Source: Bdellovibrionota bacterium FG-1 (GTDB lineage: Bacteria > Bdellovibrionota > UBA1018). From it: a stretch of DNA of 64,000 bases. The stretch is taken from assembly GCA_051382295.1 (NCBI GenBank), contig JBBCAW010000031.1, forward strand, positions 27,710-91,709, in the 5' to 3' direction. The position numbers and the translations under genes were made by a program. Under the pieces are notes generated by a model. The model ran no database searches. It was not told the origin of the DNA and saw nothing but the letters and a program-made list of their open reading frames with translations. Positions within the stretch are counted from its first letter, which is position 1. Each line of letters opens with the position of its first letter. Shown piece after piece: positions 1 through 64,000 of this stretch.

Positions 1-786
1 TAAACTGGCCCACGCCGGAAACACCTGCGCGAGAACAATTCGAGCGAACCCAGGCGTGATCGAGTCGTGGGTTCCCCATCCTAAAAAAGGAAAAGGCTGC
101 AATTGCACCATCGCACCCAGAAAAACGAACGAAGCCCCCATAAAGTCAGTGGTTTCACTCCAAGAAGACGCGCCGACCATACTCAGTGGCGCTCTCGCTC
201 CCGCTAAAACACATAGCCCCACCAACGACAGGATAAAACCCCAAGAACGCTCCCATCCGAAACGGGTGGCAAGCGCGGCCTCTGATGAAAGACCCCAATA
301 CGACCCCAAAGCTAAAAATCCGCCGACAATGGTCAATACCGACCCCGCCAAGGCCAACCACGGCGTAAGCCCAAACCAGGCAAACGCCACCCCCGCGCAC
401 GAAACCGCTAGCGCCGCATACAACCGCGCCGCTCGAGTGACACGAACCGTTCCGCTGGTCACAAGAAGCAAACAAGCCGAAACCAAAACCGTCAAAACGG
501 CTACCGCCAACCCCACCGCATCACGGACCATACCAACGGTAATGGCTCCCTCTTCAGCCCGAGGCCAAATCCAACCCCTCAGCCAGGTTTGCGGCTGAAA
601 AGAATCTTCGCTGAGTGCGATCCATCCTATTCCCGCATCGATCATAAGGGCCGCCAGACCCAAACCAACCAACCAATCCCCTTGACGCGGCAGCTTACGC
701 CCCCAGAGCATCAAGACAATTCCACCCACCAGCAAAACCACCAACCCTGACAACAACAGTGCAGGAGAAGACGTAACGCCGTTCAT
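1..786 (-). CDS. nuoL: NuoL/MrpA-like antiporter-fold membrane subunit, N-terminal part (runs off window), highly divergent
   Basis: Not in the ORF track. Hand translation from ATG at 786 (ATGA overlap with nuoK stop) is open to the window edge for 262 codons. It is very hydrophobic, and GAMVQLQPFPFLGW aligns with NuoL GAVGKSAQLPLQTW. It sits directly after nuoK. Confidence 0.75.
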   Translation of the reverse strand, partial: MNGVTSSPALLLSGLVVLLVGGIVLMLWGRKLPRQGDWLVGLGLAALMIDAGIGWIALSEDSFQPQTWLRGWIWPRAEEGAITVGMVRDAVGLAVAVLTVLVSACLLLVTSGTVRVTRAARLYAALAVSCAGVAFAWFGLTPWLALAGSVLTIVGGFLALGSYWGLSSEAALATRFGWERSWGFILSLVGLCVLAGARAPLSMVGASSWSETTDFMGASFVFLGAMVQLQPFPFLGWGTHDSITPGFARIVLAQVFPAWASL

Positions 787-1073
787 TGCTTGAGTGACCT
801 CAATTCGTCGATATTTGTGCGGGTTTTTAGATAAAAAACACGGATAGCCAGCGCGTAGCCACCCGCCAACTGGGCAACGCCGGAAAGAACAATAAAGAGC
901 CCAAAAAGGTGGCCCTCAACCCGCGCGCCCGACATCACGCCCGCAAGGACAAACATCATTGCCGAACCCAAAACCAAAAGCTGAATGCCGATCATAATGC
1001 CCAACAAGGTTCGCCGAGAAATTATGCAAACCAGACCAAGAGCACCCATCATCCCGGAGACAAGCATCATCAT
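783..1073 (-). CDS. nuoK: Complex I-like subunit K (divergent)
   Basis: 96 aa with three hydrophobic segments, SRRTLLGIMIGIQLL and C-terminal TNIDELRSLK pattern; operon position. Confidence 0.85.
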   Translation of the reverse strand: MMMLVSGMMGALGLVCIISRRTLLGIMIGIQLLVLGSAMMFVLAGVMSGARVEGHLFGLFIVLSGVAQLAGGYALAIRVFYLKTRTNIDELRSLKQ

Positions 1074-1585
1074 GGCTGTGACTCCTTTTTTGAACTTTGC
1101 TCTGGGCGAGCAATCACGCCACCGCCAATCAAAACGAGAAAGAGTGTCAGCGCCAAAACCTCTAACGAAAGCAAATGCTGGCTGGTCATTGTTTTTCCGA
1201 GCGCCGCCACATCGGTGCCGTCAACCGCTAGGCCAATTCCGTTTTCCGGAATTTGCCCCGCTCCAAACCAAATCACGGTCGAAAAAGCGAACCCCAAAAG
1301 TACCGCCATCACCGTTTTAAATATTCGAGATCCCCCCGTCTTCTCCCAGTCGCTCGAGCCATATTCGCCAAACATCACCGAGAAGAAGACAAAAGAAATA
1401 ACCACTAAAGTCGAAACAATCCATTGAATGACGGCAAGAAGCTCCGCTCCAAGCGTGAGGTACAAGGCGCCCACTCCGAGGCCGGCAATCCACAACGAAA
1501 GGATTGCTCGTCGAATATCCCCAACAAAAGCGGCAAAAGCACCCGCCCCGAGGGTGATTACCGCAAAGATCCAACAAATCGTCAC
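1070..1585 (-). CDS. nuoJ: Complex I-like subunit J (divergent)
   Basis: Five TM segments, LYLTLGAELLAVIQWIV and HLLSLEVLALTLFLVLIGG motifs; probable GTG start overlapping nuoI stop (GTGA). Confidence 0.85.
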   Translation of the reverse strand: MTICWIFAVITLGAGAFAAFVGDIRRAILSLWIAGLGVGALYLTLGAELLAVIQWIVSTLVVISFVFFSVMFGEYGSSDWEKTGGSRIFKTVMAVLLGFAFSTVIWFGAGQIPENGIGLAVDGTDVAALGKTMTSQHLLSLEVLALTLFLVLIGGGVIARPEQSSKKESQP

Positions 1586-2118
1586 AACAGCCCCCCTTCG
1601 CCGTCTTCCGTTGCGCGTCTCATTTTTGCCCAATGCGCCCGCTGTGGCTCAGTAATATGGCCACGCCCAAAATGACTCACCATCGCAGACAACCGATAAA
1701 CGGCGCCCTCATATTGCCGGGTATGCATAAGCGACTGTGGCTGACAAGCCTCAACACAAAGGCCACAAAAAATACACTTCGAAAAATCGATATCAAACGT
1801 GGACACCCAAACTTTAGCCGAATCCGCTCCAGGCTCTGTTTCGACCGAAAGGCAGTCCGTGGGACAAACGATTTCACACTCTTTACACCCGGTGCATCGC
1901 TCTATGTCATTATAAAGAAGCCCTCTTGACCGGGAAGGAAGGTCCTCGGGTGCCCGGGATGAAATGGGATCCGGGTACTGCTCTGTCACCTCTTTTCGAA
2001 ATTCGCCAGCGCTCAACAAATACGGGATCGAGGTCAAACACGATCCAATGACCGACCGGGCCCCCCACAAGGCATCTCGAAAATAGTGTCGAAGTGTTGA
2101 AAAAACCGATTCAATCAC
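1582..2118 (-). CDS. nuoI: Complex I-like subunit I, 2x[4Fe-4S]
   Basis: VTEQYPD, CTGCKECEIVCP and CIFCGLCVEAC ferredoxin motifs; GTG start overlapping nuoH stop. Confidence 0.9.
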   Translation of the reverse strand: MIESVFSTLRHYFRDALWGARSVIGSCLTSIPYLLSAGEFRKEVTEQYPDPISSRAPEDLPSRSRGLLYNDIERCTGCKECEIVCPTDCLSVETEPGADSAKVWVSTFDIDFSKCIFCGLCVEACQPQSLMHTRQYEGAVYRLSAMVSHFGRGHITEPQRAHWAKMRRATEDGEGGLL

Positions 2119-3200
2119 AGCGCCCTCCATCCCGCCCAAAAGCCCACGCCAATCAGCGCAGCGAGCGAAAAAGGACTCAGGACCTTCCACGCAAAATCGG
2201 TGACCTGGTCCGTCCGCGTCCGAGGGTTAACTCGAGCGACCCAAACCACAAGAAGCATTAATAGAAAGGTCTTGATCAATAAAACGACCAATTCCAAAAA
2301 CTGCAAAACACCAAAAGCTTCGGCATCCTTGAGCGCGCTAAAAAGACTAACTGGAAGCTGCCAGCCCCCCAAAAACAAGACGACCGAAATCACCGACCAC
2401 AAAAAGAAACCATAGAACCGACTCAAGTTAAATAACGTCAGCCTTTTTCCATGCAAATAGGAAGAAACACCGCCTTGAATATCTGGATGCGAAAGCGCGG
2501 CATCCATCGGAGGAATCGCCAAAAGAATGAGTCCAGCAACAACAAACACGACCATCGCGATCAACTCGAACGGATTGGTCGTAGCCGCCCAAGTAAACGG
2601 AGAGGCCCCCTGAGAACCCGCCAAAACACTCCACTTAAAGCTCCCGGCTCTAACCCCAGCGCAAAGTAACGCCACCAACGCCGGAAAGGCTCCTGCCAAA
2701 GCCTGCGCGGCTACCCGTACGCCGCCCAACCACCCTGGCACCGAACCTTGGCTGAAGCCTAAAAGCATCGTACCTAAAGCCAAAACAAGCGCCGCCCAAA
2801 ACGGCCAAAAGGCACTCATATCCGTATCCACTAACAACACGAGGGACCCCAGCGGCAATACGGCAACCGTTGAAAAAAGGGCCATGGTATGAACGCCCAC
2901 CCAAAGAGCTTCGCGCCAGGTCCACGCTTGGTTGCCCTCTTTTTGGAGAAGCTTAAGCAGATCAGCAAGCGGTTGGAGCGCCCCGGCCGGCCCAGCCCGA
3001 TTCGGGCCCACTCGGGCTTGAAAATCAGCGCCCAACTTGCGATCCAGAAAAGCCATCACGGTGGCACTAGGAAAAATGACCAAGAGATAGATGAAGACTA
3101 GGCCACAGCCCGCAATCAACCATTGAGGGACTCCGGGCGGAAGTCGCAATAGATGCGCCCAAATGGTTGGCCAATTCATGTCCGTGCCCAATGCGTTCAT
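2115..3200 (-). CDS. nuoH: Complex I-like subunit H (divergent)
   Basis: DRKLGADFQARVGPNRAGPAGALQPLADLLKLLQKE, LFLGGW and PRTRTDQVTDFAWK motifs. Confidence 0.9.
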   Translation of the reverse strand: MNALGTDMNWPTIWAHLLRLPPGVPQWLIAGCGLVFIYLLVIFPSATVMAFLDRKLGADFQARVGPNRAGPAGALQPLADLLKLLQKEGNQAWTWREALWVGVHTMALFSTVAVLPLGSLVLLVDTDMSAFWPFWAALVLALGTMLLGFSQGSVPGWLGGVRVAAQALAGAFPALVALLCAGVRAGSFKWSVLAGSQGASPFTWAATTNPFELIAMVVFVVAGLILLAIPPMDAALSHPDIQGGVSSYLHGKRLTLFNLSRFYGFFLWSVISVVLFLGGWQLPVSLFSALKDAEAFGVLQFLELVVLLIKTFLLMLLVVWVARVNPRTRTDQVTDFAWKVLSPFSLAALIGVGFWAGWRAL

Positions 3201-4330
3201 CGATCCGCCTCCGCAACGCCAAGATCTAGGCTTGCCAGCAATACCGGCAGGTCTTCAATCCGAATCCCGGGCAACAAAGAAGGAACCATCAACAAATGGG
3301 CCGAAGATGGCGTCCTAAACTGCACTCTCGCCGGTCGGGCACTACCATCGGAAACCACATGACAACCGAGCAGGCCTCGCGAACTCTCGATTCGTGAGTA
3401 ACCCTCACCTTCGGGCACGGCAAAGTCTCTATCGATCCTTCCGATAGCAAATTCGCCGGGCGGAATTTTTTCAGCCGCTTGCCGCAGAATCACCACGCTC
3501 TGAGCGATTTCACGAAGATGAACCAAAAAGCGGGTGTGCGCCCCGCTGCCCGATGCTTGACTTTCGACCGGCACTTCAAAATCCCATTTTGAATATCCAC
3601 TATAAGGATGCGCCCGGCGGATATCCATTCCCACGCCTGAGGCGCGTGCGCTAGGGCCGGTGACCCCCCACTTGGAAATTTGCTCGGGAGACAAAACACC
3701 CACCTTCATCGTTCGCAACAAAAAGGCGTGATTATAAGTAAAAAGATCATTGTATTCTTTCAGGCGAACCTGGGCCAGATCACAAACCTCCAACACTCTC
3801 TCAATAAAACCTTCGGTCACATCCGCCCTCACGCCACCGAATCTCAAAAAATTCAGCGAAAACCGCGCGCCTGACAAAAGCTCAAACAAATCCAATACCC
3901 GCTCACGATCCCGCAAAACATAATGAAGCATGGTCTCGGCACCTACAGCTCGAGCCATTTGAACCATAAAGCCCATATGTGAGGAAATTCGAGTAAGCTC
4001 GGACAAAATCACGCGAATCACTTGTGCTCGTTCAGGCACTTCGATTTCAGATATCTCTTCGACCGCCAGACAAAGCGCTAATTCACCAAAAGCCGCCCCT
4101 TCGGGATCCAAATGATCAGCATAGGGAATCGACGCCTGCCAACTATGGCGTTCAAAAGCTTTTTCGAGTCCGCGGTGCAAATACCCACAGCCCACCGTAC
4201 CCGAAACGACAATCTCGCCATCAAGCTGAAGACTCAGCTTGATGGGTCCCGGCAGAGCACCGTGATAGGGCCCGATTTCCCAGAGCGTCAGGTCTGTAAC
4301 AAGACATTCGGCTTCAGGGCTTTGATTCAT
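3197..4330 (-). CDS. nuoD: Complex I-like subunit D (49 kDa family, divergent; no NiFe CxxC)
   Basis: GYLHRGLEK, ELTRISSH, GVTGPSARASG, ESSRG motifs and C-terminal ASLDLGVAEADR. Confidence 0.9.
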   Translation of the reverse strand: MNQSPEAECLVTDLTLWEIGPYHGALPGPIKLSLQLDGEIVVSGTVGCGYLHRGLEKAFERHSWQASIPYADHLDPEGAAFGELALCLAVEEISEIEVPERAQVIRVILSELTRISSHMGFMVQMARAVGAETMLHYVLRDRERVLDLFELLSGARFSLNFLRFGGVRADVTEGFIERVLEVCDLAQVRLKEYNDLFTYNHAFLLRTMKVGVLSPEQISKWGVTGPSARASGVGMDIRRAHPYSGYSKWDFEVPVESQASGSGAHTRFLVHLREIAQSVVILRQAAEKIPPGEFAIGRIDRDFAVPEGEGYSRIESSRGLLGCHVVSDGSARPARVQFRTPSSAHLLMVPSLLPGIRIEDLPVLLASLDLGVAEADR

Positions 4331-4823
4331 GAGAAATCCCTAAATATTCCGGTGGAAAAACATATTTTTTACGCAAAGGAAAACCCACCCACCCCTGTGG
4401 AAGGCGCTGGCTTGGCAAATACACGGGCTGTCCGCTAGCGGACAAAAACCTAATCCCAAAAAGTTCGCCGGCCTCAACCTCAAAGGCGCCGGCCATCGCC
4501 CAGAGCTCGGCCACTGAAAAAAGTTCAGCCGGGACGGTCGGACCAGGCGGCACCGCTGAAACCCGCAAGGTCACAGTCAAGGCGCTGCTCGTTGAACGTA
4601 GAAAATAGGAGGCAACCAGTGTTTCTTCGACTTCGATCACGGAGAGATTTTCAAGCCAATCTAGAGCCACCCTGTTTTCATTTTTAAGAAATGCTGCCAC
4701 CGCCACCAGTAGGCGCCCCTCAATCCAAAAAGAGGGCGAAGTGGTGCGCCCGAAACACCCGTTTTCAAGCACGGCCCCAGGAACTGCTTGTTTAAGCTTT
4801 TTGAGAAGTTCGGTCGTGTCCAC
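4314..4823 (-). CDS. nuoC: Complex I-like subunit C
   Basis: FEVEAGELFGIRF and WVGFPLRKKY motifs; start uncertain (GTG 4823 chosen). Confidence 0.85.
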   Translation of the reverse strand: MDTTELLKKLKQAVPGAVLENGCFGRTTSPSFWIEGRLLVAVAAFLKNENRVALDWLENLSVIEVEETLVASYFLRSTSSALTVTLRVSAVPPGPTVPAELFSVAELWAMAGAFEVEAGELFGIRFLSASGQPVYLPSQRLPQGWVGFPLRKKYVFPPEYLGISHESKP

Positions 4824-5277
4824 GGATTTTTTCCTGTAAGGCGATAAGCCCATTCATGATGGCTTCAGGCCGCGGGGGACACCCTGGCACATAGACATCC
4901 ACTGGTAAAAGACGATCGACCCCGGGCATGACAGAATAACTGAACTCCGGTGCGAAAGGACCGCCACAGTTCGCGCACGAACCGATCGCAAGAACATATT
5001 TCGGTGCAAGCATCGAATCATAGACCGCGCGCAACGGAATGGCGGCCTGATACGAAACCACTCCAGACACAATGAGTAAATCCGCTTGCCGGGGATCTGC
5101 CTGCGGAAGGCAGCCAAACCGCTCAAGATCGTAACGACAGCCCATCGTATTTAAAACCTCGTCTGCACAACACCCAGAGCCCGTGGAAATGTACCAAAGC
5201 GAGTTGGCGCGAGCCCATTGAAGAACTTTTCCAATCGTCGAAACATAAAATGAGGGTTTTTCCGTCGCTGGGCTCAC
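4792..5277 (-). CDS. nuoB: Complex I-like subunit B (N2 cluster)
   Basis: GCCADE tandem Cys, PRQADLLIVSG, GSCA and VYVPGCPPRPE motifs. Confidence 0.92.
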   Translation of the reverse strand: MSPATEKPSFYVSTIGKVLQWARANSLWYISTGSGCCADEVLNTMGCRYDLERFGCLPQADPRQADLLIVSGVVSYQAAIPLRAVYDSMLAPKYVLAIGSCANCGGPFAPEFSYSVMPGVDRLLPVDVYVPGCPPRPEAIMNGLIALQEKIRGHDRTSQKA

Positions 5278-5678
5278 GTTTTTTTATTTTCTCCTTTTTC
5301 CTCACGAAAACTCGTCAGCCAACTCAGATCCCCTTTGCGAACCGAGTAAAGAAGACCCAGGGCTGCAAAACCCGCGATTGACACGATCGCGACCAAGCCG
5401 CGCAATAGCCCTTCGTGATCCGTTCCGGGCTGCAATATCCCCACACAGGGAACCAAAGCCAACATGAGTGCGATCAAAACCAGTGCTGCATTTGCGGCGA
5501 GAAAAAATCGGGCATTTATTTTCTGACCCAAGACCGTTCGATTCGCTTCTACGGCTTCAGTCTTCGCACCGTTTTTGGGCGAAACCAAATAGGAAACCAA
5601 AGCTAAAGCGGCAGGAATGCCGAGAGCTAGGAATGCAGACAAAAAAACGATGTAGTAGACATCCCAGCCGCTGGGCAT
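5274..5678 (-). CDS. nuoA: Complex I-like subunit A (divergent)
   Basis: Three TM segments, ARFFLAA and GLLYSVRKGDLSW motifs; first gene of operon. Confidence 0.8.
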   Translation of the reverse strand: MPSGWDVYYIVFLSAFLALGIPAALALVSYLVSPKNGAKTEAVEANRTVLGQKINARFFLAANAALVLIALMLALVPCVGILQPGTDHEGLLRGLVAIVSIAGFAALGLLYSVRKGDLSWLTSFREEKGENKKT

Positions 5679-5697
5679 TGCGCCTTACCTCGCGAAA

Positions 5698-5726
5698 AGA
5701 CTACGCAAGTCGAAATGGAGTGTCAA
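5698..5726 (-). promoter_or_regulatory. Sigma70-type promoter of the nuo-like operon
   Basis: Minus strand TTGACA-17 bp-TAGTCT, ~20 bp upstream of nuoA ATG; GAGGT SD present. Confidence 0.65.
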
Positions 5727-5743
5727 GGTCGGTGATTCGATTT

Positions 5744-6481
5744 ATGCTGAACACAACCATGCTTTTTAATCCGACTGGCGGCTTGATCTACCATTTGCGT
5801 GCGCTCCGATACCGCAACGCCCTTTGGCATGAGTTTCGGAACGCCCTCCACCCCTGGCTCGCTCAATGGGCACCTTCTGAGCGCGCTCTTCTGTTGATAG
5901 GCCCGAGTGGTGGTTATTGCTTACCCCCCTCTTTTTTGGCCCGCTTTAAGCAAATCAGCGCCGTAGATCCTGACCCCTGGGCCCCTATCATCTTTCATCG
6001 ACGCTTTAGACGCAACGCACAGTGGATTCGCCAAGATTATTTTTCACCCGTCCGGGGGGTTTTTGATCCTTCCCGCTTTGAGATATTAATGTCCAAACAT
6101 CCTCACCATGCGGTTTTGTTTTGTAATTTTCTCGGGCAACTCCCGTTGTTAAACACCGCTGCGGCTACCCAACCTTCTTTTTCAAAATGGAAAGCGGCCC
6201 TTCCATCGCTTTTGGAGGGCCGCTCGTGGGCAACCTTTCATGACCGTTTGTCCGGGGAGCTTCGACCAACGCTTGCGACGAATTCCCCGCTCTGTCGCTA
6301 TGAAGACTGCGTCGCGGATTCACGCCTTCTTGCGGATTTTTACAAGGCCCCCGCCGAAGATCGGCAAATTGAGCTTTCCGATCACTTGACCGGAGACCTT
6401 TTCCCCGGGCACCCTCGTCATTTTTTTCGCTGGCAACTGACCCCTGGAAACTGGCATTTAATCGAAGGAATTCAAAAATGA
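5744..6481 (+). CDS. Hypothetical protein, possible SAM-dependent methyltransferase-like fold
   Basis: ORF with likely ATG at 5744 or 5759; LLLIGPSGGY...ISAVDPD Rossmann-like pattern; ATGA-coupled to mfd. Confidence 0.6.
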   Translation: MLNTTMLFNPTGGLIYHLRALRYRNALWHEFRNALHPWLAQWAPSERALLLIGPSGGYCLPPSFLARFKQISAVDPDPWAPIIFHRRFRRNAQWIRQDYFSPVRGVFDPSRFEILMSKHPHHAVLFCNFLGQLPLLNTAAATQPSFSKWKAALPSLLEGRSWATFHDRLSGELRPTLATNSPLCRYEDCVADSRLLADFYKAPAEDRQIELSDHLTGDLFPGHPRHFFRWQLTPGNWHLIEGIQK

Positions 6482-9400
6482 CCCCCCCGAGCCGGATCGA
6501 AAACATGATCCGTTCTCTCATTCAACTCGACGCACCGATCCACGTTACCGGATCTATCGGCCCCTCTCACGCTTGGCTAGTGGCACGATACGCCCGCGAA
6601 ATCCCTCATCCCCTAGTCGTTATTTGCCCCAATGATGATTTAGCGGCCGAGTTCGCTGCCGACATTGAATCACTCTCGGCTCTCGTTGAACGGGCACCTC
6701 TTTTAGTCTGCCATTTTCCGACGTGGGAGCAATCGCCCTATAGCCCTATTGCCCCATCGCTTCGAACCCGACTTGCTCGGATCGCCGTTCTTCAGTCTCT
6801 TCGTTCTGAGGACCCCGCCGAGCGACCTCGGGTGGTAGTGACCACCATCGCTGCGCTCGGTCAAGCATCACTCTCGCCTGAGTTTTTTGCTCGATATTGC
6901 ATCACCCTCCAGAAAGACCAAAGTATTGAGAGCCGCGAAGCCGTGATTTCACGCCTCATCGAAGCCGGATATCTGCGTGTCGACACGGTGGAAGACCCGG
7001 GCACTTTTGCCGTGCGTGGCGATATCGTAGATGTTTTTCCAGCTCATCATGAGCACCCGGTCCGAATCGAATTGTTTGGGGATTTCATCGAAAAGATTCG
7101 AAAATTCGACCCAGCCAGCCAACGTGCGAAAACAGGGGAGATTTCATCTCTTTCCTTTTCTCCCGCGCGCGAAATATTGATCAACCACGAGACGACCCCG
7201 CTCATTCGTGAACAAGTCAAGGTCCGCGCCGATGATATGGGCATGCCTCGCGCCTCGCGTGACCCCATTTTGGCAGGAGTGCAACCCGGTCACTACCCCG
7301 ATCATTGTGACGCCTGGGCTCCTTTTGCTTATCCCCGTCCAGCCTGCCTGTGGGACCACCTTTCTCCTGACACTCAGGTCATTTGGAATGACGAACTGAC
7401 CTGTCAGCAATATTGGGATGAATTTTTTAAAGAACAAATACGCCTGTCTGCGGCCTCACCCCAAAGCCGCGTCGTCGCGCCCGCGGCCGAACAGCTTTTT
7501 ACCTGGTCACACGGATTGGATGAACGCGTTCACAAGAGTTCTCGCCTTTTTTTGGACCGTCTTGAAATGGCCGACCTTCCAACTATCGGAGAACTTGACG
7601 AGCTCGCCATCACTTCCGAGCCAAAACAAAGCCCGGTTTCGCCACGTCATCGCGTCGCGGTTCGAAACAACAGCGATCTTTCTTCAAAGGGTAAAAACGC
7701 CCTTGGGGCGCTCGATCCCAGCCTGAAGCTTTGGCAAAAACAGGGGTTCAAAACGCTCATTCTTGCCTCGACTCAAAGCCAGTTAGAACGGATCCGCTTT
7801 TTATTAGAAGAACGCCATTTTGTTTGTCGACTAGAGCCCGAACTCCAGCCGTCCGCCATTCACCTGGCCATTGGCTCTCTCTCGCAAGGCTTTCGTTGGC
7901 CCGCCGAAGGACTAGTGGTCCTGACCGAGAGCGAAATTTTAGGAACCCGCTCGACGAAAAAACGACGCCAGCAGTCGACCACCGAAAGCGGCTCTGCCGC
8001 CAAAAATTGGTCGGGCCTGCAAGCTCTTTCGGACCTCGCGGTAGGTGATGCTATCGTACACGTCGACCACGGAATCGGTCGTTACCTGGGTTTGGTTCGC
8101 CTCGATCTGAGCGGAGCTCCTAGCGATTTTTTACTCTTAGAGTACGCCAGTAAGGACAAGCTCTACCTTCCTATCTACCGCCTCAACGTCATCCAAAAAT
8201 ATGTCGGCGCCGGAGAAAGCGTGGCTTTAGATCGACTGGGTACCCAACAATTTACCAAAGCCAAAGAAAAAGTCCGCGAGGCGGTCAAACGTTTGGCGGT
8301 TGACCTCATTAAACTGTACGCCGAGCGCAAGGTCAGGCCTGGCCTACGTTTTTCGCCCCGAGATTCCTTATTTCGCGAGTTTGAAGCCTCTTTTCCTTTT
8401 GACGAGACTCCCGATCAACTCAAAGCAATTGATGACGTCATGGCCGATTTAGAGGCCGGAAAGGTTTCAGACCGTTTGGTTTGTGGTGATGTGGGCTATG
8501 GTAAAACCGAAGTGGCCATTCGGGCGGCCTTTAAGGCGGTCAGCGATGGGAAACAGGTTGCCGTTCTCGTGCCCACCACGGTTCTGGCCTTTCAACATGA
8601 GCAGTCTTTCAAGTCTCGCCTTAAAGATTATCCCATCCTCGTCGAATCCATTTCGCGCTTTAAGACGGCAAAAGAACAGAAGACCCTTTTGACGGCTCTG
8701 GCGGAAGGAAAAATCGACATTATCATTGGTACCCATCGCCTCCTTTCAAAAGACGTCCGCTTCAAAGATCTCGGCTTGATTATCGTGGACGAAGAACACC
8801 GTTTTGGCGTCGAACATAAGGAAAAACTCAAATCCCTCAAAATCGACACGCACGTTCTCACGCTAACGGCCACGCCCATTCCCAGGACTCTCCATATGGC
8901 GCTATCTGGGTTACGCGACATCAGCCTCATCAACACCCCTCCGGTCGACCGCCTCCCCATTCGAACCTATGTCTCGAAGTTTGATGAGGACCTGATCACC
9001 CGCGCGATTCACTTTGAATTGAGCCGCGGCGGACAGGTTTTCTTTTTGCACAATCGGGTGGATTCGATCTACCCTATGGCCAGCCGAATCCGCGAGCTCG
9101 TACCCACGGCACGCGTAGGCGTCGGCCACGGCCAGATGGCAGAAGGCGAACTGGAAGACACCATGGTCGCTTTTTACGAAAAGCGGACCAACGTCCTCGT
9201 TTGTACCACCATCATTGAATCCGGCATTGACCTGCCAGACGCCAACACGATGATCATTAATCGTGCCGACACCTTGGGTCTAGCCCAGCTTTATCAGATC
9301 CGTGGCCGCGTGGGCCGCAGCCAGCAAAGAGCCTACGCTTATTTGCTCATCCCCGCCGAAAACGCCGTCACCGAGGACGCAAAAAAACGACTTGAGGTGA

Positions 9401-10029
9401 TCCAGCGCTTCGTGGAACTCGGAAGTGGTTTTTCAATTGCCTCCCATGATCTCGAGCTCCGGGGCGGCGGCGATCTTCTAGGTCCCCAACAATCGGGCCA
9501 TATTGCAACGGTGGGATTTGATTTATATACCGAGCTGCTCGAGGAGGCAATTCGGGAACTGGAGGGCCAGCCTTCCCACACGCCGGACCAGAGACGTGAG
9601 CCCGAAATCAAAGCGCCCTTTCCGGCCTACCTTTCAGACAGCTACGTTCCCGATGTCCATCAACGTCTTTCGCTCTACCGGCGATTTTCGACGGCCGAAA
9701 ACGAGGACCAGCTCAACGGGCTAGAAGAAGAGCTCCGGGACCGTTTTGGCGCTCTTCCCCCTGAGGCTCAGAACCTCATGTGGTTAATCCGGATAAAAAT
9801 CCTTCTCAAACAAAATGGCATCGACACCTTAACCGTAGGCCCAGAGCGCGTATCGCTCGTTTCTGGTCCCCATAGCCGCCTCGATCCCGTTCGAGCAATC
9901 GCGTTGATTTCGGCCCATCGTGATCAATATCAGCTCACTCCTGACTCCAAATTTGTCGCCAAAGTTCCGACGGCCTCACTTCGAGATCTCTTTTTCGCCC
10001 TCGAACGTTTGTTTCGGGAACTTTCCTGA
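6478..10029 (+). CDS. mfd: Transcription-repair coupling factor
   Basis: 1183 aa; CarD-like VHVDHGIGRY, GDVGYGKTE, DEEHRFG, QIRGRVGR motifs; TRCF C-terminus. Confidence 0.98.
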   Translation: MTPPSRIENMIRSLIQLDAPIHVTGSIGPSHAWLVARYAREIPHPLVVICPNDDLAAEFAADIESLSALVERAPLLVCHFPTWEQSPYSPIAPSLRTRLARIAVLQSLRSEDPAERPRVVVTTIAALGQASLSPEFFARYCITLQKDQSIESREAVISRLIEAGYLRVDTVEDPGTFAVRGDIVDVFPAHHEHPVRIELFGDFIEKIRKFDPASQRAKTGEISSLSFSPAREILINHETTPLIREQVKVRADDMGMPRASRDPILAGVQPGHYPDHCDAWAPFAYPRPACLWDHLSPDTQVIWNDELTCQQYWDEFFKEQIRLSAASPQSRVVAPAAEQLFTWSHGLDERVHKSSRLFLDRLEMADLPTIGELDELAITSEPKQSPVSPRHRVAVRNNSDLSSKGKNALGALDPSLKLWQKQGFKTLILASTQSQLERIRFLLEERHFVCRLEPELQPSAIHLAIGSLSQGFRWPAEGLVVLTESEILGTRSTKKRRQQSTTESGSAAKNWSGLQALSDLAVGDAIVHVDHGIGRYLGLVRLDLSGAPSDFLLLEYASKDKLYLPIYRLNVIQKYVGAGESVALDRLGTQQFTKAKEKVREAVKRLAVDLIKLYAERKVRPGLRFSPRDSLFREFEASFPFDETPDQLKAIDDVMADLEAGKVSDRLVCGDVGYGKTEVAIRAAFKAVSDGKQVAVLVPTTVLAFQHEQSFKSRLKDYPILVESISRFKTAKEQKTLLTALAEGKIDIIIGTHRLLSKDVRFKDLGLIIVDEEHRFGVEHKEKLKSLKIDTHVLTLTATPIPRTLHMALSGLRDISLINTPPVDRLPIRTYVSKFDEDLITRAIHFELSRGGQVFFLHNRVDSIYPMASRIRELVPTARVGVGHGQMAEGELEDTMVAFYEKRTNVLVCTTIIESGIDLPDANTMIINRADTLGLAQLYQIRGRVGRSQQRAYAYLLIPAENAVTEDAKKRLEVIQRFVELGSGFSIASHDLELRGGGDLLGPQQSGHIATVGFDLYTELLEEAIRELEGQPSHTPDQRREPEIKAPFPAYLSDSYVPDVHQRLSLYRRFSTAENEDQLNGLEEELRDRFGALPPEAQNLMWLIRIKILLKQNGIDTLTVGPERVSLVSGPHSRLDPVRAIALISAHRDQYQLTPDSKFVAKVPTASLRDLFFALERLFRELS

Positions 10030-10080
10030 GCAAGATCCCCATTGCCAGAAAAAATAGGCATGCTAACCTAGAGGGTATCT

Positions 10081-10917
10081 ATGACGAAAAAAGTGACCTT
10101 ACTCTTCGTATTTTCTCTGATTCCTCTGTGTTCTTTTGGACTGCCTCGAGCCGTCCAAGCAAACGAACTTGCGCGGGTGAATAACACCGTTATTTCGTTG
10201 GAAGACTTCAACAAGAAATACAAAGAAAATTTAAAATTTTTCCAATTCCGCGCACCGACAAAAAAGGGCGTTTTGGACGATCTCGTCAAAAGGGAGCTTG
10301 GAATTCAAGAGGCGAAACGGCTCGGCTTAGATAAAGACCCCGAGGTGATCGACCGGATGAATACGGTCCTCTATCATGCCTTATTGGACAAAAAGCTCAG
10401 CAAGGAATTCGAGGGAATCCACATCACCGACGACGAGGCGAAAAACTTCTATGTTAAAAACCCAGAAATTCGCACCAGTCACATTTTTGTCGCGGTCAAA
10501 CCCGATGCCAAGGCAGAGGAAGTCGCCCAAGCCAAAAGCCGGATCGAAAAGATTTTATCGGAGCACCTGATCAAAGAAAAAATGGGCTTTGCCGAAGCGG
10601 CCCAGCGTTTTTCTGAAGGTGTCGCGGCGCCCATGGGTGGTGACATCGACTTTCAGACCAAAGATAAGCTCGATCCAGATTACTATCGGGCCGCTTTAGC
10701 CCTCAAAGTAGGGGACTTTACCCAACAACCCATCCGCTCGCAATTTGGCTGGCACATTGTCCGTTTGACGGCCAAAAAATCCTGGGAAGATGCTGACAAG
10801 GCACAGGTCAAACGTCTCGTGTTTGACGAGCAACGGGCCCAGATTTTCGAAAAATACATGACCGACCTCAAAAAACACGGAAAAGTCGCCGTTAATGAAG
10901 CGCTTTTAAAGAATTAG
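10081..10917 (+). CDS. Periplasmic PpiC-type peptidyl-prolyl isomerase
   Basis: Signal peptide; IRTSHIFV, GGDI and SQFGWHIVRL parvulin motifs. Confidence 0.9.
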   Translation: MTKKVTLLFVFSLIPLCSFGLPRAVQANELARVNNTVISLEDFNKKYKENLKFFQFRAPTKKGVLDDLVKRELGIQEAKRLGLDKDPEVIDRMNTVLYHALLDKKLSKEFEGIHITDDEAKNFYVKNPEIRTSHIFVAVKPDAKAEEVAQAKSRIEKILSEHLIKEKMGFAEAAQRFSEGVAAPMGGDIDFQTKDKLDPDYYRAALALKVGDFTQQPIRSQFGWHIVRLTAKKSWEDADKAQVKRLVFDEQRAQIFEKYMTDLKKHGKVAVNEALLKN

Positions 10918-10980
10918 AAAAAAAAGCCCCCCTGGAATTCCCGGATAGATTAAACTCAAGAACTATGGGAAAAACCTCCC

Positions 10981-11970
10981 ATGTTGCTCTTGATGGCCCT
11001 GTTCTTTTCCTGCGCGTCATTCGCTCAAAACACCCCAACAGGGGGACCCGTAATCGACCGGCTTGAAGCCTCTGTTAATGCGTCGCTGATCTTGCTTTCA
11101 GATTTGCGACATTTTCGTATTACCCAAAAGCTTCGCCAACAACTGGATCCTCTTTTTGCTGAAACCACTGTTGCCACCAAGGGTGCAAAAGCCTCTTCGG
11201 CTGAAATCGTCGACTTTCTCATCGACGAGCGCCTGATTACCCAAAATTTTCCCATTACAGATGTCGAGGTTGAAGCTCAGATTAATCAGATTCAAGCGAA
11301 CAACCATATTGAGCGGACCCAACTGAAAACGGCCCTCGGTGACCAAGGTTTTTCTTTTGATGATTATTTTGAACTCATTCGATCCAGCACCAGTAAACGC
11401 AACTTAATTGATCGAGATATTCGCACCAAAGTAACCATTTCGGACGACGACACTAAAAATTATTTTTACAATCATTACGCCAAGAGTGCGGCAACGCCCG
11501 CAGCTTATCATCTCCAAATCATCACCGTATCGCCAAAAAATTTCAAGAATGCCGCCGCTGCGAAGGAAGTCGCGATCAGGGCGATGAACGACATCAAAGT
11601 TGGCGAGGCCTTCGAAGAAGTCGCAAAGCGTTCTAGCGATGGCCCAACCGCCCCCTCGGGGGGTGACCTGGGTATTGTTTCTGATGACCAAATGTCGGGC
11701 ATGGTTCGAGAGCAAGTTCGCAAGCTCAAGATAGGGCAGGTGAGTGATGTTTTTGGCACGCCGCAAGCCGGGTACACTATCGTCAAATTGATTGATATCC
11801 AAACGGCCGATCGTGATCGTTACGAGAAAATGAAGGACGAAATTCGCAATCAACTCACCGCATCAGAATACCAGCATCAGGTCGGGCTTTGGCTCGAGCG
11901 GCAACGTCAGAGCGCGTTTATTCACCGTTTTGGAGAGGCCTCTATTGCCGGACTTCCCAGCGCGCCCTAA
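10981..11970 (+). CDS. surA: SurA-like chaperone/PPIase
   Basis: Signal peptide, SurA N-domain (IDRLEASVN), parvulin GGDLG; upstream of pdxA. Confidence 0.82.
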   Translation: MLLLMALFFSCASFAQNTPTGGPVIDRLEASVNASLILLSDLRHFRITQKLRQQLDPLFAETTVATKGAKASSAEIVDFLIDERLITQNFPITDVEVEAQINQIQANNHIERTQLKTALGDQGFSFDDYFELIRSSTSKRNLIDRDIRTKVTISDDDTKNYFYNHYAKSAATPAAYHLQIITVSPKNFKNAAAAKEVAIRAMNDIKVGEAFEEVAKRSSDGPTAPSGGDLGIVSDDQMSGMVREQVRKLKIGQVSDVFGTPQAGYTIVKLIDIQTADRDRYEKMKDEIRNQLTASEYQHQVGLWLERQRQSAFIHRFGEASIAGLPSAP

Positions 11971-12985
11971 TCACAGGCCTATTCTAGTCATCACCCCAGG
12001 AGACCCTCACGGGGTGGGGCCTGAGATCGTTTGGAAGGCCTTGCGTTCCCGCATAAACCGGAAAAAGTGGGGCCGCCTTTCGATGCTTTGTGTCGGCGCC
12101 CGAAAACCTTTTGATCAAATGGGCGCTCCCGTTATCGAGGCTGACCCCTCTCAACTCATTTATCCCAGGCAAAAAGGTCCCTTTATTTGGCTGCTCCCAG
12201 CTCCAACCCGCGCGCCACGTGGAGCGCTTCTTCCGGGCTTTCAGTCGGGTTGGGCCATTCAAACCGCAGCCCAATTAATTCAAAGAGGACAAGCCAAAGC
12301 CCTCATTACGGGCCCGATTAGCAAAGAGCGCCTTCAAAAAGGAGGCTTTCCCTATGTTGGCCACACTGATTTTTTAGCCGATCTGTGCGGAATAAAAGAA
12401 GATTTTACAATGATGTTGGCCAACGAAAAGCTCCGGGTTTCATTAGTCACCACACATCTTGCCCTAGCAGACGTTCCGAAAGCCCTAAATCGCCATAAGA
12501 TTCGTCGCGCCGTTTTGCAAACCGCCTCTCATCTTCGCGACTGGTGGGGAATTTCACGGCCACGGATTGGGGTAGCCGCCCTCAATCCTCACGCAGGAGA
12601 GGGCGGCATCCTCGGATCCGAGGAACGCACGCTGATTACCCCAGTATTACGTGAACTCCGAAGATCTGCTCGCGGCCATTACCAAATTGAAGGCCCCCTG
12701 CCCGCCGATACTCTATTTGCGGGCCACCTCTCAACCCCCCGGTCCGAGCGCTTTGACGCAGTGGTGTGTATGTATCACGACCAGGGACTCATTCCCGTCA
12801 AGTTGCTTGATTTCCCCAGGACCGTGAATGTAACTTTGGGGCTTCCCTTGATCCGTACTTCAGTCGATCATGGCACGGCTTTCGATATTGCCGGAAAGGG
12901 TATGGCCGACCCCTCTAGCCTTGAATCAGCGATTGCTTTAGCCATTCAAATTGTTCAGACCCGAGATAAAAAAGGACTCTCTTGA
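11930..12985 (+). CDS. pdxA: 4-hydroxythreonine-4-phosphate dehydrogenase
   Basis: GDPHGVGPE, GHTDF, NPHAGE, MYHDQG and RTSVDHGTAFDIAG motifs. Confidence 0.95.
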   Translation: MERPLLPDFPARPNHRPILVITPGDPHGVGPEIVWKALRSRINRKKWGRLSMLCVGARKPFDQMGAPVIEADPSQLIYPRQKGPFIWLLPAPTRAPRGALLPGFQSGWAIQTAAQLIQRGQAKALITGPISKERLQKGGFPYVGHTDFLADLCGIKEDFTMMLANEKLRVSLVTTHLALADVPKALNRHKIRRAVLQTASHLRDWWGISRPRIGVAALNPHAGEGGILGSEERTLITPVLRELRRSARGHYQIEGPLPADTLFAGHLSTPRSERFDAVVCMYHDQGLIPVKLLDFPRTVNVTLGLPLIRTSVDHGTAFDIAGKGMADPSSLESAIALAIQIVQTRDKKGLS

Positions 12986-14427
12986 TGACTCTCCAAATTT
13001 ACGCCTCTATTTTTCGTGAGTACGATATTCGTGGCATCGCTGGACGCGACCTTACCCCGGAGTTTGCGGAATGCTTGGGCCAAGCTTACGCCATGTACAT
13101 TGCCAGCCGCACTCCGGTAGCAGGACGAAACCGACTCACGGTTTCGGTGGGTCGTGATTGCCGCCTCTCCAGTGATTCGTATGCCGAAGCCCTGGTTCAG
13201 GGAATGCGAAAAGGGGGCCTGGACGTCATCCGTCTTGGCATTTGCCCCACGCCGCTCACTTATTTCAGCCTTTTTCATCTCAATCTAGACGGTGGGATCA
13301 TGGTCACGGGCTCACATAACCCCGCTGATTATAATGGCTTCAAAACTTGTGTTGGCCGAGACACGATTCATGGCAGCCAAATCCAAGAACTTCGCGCGCT
13401 CATGGAAAAAGTCGCGGCTGGTCACGCACCTAGGCCCACGGAAGGAAAGGTCTCTGACTACGCCATTATTCCGCCTTATATTGATCACCTGGTCAAAGGG
13501 GCGCGCCCGCTTAAACGTAAGAAGGTCGTACTCGATGCGGGCAACGGCACCGCCTCAACCGTGGCGCCCGAGCTTTTCAAGCGTTTAGGGGCCGAAGTGA
13601 TTCCGCTTTATTGCGAGCTCGACGGCCGCTTTCCCAATCATCATCCGGATCCTACTGTTCCGGACAATCTGAAAGAACTCGTCGCCTCAGTCAAAAAGAA
13701 CGCCGCTGACTTTGGCGTGGGTTACGACGGAGATGCCGATCGCATCGGCCTGGTCGACGAGACCGGCCACATCATCTATGGTGATGAGCTCATGGTGATG
13801 TTCGCACGCGATGTCCTCAAAGAACACCCGGGCGCCACCATTATATCCGAAGTCAAATCCAGCCATAAACTCTACACCGATATCGCCGCCAGGGGCGGCC
13901 ACGGAATTATGTGGAAGACCGGGCATTCCCTCATTAAATCCAAAATGAAAGAAACCAAAGCTGCGCTGGCGGGCGAGATGTCGGGACATATTTTCTTTGC
14001 CGACCGGTATTTTGGCTATGACGACGCCATTTATGCATCCATGCGCGTCCTTGAAATCGCCAGCATTACGAGCGGCCCGCTTTCTACCACGATTGCGGAT
14101 CTTCCAAAAACCGTCTCCACCCCAGAAATTCGGGTTGATTGCGAAGAAGAAAAAAAATTCGCCCTCGTCGAAGAAACCAAGCGACGTCTCACTGCTCTTG
14201 GAAAATATAAGATCAACGACATTGACGGTGTTCGTGTCGACTTTGGCGATAGTTGGGGACTGGTTCGCGCCTCCAACACTCAGCCTGTCCTCGTGCTACG
14301 ATTCGAAGCGCCCACCCAAGAAATTCTGGACTCTTCGCGCCGGATTGTTGAAACTGCTCTGAAAGAGGCGGCTCTCGCTGTTGGGCATGCGCCGATCAAT
14401 ACCCATGGAAGTGGAGCAGGACATTAA
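12985..14427 (+). CDS. Phosphomannomutase/phosphoglucomutase (AlgC-like)
   Basis: [26 protein letters not shown] and RASNTQP motifs. Confidence 0.95.
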
Positions 14428-17038
14428 GGAAAAACGAGTTCCTTTGCCAGACGAAGCAATCGTCATTCGCGGGGCAAAGGTTCACAACCTCAAGAATATT
14501 AGCGCGGTCATTCCGCGTGATCGCCTCGTGGTGTTGACGGGGCCATCGGGATCAGGCAAGTCATCTCTGGCTTTCGACACCATCTATGCCGAAGGTCAGC
14601 GCCGCTATGTCGAAAGTCTCTCGGTCTACGCGCGGCAGTTTTTGGAGCAGCTCGGAAAACCCGACGTTGAATCGATTTCCGGCCTTAGCCCCACGATCTC
14701 CATCGAACAACGCACCACCAGTTACAATCCGCGATCGACTGTTGGTACCGTTACTGAGATTTATGACTACCTGAGACTATTGTTTTCGCGCGTTGCGAAA
14801 CCTTTTTGCTGGAGTTGCGGCAAAGCCATTCGTTCGCAATCACCCCAGCAGATCACGGACCATATTTTATCGTCCGCTGACGGCACCAAGCTCGCGATTC
14901 TTGCTCCTATCGTGCGTGGCCGAAAAGGGGAGTACCAAAAAGAAATCGCGCAACTTCGTCAGCGGGGCTTTGTTCGGGTCCGCATAGACGGCGAGGTCTT
15001 AGATCTTTCAGAAGATGTTTTTCTCGATAAGAATAAGAAACACGATATCGATGTCTATGTTGATCGGTTAATCATTAAGGGCGACCGCGGCACCTTGGCG
15101 ACGCGCGTGAGTGATTCAGTGGAACTCGGCCTGAAACTCTCCGATGGCTTACTCGTACTTGAAGTAATCGACGGCAATGATCGACAAGAAACGCTGATGT
15201 CTGAAAAATTTGCATGCCCGGACTGTCATATCAGTTATCCTGCCCCCGAGCCTCGAACGTTTTCATTCAATAGTCCGATGGGCGCCTGCCCGAAATGCGA
15301 TGGCCTCGGCGTGGATCCCGCTGCTCAGAAGAGTACCGACGAAGAGGGGGCTCTTACCGAGGACGCAGACCGAGTGACCTATCCACATGAGGTCACGGCA
15401 GAAAATGCGCCATGTCCCGAATGCAAAGGTAGTCGTCTTCGCAAAGAAAGTCTTCATTTCAAACTGCAAGAAACCAGTATTTCCGACCTCTGCCGCCTTT
15501 CCATTGGAGACCTCGGACATTTTTTTAAGGCACTCGTACTGTCAGAGCGCGAACATCGGATTGCGGATCGAATCTTAAAAGAAATCCATGAACGACTTCG
15601 CTTTTTGGCCGAGGTGGGCGTGGATTATCTGAGCCTCGGCCGAAGTGCTCAAACCCTTTCGGGTGGGGAGGCCCAACGCATTCGGCTTGCCACCCAAATA
15701 GGAAGCTCCCTGGTCGGTGTCATTTATGTCCTCGATGAGCCCTCTATTGGACTTCATCAGCGAGATAATCACAAACTCATTCAAACACTGACGCGTTTGC
15801 GCGATCTGGGCAATACGGTCCTCGTCGTTGAACACGACCGAGATACGATTGAGGCCGCTGATTGGATCTTGGATTTAGGCCCTGGCGCAGGAACCCAAGG
15901 CGGTGAAATTATCGCCTCGGGGACCCTCCAAGATATTTTGGCAAGCAAGGCCAGCATTACGGGCAAGTATCTGAGGGGCGAATTTGAGATTCCAGTGCCC
16001 CAGATCCGGCGCCCGTGGAGTAAGGATCGTGTGATTCGGATTGAGGGCGCGACGCAAAACAATCTCCAAAATACCACCCTTGATTTTCCACTCGGCGTTT
16101 TCACCTGTATCACCGGAGTATCCGGAAGCGGCAAAAGCACGCTCGTTCTGGACACCCTGTATCGTGCCCTTTTAAGCCACCTCTATAGGGTCGATTCTGG
16201 AAACTTGGGGTTTAAATCGCTTACGGGTCTTGAACATATCGATAAGGTGATCGATATCGATCAAAGTCCCATTGGTAAAACGCCCCGCTCCAATCCAGCC
16301 ACCTATACGGGGCTCTTTAGTTTGGTCAGAGAGCTTTTTGCCCAGCTTCCCGAGTCGCAGATCCGGGGTTACGGGCCAGGCCGGTTTTCATTTAACGTCA
16401 AAGCCACAAATAAGGGTGGGCGGTGCGAGGCCTGCGAGGGTGATGGCCTAAAAAAAATTGAAATGCATTTTTTGCCCGACGTCTTTGTCCGATGCGACAT
16501 TTGTCAGGGTCGGCGCTACAATCGCGAGACGCTTGAAATCCGCTTCAAGGGTAAAAACATTGCGGACGTTCTCGAGATGACGGGGGCCGACGCCTACGAG
16601 TTTTTTGATGCTATTCCAGGCATCAAGGCCAAACTCAAAGTTCTAAACGATGTGGGACTGGGTTATCTTCATCTCGGTCAAAGCGCCGTCACGCTCTCCG
16701 GTGGCGAAGCCCAGCGAATTAAGCTCTCCAAAGAGCTTTCCAAGCGCGGTACCGGCCGCACGGTTTATATTTTAGATGAGCCCTCGACTGGTCTTCATTT
16801 TGAAGACATCAACAAGCTGATCAAGATCCTGCAAGCCCTTGTGGAGCAGGGCAACACGGTGATGGTGATTGAGCACAATCTGGATATCATTAAGGTGGCC
16901 GACCACATTATTGACATGGGCCCAGAAGGGGGCGCAGCGGGGGGACTCATTGTCGCACAGGGAACTCCCGAGGAGGTGGCGCAGGTTTCTTGCAGTTACA
17001 CGGGGCAGTTTCTGAAACCTTATCTCAAAAAGAAGTGA
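14405..17038 (+). CDS. uvrA: Excinuclease ABC subunit A (short; insertion domain appears absent)
   Basis: Two ABC domains ([25 protein letters not shown] twice) and zinc fingers. Confidence 0.96.
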
Positions 17039-17042
17039 TGCG

Positions 17043-17906
17043 ATGCGCGTTGCGGTGATCTCGGACCTTCACGGAAATTATCGCGCCCTTGAGGCCGTGA
17101 TCGAAGACATCTCGCGGCAAAACGTCGACCTGACGGTTTGCGCCGGCGACATTATCGATCCTTTTCGTCGCTCTCTAGAAACCTGGCTCAAACTCAAATC
17201 TTTGAAAATTCCCTGCCTTCGCGGCAATCACGAAGACTACTCGATGATCTACCATCACCGGCCAGACATCCGACCGGAGATTCGGACCGCAGTTCACTTC
17301 AAGCCGGTCCAACTCGTCGCCCAACATTTGGGCCCCGTCATCGCGAGCGAACTCGGGGCCTTGCCTTTGAGCTATACGGTTCCTGGCCCCGGCGGCGATG
17401 ACCTTTTTATTTGCCACGCCTCCCCGTTAGCGAATAATCGAAGTTTTATCTACGGAATCGACGAAGACCTTTCCAAAAGTCTTCGGTCTATTTCAGCTTC
17501 GACGATCGTGGCCGGACACATTCATCAACAGTGGGTCCATCAGTGGTCGGACAAGACCTTAATCCTCGCCGGAAGCCTTGGCCTACCTCTTTCTGGAACC
17601 CCTGAGGCCGAGTACCTAATCATGGAGTACCGAAAAAGCTGGACCCCTGTTCACCGCAAGATTCCCTATGACCAAGCCGGTGCGCTTGCCGAATATGCTG
17701 AAAGTGGCTGGCTTGTCGAGGGTGGGCCCATTGCATGGTTACTTTACGATGAGTTGCGATGTGCCTGGCCGAGGCTCGCGCATTTTATACCTGACATGTT
17801 GAAACGTGCAGACGCCGCGACCTTGCTTTTGGAGGATTGGCAGAGAGAGGCGCGACGGTATTTACTCGAGGTGGACGGTTGGGAGCGCATTCAAGGGTTG
17901 GTTTAG
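17043..17906 (+). CDS. Calcineurin-like metallophosphoesterase
   Basis: DLHGN, GDIID, GNHE, CHAS and GHIH motifs. Confidence 0.9.
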   Translation: MRVAVISDLHGNYRALEAVIEDISRQNVDLTVCAGDIIDPFRRSLETWLKLKSLKIPCLRGNHEDYSMIYHHRPDIRPEIRTAVHFKPVQLVAQHLGPVIASELGALPLSYTVPGPGGDDLFICHASPLANNRSFIYGIDEDLSKSLRSISASTIVAGHIHQQWVHQWSDKTLILAGSLGLPLSGTPEAEYLIMEYRKSWTPVHRKIPYDQAGALAEYAESGWLVEGGPIAWLLYDELRCAWPRLAHFIPDMLKRADAATLLLEDWQREARRYLLEVDGWERIQGLV

Positions 17907-19141
17907 ACCACCAACCAATGCATGGGCAACACCACTTCTCGTTCATTCAGAAACAAGGCCTGGGACTTCGGATGCGTATAAATCACCTTGGATTGAGAAA
18001 AGTGCTTTAAAACGCTCGCTCCGGACGCCTTTTCAGAGCGCTGCGGAAGCACCTCTTCGCAGGGAATGATCCCCAGGGTGCAATGCTCACCTTGAACACA
18101 AAGAGGCACAATCGCACCGCCACGAGTCGAATATTGAAAAAATCGGACCGACAATTTGCCGGAGTATTCAGCCTGCCCCCTCATATGAAGGAAAATAAAA
18201 TGCTTGTACGCCGTCATGCCGGAAAGCTTGAGTGGTGTAGCGGCTCGGGCCTCCGCGAAATCTTCGAAATAATAGACGATCGACCTGGAATCGCCTTCGG
18301 CGGCTAAGGGCCGAATCAAAAAGACAGCTTCAAACGCATAGAGGAGCTTCTGAAGCGTGGGCACGGAAATGGCGGTCTCCCTGCTCATTTGCGTGAGGCG
18401 AATCGGGGTCCCTTGGGTCTCGGCCAAAAAACGCACGGCCTCCGCAATTTTGTAATCCGGAAGGGTGGTTTCATAAACCTGCCTAATGTCCCGTTCTAGA
18501 ATGGTCCTTAGAATGTCCTTATGTCGCTTCATCCGAGAAACCGCGTCATGCAGGAAGCATATGCCAGGCATACCTCCTGTTTCTAGATAGCGCGACACGG
18601 CGGCTTGGCCCTCCTTCGAGGACAAGGGGCTCGAAAAAAAATTCGCCAGGTTCGAATCAAACACTGGTTTTTTAAGAAGGCGCTCAAGATGATCGGGGAG
18701 GGGACGCTGCAGGTTTTCCGAAACAAGCATCGGAAGAAGTTCCAGATTCAAAATACGGCCCGTCAAGGACTCCTGAATGGCCTTTCGGCTCGTGAATTTT
18801 ACCGAGCCCGTGAGTAAAAACTGGCCCGGCATTTTGTGCGTACGAACCCACTCCTTAAGTTCCGAAAAAAGGGGCGGCGCCTTTTGACACTCGTCAATAA
18901 CCAGCGGAACTAGCGGCCTTTTAGCCAGGCCAGTCAACGCATGGCTTTTCAGGAACTCTAGGGGAGTCTCGTTCGCCTTCCTGAGGTTTTCCGTGGCATC
19001 CAACGTCAGATATTGCCCACAAATACCTTCACTGATTGTGGTTTTTCCGATTTGCCGATGTCCAATCAGGCCTGTGATTGAACTTTGCGTCATTGCTTTT
19101 CCAATCAAAGGCTCTAGGTGACGTTTCCGCGTGTGTGGCAT
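17903..19141 (-). CDS. AAA+ ATPase, AAA_14/DUF4143-like architecture with degenerate C-terminal nuclease-like domain
   Basis: GHRQIGKTT Walker A, VIDECQ Walker B, LLTGS, ESLTGR and YLETGGMP motifs. Confidence 0.85.
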   Translation of the reverse strand: MPHTRKRHLEPLIGKAMTQSSITGLIGHRQIGKTTISEGICGQYLTLDATENLRKANETPLEFLKSHALTGLAKRPLVPLVIDECQKAPPLFSELKEWVRTHKMPGQFLLTGSVKFTSRKAIQESLTGRILNLELLPMLVSENLQRPLPDHLERLLKKPVFDSNLANFFSSPLSSKEGQAAVSRYLETGGMPGICFLHDAVSRMKRHKDILRTILERDIRQVYETTLPDYKIAEAVRFLAETQGTPIRLTQMSRETAISVPTLQKLLYAFEAVFLIRPLAAEGDSRSIVYYFEDFAEARAATPLKLSGMTAYKHFIFLHMRGQAEYSGKLSVRFFQYSTRGGAIVPLCVQGEHCTLGIIPCEEVLPQRSEKASGASVLKHFSQSKVIYTHPKSQALFLNEREVVLPMHWLVV

Positions 19142-19148
19142 GCCCTTA

Positions 19149-19218
19149 TGAAAATAGCATCGGATGCAAAAACAATAAAGGGGTTTAGTAAAAATGCATC
19201 CGATGTATTTTCACTAAA
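19149..19218. promoter_or_regulatory. Inverted-repeat/palindromic operator-like element upstream of the AAA+ ATPase
   Basis: TGAAAATAGCATCGGATGCA (19149-19168) is inverted to TGCATCCGATG-TATTTTCA (19195-19213); 19184-19218 is itself a 35-bp near-palindrome. Confidence 0.6.
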
Positions 19219-19276
19219 AACTGGGTCCTAGTCCCAGGCGCCTCGCCCAAACCCCAGGACCCAACTCAAACAAAAA

Positions 19277-19594
19277 TCAGCGGCCGCGTACGATCGTGCA
19301 GTACTCAGCCCAAAGACCCAGAATCGATTTAGCCTTTTCATCGACCGAAGAAATCATCGTGATCCCACCATTACGACGAGCGGCTTCAATACTAGAATCG
19401 CCCGTGGCAATCAGTCCAAGAATCGAAGACGCACACGCCTCACCCACGCGATTTCCAGCCTGGTTAGAAGTTGCGGCAACACCCGAGCGCACATCGGCGT
19501 ACCAAAAGCCACTTACTGGTGAACGTGCAGTGGCACAGCCCATCAAAACAACCACCGACGCAATCGCCAAAAATCCAAATTTCAAGTGCTTCAT
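19277..19594 (-). CDS. TRL-like family small lipoprotein
   Basis: Lipobox LMGC; GEACASSILGLIATGDSSIEAARRNGGI and CTIVRG pattern. Confidence 0.8.
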   Translation of the reverse strand: MKHLKFGFLAIASVVVLMGCATARSPVSGFWYADVRSGVAATSNQAGNRVGEACASSILGLIATGDSSIEAARRNGGITMISSVDEKAKSILGLWAEYCTIVRGR

Positions 19595-19671
19595 CTCTAT
19601 CTCCCTGCTGTTAATCGTGAATATTCATTCGAGAGTCTAACAGGGACGTGGAAGGGGTCAAGAAGGGATAG

Positions 19672-19716
19672 AAAATAAAAAAGACCGAGTCTGGAAAGCT
19701 CCCAGACCCGATCTTT
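19672..19716 (-). terminator. Rho-independent terminator after atpE
   Basis: Minus strand 15-bp stem AAAGAUCGGGUCUGG/CCAGACUCGGUCUUU (two GU pairs) followed by a U-rich tract. Confidence 0.8.
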
Positions 19717-19749
19717 ATAAAACCTAATCACGTCTCAAACGACGAAATC

Positions 19750-20055
19750 TCAGTGAATCTTAACGAAGGCGATAACGAATGCGTACAAAACGAGTGATTC
19801 GATCAGCGCCAAACCGATAATCATCGGAACGAAGATCTTGCCTTGAGCAGCCGGATTACGTGCAATCCCTTCAAGAGCGCTTGCCGCGGTCTTTCCTTGG
19901 CCGAGAGCGCCGCCAAAAGCAGCGATCGCGATACAAAGACCTGAGGCGAGGTTGGCAAACGGATCCGACGAACCACCTTCTGCTGCCATGGCTACAGAAG
20001 TGCCAAGAGTCATCGACAAGGTGCAAAATACAAGTAGGGCTTTACGGAAGCTCAT
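19750..20055 (-). CDS. atpE: ATP synthase Fo subunit c
   Basis: AAFGGALGQG, EGIARNP and ALIESLVLYA motifs; N-terminal signal-like extension. Confidence 0.95.
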   Translation of the reverse strand: MSFRKALLVFCTLSMTLGTSVAMAAEGGSSDPFANLASGLCIAIAAFGGALGQGKTAASALEGIARNPAAQGKIFVPMIIGLALIESLVLYAFVIAFVKIH

Positions 20056-20077
20056 TTGGAATGTCCTTTCTTTCCAA

Positions 20078-20788
20078 TCAATGGTCGTGTGCTATCGACA
20101 GTGAAATATAGACCATCGTCATCAAGCAGAAGACGAAAGCCTGAATAAAGGCCACAAATACCCCTAACCCGTAAAAAATGACGGGAAGGAATAATGGAAC
20201 CAATCCGCTAAAAACATGGAGAACAACGTGGTCGCCCATAATATTTCCGCGCAAACGAAGCGCCAAGGAAAGGGGGCGAAAAATATGAGAGGCCAATTCA
20301 ATAATGAGCATCAATGGCGCCAACCAAATCATCGGCCCCAGAAAGTGCTTCAAATAGGCTACCCCATGGGCCCGTAGACCTGCGTAATTGTAATAAACAA
20401 AAACAAAGGTCCCAAGCGCCAAGGTTGTATTGAGATTATCCGTCGGAGGCAAAAAACCAGGAATCATGCCTACTAGATTCGAAAAGAAAATAAAAACAAA
20501 GAGAGTTCCCACGACAGGGAAATAAATCGGAGCATCATGTTGACCAATGACGCCTTCGGTAAGTTTAAATAGGCCTTCCGCCATGATTTCGAAAAAACCG
20601 CGATAGGTCATCTTCGACTCAGGAACCAGTCCACCCTCTGCTGATCTCATCACGGCGTTCAGTTGCGCGCGCGCGACAAAGGTGGTCAAAACCAGTGTCA
20701 CGGCCACAAAAATGGCCATAACCACGTGATTCGGATACTCTCCGAGACCAATCAGGGACAACCACGTAAAAACTTTACCCTCATGCAT
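20078..20788 (-). CDS. atpB: ATP synthase Fo subunit a
   Basis: PPTDNLNTT, RPLSLALRLRGNI and FIQAFVF motifs. Confidence 0.95.
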   Translation of the reverse strand: MHEGKVFTWLSLIGLGEYPNHVVMAIFVAVTLVLTTFVARAQLNAVMRSAEGGLVPESKMTYRGFFEIMAEGLFKLTEGVIGQHDAPIYFPVVGTLFVFIFFSNLVGMIPGFLPPTDNLNTTLALGTFVFVYYNYAGLRAHGVAYLKHFLGPMIWLAPLMLIIELASHIFRPLSLALRLRGNIMGDHVVLHVFSGLVPLFLPVIFYGLGVFVAFIQAFVFCLMTMVYISLSIAHDH

Positions 20789-21242
20789 GACGTAATACTT
20801 TCTGGCTCCACCAGTACCCACCTAAAAGCGGGGTAACAATTAACGTCGACGACCCCAACACCATTCCCAACGTAGGAATAGTGGAGCTACGTAACAAAAT
20901 TAAGCCTAAGATTCCCAGGCAAGCTAACTTAATCACACCCCAATAGGAAGCTTGAATTACGAGAGCCCCTCGTTTTTTTCCGGTCATGGTGGTTAGCCCA
21001 AGCACTGCACCCACGGCTCGCGCGAGCGCATAAAGATCTAAAAGACAAAAAGCCCAAATTAAGGCCATCCACCCAAATGTTTTGATGGGGGGTTGTGCTG
21101 TCGATGAAAAAACGAAACAAACCACTGCTCCCAAAACAAGCCAGCCAAGCCCGACCCAAATAAAAGGCTGGAGCTGTTTCATATCAACTGAATTTTCAAT
21201 GGAAAGTTCCGCGTTTTTCAAATCCGTAACTCCGAAAGTCAA
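20781..21242 (-). CDS. AtpI-like membrane protein
   Basis: About four TM segments, immediately upstream of atpB. Confidence 0.6.
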   Translation of the reverse strand: MTFGVTDLKNAELSIENSVDMKQLQPFIWVGLGWLVLGAVVCFVFSSTAQPPIKTFGWMALIWAFCLLDLYALARAVGAVLGLTTMTGKKRGALVIQASYWGVIKLACLGILGLILLRSSTIPTLGMVLGSSTLIVTPLLGGYWWSQKVLRHA

Positions 21243-21481
21243 AAAACATCTCGTTGCGTCGTCTTATAAAGTCGAATCATGGAAATCGCGAGGCCGCCCA
21301 AACTCGCTAACAAAAGAACCCACCAAGGTGCGCCCCATTTTTTCCAAGCCAAATATCCAATCCCAATACCTGCTCCAGTAAATCCGATGAGATCTCCCAA
21401 AATCAGGGAAAAATACCCAAAACTCCGCATCCAATGATCCTCGTTGGCGCTATTATCGGGTGGTTGCTTTTGTTTTTTCAT
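21239..21481 (-). CDS. AtpZ/AtpI family small membrane protein
   Basis: 80 aa; GIGIGYLAWKKWGAPWW two-TM pattern; first gene of the Fo cluster. Confidence 0.75.
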   Translation of the reverse strand: MKKQKQPPDNSANEDHWMRSFGYFSLILGDLIGFTGAGIGIGYLAWKKWGAPWWVLLLASLGGLAISMIRLYKTTQRDVF

Positions 21482-21517
21482 GGAACGTCAGCGGGTTAAC
21501 ACGGTGAGTTTTGTTTT

Positions 21518-22372
21518 TCAATGAATCCTTTGAGCTTGGCGTTCGCGGATACGAGCCAGCTTGATAGCAATCACCTGAGGAGCGGGGTAGCTCAATCGGA
21601 GATCCTGGTACGCGTGATATGCTGCGTTAAGTTGCCCTAGTTCTTCTAAACAATTAGCTATTCCAAACTTGGCTTGTGGGACGAGTTCGCTTTTCGGATA
21701 CATTTTAAGAAAAGCCTCATACGCGGTGATGGCCTCCTGATAGGATCCCCCGCCGGCGGCATGCTCTCGAGATGCCTTTCCTGGGCGCTGCTCTCCTCGC
21801 GTATAGTGAGTCACTCCAATCTCAAGTGCTGACTTCTCCGCCCATACCGTACCTTTAAACCTCATGATGATTTGCCGATAATCGGAAACTGCCTCATCAA
21901 ATTGCCAAAGAAAAAAATGACTTTTTGCAATACGAAACTCAAACTCCGGAACCTCCGAAGCGTCCGGTTTGAGTTTCACCAGACCTTCATAGTGGGCGAT
22001 GGCTCGGTCATATTGCTCAGTTTTTGAAAATAGAATTTCGCCAATCTGTTTTTGCGCATCCCAAGCCAATTGGGGGTCGACGCCGGGAGACTCGGCATAG
22101 ATCTTAAATTTTTTGACCGCATCTTCATACTGGGACAAAAATAACGTCTGCGTCGCTGCTGCTCTAAAAAGGGCCTGTAACCCAAGCTTGCTTTTGGGGT
22201 CCTTGGCAGTCACCTTGTCAAACTCTGACACGGCGGAAGAATACTTTCCGTCTGTCCACAGTTTTTCGGCCAAAATATACCGCTTTTTCGTACTATTTGA
22301 GGTGCACCCGGCCACGCTTATCACCATTCCGATACAAACCCCAAGCGTAGCCAGGGTACGAAGCATGATCAA
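21518..22372 (-). CDS. TPR lipoprotein (BamD/CpoB-like)
   Basis: Lipobox VAGC; repeated TPR helices ([29 protein letters not shown]). Confidence 0.8.
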
Positions 22373-24882
22373 TGAACCGTATCCGGCGCGTCGTCTGGGG
22401 TGTCCTGGCTAGGTACCAAAGGTCCTGCAATTTGCGCCGCTTCTGCAAGTAGCTCAAACGAAACCACCTTTTCGCCTGACGAAACATTCATTAAGCGGAC
22501 CCCTTGCGCCATTCGGCCCTGTTCAGAAATACCCGCCACGTTCGTGCGAATCATTTGGCCTTTATTCGACACGATCATCACATCATCAGTTGCCATTACT
22601 TGGCGTGCTCCAAGGACCGGACCATTCTTGTCCGTGGTCTTCATTGTGATGACACCCTTGCCCCCTCGTCCCTGATGCCTAAAATCCGACACCGGCGTGC
22701 GCTTGCCGTAGCCGCCCTCGGTAATAATAAGAACTTCTGCACCAGTGGCATTGGATGCTTCGAGAATTTCCATCGAAACCACCCGATCACCCTCGTCTAA
22801 ACTCATTCCAATTACGCCGCGCGCCGTTCGACCCACCAAACGAACATCTTCTTCGCTGAAACGAATACTCATCCCGCTTCGTGAACATAAAAAGATATCA
22901 TTTTTTCCAGTCGAAACTTTTGCGCTTAAAAGTTCATCGCCTTCATCAATCGTGATGGCCATAATCCCGGCATTACGGACATTACTAAAATCGCTCAAAG
23001 GCGTCTTCTTGATTGTCCCACCACGAGTCACCATGAGAATGTACTCATTCTCTTTAAACTCTTTGACCGGTAAAATGGCCTGAAGTTTTTCGCCGGGCGC
23101 GAGCGAAATCAAATTCACAATGGCCTTACCCTTAGAAATACGAGTTCCTTCAGGTACTTTGTACACCTTAAGCCAATACATCCGCCCATGATCCGTGAAA
23201 CAAAGAAGATAACTCAAGGTCGTACACCGGTAAATTGCGGTGACAAAGTCCTCTTCCCCCGTGGTCATGCCACGAATACCCTTACCGCCCCGTTGTTGTG
23301 CGCGAAATTGCGAAGGATCCGAGCGCTTAATATACCCCGTGTGGGTAATCGAAACGAGAGTTTCCTCATCCGCAATTAAATCTTCCGCTTCAAACTCAGT
23401 GAGTTCGGATTGCACGATTTCAGTGCGCCGCTTATCGCCGTATCGCTCTCTGATATCGATCAACTCTTTTTTGATCACCTGATAAATCTGAGCTTCGCTG
23501 CCCAAAATTTGCTTCAATTCTTCGATAAGAGCGAGAACCTGCTTGAGTTCTTCGATAATTTTGTCGCGCTCCAGCCCTGTTAACCGCTGTAAGCGCATTT
23601 CTAAAATCGCCTGCGCCTGAATTTGGCTGAATTCAAAACGGCTCATCAAACCCATCCGCGCCTCTTCCGGCCCTTGAGCGGCCTTGATGAGCGCGATGAC
23701 CTGATCGATATTCTCGACCGCTCGTTTCAGGCCATCTAAAATATGGGCACGGGCTTCGGCCTTCTTTAAATCAAAAGTGGTTCGACGTACCACGACGTCT
23801 TTACGGTGCTCGACAAACGCCCAAAGCATATCACGCAAGTTAAACGTCTTGGGCTGACCTTGGTGGATGGCCAGTAAATTGATTCCAAAGTTGTCCTGAA
23901 GCTGCGTTAACTTATAAAGCCGATTCAAAATGACGTTAGAGTTTTCGCCTTTTTTGATTTCAATCACCATCCGCATACCGGTCCGATCGGACTCGTCGCG
24001 CAGATCCGAAATGCCCTCGATTTTTTTGTCTCGAACTAAATCCGCAATTTTTTCGATAAGCCTGGCTTTATTGACCTGATAAGGCAGCTCCGTTACGATA
24101 ATTCGTTCACGATCGCCTTTCCACGTTTCAATATCAGCCCTGGCTCTCATCGTCACGGACCCACGACCTGTACGATAGGCCTCTCGCAAATCTGCGCCGC
24201 CGAAAGCAAACGCGCCCGTCGGAAAATCTGGTCCCTTCACAAACTGAAACATCGCGTTTGTATCGAGACTAGGGTCGTCGATCAGCGCCAACGTCGCACC
24301 AATGATTTCCGTAAGATTATGAGGGGGGATACTCGTCGCCATCCCGACCGCAATACCGGTGCTGCCATTGATGATTAAATTTGGAATTCTTGCAGGTAAA
24401 ACTTTGGGTTCCGTTAAACTATCATCGTAGTTGGGGCCAAAATCGACCGTTTCCTTGTCGAGGTCCGCCAACATCTCCTCGGTGATTTTGTCCATGCGAA
24501 TTTCGGTATAACGCATGGCTGCGGGAGAATCTCCGTCGACCGAACCAAAGTTTCCCTGCCCGTCCACTAACGTATAACGGAGTGAAAAGTCCTGGGCCAT
24601 TCGCACAATCGTGTCGTAAACAGCCACGTCTCCGTGAGGATGATACTTACCGATCACATCCCCGACCACGCGCGCTGACTTTTTATAAGGTTTATTATGT
24701 GTATTGCCCAAATCGTACATCGCGTACAACGCCCGCCGATGCACCGGTTTGAGACCATCGCGAACATCGGGCAACGCGCGCCCGACAATGACGCTCATAG
24801 CATAGTCGAGGTATGCTCCACGCATCTCTTCTTCGATCGTTACCACCTGAATATTTTGTTTATCCTGAATCTGATCACTCAT
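22369..24882 (-). CDS. gyrA: DNA gyrase subunit A
   Basis: [15 protein letters not shown] and GyrA-box QQRGGKG. Confidence 0.98.
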
Positions 24883-24905
24883 GCTGTTTTAAGCCTTTTT
24901 GCTGT

Positions 24906-29591
<4,686 letters not shown>

Positions 29592-29614
29592 TCGTATGCC
29601 CCTTTATTTAGAAC

Positions 29615-30721
29615 CTAAATGCGCATTGGCATAATCACGTAAGTATGATTTTGCTGACCGGACGCTCTTAGAATTCCTGGACTTAGACGATCTTTTAGGT
29701 GCAACTCAAGTTGATCGCCTTTAACGACTCCCAGACACTCCAAGAGATACTTAGAGTTAAAGCCTACATCCATGGGCTCACCGACGTATTCGACATCCAG
29801 CTCTTCACGGGCTTCGCCCATATCAGGATTACTGGAGGAGATAGTCAGAGAGGTTCCTTGCAGGACGAGCTTAACGCCACGACTCTTTTCATGAGCCAGA
29901 AGGCTGACTCGCTTAAGGGCCGAATTAAATTCTTCGCGATTCATCTTGACGATCTTATCCACAAGTTTAGGGATGACGACGCGGTAATCGGGATATTCGC
30001 CGTCAATCAATCTTACAAAAATATAGGTATTGTGGAGTTTAGCAAAAAGATAACCGCGTTCAAAAGCAAGTCCGACGGTTGAAGACGTTTCGCTGAGAAG
30101 CTTTCGAAGCTCAGTGAGACCTTTTTTAGGGATAATAATGCCTCGCTTGAGCTCAGGCATTTTAAGAAATACTTCTTGATCCACAAACGAAAGACGATGC
30201 CCGTCGGTTGCAGTCATTCGCATGACGTTGTTTTCAAGGTGTTCAAAGAAGACACCATTGAGGTGATAGCGAGTGGCATCGGTAGAAACTGCAAATTGCG
30301 TGCGATCGATCATGTCAACCAGTGCTTCTACACGAGCCTCAAAATAATTTTTTTCTTCAAAGGCTGGAAGAGGCGGGTATTCATCGGCGGTCAAACTGAC
30401 AACGTTAAAACGTGATTTTCCACAAACTAATTCGACCCAGTTGTTTTCCTTACGGGTGATGTGAATTTCTTTGGAGGGTAATTCTTTGATAATATCGAGA
30501 AAATGTTTTGCCGAAAGCGTGATTTTTCCTTCTTCGGCATTTTCAATAGGAAGGGTGACTTTAACACCAACCTCTAGATCTGTTCCACAAAGGGAAAGTT
30601 CATTGCCCTTGACGACACAAAGAATGTTTCCAAGAATTTGAATCGTGTTTCGCTTTTCCACTACCGACTGGACTTTTTGCAAGGCATCCAGGAGCGGATC
30701 CCGATGAATCGTAAATTTCAT
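29615..30721 (-). CDS. dnaN: DNA polymerase III beta clamp
   Basis: MKFTI start, ATDGHRL, LIDGEYPDY and VIMPMRI motifs; 368 aa. Confidence 0.97.
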   Translation of the reverse strand: MKFTIHRDPLLDALQKVQSVVEKRNTIQILGNILCVVKGNELSLCGTDLEVGVKVTLPIENAEEGKITLSAKHFLDIIKELPSKEIHITRKENNWVELVCGKSRFNVVSLTADEYPPLPAFEEKNYFEARVEALVDMIDRTQFAVSTDATRYHLNGVFFEHLENNVMRMTATDGHRLSFVDQEVFLKMPELKRGIIIPKKGLTELRKLLSETSSTVGLAFERGYLFAKLHNTYIFVRLIDGEYPDYRVVIPKLVDKIVKMNREEFNSALKRVSLLAHEKSRGVKLVLQGTSLTISSSNPDMGEAREELDVEYVGEPMDVGFNSKYLLECLGVVKGDQLELHLKDRLSPGILRASGQQNHTYVIMPMRI

Positions 30722-30789
30722 TTCAGCACCCCTGATGAATCTCTCGCTGTTTTTTGACCGAATGACAAGAGTTCTCTCTTGTCTCAAAA

Positions 30790-31310
30790 GATCCTTTTTT
30801 TGGCTTTCTACTAAAAGGCACTTTTATCTCAATTTCTTTCAGTAGTAGTAGTAGGGCCTGTGGATAAGTGGATAACTCACTTAAGTGTTCGTTTTTATAT
30901 GATAAAGTTGGTGGATAATCCGGTGGATAACCGATGGGGATAACTTTTGCCATTTGGGGATAACTTTCACGAAATCTCAAAAAAGCGACTTATCCACCGG
31001 TTATCCCCAAAAAAATGGGGATAACTTTAAATAATAGACAGTAAATGTCAGTTTATACCTTCTTTTAGCCAGGCAAATAAGGGGAGTCGATGACTTATCC
31101 CCAAAAGTAGACTCTTTTATTTTAATTTTGGGGTTTCAAAAAGAATCGAAAATGACGTGGATAAGGGGATAACTTTTTTAGTAACTGAATTTAAAGAGTA
31201 AAACAAATTTAGTCTTGTGGATAACTATGGGGATAAAGCTGGGGATAACTATCGGATAACTTTTTATCCAACACTTATCAACAGAGTTATCCACCAGGTT
31301 ATCCCCAAAA
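30790..31310. other. Chromosomal replication origin oriC
   Basis: Non-coding, AT-rich. About 20 DnaA-box-like 9-mers (perfect TGTGGATAA at 30859 and 31216; TTATCCCCA variant 8 times). (TAG)n DnaA-trios plus GGCC plus tandem boxes at 30841-30875. Lies directly upstream of dnaN. Confidence 0.92.
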
Positions 31311-31491
31311 ATTCAATATCTTATAAAAGTGGTTTAGTATAATGATAGATTTTTGGAAATTACTGCCGCAGCGGAGGTGAGGATGAAGGTTTGGCATTAA
31401 AAGTGGCTTGCCGGCGGTTTTTTGCGGCGATCAAGGATGAAGGTCCGGGAATTCACGCGACACTGGTTGCTTTAAAAGTCGAGCTTTCTGG

Positions 31492-31779
31492 ATGAAAATC
31501 GAACTGCTTGAAGAAGTAAGTGAGTTTTGTTCGAGTCGAACAGATGTGCATATTCCTCACCTTCGGCAGAAGGTGAGCAAAGCCCTGCAGAGCGGTGTTT
31601 TAGTCTTGGTTTCTCGCCAGGGGGTAAAGAGTATTACCGTGTCTTTTTTGGATGAATGGCTAGGACCTCTGATTGTCCAGTTCGGGTTAGAAAGGGTTCA
31701 AGCCGGAGTTCAGTTTGAGCCGCCTTTGGAACCATTTCTTGCCCAACAATTAGAAAGATCCCATCGGTTGCGGGGATAA
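31492..31779 (+). CDS. Small STAS-like (DUF4325-like) protein
   Basis: 95 aa; GVKSITVSFLDEWLGPL resembles the DUF4325/STAS 'gv..i..SF.dE' motif. Confidence 0.55.
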   Translation: MKIELLEEVSEFCSSRTDVHIPHLRQKVSKALQSGVLVLVSRQGVKSITVSFLDEWLGPLIVQFGLERVQAGVQFEPPLEPFLAQQLERSHRLRG

Positions 31780-31802
31780 AGGCAAATAAATAAGATTAGC
31801 CC

Positions 31803-32198
31803 TCACCGCTTGGGCGCATTCTCCCGAATGTACGTCACCACTTCTTCTAAGCTCGCGCCCGGCGTGAACACCATATGAACGCCGATCTTTTTAAGGGCCA
31901 CGATATCCTCGTCGGGGATAATTCCGCCGACAATAAAGAGTGCGTCAGTGAGCCCCTTCTTTTTAATGCCATCTACGATTTCGGGGACAAGCGCATTGTG
32001 AGCGCCCGACAGGATGCTCAACCCTACCACATTGACGTCTTCGTCAATTGCGGCGGTAATGACCATTTCAGGGGTTTGATGGAGCCCAGTATAGATCACC
32101 TCAAAACCCGCATCGCGCAAAGCGCGAGCAATCACCTTAGCGCCACGGTCGTGGCCATCGAGACCTGGCTTAGCAACAAGAACACGGATCTTTTTCAT
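31803..32198 (-). CDS. icmB: Cobalamin-binding small subunit of acyl-CoA mutase
   Basis: [12 protein letters not shown] (DxHxxG), SILSGAH and VGGIIP motifs. Confidence 0.85.
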
Positions 32199-33880
32199 TA
32201 AAAACTCCCTGTTTCGCGATATTCGCCGTAAACGCCCCGAAGTGTATCACAGACTTCTTGGAGCGTTGCGTACGCTTTAACCGCTTGAATGATCGAAGGC
32301 ATCATGTTTTTGCCGGCGTGTGCGTCTTCTTTGACCAGGCGGAGCCCGTCAGCGTGGGCTTTCTGATCCCGTCGAAGTTTGAGGTCCGCGAGTCTTTGAG
32401 ACTGATTTTTTTCGACATTGGCGCCAATCGAAAGGGTTTCAATCGTGCGCTTGGGTTCTTTTACTTGGTACTTATTTACTCCCACCATCACTTTTTCTTT
32501 AGACTCTAAAAGACGCTGAAATTGATAGGCGCTGTTGGCGATCTCTGACTGTGGATAACCTCGCTCAATTGCCGCGATAATGCCGCCCATCTCGTCGATT
32601 TTACGGATATAATCTAAAGCCTCTCGTTCAACGCGGTTGGTGAGAGATTCCATAAAGTATGAACCGCCAAACGGGTCAACCACATTGGCGACACCGCTCT
32701 CTTCGGCGATAATTTGCTGAGTGCGCAGGGCAATCATCACCGATTCGTCAGTCGGCAGCGCCAGCGTCTCATCCATCGAATTGGTATGCAGAGACTGAGT
32801 TCCGCCCATAACCGCGGCAAGAGCTTGGACCGCCACACGGACAATATTGTTATAAGGCTGTTGGGCGGTTAATGAGACGCCAGCAGTCTGCGCGTGGGTG
32901 CGAAGCATCCAGCTTTTTGGGTCTTTGGCGCCATAGCGATCGCGCATGAGACGGGCCCAAATTCGGCGGGCCGCGCGAAACTTAGCGATTTCCTCGAAGA
33001 AGTCGTTATGAACATCCCAGAAGAAGGAGAGACGGGGGGCAAAATCGTCAATAGGCATGCCTCGTTTGAGGCAGCCTTCCACATAGCCAAGACCATCGGC
33101 AAGCGTGAAGGCGAGTTCTTGAACCGCCGTCGCGCCGGCTTCACGGATATGATACCCGGAAATACTCACCGTATTCCAGTTGGGGTAATGCTTGGAGCCG
33201 TATTCAATCGTGTCGATCACGAGTCCAAACGCGGGAAGAACAGGGAATAACCATTCTTTTTGAGCAATATATTCTTTGAGGATATCATTTTGCAGAGTGC
33301 CGCGGACTTTTTCCTTCGGAACCCCCTGTTTTTCGGCCACTGCCAGATACATGGCCAGAATGACAATCGCTGGACCATTGATCGTCATCGAGGTCGTGAC
33401 ATCGCCTAAGGAAATTCCGGCAAAAAGTTCTTCGATGTCTTCAATCGAGGACACCGAAACACCGCATTTACCGACTTCGCCTTTAGATTTTGGACTATCA
33501 GCATCGTAGCCCATCAGCGTTGGCATATCAAAAGCGGTCGAAAGTCCCGTTTGCCCATTGGCAAGCAGGAGTTTAAAGCGCTGATTGGTTTCCTTGGCGC
33601 TGGCAAATCCCGCAAATTGGCGCATCGTCCAGAGCTTGCCGCGATACATATTGCGCTGGACACCACGGGTGAACGGAAATTCACCGGGAAAACCGAGATC
33701 ACGAAGGTAATCCAAACCCTCGTTTTCAAGGTCAAGCGGCGTTGAAAGCATGGGGACGTCCATGTCGCTCAAAGTAGTAAAGCGAGCAGGGCGGGGAGCT
33801 ATTTTTTTTTCAGCAGCCTTGAGACGCTGTTCCCATTCGTCTTTTTTTTGCTGAAGATTTTTATCGGAGGGGTTCGGCAT
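32198..33880 (-). CDS. icmA: B12-dependent acyl-CoA mutase large subunit, isobutyryl-CoA mutase type
   Basis: MCM fold ([18 protein letters not shown]) with RQFAGF (Phe) and KEYIAQKEW (Gln) in place of the MCM Tyr/Arg. Confidence 0.82.
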
Positions 33881-33883
33881 AAA

Positions 33884-35038
33884 TCAAGCTCCGCTGAGTT
33901 CTTGTGCAGCAATCACAATTCGCTGAATCTCAGAAGTTCCTTCGTAAATTTCGGTGATTTTGGCATCCCGAAAGTTGCGTTCGACAACGTACTCTTTGGT
34001 GTAGCCGTAGCCGCCGTGCACTTGAATCGCTTTAGTCGTAATCCACATGGCGGCTTCGGATGCGGCGAGTTTGGCCATCGCGGCGTCCTTGGTGTACTTG
34101 GCTCCCAGATCTTTTTGTCTTGCGGCAGACCAGGTGAGTAATCGCGCGCCTTGCAGGCGAGTGGCCATGTCGGCAATAAAAAATTGAATAGCCTGCAGTT
34201 TGGCAATAGGGGCGCCAAACTGTTCACGTTCGGAGGCAAATTTTTTGGAAGCGTCCAAGGCGCAACGGGCGATGCCAAGAGCCTGAGATGCGATACCGAT
34301 GCGTCCGCCATCCAGAGTCGAAAGCGCGACTTTAATTCCTTGGCCTTCTTTTCCAAGGAGGCAATTGTCAGGAACAAAAACACCGTCAAAGAAAAGCTGG
34401 GCCGTGGATGAGGCAGAAATTCCAAGCTTCTCTTCAATTTTTGAAACCACAAAACCTTTGGATTTGGTGTCTACGATAAAGGCACAAACGCCCTTATGTC
34501 CTAGCGCTTTGTCGGTGGTGGCAAAAAGAATACAAACATCGGCTTCCCGGCCGTTGGTGATCCAGTTTTTAGTTCCGTCAATCTGATAGCCGCCGGGGAC
34601 CTTCTTGACCATGCAGGTGAGCCCTGCGGGGTCGGAACCGGCACCGGGTTCTGAGAGAGCAAAACAGCCCAGCGTTTCACCACGAGCGAGGGGTATGAGC
34701 CACTTTTTCTTTTGTTCTTCAGTCCCAAAAGCTAAAATGGGGTAGCAAGAGAGCGAGTTGTTGACCGACATAATCACACCGGTCGAAGCACAGGCCGCCG
34801 AAATCTCTTCTAATGCCATCGCGTAAGAGACGGTGTCCATTCCCGCGCCACCGTACTCTTCAGGAACCATCATGCCCATCAAACCCATTTCAGCGAGTTG
34901 TTTGATGATCTCGGTTGGAAAACGGCCTGTTTCATCGAGTTCTTTGGCTTTAGGAGCCACGTTGGCCCGCGCAAAAGCGCGAACTTGGTCGATGAGCATT
35001 TGCTTGGATTCGTCTTGTTCTGGCCAACCGTTAATCAT
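33884..35038 (-). CDS. Short-chain (butyryl-CoA-type) acyl-CoA dehydrogenase
   Basis: CFALSEPGAGSD, GTKNWITNG, GGRIGIASQ and EIYEGTSEIQR motifs. Confidence 0.93.
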   Translation of the reverse strand: MINGWPEQDESKQMLIDQVRAFARANVAPKAKELDETGRFPTEIIKQLAEMGLMGMMVPEEYGGAGMDTVSYAMALEEISAACASTGVIMSVNNSLSCYPILAFGTEEQKKKWLIPLARGETLGCFALSEPGAGSDPAGLTCMVKKVPGGYQIDGTKNWITNGREADVCILFATTDKALGHKGVCAFIVDTKSKGFVVSKIEEKLGISASSTAQLFFDGVFVPDNCLLGKEGQGIKVALSTLDGGRIGIASQALGIARCALDASKKFASEREQFGAPIAKLQAIQFFIADMATRLQGARLLTWSAARQKDLGAKYTKDAAMAKLAASEAAMWITTKAIQVHGGYGYTKEYVVERNFRDAKITEIYEGTSEIQRIVIAAQELSGA

Positions 35039-35828
35039 GAGCTAGTCCCTCAAATTTGGGTTTACGCTTTTCCACAAATGCGGTCATACCCTCGCGTTGA
35101 TCGGGCGACCCGAAGAGCTGACCAAAGGTCTGCGCTTCACCGTCGAGCTTATAGTTGAGCCCAACACTTTCTGAAAATTCGTTCATCAGCCGTTTTGCGC
35201 GCGCGATTGCCGAATGCGATTGCTGCGCGATGGTCCGGGCAAGTTCTAATACCGAAGTCATGAAGTTTTCCGCCGGAAAAACGTGATTGGCTAGTCCGAT
35301 TTCTTTGGCTTCCGCAGCTTTAATTCGTTTTCCGGAAAAAATGAGTTCTTTGGCTTTCGGCCAACCCACAAAGCGCGCGAGGCGGATGGTGCCGCCAAAA
35401 CCAGGAATGATTCCTAGGCTGACCTCAGGTTGACCAAAAACGGCCTTTTCGCTTGCGACAATAAAATCACAGGCGATCGCTATTTCAGTACCGCCTCCCA
35501 AAGCAAAACCATTAACGGCCGCGATCGTGGGCTTGGGCATGAGTTCTAAAAGCTTGGTGATTTCGTGTCCGAGTTGTGAAAAGCGAACGCCTTCGCCCTG
35601 TGTTTTATCCTTCATTTCAGAAATGTCCGCACCTGCGATAAAAGATTTTTCGCCATCGCCGGTGAGCACCAAAACACGAATTTCCGGATCAATGGCGTCT
35701 TGAGTGAGTTGGGTTTTGAGATCTTCCAGGGTTTGGGTATTTAAAGCGTTGAGCGCTTCGATGCGCGAGATCTTGATGACGCGGATTCCAGGTTCGAACG
35801 CCTCAACAACCAGGTTTTTAGACGTCAT
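35031..35828 (-). CDS. crt: Enoyl-CoA hydratase (crotonase)
   Basis: [17 protein letters not shown] and [16 protein letters not shown] motifs. Confidence 0.92.
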
Positions 35829-36690
35829 AGCGATAAAATCCCCGTCCGGTTTTACGGCCGAGCCAGCCGGCGGCGACATATTGTTTCAGCAGGGGAGAGG
35901 GACGATATTTAGAATCGCCCAGGCCTTCGTGAAGAACTTGCATAATAGCTAAACAGGTGTCCAGACCAATAAAATCGGCCAAAGTAAGGGGCCCCATCGG
36001 CTGATTCGTGCCCAGCTTCATCGCTGTGTCGATGTCCTCAGCCGAAGCCACGCCCTCATGAAGCGCGGTGACGGCTTCGTTGATCATGGGCATGAGAATG
36101 CGATTAACCGCAAAGCCAGGCTGATCCTTGGCCTCGATAAAGGTCTTTCCCATTTTTTCAGCAACGGCGCGGGTCGCCGAAAAAGTCTCGTCTGAAGTTT
36201 GTAATCCGCGAATTCCTTCTACGAGTTTCATGATTGGAACCGGATTCATAAAGTGCACACCCGCGACTTTTTCGGGGCGTTTGGTTTGGGCGGCAATCGC
36301 CGTAATGCTGATGGAGGAGGTGTTGCTCGCCAGAATGGTACCCGGGGGGCAGATAGCATCGAGATTGCGAAAAATCTGGTATTTAAGTTGGGGATTTTCA
36401 GTCACGGCTTCGACCACTAATTGGGCTTGGGCCAGGTCCTTGAGGTTTCCGACGGGATGAATGGCGGCCAAAGTTTTTTGGGCGTCGGAGTCAGCCATTT
36501 TTCCTTTTTCGACCAGCTTTTTAAGTTGCGCGGCGATTTTGGCTTTTCCCTTTTCGGCAAAGTCTAGGGTCTGATCCGCTAAAAAAACCTCAAAACCGGA
36601 TTGCGCAGCGATTTGGGCGATGCCGCCGCCCATTTGGCCTGAACCGAGGACACCAATGGAATGGATGAATAAGGAAGTCGTGTTGTTCAT
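35818..36690 (-). CDS. hbd: 3-hydroxybutyryl-CoA dehydrogenase
   Basis: [20 protein letters not shown] and [12 protein letters not shown] motifs. Confidence 0.94.
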
Positions 36691-36692
36691 GA

Positions 36693-38123
36693 TTACTTTC
36701 CAATACAAAAATCTGAGAAAATTTTCCCTAAAATATCGTCAGGAAGTGTCTCGCCAATTAAAGAACCCAAAGAATGCAGTGCTTGCCTCAGGTCTGCGGC
36801 AAAAAGGTCAAGTTCGGGGGCCTGCTGAGCTCTTTTCAGGTCGTCAAGGGCCGTTTGGACAGCCGCGAGGTGGTCTAGCCGGGTTAAAAGGACCTCTCCA
36901 TGCGTTCGATGGGTCCATTGCTCGCAGTATTCGACGATGGCGTTGATCGTTGGGGTGATTCCTTGCCCTGTGACCGAAGAGGTTTCTTGCCAGAAGGGGA
37001 TTCCCAAATGGTTGTAATGATTGCGAAGCCTCCCCAGGCGCACTGCATCAGTTAGGTCGCATTTGGTGAAAATCCCCAAGGTCTTTTTACTGGGGCAGTC
37101 GAGGACCGCCCATTGTTCTTCAACAGATTCGGGGGTGCTAAAGGGGTCGACCAAAAAAAGAATGAGATCTGCCTCACGCGCCGAGCGTTGGGATCGTTCA
37201 ACCCCGGTTTTCTCAACGGGATGGTCGGCTATGCGCAACCCAGCAGTATCCTCAAAGCGAAGAGTGAGGGTTGATTTTACTCCCCGAAGAGTAACCTTTT
37301 CATGGACGATGTCGCGGGTTGTTCCCGCAAACTCTGAAACAATAGAGCGGTCTTCACCTAGTAATGTGTTGAAAAAGCTAGATTTTCCAGCATTAGGAAG
37401 GCCCACAATGGCTACTCGAACCCCTTCTTGGAGGCGAAAGCCGCGGTCATAGCTTGCCGCCAATTTTTCTAAGGAGGGCACGATTTCGTCGAGTCCCAAA
37501 CGGAGACGAGGGAGACTGACTTCCTCGATATTCTGATCGCTGAAATCAATGCCCGCTTCGCCTAAAACGGCCAATTGTCTGAGGTTTTCGGCGAGCTCGT
37601 GAAGTAATCGATTTTGAGTTCCTGACATTTTCTCAAGCGCGAGGCCGACTGCGCCGTCATTTGAAGCACTAATCAGGTCCGCGACGGCTTGCGCTTGGGA
37701 GAGGGACATTTTTCCGTTTCGGACGGCGCGAAAACTGAACTCTCCGGGGAGCGCCTGCCGAACGCCCAGGTTGTAAAGCGTTTCCATCACACGTGAGGCA
37801 ACAAAAGCGCCGCCGTGGAGATGAAACTCAACCAAATCCTCGCCCGTATAACTATCTGGGTGTAAAAAACGAACAAAAAGCGCGTCGTCCAATTCCTGAT
37901 CGGAGGTTGGGTCGATTAAGCGAGCGCGATAGAGTTTTCGGGCCTCGCCATTTTGGACATGGGTATGGGGAGATTGGACTATTTGAGCCAAGGCCGTAAA
38001 TGCATTTTTTCCGGAGACGCGAACCATGGCAATAGCGCCGCCAACGGCCGTTCCAATTGCCGCGATCGTGTCTTCTGAAAGATATCCGGACTTATCTTGT
38101 GCCGGCTGCGATCGCTGGGACAC
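36693..38123 (-). CDS. mnmE: tRNA modification GTPase
   Basis: [30 protein letters not shown] and C-terminal FCIGK. Confidence 0.97.
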
Positions 38124-39681
38124 TCTTCACATCCAACTTCTTATTAAGAATGAGCTGTTGCGCGATACTCGCCAGCGCATTGGTGAGCATGTAAATGGTG
38201 AGACCAGAAGGTAAATTCACCATCATGACGCCAAAGATCAACGGCATAAATTGCATCATTTTTTGTTGGGCGGGGTCGGTAGCGGTTTGAGGTGAAAGTT
38301 TTTGTTGTAAAAACATAGTCAAACACAACAATACCGGGGTGACATAAAATGGATCACGAGCCGCAAGATCTTGGATCCAAAATGCAAAAGGTGCGTGGAA
38401 AAGCTCAATCGAGCTATAAAGAACCCGATAGAGGGCAAAGAAAATGGGCATTTGAATCAAAATAGGCAAACAACCGGCAGCAGGGTTATAGCCATGCGTG
38501 CGCATCACCGTGAGCATTTCGCGATTCAACGCCTCTTTGTCATCCTTGTATTTATCACGAAGCTTTTGAAGTTGAGGCTGAAGGCGCGCCATGTCCTTCA
38601 TGCTCTTCATACTCTTGTAATTCAGAGGGTAGGTGACCAGCTTAATCAGCAGGGTGAGGAGAATGATAGCGAGGCCATAATTGTGAATGAAGCGGTAGAA
38701 AAACTTAAGAAGGGTGAGCAGGGGGTAGGCAACGGCCTGAAACCAGCCCAAATCCACGGTATTATCGAGGGCGGGGTCGACTCTGCGCAACATCTCAAGA
38801 GCCTTGGGTCCAAAATAAACACGCACCGGAATAGTGATTGCGTTGGCGGTGACCGGGTAAACCAAGCTGAGGCGTCCTGCGCCCGGTCCAATAGGTTGCA
38901 CTTGGCCTTTGGGCTCCAGCGGTCCTTGTGGGACTAGCGTCATGAGGAAATAACGATTGGCGGCGCCGACATATTTAACCGGAGTCAGAATATCTTTGAT
39001 TGCCGGCGAATCTTTTACCGAGACGCGCTCTAGATTTTTATCGCTCCAGTAGAGGAGCTGGCGATCTTGCGCTTCGGGGTCTTTGTCATCACTCTGCGAG
39101 GTGAGTGACAAAAAGAAGTAACTGGGGCGTTTCGCTTTGAATTCAGCCGTCACTGTCATGTTGAGGTAAGGCTCGCCCGCGACAGGTTGAAATTCCCGTC
39201 TCAATTTGAGATTGGCGTCCTCATATTGCCATGCCGTGCCTTGATTTGCGGCAACGAACGTTCCCTGGACAGAACTCAAATAGCCCAAAGCAGGGTCGTC
39301 AAAAGCGAATTCAACCTGGCCATCTTGATTGGTCACTGACTTGAGATCGACAGCGGCCGCCTCAGGGGCAATGCCGAGCTTGTAACTCTTGAGGTCCCAG
39401 CCCACAAAGGCGCGATTTCCGTCACCCAAAAGTGCCTCGCCTATTTCGGTCACTAATTTACGGGATTCAGGAAGGTGGTGAAGAGGGGTGGTTGATGAGG
39501 GCGCCGCAGCAGAAGGCGCTGGGGAAACAGCAACGCCGCTTTCCACAGGGGCACCTGGGGACGCGGTGTTTTGAATAGCTGAACCCGTGTTGTGCGGCAT
39601 GTGGGGTTCGATGTAGAGCTTTTGCCACCCTAAAAAGATGAGAAAACACAAAGCCATCGCGGTCAGAGTTCTACGATCCAT
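38092..39681 (-). CDS. yidC: Membrane protein insertase
   Basis: YFGPK, DLGWF, GCLPILIQMPIF and DPFYVTP motifs. Confidence 0.96.
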   Translation of the reverse strand: MDRRTLTAMALCFLIFLGWQKLYIEPHMPHNTGSAIQNTASPGAPVESGVAVSPAPSAAAPSSTTPLHHLPESRKLVTEIGEALLGDGNRAFVGWDLKSYKLGIAPEAAAVDLKSVTNQDGQVEFAFDDPALGYLSSVQGTFVAANQGTAWQYEDANLKLRREFQPVAGEPYLNMTVTAEFKAKRPSYFFLSLTSQSDDKDPEAQDRQLLYWSDKNLERVSVKDSPAIKDILTPVKYVGAANRYFLMTLVPQGPLEPKGQVQPIGPGAGRLSLVYPVTANAITIPVRVYFGPKALEMLRRVDPALDNTVDLGWFQAVAYPLLTLLKFFYRFIHNYGLAIILLTLLIKLVTYPLNYKSMKSMKDMARLQPQLQKLRDKYKDDKEALNREMLTVMRTHGYNPAAGCLPILIQMPIFFALYRVLYSSIELFHAPFAFWIQDLAARDPFYVTPVLLCLTMFLQQKLSPQTATDPAQQKMMQFMPLIFGVMMVNLPSGLTIYMLTNALASIAQQLILNKKLDVKSVPAIAAGTR

Positions 39682-39686
39682 TGCAA

Positions 39687-39989
39687 TTACCTTTCGACAC
39701 GATCGATATCAGAGGTGCTGGCACAAAGAAAGCCCGCAGAAGGAACGGGATCCCAGCCTTTTCGACCAAAAGGATGACACCGACAAATTCGCCGAAGAGC
39801 TAGACCGCTTCCTCTCCAAAGGCCATGAGTTTCAAGGGCTTGCTTGCCATATTGACTACAGGAGGGCTCAAAACGACAGCCATAACCGGGACCCGCAAGG
39901 GTGTGGATGAGCGGCGAGATGGCCACCTGATAAATAAAAAAGAAGAGGCTGAGGAACGTTTGGGTAAGGCTACGGAAAAGCCACAGCAT
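39687..39989 (-). CDS. yidD: Membrane protein insertion efficiency factor
   Basis: YQVAISP, CRFEPSCSQY and RICRCHPF..GWDPVP motifs. Confidence 0.93.
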   Translation of the reverse strand: MLWLFRSLTQTFLSLFFFIYQVAISPLIHTLAGPGYGCRFEPSCSQYGKQALETHGLWRGSGLALRRICRCHPFGRKGWDPVPSAGFLCASTSDIDRVER

Positions 39990-40329
39990 TTCGAAGCTCC
40001 CGTTTGAGACATGCACCGAGTTTCAGAGGATAGGGATGAGTCATTTTTCGGCTGCCAGGGACGACCACATTATAGTCGAAAGATCCCAAAACATCTGCGT
40101 TAACTCGAAAATTCTCACGGATTTGTCGTTTCGTGCGATTTCGTTCCACCGAGTTACCACGAGCCTTGAGCGTGACGCCGAGTCGAAAGTGACCGAGTTT
40201 ATTAGGAATACGAAAAACCGTGCATTCCGATAAACGAATCACTTGGTTTTTGGCAAAAAAAAGCCGGTACTCCCAGGAATAGTGGAGGCGCTTTTCAGGC
40301 TCGAAAAACTGCGGTATGCGGTGAATCAG
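39970..40329 (-). CDS. rnpA: Ribonuclease P protein component (start codon uncertain)
   Basis: RLGVTLK and GNSVERNRTKRQIRE (RNR motif); frame is open upstream through FEPEKRL..EY; between rpmH and yidD. Confidence 0.85.
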   Translation of the reverse strand: MIHRIPQFFEPEKRLHYSWEYRLFFAKNQVIRLSECTVFRIPNKLGHFRLGVTLKARGNSVERNRTKRQIRENFRVNADVLGSFDYNVVVPGSRKMTHPYPLKLGACLKRELRNAVAFP

Positions 40330-40341
40330 AGGCGTAAGGAA

Positions 40342-40491
40342 TTACTTGCCGGAAATAGTGGCGGCAAGTCGCTTACGGCCCCTGGTGCGACGGCGATTTA
40401 ATACGGCGCGGCCGTTAGAAGTTTCCATGCGCTTCAAGAAGCCATGGCGGCGACGGCGCTTGGTGCGACTCGGTTGTAATGTGCGTTTCAT
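40342..40491 (-). CDS. rpmH: 50S ribosomal protein L34
   Basis: Hand translation [49 protein letters not shown] (49 aa, below the ORF-track cutoff). Confidence 0.97.
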
Positions 40492-40590
40492 AAAACTAAA
40501 CCCCTAAAAGAAGATTGAACCGGAAGAATTAACGGTTCTATGGCTCGTTGTCAAGGGGAAGCCCTCATGCTAATTGATTGGCCTCTTCAT

Positions 40591-42036
40591 ATGAGGACTA
40601 CTTTAACCATCAATACGCGCGAATGGCCCGAGCTTTGGCAAGCTGCTTACCGTGTATTGGAGCAAAATGTCGTTTCAAGTCAACTTCAGGCATGGATTCA
40701 GCCTTTAATCTTGGTTGGAACTGAGCCTACGTCAGATGGGTTAAGGGTGGTTTTAGGGACTGCTAATGATTTTTCCGCACAGTGGATTATCAAGCATTTT
40801 CGCGAGGAGCTAGAAAAGGCCTTTAGCCAGGTGACAGGGACGACCTGTGAGCTGGCGATGAAGGTTTGTGAGGAGCTGGCCGTATCCTTGGAGCCCTCGC
40901 CGGAGAGCGAAGAGCAAACGCGCCAGGAGGCCCTCCAGCTGGTGCGCCCCTATGAACAAGAAGTGGTCAAAACCCAGGAAAATGAGCCTGTTTCTGTTTC
41001 GGTAGCCGCGGTCTTCCATGACGCTCATTTGGACCCCAGGTATACCTTTGAGAGTTTTGTGGTCGGGGCCAGTAATCAATTTGCGCGTGCCTCGGCCGTA
41101 GCGGTCGCGGAACAGCCCGGAAGGCAATATAATCCATTGTTTTTGCACGGCGCGCCAGGGCTGGGTAAAACCCATCTTCTTTACGCGATTGGCAACCGGT
41201 TTCTTCAGAAAAACCCTAAGGGCAGGGTTGGATATGTCTCGGCCGAAAAGTTTGTGAATGAAATGGTGGACTCTCTCCAAAAGGGTCGAATGCCCCAATT
41301 TCGGGCAAAATTTCGAGATAGTTACGACATTTTGCTCATAGATGACATTCAATTTATTGCTAAAAAAACAGCCAGCGAAGAGGAGTTTTTTCATACTTTC
41401 AATGTGTTACACAGCTCAAAGCGGCAAATTGTGGTCACTAGTGATCGTCCGCCGAAAGAGATTGAAGGCCTGGAGGAGCGTGTTCGCACCCGTTTTGAAT
41501 GGGGTTTGATTGCGGATATCAGTCCTCCTGAAATTGAAACGCGAATTGCTATTTTGCGGGCAAAATCCGAGCGGGAAGATATTTACTTGCCGGATGATGT
41601 CGCGACGTTTTTGGCCTCCTACATTAAGAGCAATGTTCGTGAGCTCGAAGGAGTGCTGATCCGACTTCAGGCGCAGGCCTCGCTTACGGGCGCCGAAATT
41701 TCGCTGGAAATGGCTAAACACGAGCTGAAAACGGCGATTCCTGATGAAGGATCCAGCTTTACCATCGAGGCGATTCAAAATGCCGTTGCCAAGCATTTTC
41801 ATATTCGGGTTCAGGACCTTAAATCGACCTCACGCGCGCGAACCGTGGCACTTCCCCGGCAAATTGCGATGTTTCTAGCTCGAAAATACACCGGCTTAGG
41901 ATACAGGGAAATTGGCCAATACTTCGGTGGAAAAGATCACTCGACGGTCATGCATGGTTGTAAGAAGATTGAAGAAGAGTTCGAAACCGAGGAAGACGTA
42001 CGTGAACTCGTTGAGGGGATTCAAAACCTTCTATAG
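40591..42036 (+). CDS. dnaA: Chromosomal replication initiator
   Basis: YTFESFVVGASN, GAPGLGKTHL, IDDIQF, NVRELEG and GGKDHSTVMH motifs; start uncertain (40540-40591). Confidence 0.97.
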   Translation: MRTTLTINTREWPELWQAAYRVLEQNVVSSQLQAWIQPLILVGTEPTSDGLRVVLGTANDFSAQWIIKHFREELEKAFSQVTGTTCELAMKVCEELAVSLEPSPESEEQTRQEALQLVRPYEQEVVKTQENEPVSVSVAAVFHDAHLDPRYTFESFVVGASNQFARASAVAVAEQPGRQYNPLFLHGAPGLGKTHLLYAIGNRFLQKNPKGRVGYVSAEKFVNEMVDSLQKGRMPQFRAKFRDSYDILLIDDIQFIAKKTASEEEFFHTFNVLHSSKRQIVVTSDRPPKEIEGLEERVRTRFEWGLIADISPPEIETRIAILRAKSEREDIYLPDDVATFLASYIKSNVRELEGVLIRLQAQASLTGAEISLEMAKHELKTAIPDEGSSFTIEAIQNAVAKHFHIRVQDLKSTSRARTVALPRQIAMFLARKYTGLGYREIGQYFGGKDHSTVMHGCKKIEEEFETEEDVRELVEGIQNLL

Positions 42037-43590
42037 GCGCTTGTCGTTTTTAATCATTTGAACCAGGTTCCACATAAAGTGAGGAATGGCTCGAAGCTTG
42101 TCGAGCCAGCTTCGACGGTAAAGATTAAAGGCCTCGCGAAAGAGTGCCGACTGAAAAGAAGAATAAGGGAACCACCAAAGCGATTTGAAAACAAAAAGGC
42201 GCGACCATGGTTTGTGAATGTGCCGGACATTGACCATTTCATAAAGGCCTAAGGCCGAATGAGACCGACCGATTCCGCTCTCTTTGACGCCACCCCAAGG
42301 TGTCTCGCCTAGCCCAGCGGTGTAAGCGACCTCATTGATTGTAACGGTTCCGACCTCGAGTTGGTGGGCGATCTCTTCGCCGAGCGAGTGATTCCGCGTA
42401 ATCACGCTGGCCAGGAGGCCATATCGGCTGGCGTTGGCCTTTTGTATGGCCTCCGCCACGGATTTAAAGGTTGAGACGGCGACGATGGGGCCAAACGTTT
42501 CATCATTGTAGAGGGCTAATTTTTCAATCTCAGGGCCCGTGATGATGGTCGGTTTCAGAAAACGTCGCGAATCATCGGTGTAGGTTCCGCCGGTGATAAA
42601 GCGAGCATTTTCGGTCTTGGCCTGTTCGAGTTGTTGGTCATAAACGAGTTTTTGTTTCTCAAAAGTAATCGGACCCAAGTCGTTTTTGTTGGAGCTCGAG
42701 GGACCTTGTCTAAGTTGGTGTAGCTTCGCCTTAAGTAGATCCAAAAAATGCTCGGCAATGCTTTCGTGGACCAAAATTCGCTCTACTGAGGCACAGACTT
42801 GGCCGGAATTACTAAAGCCGCCCCAAAGGGCGGCGCTGGTGGCAAAATCCAGATCCGCATCGGACAAAATAATCATGGCATCTTTTCCGCCGAGTTCGAG
42901 GTTGACCGGGATGAGGTGTTCGGCGGCAGCGGCCATGACCCTCTTTCCAGTGGCGACGCTTCCGGTGAAGAATATTTTATTTGGCTTTTGTTGAATGAGG
43001 GCGGCGCCTAGGCTGCCATCACCGATGACGGTTTGAACGAGGTGGGGTGGAAAGCCGGCCAAGTCGCAAAGGTCTTGAATCTTTAGACCCACCAGCGGGG
43101 TAATTTCACTGGGCTTAAAGACCACGGCATTTCCGGCCACCAGTGCGGCGATCAGTTCACCGAAGGGCAGAAGAAAGGGGTAGTTCCAGGGGGAGATGAT
43201 GGCCACAACGCCCAACGGCCAATAGTTGAGGTAACTTCGGCGGTATTTGAGGATCGACATTGGAATGGGTTGGTCGGCGAGAAATTTACGCGAGTGGCGG
43301 GCGTAGTAGCCCAGCATGTCGACTGCTGGAAGCAGCTCGTTACTCAAGGCTTCGAAGCGAGGTTTCCCGTTTTCGCGCGAAATGAGGTCGGCCAACTCGT
43401 CGACGTGATTAATGAGAGTTTCGCGTAATTGAAGCAGGTAAAAGGCTCGCTTTTTGACGGTAAAATTTGCCCAGTATTTCTGGGCCACGGCGGCTTGTTC
43501 GAAAATGGCAGGCAAGGCATCGAGCGGTGTGCCCTCAATTTCCTGGAGGGTTTCGCCGGTAGCGGGATTTTGTGATTTTAAGACAACCAT
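42031..43590 (-). CDS. NAD(P)-dependent aldehyde dehydrogenase
   Basis: ISPWNYP, FTGS, LELGGKD, GQVCAS and ETFGP motifs. Confidence 0.93.
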   Translation of the reverse strand: MVVLKSQNPATGETLQEIEGTPLDALPAIFEQAAVAQKYWANFTVKKRAFYLLQLRETLINHVDELADLISRENGKPRFEALSNELLPAVDMLGYYARHSRKFLADQPIPMSILKYRRSYLNYWPLGVVAIISPWNYPFLLPFGELIAALVAGNAVVFKPSEITPLVGLKIQDLCDLAGFPPHLVQTVIGDGSLGAALIQQKPNKIFFTGSVATGKRVMAAAAEHLIPVNLELGGKDAMIILSDADLDFATSAALWGGFSNSGQVCASVERILVHESIAEHFLDLLKAKLHQLRQGPSSSNKNDLGPITFEKQKLVYDQQLEQAKTENARFITGGTYTDDSRRFLKPTIITGPEIEKLALYNDETFGPIVAVSTFKSVAEAIQKANASRYGLLASVITRNHSLGEEIAHQLEVGTVTINEVAYTAGLGETPWGGVKESGIGRSHSALGLYEMVNVRHIHKPWSRLFVFKSLWWFPYSSFQSALFREAFNLYRRSWLDKLRAIPHFMWNLVQMIKNDKRL

Positions 43591-43632
43591 GAGTTTGAGC
43601 CTCTTGAGCAGTATTATGGTATATTTATCACC

Positions 43633-45360
43633 ATGTCGCAACCTCGGCAGTTGAAGCCACTCACCCTGAACGCCCTGGCCGTCCTTGAGCGTCGTTATCT
43701 ATGGCGGGATTCGAACGGGACGGTAACGGAGACGCCGGAGGGACTTTTTTCTCGGGTTGCCCACGCTATTTCTGTGCCGGAGAAAAGCGGCCGAAAGAAA
43801 TGGCAGGGTGTTTTTTTTGAGATGATGGCGAGTGGTCGTTTTTTACCCAATACGCCGACACTGATGAATGCGGGAAGGGACCGAGCGCAGCTTTCAGCCT
43901 GTTTTGTGCTCCCGATTGAAGACTCCTTGGAGGGGATCTTTGATGCGCTTAAGGGCGCCGCGAAAATCCATCAATCGGGCGGAGGTACGGGGTTTTCTTT
44001 TTCGCGGCTTCGGCCTAAGGGCAGTTTGGTGAGGACCACTCGGGGGGTTGCCTCCGGACCGATCTCGTTTATGCGGGTTTTTGATTTGGCCACGGAAACG
44101 GTCAAGCAGGGGGGCGCGCGTCGCGGCGCGAACATGGCGGTATTGCGCGTGGATCACCCCGATATTTTGGAATTTATTAATGTCAAAAGGGATCTCCGCA
44201 CGTTAGCTAATTTTAATATTTCAGTGGGCGTGACTGAGGCTTTTATGCGCGCCCTTGAGCTTGGAAAAGACTACGCGCTGTTTGCGCCAGGCGATAAAAA
44301 GGAGGTTCAGCGGATTGGAGCGCGAGAGGTTTTCGAGCAGATCGTTGCCGCGGCCTGGGAGTGCGGTGATCCGGGACTCGTGTTTTTGGATCGCATTAAT
44401 TTTTTCAATCCCACCCCGCGCGCGGGCCAAATGGAGAGTACTAATCCCTGCGGCGAGCAGGCCCTTTTGGGCTACGAGTCTTGCAACCTGGGGTCGTTGA
44501 ATTTGGGCGCATATTGGAATGGGTCGGTATTCGATTGGGAGCAATACCGACAGGACATTCATCACGCGGTTCGGTTTTTGGATAATGTGATCGAGGTGAA
44601 TTGTTTTCCGCTTCAGGAAAGTCGCAAAATTACGTTAAAGAACCGCAAAATCGGGCTTGGCGTGATGGGGTTGGCGGACTTGTTATTGATGATGGACGTG
44701 CCTTACGAGTCAGACGAAGCGCTCCGCCTGAGTGAAAAGTGGATGAGCTTTTTGGATCGCGAGGCCAAGAGCGCCTCGATGGCATTGGCGAAGACGCGCG
44801 GCGCGTTTCCGAATTGGCGGGGTTCGCTTTGGCAGAAGCTGGGATATCCCAAAATGCGCAACGCAACGGTGAGTACGGTCGCTCCGACCGGAACGATTAG
44901 TATGATCGCGGGTTGTTCTGGGGGGATTGAGCCTATTTTTGCGGGCATTTTTTATCGCAATGTTTTGTCGGGAGAGCGGCTTCGGGAGGTTCATCCCGCG
45001 GTTGAAAAGGCGCTTCGCGCTCGTAAGCAGAAGCCAGAACAGGTCACCGAAGAGGGCATTGCGGTGGCGGTGGGCAAGGCCTGGAGTCCTGCCCAAAAGG
45101 TATCGATTGAAGGGCATGTACGAATGCAGGCCGTCTTTCAGCGGCACTCGGATAGTTCTGTTTCGAAGACGATTAATCTTCCGCAAGAGGCGTCTCGCGA
45201 GGATGTTGCGAGAGCCTTTCGGTTAGCGCATCAGTTGGGTTGTAAGGGAATTACGGTGTATCGGGACAAGAGTCGTCCTGAGCAGGTTCTCGAAAAAGCG
45301 GCATCGCAAGAGCAAACTCCGGATGGGGATGGGTCGTCGTGTCCGACGTGTGTAGGTTGA
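43633..45360 (+). CDS. nrdJ: Adenosylcobalamin-dependent (class II) ribonucleotide reductase, compact
   Basis: QLSACFV, TNPCGEQ, APTGTIS, KGITVYRD and C-terminal CPTC; no ATP cone; no nrdB nearby. Confidence 0.88.
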   Translation: MSQPRQLKPLTLNALAVLERRYLWRDSNGTVTETPEGLFSRVAHAISVPEKSGRKKWQGVFFEMMASGRFLPNTPTLMNAGRDRAQLSACFVLPIEDSLEGIFDALKGAAKIHQSGGGTGFSFSRLRPKGSLVRTTRGVASGPISFMRVFDLATETVKQGGARRGANMAVLRVDHPDILEFINVKRDLRTLANFNISVGVTEAFMRALELGKDYALFAPGDKKEVQRIGAREVFEQIVAAAWECGDPGLVFLDRINFFNPTPRAGQMESTNPCGEQALLGYESCNLGSLNLGAYWNGSVFDWEQYRQDIHHAVRFLDNVIEVNCFPLQESRKITLKNRKIGLGVMGLADLLLMMDVPYESDEALRLSEKWMSFLDREAKSASMALAKTRGAFPNWRGSLWQKLGYPKMRNATVSTVAPTGTISMIAGCSGGIEPIFAGIFYRNVLSGERLREVHPAVEKALRARKQKPEQVTEEGIAVAVGKAWSPAQKVSIEGHVRMQAVFQRHSDSSVSKTINLPQEASREDVARAFRLAHQLGCKGITVYRDKSRPEQVLEKAASQEQTPDGDGSSCPTCVG

Positions 45361-45368
45361 TTGAAAAA

Positions 45369-45445
45369 TGGAGCGGGCGAAGGGGCTCGAACCCTCGACC
45401 TCAAGCTTGGGAAGCTCGCACTCTAGCCAACTGAGCTACACCCGC
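45369..45445 (-). tRNA. tRNA-Gly (anticodon CCC)
   Basis: Reverse complement GCGGGTGTAGCTCAGTTGGCTAGAGTGCGAGCTTCCCAAGCTTGAGGTCGAGGGTTCGAGCCCCTTCGCCCGCTCCA folds as a cloverleaf with encoded CCA. Confidence 0.96.
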
Positions 45446-45504
45446 ACCCAAATGAAGAACTTTTGGACCTTACCGTAATCGCGGGAGTGAAGCAATTTTT
45501 TCGT

Positions 45505-46953
45505 CTAATTACAGCTCAGTTTTCGTATTCTCGTGGTCACGTCATGATAATAAGTGGGAGATTCGGCCTTAACATGCCTGGCCCAGATATTTCCGAATGA
45601 GTCGATAAAAAGCGTTCCGTTAGCATAGTCGACATCATATCCTGCTGGATAAGCGATTTGATCAGAAATAGAAAACCCAGAGCTTCCACCGCGACGAATG
45701 AGCTGAGTCAAGTTACTGCTAGCGTCCAGTCCATAGCCGCTCACAAAAACCTCGCCACTCGGATGAACCACAACGGACTCTCCCCCTGAATCCTTTCCAG
45801 CAAAGAGTTGATACCCCGTATCTCTCGAGGTGGGCTCCGTCGACGGACTCGCGACATCCCCTTCGAACACGCTCCAGGAGATAATGGTCCCTATCGCGGG
45901 TCTGTGATAGTTAGATAACCAATAATGGCCGGTGGCATCAAAGGCGATATCGGTGTAGCCACTCAAAACGGGATTACCTGGCTGGGTCGCGAGGACGACA
46001 CTAAAATTGCCACTCCCATCGTCTTTCATGAGCACCGCATATGGGACACCATCGGAGCTACAAATAGTTCCGTTCCAGATGCATTTTTTTTGCCACCCTC
46101 CGAGCCAGAGTATTCCACTGGCATCCGCCCGGATAAACATAGGTTGAGATTGATCGCTGGATGTCGAGTGTGTGAAGGGCGATATATCTTGGGCCACAAT
46201 GCCCGCAGGGGTTAGGGTATCGTATTTCCACACATACCAATGATGGATGTTGGATGCATCATAGGTGCGACCCGTAAACCAAAGCTCGGAATTGCGGATA
46301 GCAATTCCGGCAGGGTAAACTGTGTTGCCGCCCAGATACTGCCACGTGGCGACCGTAGACCAAGTCCCATTCGTGGCGCGCTTTCTAATGAATAATTGGT
46401 GATCAGCGTAGCCAGCCGACGTCGTATACCCAATGACCCAAATATTACCCAACGCGTCCGCCACAAGGCCGGAGGGATTCATGATGCGACCAGCGACGTC
46501 TCCCAGCCAAGTACTCTCCCACAGGAATGTTGAATCGCTCGTGCGTTTTCTGTAGATTTGAAGACTTTCGTCCACCCAGGTGGGACCCCATGTCCCGTTG
46601 GCTAACCAGAGCGAGTGATCCACCGGATTCTCCGTGAAGGTTCCTGCGGCCCACATGGGGGTATCGGTGGTACCCAGTGTTTGCACGTCGGTCCAGTTCG
46701 CACTTAGTGTGCAGGGTGTAGGACTCGCGGATACGGTCGGTGTTGGCGACGCTGTGGGAGATTCGGATGGTGAGGGCGTAGGTGTCGCTGAATCCGTGGG
46801 AGTAGGGGTTGGCGTTGGTGTCTCACTCGCTGAAGCGCTCGGAGTCGGAGTTACGGCCGCCCCAACGGGCGTCAAGTCGCCGCTAGAGCTTTTACAGCCC
46901 GTCACGCCGATCAACAAAGAACCAATGAGTATGACCCACACGATGTTTCGCAT
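45505..46953 (-). CDS. Surface lipoprotein with Pro/Thr/Ser linker and probable beta-propeller
   Basis: Lipobox VTGC, (TP)n linker, repeated D.xG.xW blade-like motifs (DALGNIWV, DASGILWL, DATGHYWL, DSFGNIWA). Confidence 0.75.
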   Translation of the reverse strand: MRNIVWVILIGSLLIGVTGCKSSSGDLTPVGAAVTPTPSASASETPTPTPTPTDSATPTPSPSESPTASPTPTVSASPTPCTLSANWTDVQTLGTTDTPMWAAGTFTENPVDHSLWLANGTWGPTWVDESLQIYRKRTSDSTFLWESTWLGDVAGRIMNPSGLVADALGNIWVIGYTTSAGYADHQLFIRKRATNGTWSTVATWQYLGGNTVYPAGIAIRNSELWFTGRTYDASNIHHWYVWKYDTLTPAGIVAQDISPFTHSTSSDQSQPMFIRADASGILWLGGWQKKCIWNGTICSSDGVPYAVLMKDDGSGNFSVVLATQPGNPVLSGYTDIAFDATGHYWLSNYHRPAIGTIISWSVFEGDVASPSTEPTSRDTGYQLFAGKDSGGESVVVHPSGEVFVSGYGLDASSNLTQLIRRGGSSGFSISDQIAYPAGYDVDYANGTLFIDSFGNIWARHVKAESPTYYHDVTTRIRKLSCN

Positions 46954-46990
46954 TTTCGAGATCTCCTATAACCAGTATCGGCGGTTTCTC

Positions 46991-47067
46991 GAAATTTATA
47001 AATGCGTCAAAAAGAACCCTGTGTCGCGCATGACCGCCGACAGGGCGGAATCAACACCGACGTCGGT
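46991..47067. repeat. 77-bp direct repeat, copy 1
   Basis: 70/77 identical to 47477-47552; contains palindromes ATTTATAAAT and ACCGACGTCGGT. Confidence 0.9.
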
Positions 47068-47079
47068 ACTGTTCCGCAG

Positions 47080-47400
47080 CTAGAATTCTGATTTTTTTGG
47101 GGCCACACAATAAGAGCCGCTCTTGGTAACGCTGACTTTTGTGGGGGGTTTTGTGTCGCTGCAGCGGGTGCAGGACGTCTTTTTGCTATCCGTATAGCCA
47201 TAGCCTTTCAGCGAGCACTCACACTTTCCATTGACCTCCTTATAGCCACCGCTTGTTGCGCACACACATTGGCCATCTACATTGGCCCAGCCTAAAGAGG
47301 TGTTGCAGGCCTGACTGGTGGTGAGTGGGTCCGCCAAAGCCATGCCAGCATTAATGAGACCCAAAAGCCCTACCGCTAAAAGTGTTTTTACGAATTTCAT
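47080..47400 (-). CDS. Small secreted Cys-rich protein (8 Cys, CxC repeats)
   Basis: Signal peptide MKFVKTLLAVGLLGLINAGMALA; VDGQCVC and VNGKCEC repeats. Confidence 0.7.
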   Translation of the reverse strand: MKFVKTLLAVGLLGLINAGMALADPLTTSQACNTSLGWANVDGQCVCATSGGYKEVNGKCECSLKGYGYTDSKKTSCTRCSDTKPPTKVSVTKSGSYCVAPKKSEF

Positions 47401-47476
47401 AAAACCGTCCCCCATTCTGTGTGCCAATTGAATTTGATTGTCCGTATCCATTTTACCTTACAAAATTATTGAAGGG

Positions 47477-47552
47477 GAAATTTATAAATGCGTCAAAAAA
47501 ACCCTGTGTAGTGCATGACCGCCGACCGGAAGGAATGAACACCGACGTCGGT
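47477..47552. repeat. 76-bp direct repeat, copy 2
   Basis: Near-identical to 46991-47067; here the palindrome extends to AACACCGACGTCGGTGTT. Confidence 0.9.
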
Positions 47553-47661
47553 GTTGAAAGAAGGTTCACGAAAGAGCTTGCAAAAGACAAACAGCGCTGT
47601 ACAGTTTTGGTATAGTATTAAGATGGCGCCAATGGGCGTTGTTTTTACAAAAGGGGTAAAT

Positions 47662-48075
47662 ATGAACAAAAATATTAGTTTCAGTCTTCTCTGTATTACT
47701 GGTCTTTTTGCTGGAAACCTCGCATTTGGAGGCATGATCGCGGGCACTCAAGAGGCAGCCCCTGGCAACTGCACGTTAACCTACGAATCACAGGGAGTCT
47801 GTAAAAATCACGGCAACGACGTGATGGGATATGGCAATAAAAGAGCTGATTGCAATAAGGATAATGCCCAGAACCCCAAAAATGAAACCTTTAAAAAGAG
47901 TCTCATAGCGGCATGTGGCAAGTATTTAGCCGCGAATACAGTCTCGGGAATACTCTGCTGGCAACCGGCGCCCTCAGGCATTGCTAAGGCAGAAGTCATT
48001 GCAACATTTGATGCAGTCTGCCCGCCGAAGGAATCTCATGCAGTTAAGTCTTTACCTAAACCGTTAGCTAAGTGA
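47662..48075 (+). CDS. Small secreted Cys-rich protein (6 Cys in mature part)
   Basis: AAGGGG SD before ATG 47662; signal peptide ending AFG. Confidence 0.65.
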   Translation: MNKNISFSLLCITGLFAGNLAFGGMIAGTQEAAPGNCTLTYESQGVCKNHGNDVMGYGNKRADCNKDNAQNPKNETFKKSLIAACGKYLAANTVSGILCWQPAPSGIAKAEVIATFDAVCPPKESHAVKSLPKPLAK

Positions 48076-48082
48076 ATTTTAA

Positions 48083-48346
48083 ATGAAATGGGTCGTGGCG
48101 CTGCTTTCCGGTTTCGGCGGGCTGCTCGTGTTCGTCACCGGGGTCTTCCTAGGGCTCGAGCGCTATCACCTTTACCGGACCGGCATTCATACAAAAGGCA
48201 AGGTAGTCGAACAGCATAGAGAGGTGTCAACACCGGAAAATCTCGATGTCATCGCGCCGGAGCAATCCTTCCAAGGCAAGAAGATTGCCCTTCAGATCAT
48301 CAACGAGGAGGATCCTGACGGGTTCTTTCTGGCTGGATTTGCCTAA
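48083..48346 (+). pseudogene. Probable truncated membrane protein (DUF3592-like N-terminus)
   Basis: TM helix followed by TGIHTKGKVVE, then apparently unrelated sequence; only 87 aa. Confidence 0.35.
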
Positions 48347-48377
48347 GTTTTTATCCATCTGAATCCCCCGGTCGCGC

Positions 48378-49118
48378 TTAGTTCTTTTGAAAAATTCCAT
48401 CCTCTCTTACGAAAGGAGTAAAGTCTTTTGCATGTTTTGAAAACTGAACCGTCTCCGTGGCGCCCAAACCTAAAAAACCTTTTCGGCAAAGGGACTCGTG
48501 AAAAAGGCCAATCGCCCGATCTTGAAGCCCCCGATCAAAATAGATAAGAACATTTCGACACGAAATCAGATGGGTTTCCGAGAACACCGCATCGGTCACG
48601 AGACTATGGTTTGCGAAGGTGATGTTTTTTTTCAAAGCGTCATTGAATTTCGCAGAACCAAAAGTCACCGTGTAGTAATCCGAGAGTGAATGTTTTCCTC
48701 CGGACTTTTTGTAACTCTGGGCAAAGCTGTGGATCATTTTCAGGTCAACCCCCCCGTGTGCGGCCTTTTCCAGACCCTTTGGGTTGATGTCAGTTGCGTA
48801 CAGGAGGGTGCGCTCCAGCAGCGCCTCTTCTTGAAGGAGTATCGCCAGCGAATAGACCTCTTCTCCCGTGCTACATCCGGCGACCCAGATTTTTAGCGAA
48901 GGATAGGTTTTAAGGAGCGGGAACACCTTTTCCCGAAGCGCGAGAAAGTAGGAGGGATCGCGAAACATCTCGCTCACGGGGATCGTAAGGGATTGAATCA
49001 GCTCGTAGAAGCACTCCGGATTACGGAGAATTTTTTCATGAAGCGTCTGAAGCGTGAGGCATCCAAGCCGATCCATCGCTTGCACGATCGTCCGCTTTAT
49101 CGAAGCGGGCGAGTAGTA
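48378..49118 (-). pseudogene. cheR: CheR-type protein-glutamate methyltransferase lacking its N-terminus
   Basis: TIPVSEMFRD, IWVAGCSTGEEVYS and CRNVLIYF motifs; homology begins abruptly at YSPASIKR. Confidence 0.8.
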
Positions 49119-51349
49119 TAGCATCGGGAAGAAGATCCTGCGCCAGTTCAAGCCCCTCTTCGGCGTCCTGCGCGACGACGCATTTGTAGTGAAATTCATG
49201 AGCCAACTCATAAAGAATCTGGGCAAACTGCGTATCGTCCTCGATCACCAAAATAGTGTGTCCCGGCGACGTAAGTGCGCGTCGATCATCCGCAAACGGC
49301 GCGGGTTTGATTCGTTCGATTCGGGGGCCGGCCAGAGCCGCGCCTGATGACGATAACAAGGATGACGACGACGACGACGACGACGAGTAGACCTTCGGCG
49401 CGGCCGCTGCGATGCGAGACTCATCATAGGTCTCGGGCAAGAGAAGGGTAAAGCGGCTCCCTTCTCCGGGCACGCTCTCGACCTCAATGCTTCCACCGAG
49501 GAGCCGGGCTAGATCTCGTGAGATGGAAAGACCCAGGCCCGTGCCCCCGTATTTTCGGTTAGTGGTCCCATCTGCTTGACGAAATGCTTCAAAAATCACG
49601 TCTTGTTGGGCCTTGGGAACCCCGATACCCGTGTCGATTACCGAAAACGAAAGGTTTCCGTCCGCATTTCGAGACATGTGCAGCGTGACCTGGCCTTTTT
49701 CGGTGAATTTGAACGCATTAGAAAGCAGGTTTTTCAGGACTTGCTCCAAGCGTTGACGGTCCGTGAGCATCATCTCAGGCACGCCCGGGTCGATCTTGAT
49801 TTCAAACTTGAGATTCTTTTCTCGGCTTAAAGGCTCAAAAGTTTTTTCAAGGCTTGTAAAGACATTGAGGAGAAACACGCTCTCCGGTCTGATCGCAAGC
49901 TTTCCGGCCTCCACTTTCGAAAGATCCAGGATGTCATTGATGAGGTTCAGGAGGTCATTGCCGGCGGAGTAGATGGAAAGCGAGTACTGGATTTGCTCCT
50001 GGGTCAGGTTTCCATCCCCGTTGTCCGCGAGGAGTTTTGCCAGAATGAGCGAGCTATTAAGGGGTGTCCGAAGTTCGTGGGACATATTGGCCAAGAATTC
50101 GGATTTATACTGGCTGGCTCTTTGAACTTCGGTGGATCGTTCTTCAAGGAGCGTTTGCGCTTTGCTGAGGGCTTCATTGTTTTCGTTTAAAATATCCCGG
50201 TGTTCTTCCAGCTGTTCGTTGGTTTGTTCAAGCTCCGCTTGCTGACTTTTGAGTTTCGTCTCGGATTCCTGTAAGGCGCGGGATTGTTCCCCCAGTTCTT
50301 CGTTGGTGGCCTTCAATTCTCCTTGCTGGGTTTGAAGCTCCTCGGTCAGACCCTGGGATCTTTCGAGCAGTTCTTGTTGCTTCTTTCGACTAATCGAGGT
50401 GTTGATCGCAATCCCGATATTCTCGGACACGTGCTCCAGAAACGTCTTTTGGTGCTCGGACAAGGAGGCGAAAGAAGCCAATTCGATCACACCATTGACG
50501 GCCCCCTCGTAAAACACGGGAGCCAAGAGAAGGGAGCGGGGCGCGGCAGCCCCTAAATCCGAACCGATTTTTCCGAAGTAATGCGAGGGAAGGTTTTCAA
50601 GCAGGATCGGGCGTTTCTCGAGCGCGGCCTGGCCGACCAAACCTTCTCCCAATGAAATCGTCTTTTCTTGGTCTTCAAGTTTTGAATAAGCATAACCGCT
50701 GACGCGTTTGAGGGTTTTCTCTTCGGTAACGTAGTAAAACGCGCCCATCTGCGCATTCAAAAACGGCGCGAGGTGACTCAAGACGCTTTGGCCTAAGCGC
50801 GAAACATCCTGTTCGCCGCGCATTTTATCGGAGAGCGTGATTTGGCCCTCGCGGAGAAATTCGAGTTCGCGTGCCTTTTCCCGGAGGGAGGCTTCGGCGT
50901 GCTTTCTTTCCGTAATGTCCCGCTCGGTAGTGGCAATTCCGGTGAGCTTCCCCTTTTCATCAGTGAGCTTGGTATTGATCAGCCAGACGTCAATGATTCG
51001 GCCGTCTTTATGTTTTCGTTTTGTTTCGAGATTGGGCAGCAATTCGCCGCGTTTTAGGGAGGCCAAAAAGCCTCGCTTCTTCTTGATATTCCGTGGGCAC
51101 GGTATCCACGATGTTTTTGTTCAGCGCTTCGGCTTCTGAATATCCGTAAATTTGTTCCTCACCTTGGTTCCAAGCGAGGATGTTGCCATCTAAATCTTGG
51201 AAGGTGATGGCATCGTTAGAGTCCCGAATAACAGTCGCCATCCGGCGAAATTTTTCCAGTGAGCCCATTTGTTCAGCAATCGCTTCAGGGCGCTTAACCG
51301 TTCTATGGGGTCTTGGTTTTCTTTGAAGGTGGATTTTTTTGGGGGGCAT
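49110..51349 (-). pseudogene. PAS-GAF-HisKA-HATPase-REC hybrid sensor kinase, frameshifted and 3'-truncated
   Basis: PAS split across two frames near 51065. FLANMSHELRTPL, NAFKFT, DTGIG and GGTGLGL motifs. Receiver stops at PDAILL just before the phospho-Asp. Confidence 0.85.
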
Positions 51350-51500
51350 TTTTTTACTCTTGTTTTAATACTGCAGGGTGCAGATTCTTTATAGCATAGG
51401 CGGCGCGGGAACGCGTAGAGACGGCAGATTGGCGCCAAACTGAGGGGATCTTTAACCAAAATTTCTGGCTCCCCGTGGCGAAAAATGGTAGCCCACCCCT

Positions 51501-53390
51501 ATGTCGAGCTGGGATGTCATAGTTATTGGAGGAGGGCACGCTGGGGCTGAGGCAGCGCATGCGAGTGCCCGCATCGGGTGTAAGACCGCTCTTGTGACAC
51601 TCAATCCGGCGCGAATCGGCTTTATGTCCTGTAATCCTGCAATGGGTGGTTTGGCCAAGGGGCAGTTGATTAAGGAGATCGATGCTCTGGGTGGCATCAT
51701 GGGCATCAATACCGATAAGAGCGCCATTCAATATCGGCGCTTGAATTCGAGCAAAGGGCCCGCGGTTCGCTCGTCTCGGGCGCAATGTGACAAGGCTTTG
51801 TATGCAAAAGAGATGCAGGCCTATTTAGGAGCGGTGCCTAATCTTACGATATTTTCGGGTGAGGTTGCACAGCTCCTGACGGTTGGACCCCATGTGTGCG
51901 GCGTTATGCTTACTGACGGAAGTAAACTAGAAACGCGCGCGGTTGTAATTACCGCCGGCACCTTTATGCGAGCCCTGATGTTTACCGGTTTCGAACGGAC
52001 CGAAGGTGGACGCGCGGGAGATGGGGCGGTTCAGGGGCTCAGCGGGAGCCTCGAGAAATTAGGGTTTCATCTCGGGCGGTTGAAGACGGGTACGCCTCCG
52101 CGGCTTCATCGTCGAAGCATCGATTGGGCGCGGTTGGAACCGCAGGCGGGGGATGAAAACCCCATTCCATTTTCGTTTTATTTCCGGGGAGCGCGTTTTC
52201 CTCTTTTGCCTCAAATTGCTTGCCATATTACTCACACAAACGCGCAAACACACGAAATCATTGAGCAAAATATGGATCGGTCCCCCTTGTTTACGGGGAT
52301 GATCCAGGGCGTGGGGCCGCGATATTGTCCTTCTATAGAAGATAAGGTGAAGAGATTTCGCGACAAAGAGCGTCATCAGCTTTTTTTAGAGCCTGAGGGG
52401 CTCGACACTGACGAAGTTTATGTCAATGGCATCTCCACGAGTCTTCCATCCGATGTGCAGGAGCGTTTTGTTCGGTCGATCGTGGGTCTGGAAAAAGCCG
52501 AGTTTGTTCGGTTTGGATATGCCGTTGAATACGACTGTGTCGACGCAAGACAGTTGAGGTCAACCCTTGAATCTAAAGATATTGGTGGACTCTTTTTTGC
52601 CGGGCAGATCAATGGAACTTCTGGATACGAGGAGGCCGGCGCGCAAGGCTTGATTGCCGGGGTTAATGCAGCCGGCCATGTTCAGGGAAAAGAGCCTTTT
52701 GTCATGTCTCGGTTAGACGGGTACATTGGGGTGTTGGTTGATGATCTTGTGACCAAGGGAACCGACGAGCCTTATCGGATGTTTACCTCCCGCGCCGAAT
52801 ACCGTCTGTTACTTCGAGAGGATAATGCGGATTTACGATTGAGTCAGAAGGGGTGGGACATAGGTCTACTGTCAGATGAAAACTATCACGAATTCGCCAG
52901 GCGCCGTGATGACGTCAATCGCCTTTCAAGGGAAATCGAAGCCCATTATTTTTTGCCCCAGCAGCCTATAAATGAGTGGTTAACGGGTAGGGGGTTAACC
53001 CCGTTGAAGGATCGGGTTTCGGCTGAGGTTCTTCTGCGTCGGCCCGAGATTCGATGGGCGGATATCTGCGAATTGGGTTTTGCCGGTTTGGGGTGTGAGG
53101 CATCAGTTTCTGAGCAGGTAGAGATTCAAGTCAAGTATAAGGGGTATATCCAAAGGGACTTGGATCTTTTGGAAGGCATGCGGAAAAATGAGAACGTGCG
53201 GATTCCTTTGGATATGGATTTCGACAGGGTTCCGGGGTTGTCTAATGAGATTCGTGGACGGTTGGGCCGGACGCGACCTGAGACACTTGGTCAAGCGTCT
53301 CGGTTGCCGGGGGTAACTCCCGCGGCGGTGGCAAATTTGATGATTTTTCTGAAAATGCAGGAAGGTCGAGCTGTGGGGGTTTCTCGGTGA
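51501..53390 (+). CDS. mnmG: tRNA uridine-5-carboxymethylaminomethyl synthesis enzyme
   Basis: GGGHAG, MSCNPA, GPRYCPSIEDK and GQINGTSGYEEA motifs. Confidence 0.98.
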   Translation: MSSWDVIVIGGGHAGAEAAHASARIGCKTALVTLNPARIGFMSCNPAMGGLAKGQLIKEIDALGGIMGINTDKSAIQYRRLNSSKGPAVRSSRAQCDKALYAKEMQAYLGAVPNLTIFSGEVAQLLTVGPHVCGVMLTDGSKLETRAVVITAGTFMRALMFTGFERTEGGRAGDGAVQGLSGSLEKLGFHLGRLKTGTPPRLHRRSIDWARLEPQAGDENPIPFSFYFRGARFPLLPQIACHITHTNAQTHEIIEQNMDRSPLFTGMIQGVGPRYCPSIEDKVKRFRDKERHQLFLEPEGLDTDEVYVNGISTSLPSDVQERFVRSIVGLEKAEFVRFGYAVEYDCVDARQLRSTLESKDIGGLFFAGQINGTSGYEEAGAQGLIAGVNAAGHVQGKEPFVMSRLDGYIGVLVDDLVTKGTDEPYRMFTSRAEYRLLLREDNADLRLSQKGWDIGLLSDENYHEFARRRDDVNRLSREIEAHYFLPQQPINEWLTGRGLTPLKDRVSAEVLLRRPEIRWADICELGFAGLGCEASVSEQVEIQVKYKGYIQRDLDLLEGMRKNENVRIPLDMDFDRVPGLSNEIRGRLGRTRPETLGQASRLPGVTPAAVANLMIFLKMQEGRAVGVSR

Positions 53391-54019
53391 ATCAAGAACT
53401 GTTGGAAAAGGTTCGTTTTGAATGGCCTGAACTAGGCGCCGCCGTTGTGGAGAAGATTGGGCAGTTTCATGCGCTTTTGGCCGCTGAGAATGAACGGCAG
53501 AATTTGACGCGCCTCATTTCGCCGCAAGATTTTGTAGATGGGCATTTGGTGGACGTAAAAGAAATGCTTCAAGCCCAAGTTGTAGGGTTTCCTGCGATGG
53601 ATTTGGGTTCAGGGTGTGGGGTTCCTGGACTTTTGGCGGCAGCGATCACGGGAAAACCCTGGATTTTGGCCGAATCGGAACGACATAAGGCGGATTTTCT
53701 TTTTCGAACCGCGCGGGAGATGGGATTAACCCAGGTCAGAGTGGTGGCCGATCGGGGAGAAAGTTTTTTGAGTGAAAACTCTGTTGATTCCGTTGTTGCT
53801 CGTGCAGTAGGCCCGGTTGAGCGGATTTTTGGTTGGCTAGAGCGTTGTTCCACGTGGAACAGCCTCATTTTATTCAAAGGCCCAGCCTGGGAGGGGGAAT
53901 GGGCAACCTTTAATCAGGGGCAGTTTCGTGGAATGCTTCAATTGGAGCGCGTTTTTGAGTACTTCGTGGGCGTGGATAGGCGAAGGCGCGTAATTGTGCG
54001 CCTCACGCGCAGAGGATAG
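53387..54019 (+). CDS. rsmG: 16S rRNA m7G527 methyltransferase
   Basis: NLTR, DLGSGCGVPG, VARAV and FKG motifs; directly after mnmG. Confidence 0.93.
   Translation: MNQELLEKVRFEWPELGAAVVEKIGQFHALLAAENERQNLTRLISPQDFVDGHLVDVKEMLQAQVVGFPAMDLGSGCGVPGLLAAAITGKPWILAESERHKADFLFRTAREMGLTQVRVVADRGESFLSENSVDSVVARAVGPVERIFGWLERCSTWNSLILFKGPAWEGEWATFNQGQFRGMLQLERVFEYFVGVDRRRRVIVRLTRRG
53846..53861. promoter_or_regulatory. parS site (perfect palindrome, inside rsmG)
   Basis: TGTTCCACGTGGAACA. Confidence 0.92.
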
Positions 54020-54042
54020 TCAGTAGATAGTCAGTTTTTGGT

Positions 54043-54058
54043 CGTTCCACGTGGAACA
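54043..54058. promoter_or_regulatory. parS site upstream of parA
   Basis: CGTTCCACGTGGAACA (15/16). Confidence 0.9.
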
Positions 54059-54254
54059 AGCGCGAAAAAAAATCTTTTAAAAATATGAAAAATTTCTTGC
54101 TCGGCCGAATAATCACAGCTAGCCTTTGTCAGAACACCGCAGTTAAGGTGGTCAAAGTTTGATTATCCACACCAACCACAATCAAAATACCGGGGGCAAA
54201 TAACCAAGGTGTCCCCGGTATTGGGTTGTTGCCTGGGTGGTTCTGGAGGATTTC

Positions 54255-55058
54255 ATGGGCAAGATCATTGCTGTTGCCAACCAAAAGGGCGGAGTGGGAA
54301 AAACCACCACAACGGTCAATTTGGCGGCATCCTTGGCCATGGCGGAACGCCGGACCCTGGTTTTGGATCTTGATCCCCAGGGAAATGCGTCTTCGGCGCT
54401 GGGTGTTGACCGCACCAGTTTGTCCGATTCTAATACCGTGTATGCCGCGTTGATGGGGGCAGCGAAGATTTCTGAAATTCTTCGACCCACTGAAGTTGAT
54501 TATCTTTTTGTGGCGCCCTCTAATAACGATCTTGCGGGAGCAGAGGTTGAGTTGGTGACTGCATTTGCGCGCGAGGCCAAGTTGAAGGCCGTTTTGGCGG
54601 AAATTCGCGGGCAATTTGACTATATTTTGATTGACTGTCCGCCATCTCTGGGGATGCTCACGATCAATGCACTCAATGCGGCTGATAGTTTTCTTGTCCC
54701 GCTTCAGTGTGAGTACTTTGCTTTAGAAGGGCTAAGCCAGCTCATGCACACGGTCTCGCTTATTCGGCAAAGCATCAATCCCGCGTTGGTCGAAGAGGGG
54801 ATTGTTCTAACCATGTTTGATGGTCGAAATAATTTGGCCAATGAAGTGGTTAAAGAAGTGAGGACGCATTTCGGATCCAAAGTCTTTGATACCGTGGTTC
54901 CCCGTAATGTTCGGTTGAGCGAGTGTTCGAGTTTTGGCAAACCGATTCTTCTCTACGATATCGATTCGAAGGGTTGTTTGGCGTATCTCAATTTAGCCAA
55001 AGAACTTCTCTGTCGGAACCAACCCGTAGAGGTTGCTCAGCCCACGATGAGTTTGTAG
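54255..55058 (+). CDS. parA: Chromosome partitioning ATPase
   Basis: NQKGGVGKTT, DLDPQGNAS and IDCPPSLG motifs; GGAGGA SD before ATG 54255. Confidence 0.96.
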   Translation: MGKIIAVANQKGGVGKTTTTVNLAASLAMAERRTLVLDLDPQGNASSALGVDRTSLSDSNTVYAALMGAAKISEILRPTEVDYLFVAPSNNDLAGAEVELVTAFAREAKLKAVLAEIRGQFDYILIDCPPSLGMLTINALNAADSFLVPLQCEYFALEGLSQLMHTVSLIRQSINPALVEEGIVLTMFDGRNNLANEVVKEVRTHFGSKVFDTVVPRNVRLSECSSFGKPILLYDIDSKGCLAYLNLAKELLCRNQPVEVAQPTMSL

Positions 55059-55088
55059 TTTTTGAAATAAGAATTTTTTGGAGGAATT

Positions 55089-56027
55089 GTGGCACAAAAG
55101 CCTGTGTTAGGAAAAGGTCTGGCGTCTCTTTTTCCGGGGGTTCCTCAGGCGCAGGCCCCTGTGGGTGCAGGTGCCATGGCTGGCGCCATGGGCGAAAACC
55201 GCGACCGTCAGCAGGGAATCGCGTTGGCCCGCCTTGAGGACATTCAAGTTAATCAGTATCAACCGCGTCGAGAATTTGACGATGGGCCGCTCGAAGAATT
55301 AGCCCAATCGATTCGAGCGAACGGCATCATTCAGCCCCTCGTTGTTCGAAAAAATCCCCAGGGCGGCTATGAGCTCATTGCTGGTGAGCGTCGTCTTCGC
55401 GCGTCGAAGATGGCGGGACTTAAGCAAGTCCCCATTGTGATTCGCCGATCTACCGATCGCGAAGCACTCGAGCTTGCGTTGATCGAAAATATTCAGCGAG
55501 AAAACCTCAATTGCGTTGACGAAGCCCTAGCCTATTTTCAGTTGGTTCAAGATTTCTCTTTGACCCAAGAGGAGGTGGCGCAGCGCGTTGGAAAAGACCG
55601 AACCACGGTGGCCAATTTTTTGCGACTATTACGACTTCCGGAAGCCATTATTGATGACCTTAAGCGTCAAATATTGTCGTTTGGCCACGGAAAGGCTCTT
55701 CTTGGTCTCGAAGATAGTGATCTCAAGCTTCGCGCCCGCGCCCAGATCGTCGAAAAACGCATGAGCGTTCGCGATGCTGAGGCATTGGTTGACCAGCTTA
55801 AGCGGTCAAACGAGGCAATTGCAGCAACCTCTTCTCCGACGAGTCCGGCCAAAGAATTAAGCAAGGCGGGACAGCGGATGCAGACGCTCGCTCAAGATCT
55901 GACGCGGCAGTGGTCGGCAAGAGTAGAGTTAAAGGGTTCGGAACGTCGTGGAAAAATTATTTTTCACTTTGGATCACGGCAAGAGCTTGATCGTATTTTA
56001 GAAGCGATGCAAAATAATAAGATATGA
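55089..56027 (+). CDS. parB: Chromosome partitioning protein
   Basis: LGKGLASL, QPRREF, IAGERRLRA, ENIQRENL and HTH. Confidence 0.96.
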   Translation: MAQKPVLGKGLASLFPGVPQAQAPVGAGAMAGAMGENRDRQQGIALARLEDIQVNQYQPRREFDDGPLEELAQSIRANGIIQPLVVRKNPQGGYELIAGERRLRASKMAGLKQVPIVIRRSTDREALELALIENIQRENLNCVDEALAYFQLVQDFSLTQEEVAQRVGKDRTTVANFLRLLRLPEAIIDDLKRQILSFGHGKALLGLEDSDLKLRARAQIVEKRMSVRDAEALVDQLKRSNEAIAATSSPTSPAKELSKAGQRMQTLAQDLTRQWSARVELKGSERRGKIIFHFGSRQELDRILEAMQNNKI

Positions 56028-56428
56028 GTCGTTCTCTCGATCTGAGCGTACCGTCTTCCCATGCTGGGGTTACTGGAGTCATTGACCACGGATGCGAATT
56101 CGAGGGAAAGCTCAGCTTTCAAGGAACGGTACGGATTGCCGGGACATTTAGAGGGGACATTTTTACGCCTGACACGCTGATCATTGGTGAGGGCGCCCGG
56201 ATTTTTGGTCAAATCGACGCCGGAGTGGTGGTAATTAGCGGAGAGGTGAACGGCAGTGTCCGGGCCAAACACCGAGTCGAGATTCATCACCCCGCTATTT
56301 TCCGTGGCGATATTCTTACTCCTAGCCTGAGTGTTGATGAAGGCGTAATCTTCGAGGGCAGCAGTAAAATGGCCCACACGGTTCCTTCTCCTGTTCATTC
56401 TTTTCTTGCACCAGAAATATCCAAATAA
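56024..56428 (+). CDS. Bactofilin (polymer-forming cytoskeletal protein)
   Basis: Beta-helix repeats FEGKLSFQGTVRIAGTFRGDI...GVIFEGS; overlaps parB stop. Confidence 0.9.
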   Translation: MSRSLDLSVPSSHAGVTGVIDHGCEFEGKLSFQGTVRIAGTFRGDIFTPDTLIIGEGARIFGQIDAGVVVISGEVNGSVRAKHRVEIHHPAIFRGDILTPSLSVDEGVIFEGSSKMAHTVPSPVHSFLAPEISK

Positions 56429-56509
56429 CTTGACCGCGCTCCTCGACGCGTGTTAGCCCCGTTGATAATTTCCCTAATCAATCTGGCCTTCTAACGGGGT
56501 ATCAGCGGA

Positions 56510-56953
56510 ATGAGCGCAATTCTTGAGCAGCTGGAGATCAACCGAACGTTCTTCATTCAGCTCGCTATTTTTGCAATTCTTTATTTGCTTCTCAGTGCGG
56601 TCTATTTTCGGCCGTTTTTGCGTCTTTTCGAGCACCGTCATCAGAGGACGGTGGCTGATCGAGAAGCCGCAGAACGTCTGATGATTCAGGCTAATCTCAA
56701 GCTGGACGAGTATCGGACGCAGCTTGCGGAAGAGCGACTTGCCGCAAAGAAGATTTATGAAGCGGCTCTCGATGAGGCCAAAAAGCAGGAAGCGGCCATC
56801 TTAGGGCGCGCAAGGGAAGAGGCAAAAAAGATCACGCAAGAAGCGGCGGATTCTGTGGCGCGTCAGCGCGACCAAATCAAGGCTCAGCTCGAGTTGGATG
56901 TCGAGGGCATGGCTCGTGGAATTTCTGAAAAGCTCCTTTCGAGGAAAATCTAA
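56510..56953 (+). CDS. atpF: ATP synthase subunit b'
   Basis: N-terminal TM, FRPF motif, coiled coil; precedes b and delta. Confidence 0.85.
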   Translation: MSAILEQLEINRTFFIQLAIFAILYLLLSAVYFRPFLRLFEHRHQRTVADREAAERLMIQANLKLDEYRTQLAEERLAAKKIYEAALDEAKKQEAAILGRAREEAKKITQEAADSVARQRDQIKAQLELDVEGMARGISEKLLSRKI

Positions 56954-57427
56954 ATGAGCGATTTGATTTACCCCTTTATCAATTTTTCGATTTTGATCGC
57001 CGTCCTTGTGGTCTATCTTCGTGAGCCGATTCGGGTTTTCGTTCGAACCCGCCATGAAAATTTACGTGACGAGCTTCAAAGAGTGCGGGACCTCTTAGTT
57101 CAGGCACAGTCCAAGTATGATGAGTTCTCGGGCAAGCTGAAGGCGATGGATGCTGAAATCCAGACGATGCGGGAGCAGGCCAAGCAAGATGGCGTGGCCG
57201 CCCAAAATCGGTTGCTCGCCGAAGCCCAACGTCTGAGCGCCACCATTATTTCAGATTCCCGGGCGGCCTCTGGCGGCCTCTATTCGCAACTTCGACATGA
57301 GCTCATTACTGATGTAGGGCTACGTGTGCTCAGTCGAGCCGAAGCCATTCTTCACGAACGTCTCACGGGAGATGATCGCGTGCGGATTCGGCAGGAGTTT
57401 TCGACCCAGGTGGAGAGTGCTCAATGA
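56954..57427 (+). CDS. atpF: ATP synthase subunit b
   Basis: INFSIL TM followed by coiled coil. Confidence 0.85.
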   Translation: MSDLIYPFINFSILIAVLVVYLREPIRVFVRTRHENLRDELQRVRDLLVQAQSKYDEFSGKLKAMDAEIQTMREQAKQDGVAAQNRLLAEAQRLSATIISDSRAASGGLYSQLRHELITDVGLRVLSRAEAILHERLTGDDRVRIRQEFSTQVESAQ

Positions 57428-57981
57428 GTTTGCCCCTATCTTACGCAAGAGCACTTTATGAGGCCGCCAAGGATACCGGCGGAGCGACCACAGAAATGGA
57501 CCAGCTCGAAGAACAGCTGGACTCCTTTTCGATGATGTTAGAGACGCATCGAGATCTTCACAAAATCTTGCTTGGGCCGATCGCCTCTTTGAAGGAAAAA
57601 ACCGCCATTATCGAGGAAATTGCAAAAAGGGCTGGTTTTCCGGTTCTTTTGCGTCATTTTGTTTTGTTGCTGATTGCAAAGGACAGGCTTTCGTTTTTTT
57701 ATAAAATTAGAGAGGCGTTTTCGACCGTGCGGTTAGCTGCTGAGGGAGGCGTTTCGGGGCGCTTGGTGTCGTCCGAGCCGTTGACCGATTTGGACATTCA
57801 AGGGTTGGCGGCGGCGTTTAGTAAAAAGTTGGCGAAAAAGGTGGCGTTTTTGGTGTCCACGGACGCGTCTTTGCTCGCAGGAATGAAAGTTACAGTGAAT
57901 GGCGTAACCTATGACGGTTCTTTGAAGACGCAACTTCAGCAGCTTCGGGACAGCGTTATGACGGGTTATGCACCCAGGTAA
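57424..57981 (+). CDS. atpH: ATP synthase delta
   Basis: YARALYE, DASLLAG and YDGSLKTQL motifs. Confidence 0.92.
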
Positions 57982-58016
57982 AAGCGGTAATTAGGTTAAA
58001 AGTTTCGAGGAAAATT

Positions 58017-59522
<1,506 letters not shown>

Positions 59523-59556
59523 TCCGCTTTGAATCAGTCAACGAAACGAGTAATCC

Positions 59557-60477
59557 ATGGCTAGCATCAAGGACTTAAAAAAGCGCATCGGCACTGTGAA
59601 GAATACACAGCAGACGACGCGCGCCATGAAAATGGTGTCCGCCGCCAAGCTTCGACGAGCCCAGGACGCGATTCATAGTCAGCGTCCTTATGCCAAACGC
59701 CTCGGCGAGCTCATTGCATTGATGTCGTCGCTGGCGACTGAACCGGTTGAATCCCCGCTTTTGAAACGGGAACGCGAACTCGAAGATGGCGAAAAGAAGA
59801 AGGTCGTTCTAGTTTTGGTGACCTCAGACCGTGGGCTTTGCGGTCCTTTTAACTCGAGCATTATTAAGACGGCCCAAAAGTGGGTCAAAGATAACGGCGC
59901 TCAATACCAGGCGGTTGAGTTTATGTTCCTGGGGCGTAAGGGATTTGAATTCTACCGAACCAAGAAAGTTGCGCTCATCGGAACCCATTTTCAGGAGCTT
60001 GCGGGCAAAGTAACATTTGCTAACGCAAAAAAGCTGTCGGATGCCCTCATTGAGGTCTATGTCACCGGGCGTGCGGATGAAGTCAAGTTTGTGTTTAACG
60101 AATTTGTCAATGCCGTGACCCAACGGCCCGTAGTTTTGGATTTTTTGCCCATCAAGGCAAAAGAAAGCGATTCTTCCGGCCAGGAAGGGGCCTCAGGCGG
60201 GACGCCTGTGGATCAGGCGATGTATATCGTACGTCCGAGCCATGCAGTCGTTCTCCAGGAGTTGATCGCCAAAAACTTTAGCGCCCAAGCATTCAGGGTG
60301 ATGTTGGAGTCTCAGGCGGGTGAACATGGGGCACGAATGTCTGCGATGGAGAATGCGACGAAAAATGCCGGCGATATGATTAAAAGTCTATCGCTTCAGT
60401 ACAACAAACAGCGACAAGCCAGTATTACGAAGGAGCTTCTCGAAATTATTTCGGGCAGCGAATCGCAAAAAAGTTAA
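59557..60477 (+). CDS. atpG: ATP synthase gamma
   Basis: TRAMKMVSAAK, SDRGLCG and RQASITKELLEIISG motifs. Confidence 0.97.
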   Translation: MASIKDLKKRIGTVKNTQQTTRAMKMVSAAKLRRAQDAIHSQRPYAKRLGELIALMSSLATEPVESPLLKRERELEDGEKKKVVLVLVTSDRGLCGPFNSSIIKTAQKWVKDNGAQYQAVEFMFLGRKGFEFYRTKKVALIGTHFQELAGKVTFANAKKLSDALIEVYVTGRADEVKFVFNEFVNAVTQRPVVLDFLPIKAKESDSSGQEGASGGTPVDQAMYIVRPSHAVVLQELIAKNFSAQAFRVMLESQAGEHGARMSAMENATKNAGDMIKSLSLQYNKQRQASITKELLEIISGSESQKS

Positions 60478-60493
60478 AAGTTTATAGGATTAA

Positions 60494-61930
<1,437 letters not shown>

Positions 61931-61960
61931 AGCTGGTACCAATGAAGCAGGAGGTTTGAA

Positions 61961-62236
61961 ATGGCATCGCTTAAACTCACCATTCTCTCTCCCGAGCGGA
62001 GACTGGCTGAAGGGCTTCTGATTGATGAGGTCACCCTCTGCGGAAGCGAGGGCCAAATTCAAATCCTTCCAGGGCATGCCGCCATGGTCGGAACGCTGGA
62101 AGACGGGGAAATTAGTTACAAACCGTCGGGGGCGCCCCGGGCTAAGGGTGTGATTTCTGCTGGATTTTTCGAGGTTCGTGATGACCTTGTCAGTGTATTG
62201 GCAGAGGCTCTTGAAATTCAGGACGGTAATTGGTAG
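61961..62236 (+). CDS. atpC: ATP synthase epsilon (N-terminal domain only)
   Basis: ILSPE, EGQIQILPGHA and GFFEV..VSVLAE motifs; 91 aa. Confidence 0.9.
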   Translation: MASLKLTILSPERRLAEGLLIDEVTLCGSEGQIQILPGHAAMVGTLEDGEISYKPSGAPRAKGVISAGFFEVRDDLVSVLAEALEIQDGNW

Positions 62237-62289
62237 GCATTTAAATCAGTCTAGCCAAACGTTCCATTTCAGTTATTCTATGAATTGAA

Positions 62290-64000
62290 TTGAAACTCAA
62301 CCCAAGTAGTTCGGCAATTTGCAGCGGAATACTGGTCTCAGCCTCCTTAGGGCTAATGGCGGGTATCGCTTTATCGTTGAGTAACACGTCTTCGTTGACG
62401 ATCAATCCCCGGGCACTTGTTTGGATTACCCAAACGTCTTTTGGTATTTCTGAGGGGGCCACCCAGGCTCGGGTCGAGATGGCGGGATTGGCGGCCGGTC
62501 TTCCCTCGGAGGCTAAACCGCTTTGGACCCCTGTGACGGCACTGAGTCACCGCCGCAAATGGATTGACCGTGTTAGAAGTGTGGCGGCAGCGCCGGAACA
62601 AAACAGAGTGGGCGATGACAGCAGTGTCTATCGACAGTTTTACCGTCAAATGCGAGCCCAGTTTTTTGCCGCAATTCGTCCAGCTGGTCCTGTCCCCCAA
62701 CAAGTGGCTATTCAGCCAGTTTTGATTATCCAGAAACCCAAAAGTGCAAGTCAGGCCAAGGTGACTACTCGGTCGCTGGCGCGGCACCATGGTTCGGTTC
62801 GGGTAGAGACGGTTCCAGGGCGAAGTGTCAGGTTAGCGACGAATACTCAAAGCTCAACAGAAGATGCACGAGGGGAGTTGATTGAGGCGGCAGTCACCCC
62901 GTTGGCGACCGCCTATGATGTTTTCCGGCAACAAACAGAAAACACCTATAAGGAGATTGCCGCAATCGCCCAGAAACTTTTTGGGGTCCAGGAAGCGTCA
63001 GCCCAAGAGATTGAAAAATCGGCCCCGGTTGTTGCTCAGTGGGTCACGCGAATGAATATTCAAAACCCCACCCAAAGCCCGCGAGTCCCGTCTGTGTTGC
63101 AGAGCCAAAAGCTAGCCCAAGGGGCGGCCGATAAATTATCCAACGATCATTTGAATATCCACGGACGGCAGGATGGATTACGCAGGAATGAGTATCCAAT
63201 TGAGGTACATCCGACTCCGGCACCAACGCTTTCGCCAGTGACTAACCATGTGGTTGAAGCCTTTGAGTGGTCAACCCCGGTGGAGCCGGTGCTTGAAGAA
63301 ACGTTAACGACTGAAGGTTGGATGACTATCCGTGCTGCTGATCATTGGCCAGTCATCTATTGGAATCCATCGAACAAGAATCAGGCAGCAATGATTTCAA
63401 ATAATACGGCGCTTATGTTGGCTAAGCGCGTAGACCTTGCCTTAACGCCACAAGCTGACACAGGAATCGTTTTTGGAAAACTTCCCGCTGGCTGGGAAGT
63501 TGAACTTTCTGGCCGGGCGGAAAAAGTAGTTTATCTGGATTATCACAACGGATTAGCACCCACGGCAGAGGCGCCCCGAACCTTTGCTTTTCTAAATGTC
63601 GCACCGGGTACGCAAATGATGGTGATCAAGTCGGTTCCAAGTGGGCGGACTTCATCAGTGGGGTTCGCTGTTGTTAATGGTGCTTCGACCTATCTGGATT
63701 TCACTCAAATGAGTCCGCGCAACATAAGCGGTTATGTTTTGGATGTTGGCAATGAGGCGGCACAACCTTTGGCAGGGGTCGTGGTGAGTATTGTTGGGCA
63801 GGCTAATCGCGTGTTTTTGACCGGCGCTTTAGGGACCTTTCAGTTTGATTCCGTCGACACCATTTCGGATATGCCACTTTACCTCGAGACTGCGAGCGTC
63901 ACCGGATACAAACATCGATATCGCGTGTCGCCTATGGGACCGGTTGCTGATCTCAAATTATATCGTCTTTCGGACCAACAGATTCAGGGTTGGGTGGGGC
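62290..64000 (+). CDS. Large exported hypothetical protein, partial (runs off window), with beta-sandwich/carboxypeptidase-regulatory-like repeats
   Basis: Not in the ORF track. Hand translation from TTG 62290 appears open to the window end, with an N-terminal hydrophobic segment and FLNVAPG and ISGYVLD...QPLAGVVVSIVG motifs. Confidence 0.65.
   Translation, partial: MKLNPSSSAICSGILVSASLGLMAGIALSLSNTSSLTINPRALVWITQTSFGISEGATQARVEMAGLAAGLPSEAKPLWTPVTALSHRRKWIDRVRSVAAAPEQNRVGDDSSVYRQFYRQMRAQFFAAIRPAGPVPQQVAIQPVLIIQKPKSASQAKVTTRSLARHHGSVRVETVPGRSVRLATNTQSSTEDARGELIEAAVTPLATAYDVFRQQTENTYKEIAAIAQKLFGVQEASAQEIEKSAPVVAQWVTRMNIQNPTQSPRVPSVLQSQKLAQGAADKLSNDHLNIHGRQDGLRRNEYPIEVHPTPAPTLSPVTNHVVEAFEWSTPVEPVLEETLTTEGWMTIRAADHWPVIYWNPSNKNQAAMISNNTALMLAKRVDLALTPQADTGIVFGKLPAGWEVELSGRAEKVVYLDYHNGLAPTAEAPRTFAFLNVAPGTQMMVIKSVPSGRTSSVGFAVVNGASTYLDFTQMSPRNISGYVLDVGNEAAQPLAGVVVSIVGQANRVFLTGALGTFQFDSVDTISDMPLYLETASVTGYKHRYRVSPMGPVADLKLYRLSDQQIQGWVG

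What the first reader, a model, noticed from the sequence alone, without database searches (positions are those of the whole stretch)
1..5726. Intact complex I paralogue that keeps its Fe-S wire but has lost the quinone-site and proton-pumping residues across many subunits
Seen: the nuoA-B-C-D-H-I-J-K-L operon has no frameshifts, overlapping start/stop codons and a near-consensus TTGACA-17-TAGTCT promoter. All cluster ligands are kept (NuoB CC/C/C for N2; 8 Cys in NuoI). By eye-alignment to canonical motifs, the catalytic residues are missing throughout. NuoD has GPYHGALPG for GPQHPSTHG (T. thermophilus Nqo4 His38), HLDP for RLDY (Tyr87) and ARAVG for LLDLG (Asp139). Both NuoK Glu are Gln (GIQLL, GVAQLAGG; E. 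coli E36/E72). NuoA lacks FDVE and the YECG loop. NuoJ has QWIVS for QVIVY. The acidic NuoH TM5-6 loop (PFDLPEAESEL..EY) reads PPMDAALSHPDIQGGVSSYL. NuoL has GSV for GWE (E144) and GAMVQ for GAVGK (K229). Established: these residues are required for quinone reduction and coupled proton translocation. Inference: coordinated loss in an otherwise conserved operon suggests a repurposed membrane Fe-S complex (non-pumping electron conduit, redox sensor, different acceptor or scaffold) rather than decay. This is the best candidate for an undescribed system here.
Basis: partly seen in the sequence, partly recalled or inferred. Interest (0 to 1): 0.88.

Follow-up and report, generated by a model that had tools for sequence, protein, structure and literature searches.

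The report
Conserved non-pumping twin of complex I
Directly in front of its normal respiratory complex I genes, this bacterium and almost its whole class keep a second 11-gene copy that has lost the residues for binding quinone and pumping protons, yet is still strongly preserved by selection, so it probably does a job other than pumping.

Summary
Observation confirmed and extended. The operon continues beyond the window as nuoL-M-N (11 subunits, no nuoEFG) and is followed 32 nt later by a canonical nuoA-N. Against E. coli and T. thermophilus, the quinone-site residues (NuoD His38, Tyr87, Asp139 become Pro, Pro, Ala), the E-channel and nearly all central-axis charges are gone. Iron-sulfur ligands stay. 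Its NuoI is found in 72 of 75 good genomes of this Bdellovibrionota class. dN/dS is 0.00-0.16 in the least saturated pairs, and the promoter is conserved in 34 of 53 relatives. Tree and synteny derive it from an intact 11-subunit complex that other Bdellovibrionota keep at the same locus. Loss was staged, with many Glu-to-Gln and Lys-to-Arg swaps. Three genomes of one genus deleted it cleanly. It is therefore a selected, non-pumping pseudo-complex I. Its job is not shown. Best guess: structural or regulatory partner of the working complex (about 0.4); next, an uncoupled electron valve (about 0.3). Not found in 8 literature searches. The scan noted similar stripped complexes earlier on other DNA (Gemmatimonadota, Anaerolineae and others; unchecked).

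The parts
5698..5726 (-). Promoter: TTGACA, 17 nt, TAGTCT; probably drives both operons (inferred)
   Evidence: Sequence; motif upstream in 34 of 53 relatives with a conserved spacer, chance 0.004; not listed by the consensus scan
5274..5678 (-). NuoA-like; D79/E81 replaced by I/L, TM1-2 loop degenerate
4792..5277 (-). NuoB; N2 ligands C36, C37, C101, C133 kept
4314..4823 (-). NuoC-like (GTG start at 4823 inferred; longest ORF starts at 4853)
3197..4330 (-). NuoD-like; quinone-site H38, Y87, D139 replaced by P27, P76, A128; lacks the roughly 24-residue segment found in 14-subunit-type NuoD
   Evidence: fold pLDDT 92.7, TM 0.93 to E. coli NuoCD
2115..3200 (-). NuoH-like; E157, E216, E218, E228, E241 lost; R37, R46, D63, D213 kept
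1582..2118 (-). NuoI; both 4Fe-4S motifs kept (GTG start at 2118 inferred; longest ORF starts at 2190)
1070..1585 (-). NuoJ-like; Y59 replaced by S (GTG start at 1585 inferred; longest ORF starts at 1633)
783..1073 (-). NuoK-like; E36 and E72 replaced by Q
1..786 (-). First 262 of 655 residues of the NuoL-like protein, all axis charges lost. Beyond the window edge: rest of L (to L001:12819), NuoM-like (L001:11284-12807), NuoN-like (L001:9789-11276), then canonical nuoA-N
   Evidence: AlphaFold pLDDT 87.8 with a long helix at 554-629, TM about 0.7 to NuoL/NdhF
6478..10029 (+). mfd, divergent upstream neighbour; synteny marker, not part of the complex
   Evidence: TIGR00580; upstream of the nuo locus across the class and in G189, G105, G123

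Best explanation
A pseudo-complex I: an 11-subunit complex I (no NADH module) that still folds and probably assembles, but neither pumps protons nor has a canonical quinone site. Shown by sequence analysis: intact genes, residue losses, Fe-S ligands, purifying selection, near class-wide retention, position directly before a working nuoA-N, and descent from an intact 11-subunit complex at the same locus. Inferred: (1) both operons are co-transcribed from the conserved promoter; (2) once redox was uncoupled from pumping, selection sealed the proton path with shape-preserving, non-titratable residues (Glu to Gln, Lys to Arg/Gln), avoiding a leak; (3) the complex is kept for its shape and surfaces, as a structural or regulatory partner of the co-expressed working complex I, with the Fe-S clusters serving folding and perhaps redox sensing. 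That it is a selected, non-pumping complex is about 0.9 likely; the confidence below is for the partner role.
For: All 10 subunits tested (NuoC not tested) are under purifying selection, including L, M and N, which a bare electron valve would not need: G010/G310 0.02-0.16, G064/G065 0.00-0.10 for 8 subunits; the six shrunken membrane ORFs of family f10 0.02-0.14. NuoM is as conserved as NuoD in the closest relatives (59-65% versus 60-66%). NuoL keeps the NuoL fold with its long lateral helix, and its C-terminus is among its best-conserved parts. Adjacent to canonical nuoA in all 49 loci holding both genes, median gap 38 nt; a sigma-70-like site within 400 nt before canonical nuoA in only 1 of 55. 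The two membrane arms also stay tandem in G189, G184 and G105, although their B-C-D-I genes lie elsewhere. Substitutions are specific: NuoM K234 to R in 52 of 57, NuoK E36 to Q in 38 of 53, NuoH E241 to R in 42 of 65. No obvious donor: 2-oxoacid:ferredoxin oxidoreductase in only 17 of 75 good genomes against 72 of 75 for the operon, and NuoD lacks the segment typical of NuoG-bearing complexes (its docking role is recalled). NuoB-D-I model: score 0.90, best control 0.60, at least 88% shared contacts, partner pLDDT at least 76; the mark was reached by 116 of 157 solved and 2 of 215 mismatched pairs. This pass may only reflect likeness to solved complex I.
Against: Nothing here shows contact with the working complex, expression, or any activity. 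Three genomes (G058, G060, G292; one genus) lack the operon while mfd abuts an intact canonical nuoA, and G123 has a single arm, so canonical complex I can do without it. B, D and I remain the most recognisable subunits where the membrane arm has shrunk (f10), which fits a redox role better. The tandem order is inherited (PMC9386147, passages), so adjacency may be history. Selection is relaxed in some lineages (G085/G090 0.08-0.47 versus 0.05-0.12 canonical).
Confidence: 0.4

Rival explanations
1. Uncoupled electron valve: a ferredoxin- or flavodoxin-type donor feeds N6a-N6b-N2, and quinone or another acceptor is reduced without pumping; the sealed membrane arm is only an anchor.
For: Ligands nearly invariant: NuoB C63 61/63, C64 62/63, C129 64/64, C158 63/64; both NuoI motifs in 71 of 72. 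N2-side residues kept: R270 is R, H or K in 66 of 67; NuoB D77 63/63; NuoH R46 63/64, D63 60/64. Basal families keep Tyr87 (13 of 13) while lacking His38 and Asp139, the pattern of archaeal Fpo, which still reduces methanophenazine (PMC4758237, section 6). NuoI carries a clade-specific conserved insertion.
Against: Tyr87 is lost in 54 of 54 crown sequences, Pro in 45. No donor co-occurs. No complementary pattern with NDH-2: 38 of 75 have it, both among keepers and in one loser. L, M and N under strong selection are unexplained.
Confidence: 0.3
2. Entrenched relic: it has no positive function and decays slowly; selection only removes variants that misfold, leak protons or poison assembly of the neighbouring complex.
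For: Staged erosion; long branches; faster evolution than the canonical paralogue; shrinkage in f10 and clean deletion in three genomes; in-frame breaks in G036 NuoI, G035 NuoD and G007 NuoL.
Against: One clean deletion would remove the cost of about 10 kb of genes, and it is evidently viable, yet 72 of 75 good genomes keep it. dN/dS matches the canonical genes in some pairs (G010/G310: 0.02-0.16 versus 0.04-0.08). Similar breaks occur in canonical genes too (G005), so they may be assembly errors.
Confidence: 0.2
3. Repurposed transporter or channel: the arm moves another ion or solute, gated by the Fe-S module.
For: Some polar positions are kept or newly fixed: NuoM R234, NuoN K395 (K or R in 48 of 56), NuoH R241, frequent Glu at NuoM H322 and His at NuoM E407. 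Antiporter-like fold retained.
Against: GluTM5 is lost in L (0/55 kept), M (2/59) and N (4/56); the new polar residues vary between lineages; f10 truncates L and M to about 300-330 residues.
Confidence: 0.1

Closest known systems
Canonical 14-subunit complex I (E. coli Nuo, T. thermophilus Nqo)
   Same: Gene order of the 11 shared subunits, NuoD and NuoL folds, N2/N6a/N6b ligands.
   Different: No nuoEFG; quinone triad, E-channel and central-axis charges lost; only 15-41% identical to the canonical paralogues next door.
11-subunit complex I (Moparthi and Hagerhall 2011, PMC3144371, passages), specifically the intact copy of other Bdellovibrionota and of Deferrimicrobiota/MBNT15 (PMC9386147, passages)
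   Same: Direct ancestor: NuoH+M+N tree groups it with the upstream arms of G189, G184, G105 (SH-aLRT 99.7), then with L069/L075 (92.7); same mfd-flanked locus; same short NuoD.
   Different: Those copies keep the key residues checked; this one has lost nearly all.
Archaeal Fpo and Mbx/MBS
   Same: Complex I homologues with an altered acceptor site; Fpo has Tyr87 without His38/Asp139 (PMC4758237, section 6), like the basal members here.
   Different: They conserve energy with charged membrane arms (recalled). Crown members here also lack Tyr87, and NuoD has no Cys at the hydrogenase-derived positions.
Stripped complex I operons noted earlier by this scan (Gemmatimonadota, Anaerolineae, others)
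   Same: Reported pattern: catalytic residues lost, selection kept.
   Different: Unchecked AI notes on other genomes; no shared sequence words with this operon, so probably convergent. Not tested.

Membership tests
Proton-pumping complex I (14 subunits) | NADH module NuoEFG in the operon | tested here: not met
   Order is A-B-C-D-H-I-J-K-L-M-N; EFG occur only in the downstream canonical operon
Proton-pumping complex I (14 or 11 subunits) | Homologues of NuoA, B, C, D, H, I, J, K, L, M, N in canonical order | tested here: met
Proton-pumping complex I (14 or 11 subunits) | N2 ligands with tandem Cys; two 4Fe-4S motifs in NuoI | tested here: met
Proton-pumping complex I (14 or 11 subunits) | Quinone-site His38, Tyr87, Asp139 in NuoD | tested here: not met
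   Kept in 0/67, 13/67 and 0/69 degenerate copies versus 59/59 canonical; window has Pro, Pro, Ala
Proton-pumping complex I (14 or 11 subunits) | E-channel residues (NuoA D79, NuoK E36/E72, NuoH E157, NuoJ Y59) | tested here: not met
   0/46, 0/53, 0/53, 0/65, 0/59 kept; canonical 63/63, 19/19, 17/18, 54/54, 44/45
Proton-pumping complex I (14 or 11 subunits) | GluTM5, LysTM7 and TM12 Lys/Glu in NuoL, M, N | tested here: not met
   L E144 0/55, K229 0/53, K399 1/56; M E144 2/59, K234 2/57, E407 3/57; N E133 4/56, K217 2/56; only N K395 common (37/56). Few canonical M/N rows in that call; intact controls
Proton-pumping complex I (14 or 11 subunits) | Measured quinone reduction coupled to proton translocation | not testable with these tools
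   needs biochemistry
Group 4 [NiFe] hydrogenase / MBS | Cys motifs at both ends of the large subunit | tested here: not met
   No Cys at the R-x-D-Y or C-terminal D-x-x-x-x-E-x-D-R positions in 36 aligned NuoD
Fpo-like complex | Tyr87 kept without His38/Asp139 | tested here: not met
   Window has Pro; met only in the basal families, 13 of 13
Pseudogene cluster | Broken frames and dN/dS near 1 | tested here: not met
   Frames open; highest unsaturated dN/dS in any pair 0.55, mostly below 0.2

The most novel reading that the evidence does not exclude
A whole respiratory complex turned pseudoenzyme: a proton-sealed twin made from the same transcript as complex I, which docks on it as a fixed hetero-supercomplex partner and organises or regulates it through its Fe-S chain. 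The ancestral Bdellovibrionota pair of tandem, intact complexes would already form such a pair, and the same conversion would have happened independently in several phyla.
Probability: 0.3. Interest if true: 0.92.

Novelty: new variant of a known kind. Interest (0 to 1): 0.77.

Why it matters
Complex I homologues are assumed to conserve energy, and annotation would count this operon as a second NADH dehydrogenase in a whole bacterial class. A complex kept for a very long time after losing quinone chemistry and pumping implies a non-catalytic function of the complex I scaffold that my searches did not find described. The clade is also a natural series for the coupling question: intact orthologues, intermediates that keep NuoM/N charges and Tyr87 after losing NuoA/K/L charges, fully stripped forms, and clean deletions. 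The fixed Glu-to-Gln and Lys-to-Arg swaps resemble laboratory loss-of-function mutants (recalled) and point to positions that must be sealed against proton leak.

Tried and rejected
Recent duplication of the neighbouring canonical operon or of the third copy on contig C4: rejected; 15-41% and 16-43% identity, and both fall elsewhere in the tree. Alignment artefact: rejected; the same alignments recover the residues in canonical copies and the pairwise alignment to 2fug_4 agrees. Link to ferredoxin-producing catabolism: not supported (17 of 75). Stand-in for NDH-2: no complementary pattern. Occurrence outside the class: the top 40 matches among 251 phylum genomes are class members, and the 13 next-best from other classes that I opened were intact stand-alone nuoBCDI-type clusters. 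The NuoD tree (quick method, careful search unfinished) shows the degenerate copies as one clade but not its sister group, and has long-branch joins. The first dN/dS attempt was saturated. No RNA holder was listed. A search for a donor gene beside the intact nuoBCDI clusters gave only weak DUF6782 hits in 2 of 5 proteins. The supplement of PMC13200544 could not be read; it might confirm the class name or annotate these genes.
Full report
Anatomy. The window is G000:C31:27710-91709. Nine open minus-strand frames at 1-5678 encode NuoA, B, C, D, H, I, J, K and the start of L. DNA beyond the edge completes L (655 aa), M and N; 32 nt after the N stop begins a canonical nuoABCDEFGHIJKLMN. The genome has a third, intact 11-subunit operon on C4 behind 2-oxoacid:ferredoxin oxidoreductase genes. 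mfd is the divergent upstream neighbour.

Residues. I fetched E. coli K-12 nuo and aligned each subunit with orthologues and paralogues (numbering of the 596-aa NuoCD). The roles of His38/Tyr87/Asp139, of NuoK E36/E72 and of the TM5/7/8/12 sites come from PMC4758237 (passages and section 6) and PMC10212512 (passages); the other residue numbers are recalled. One search counted them over 72 loci, dropping ORFs under 25 bits, which removes most membrane subunits of family f10. Kept in degenerate copies: NuoD H224 0/67, Y273 13/67, D325 0/69; NuoA D79 and E81 0/46; NuoK E36 and E72 0/53; NuoJ Y59 0/59; NuoH E157 0/65; NuoL E144 0/55, K229 0/53; NuoM E144 2/59, K234 2/57, E407 3/57; NuoN E133 4/56, K217 2/56. 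The canonical operons of the same genomes keep the D, A, H, J, K and L positions almost without exception. Fe-S ligands stay: NuoB 61/63, 62/63, 64/64, 63/64 (the misses were not all inspected; G008 reads C-G-C) and both NuoI motifs in 71/72. Also kept are NuoH R46 and D63, NuoB D77 and NuoN K395. Many replacements are fixed and isosteric: NuoM K234R 52/57, NuoK E36Q 38/53, NuoH E241R 42/65.

Folds. NuoD models at pLDDT 92.7 with TM 0.93 to E. coli NuoCD. NuoL, which matches no Pfam family, models at pLDDT 87.8 with the long lateral helix and matches NdhF/NuoL at TM about 0.7. A NuoB-D-I model scored 0.90 against a best control of 0.60 (at least 88% shared contacts, partner pLDDT at least 76; the mark was reached by 116 of 157 solved and 2 of 215 mismatched pairs). 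Solved complex I structures exist, so this may show likeness only.

Distribution and selection. A profile of the degenerate NuoI matched 115 of 127 genomes of the class, 72 of 75 good ones. Named relatives L058-L061 are titled Bdellovibrionales, Bdellovibrio or Bdellovibrionia. The two-order class is probably GTDB UBA1018 (inference from PMC13200544, passages and section 19; supplement unreadable). Of the three good genomes without a match, G043 has a second NuoB; G058 and G060, plus the less complete G292, have mfd directly beside canonical nuoA, a clean deletion within one genus. Nei-Gojobori dN/dS in the least saturated pairs: G010/G310 0.02-0.16 for 10 subunits (canonical 0.04-0.08), G064/G065 0.00-0.10, G033/G053 0.01-0.04 for B, D, I and 0.02-0.14 for six shortened membrane ORFs. 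Many of the 19 pairs were saturated. Some lineages are relaxed: G085/G090 0.08-0.47 versus 0.05-0.12 canonical, and up to 0.55 in a distant f10 pair. In-frame breaks occur in G036 NuoI, G035 NuoD and G007 NuoL, but also in canonical genes of G005.

Co-expression (inferred). The promoter motif, with a conserved spacer, lies upstream in 34 of 53 relatives, chance 0.004; the consensus scan misses the window's copy because its -10 box is weak. The gap from degenerate N to canonical A is a median 38 nt in 49 loci, 34 of them 60 nt or less. A sigma-70-like site precedes canonical nuoA in 1 of 55. No RNA data were available.

Origin. In three genomes of other classes (G189, G184, G105) two membrane-arm operons sit in tandem, with separate nuoBCDI and NuoD-containing clusters elsewhere, and the key residues checked are intact apart from a few positions in downstream NuoN; G123 has one arm. 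mfd lies upstream in G189, G105 and G123. PMC13147790 (passages) notes a nuoAHJKLMN cluster at a shared site across the phylum; PMC9386147 (passages) reports tandem 11- and 14-subunit operons in MBNT15, also seen in L069. A concatenated H+M+N tree of 41 rows (IQ-TREE fast, SH-aLRT only, E. coli as root) puts the degenerate arm with the upstream intact arms (99.7), then with L069/L075 (92.7); the canonical arm and the C4 copy fall elsewhere. Loss was staged. Families f2, f7, f13 and f14 keep Tyr87 in 13 of 13. The least eroded copy (G101) keeps NuoM E144, K265, E407, NuoN E133 and NuoH E228, E241, has Arg at LysTM7 in L, M and N, and has already lost the NuoA, NuoK and NuoL charges and NuoD His/Asp. 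Crown members then lost Tyr87 and the M/N charges, and f10 shortened the arm.

Mechanism. Without the E-channel and central axis no published coupling model can pump protons (PMC10212512, passages), so the loss of pumping is near certain. Loss of all electron transfer is less certain, because Fpo reduces methanophenazine without His38 and Asp139 (PMC4758237, section 6). But the window's lineage also has Pro for Tyr87, lacks the NuoD segment of NuoG-bearing complexes, and does not co-occur with ferredoxin-reducing oxidoreductases (17 of 75). In nine genomes of this order, a 2-oxoacid:ferredoxin oxidoreductase match lies a few kb from a further NuoD match (G000 C4 and, by coordinates, G002, G003, G006, G013, G018, G036, G083; searches give eight of them, and only G000's copy was read), suggesting that job is done by a separate intact complex. 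Strong selection on L, M and N, the fixed position and the shared promoter favour a structural or regulatory partner of the working complex (0.4) over an uncoupled valve (0.3), an entrenched relic (0.2) or a repurposed transporter (0.1). Against the partner model: clean deletions exist, the tandem order is inherited, and no interaction has been shown.

Novelty. Eight literature searches returned no description of this clade; the library lacks most subscription papers. PMC3144371 and PMC2330069 (passages) describe intact 11-subunit and back-to-back clusters only. The scan's own notes report similar stripped operons in other genomes, none sharing sequence words with this one. Two of them, one said to lack NADH binding as well and one said to lack the Fe-S subunits, tilted me toward a structural role; they are unchecked and are not counted as evidence. 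It is a complex I homologue that fails the functional membership tests: a new variant of a known kind, with the function open.

Noticed in passing
L003:6550-19534 (G000:C4): Third, intact 11-subunit complex I operon directly behind 2-oxoacid:ferredoxin oxidoreductase genes, with a small ferredoxin-like ORF after nuoN; groups apart from the other two copies in the tree. NuoM has Leu at K234.
   Followed up: partly
L005:6186-13488 (G000:C50): Group 4 hydrogenase-like cluster whose large subunit has no CxxC motif, so possibly an Ehr-type complex (label recalled).
   Followed up: partly
L001:3842-5251: Canonical NuoG is only 469 aa (E. coli 908); similar lengths across the class.
   Followed up: no
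L138-L152, L158-L160, L163-L164: Other Bdellovibrionota keep two intact complexes I with tandem membrane-arm operons and a stand-alone nuoBCDI cluster whose electron donor is unknown; a roughly 320-aa ORF with a weak DUF6782 hit often precedes it in family f21.
   Followed up: partly
L062: A record titled candidate division WWE3 carries this tandem nuo locus and falls among class members in both trees; the title looks like a mislabel.
   Followed up: partly
window 5698-5740 and relatives: The promoter spacer and flanks are unusually conserved between genera, suggesting a regulator site or an extended sigma contact.
   Followed up: partly
window 5735-6481 (+): ORF of about 248 aa between the promoter and mfd, with no Pfam hit and no homologue in the loci fetched.
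   Followed up: no
window 4105-4114 (NuoD 73-77): Crown copies fix an H/R-L-D-P-E motif in place of R-L-D-Y, with Glu77 in about 80%; it may fill or recharge the former quinone pocket.
   Followed up: no
L023 (G008) degenerate NuoB: Reads C-G-C where all other aligned copies have the tandem Cys pair.
   Followed up: no
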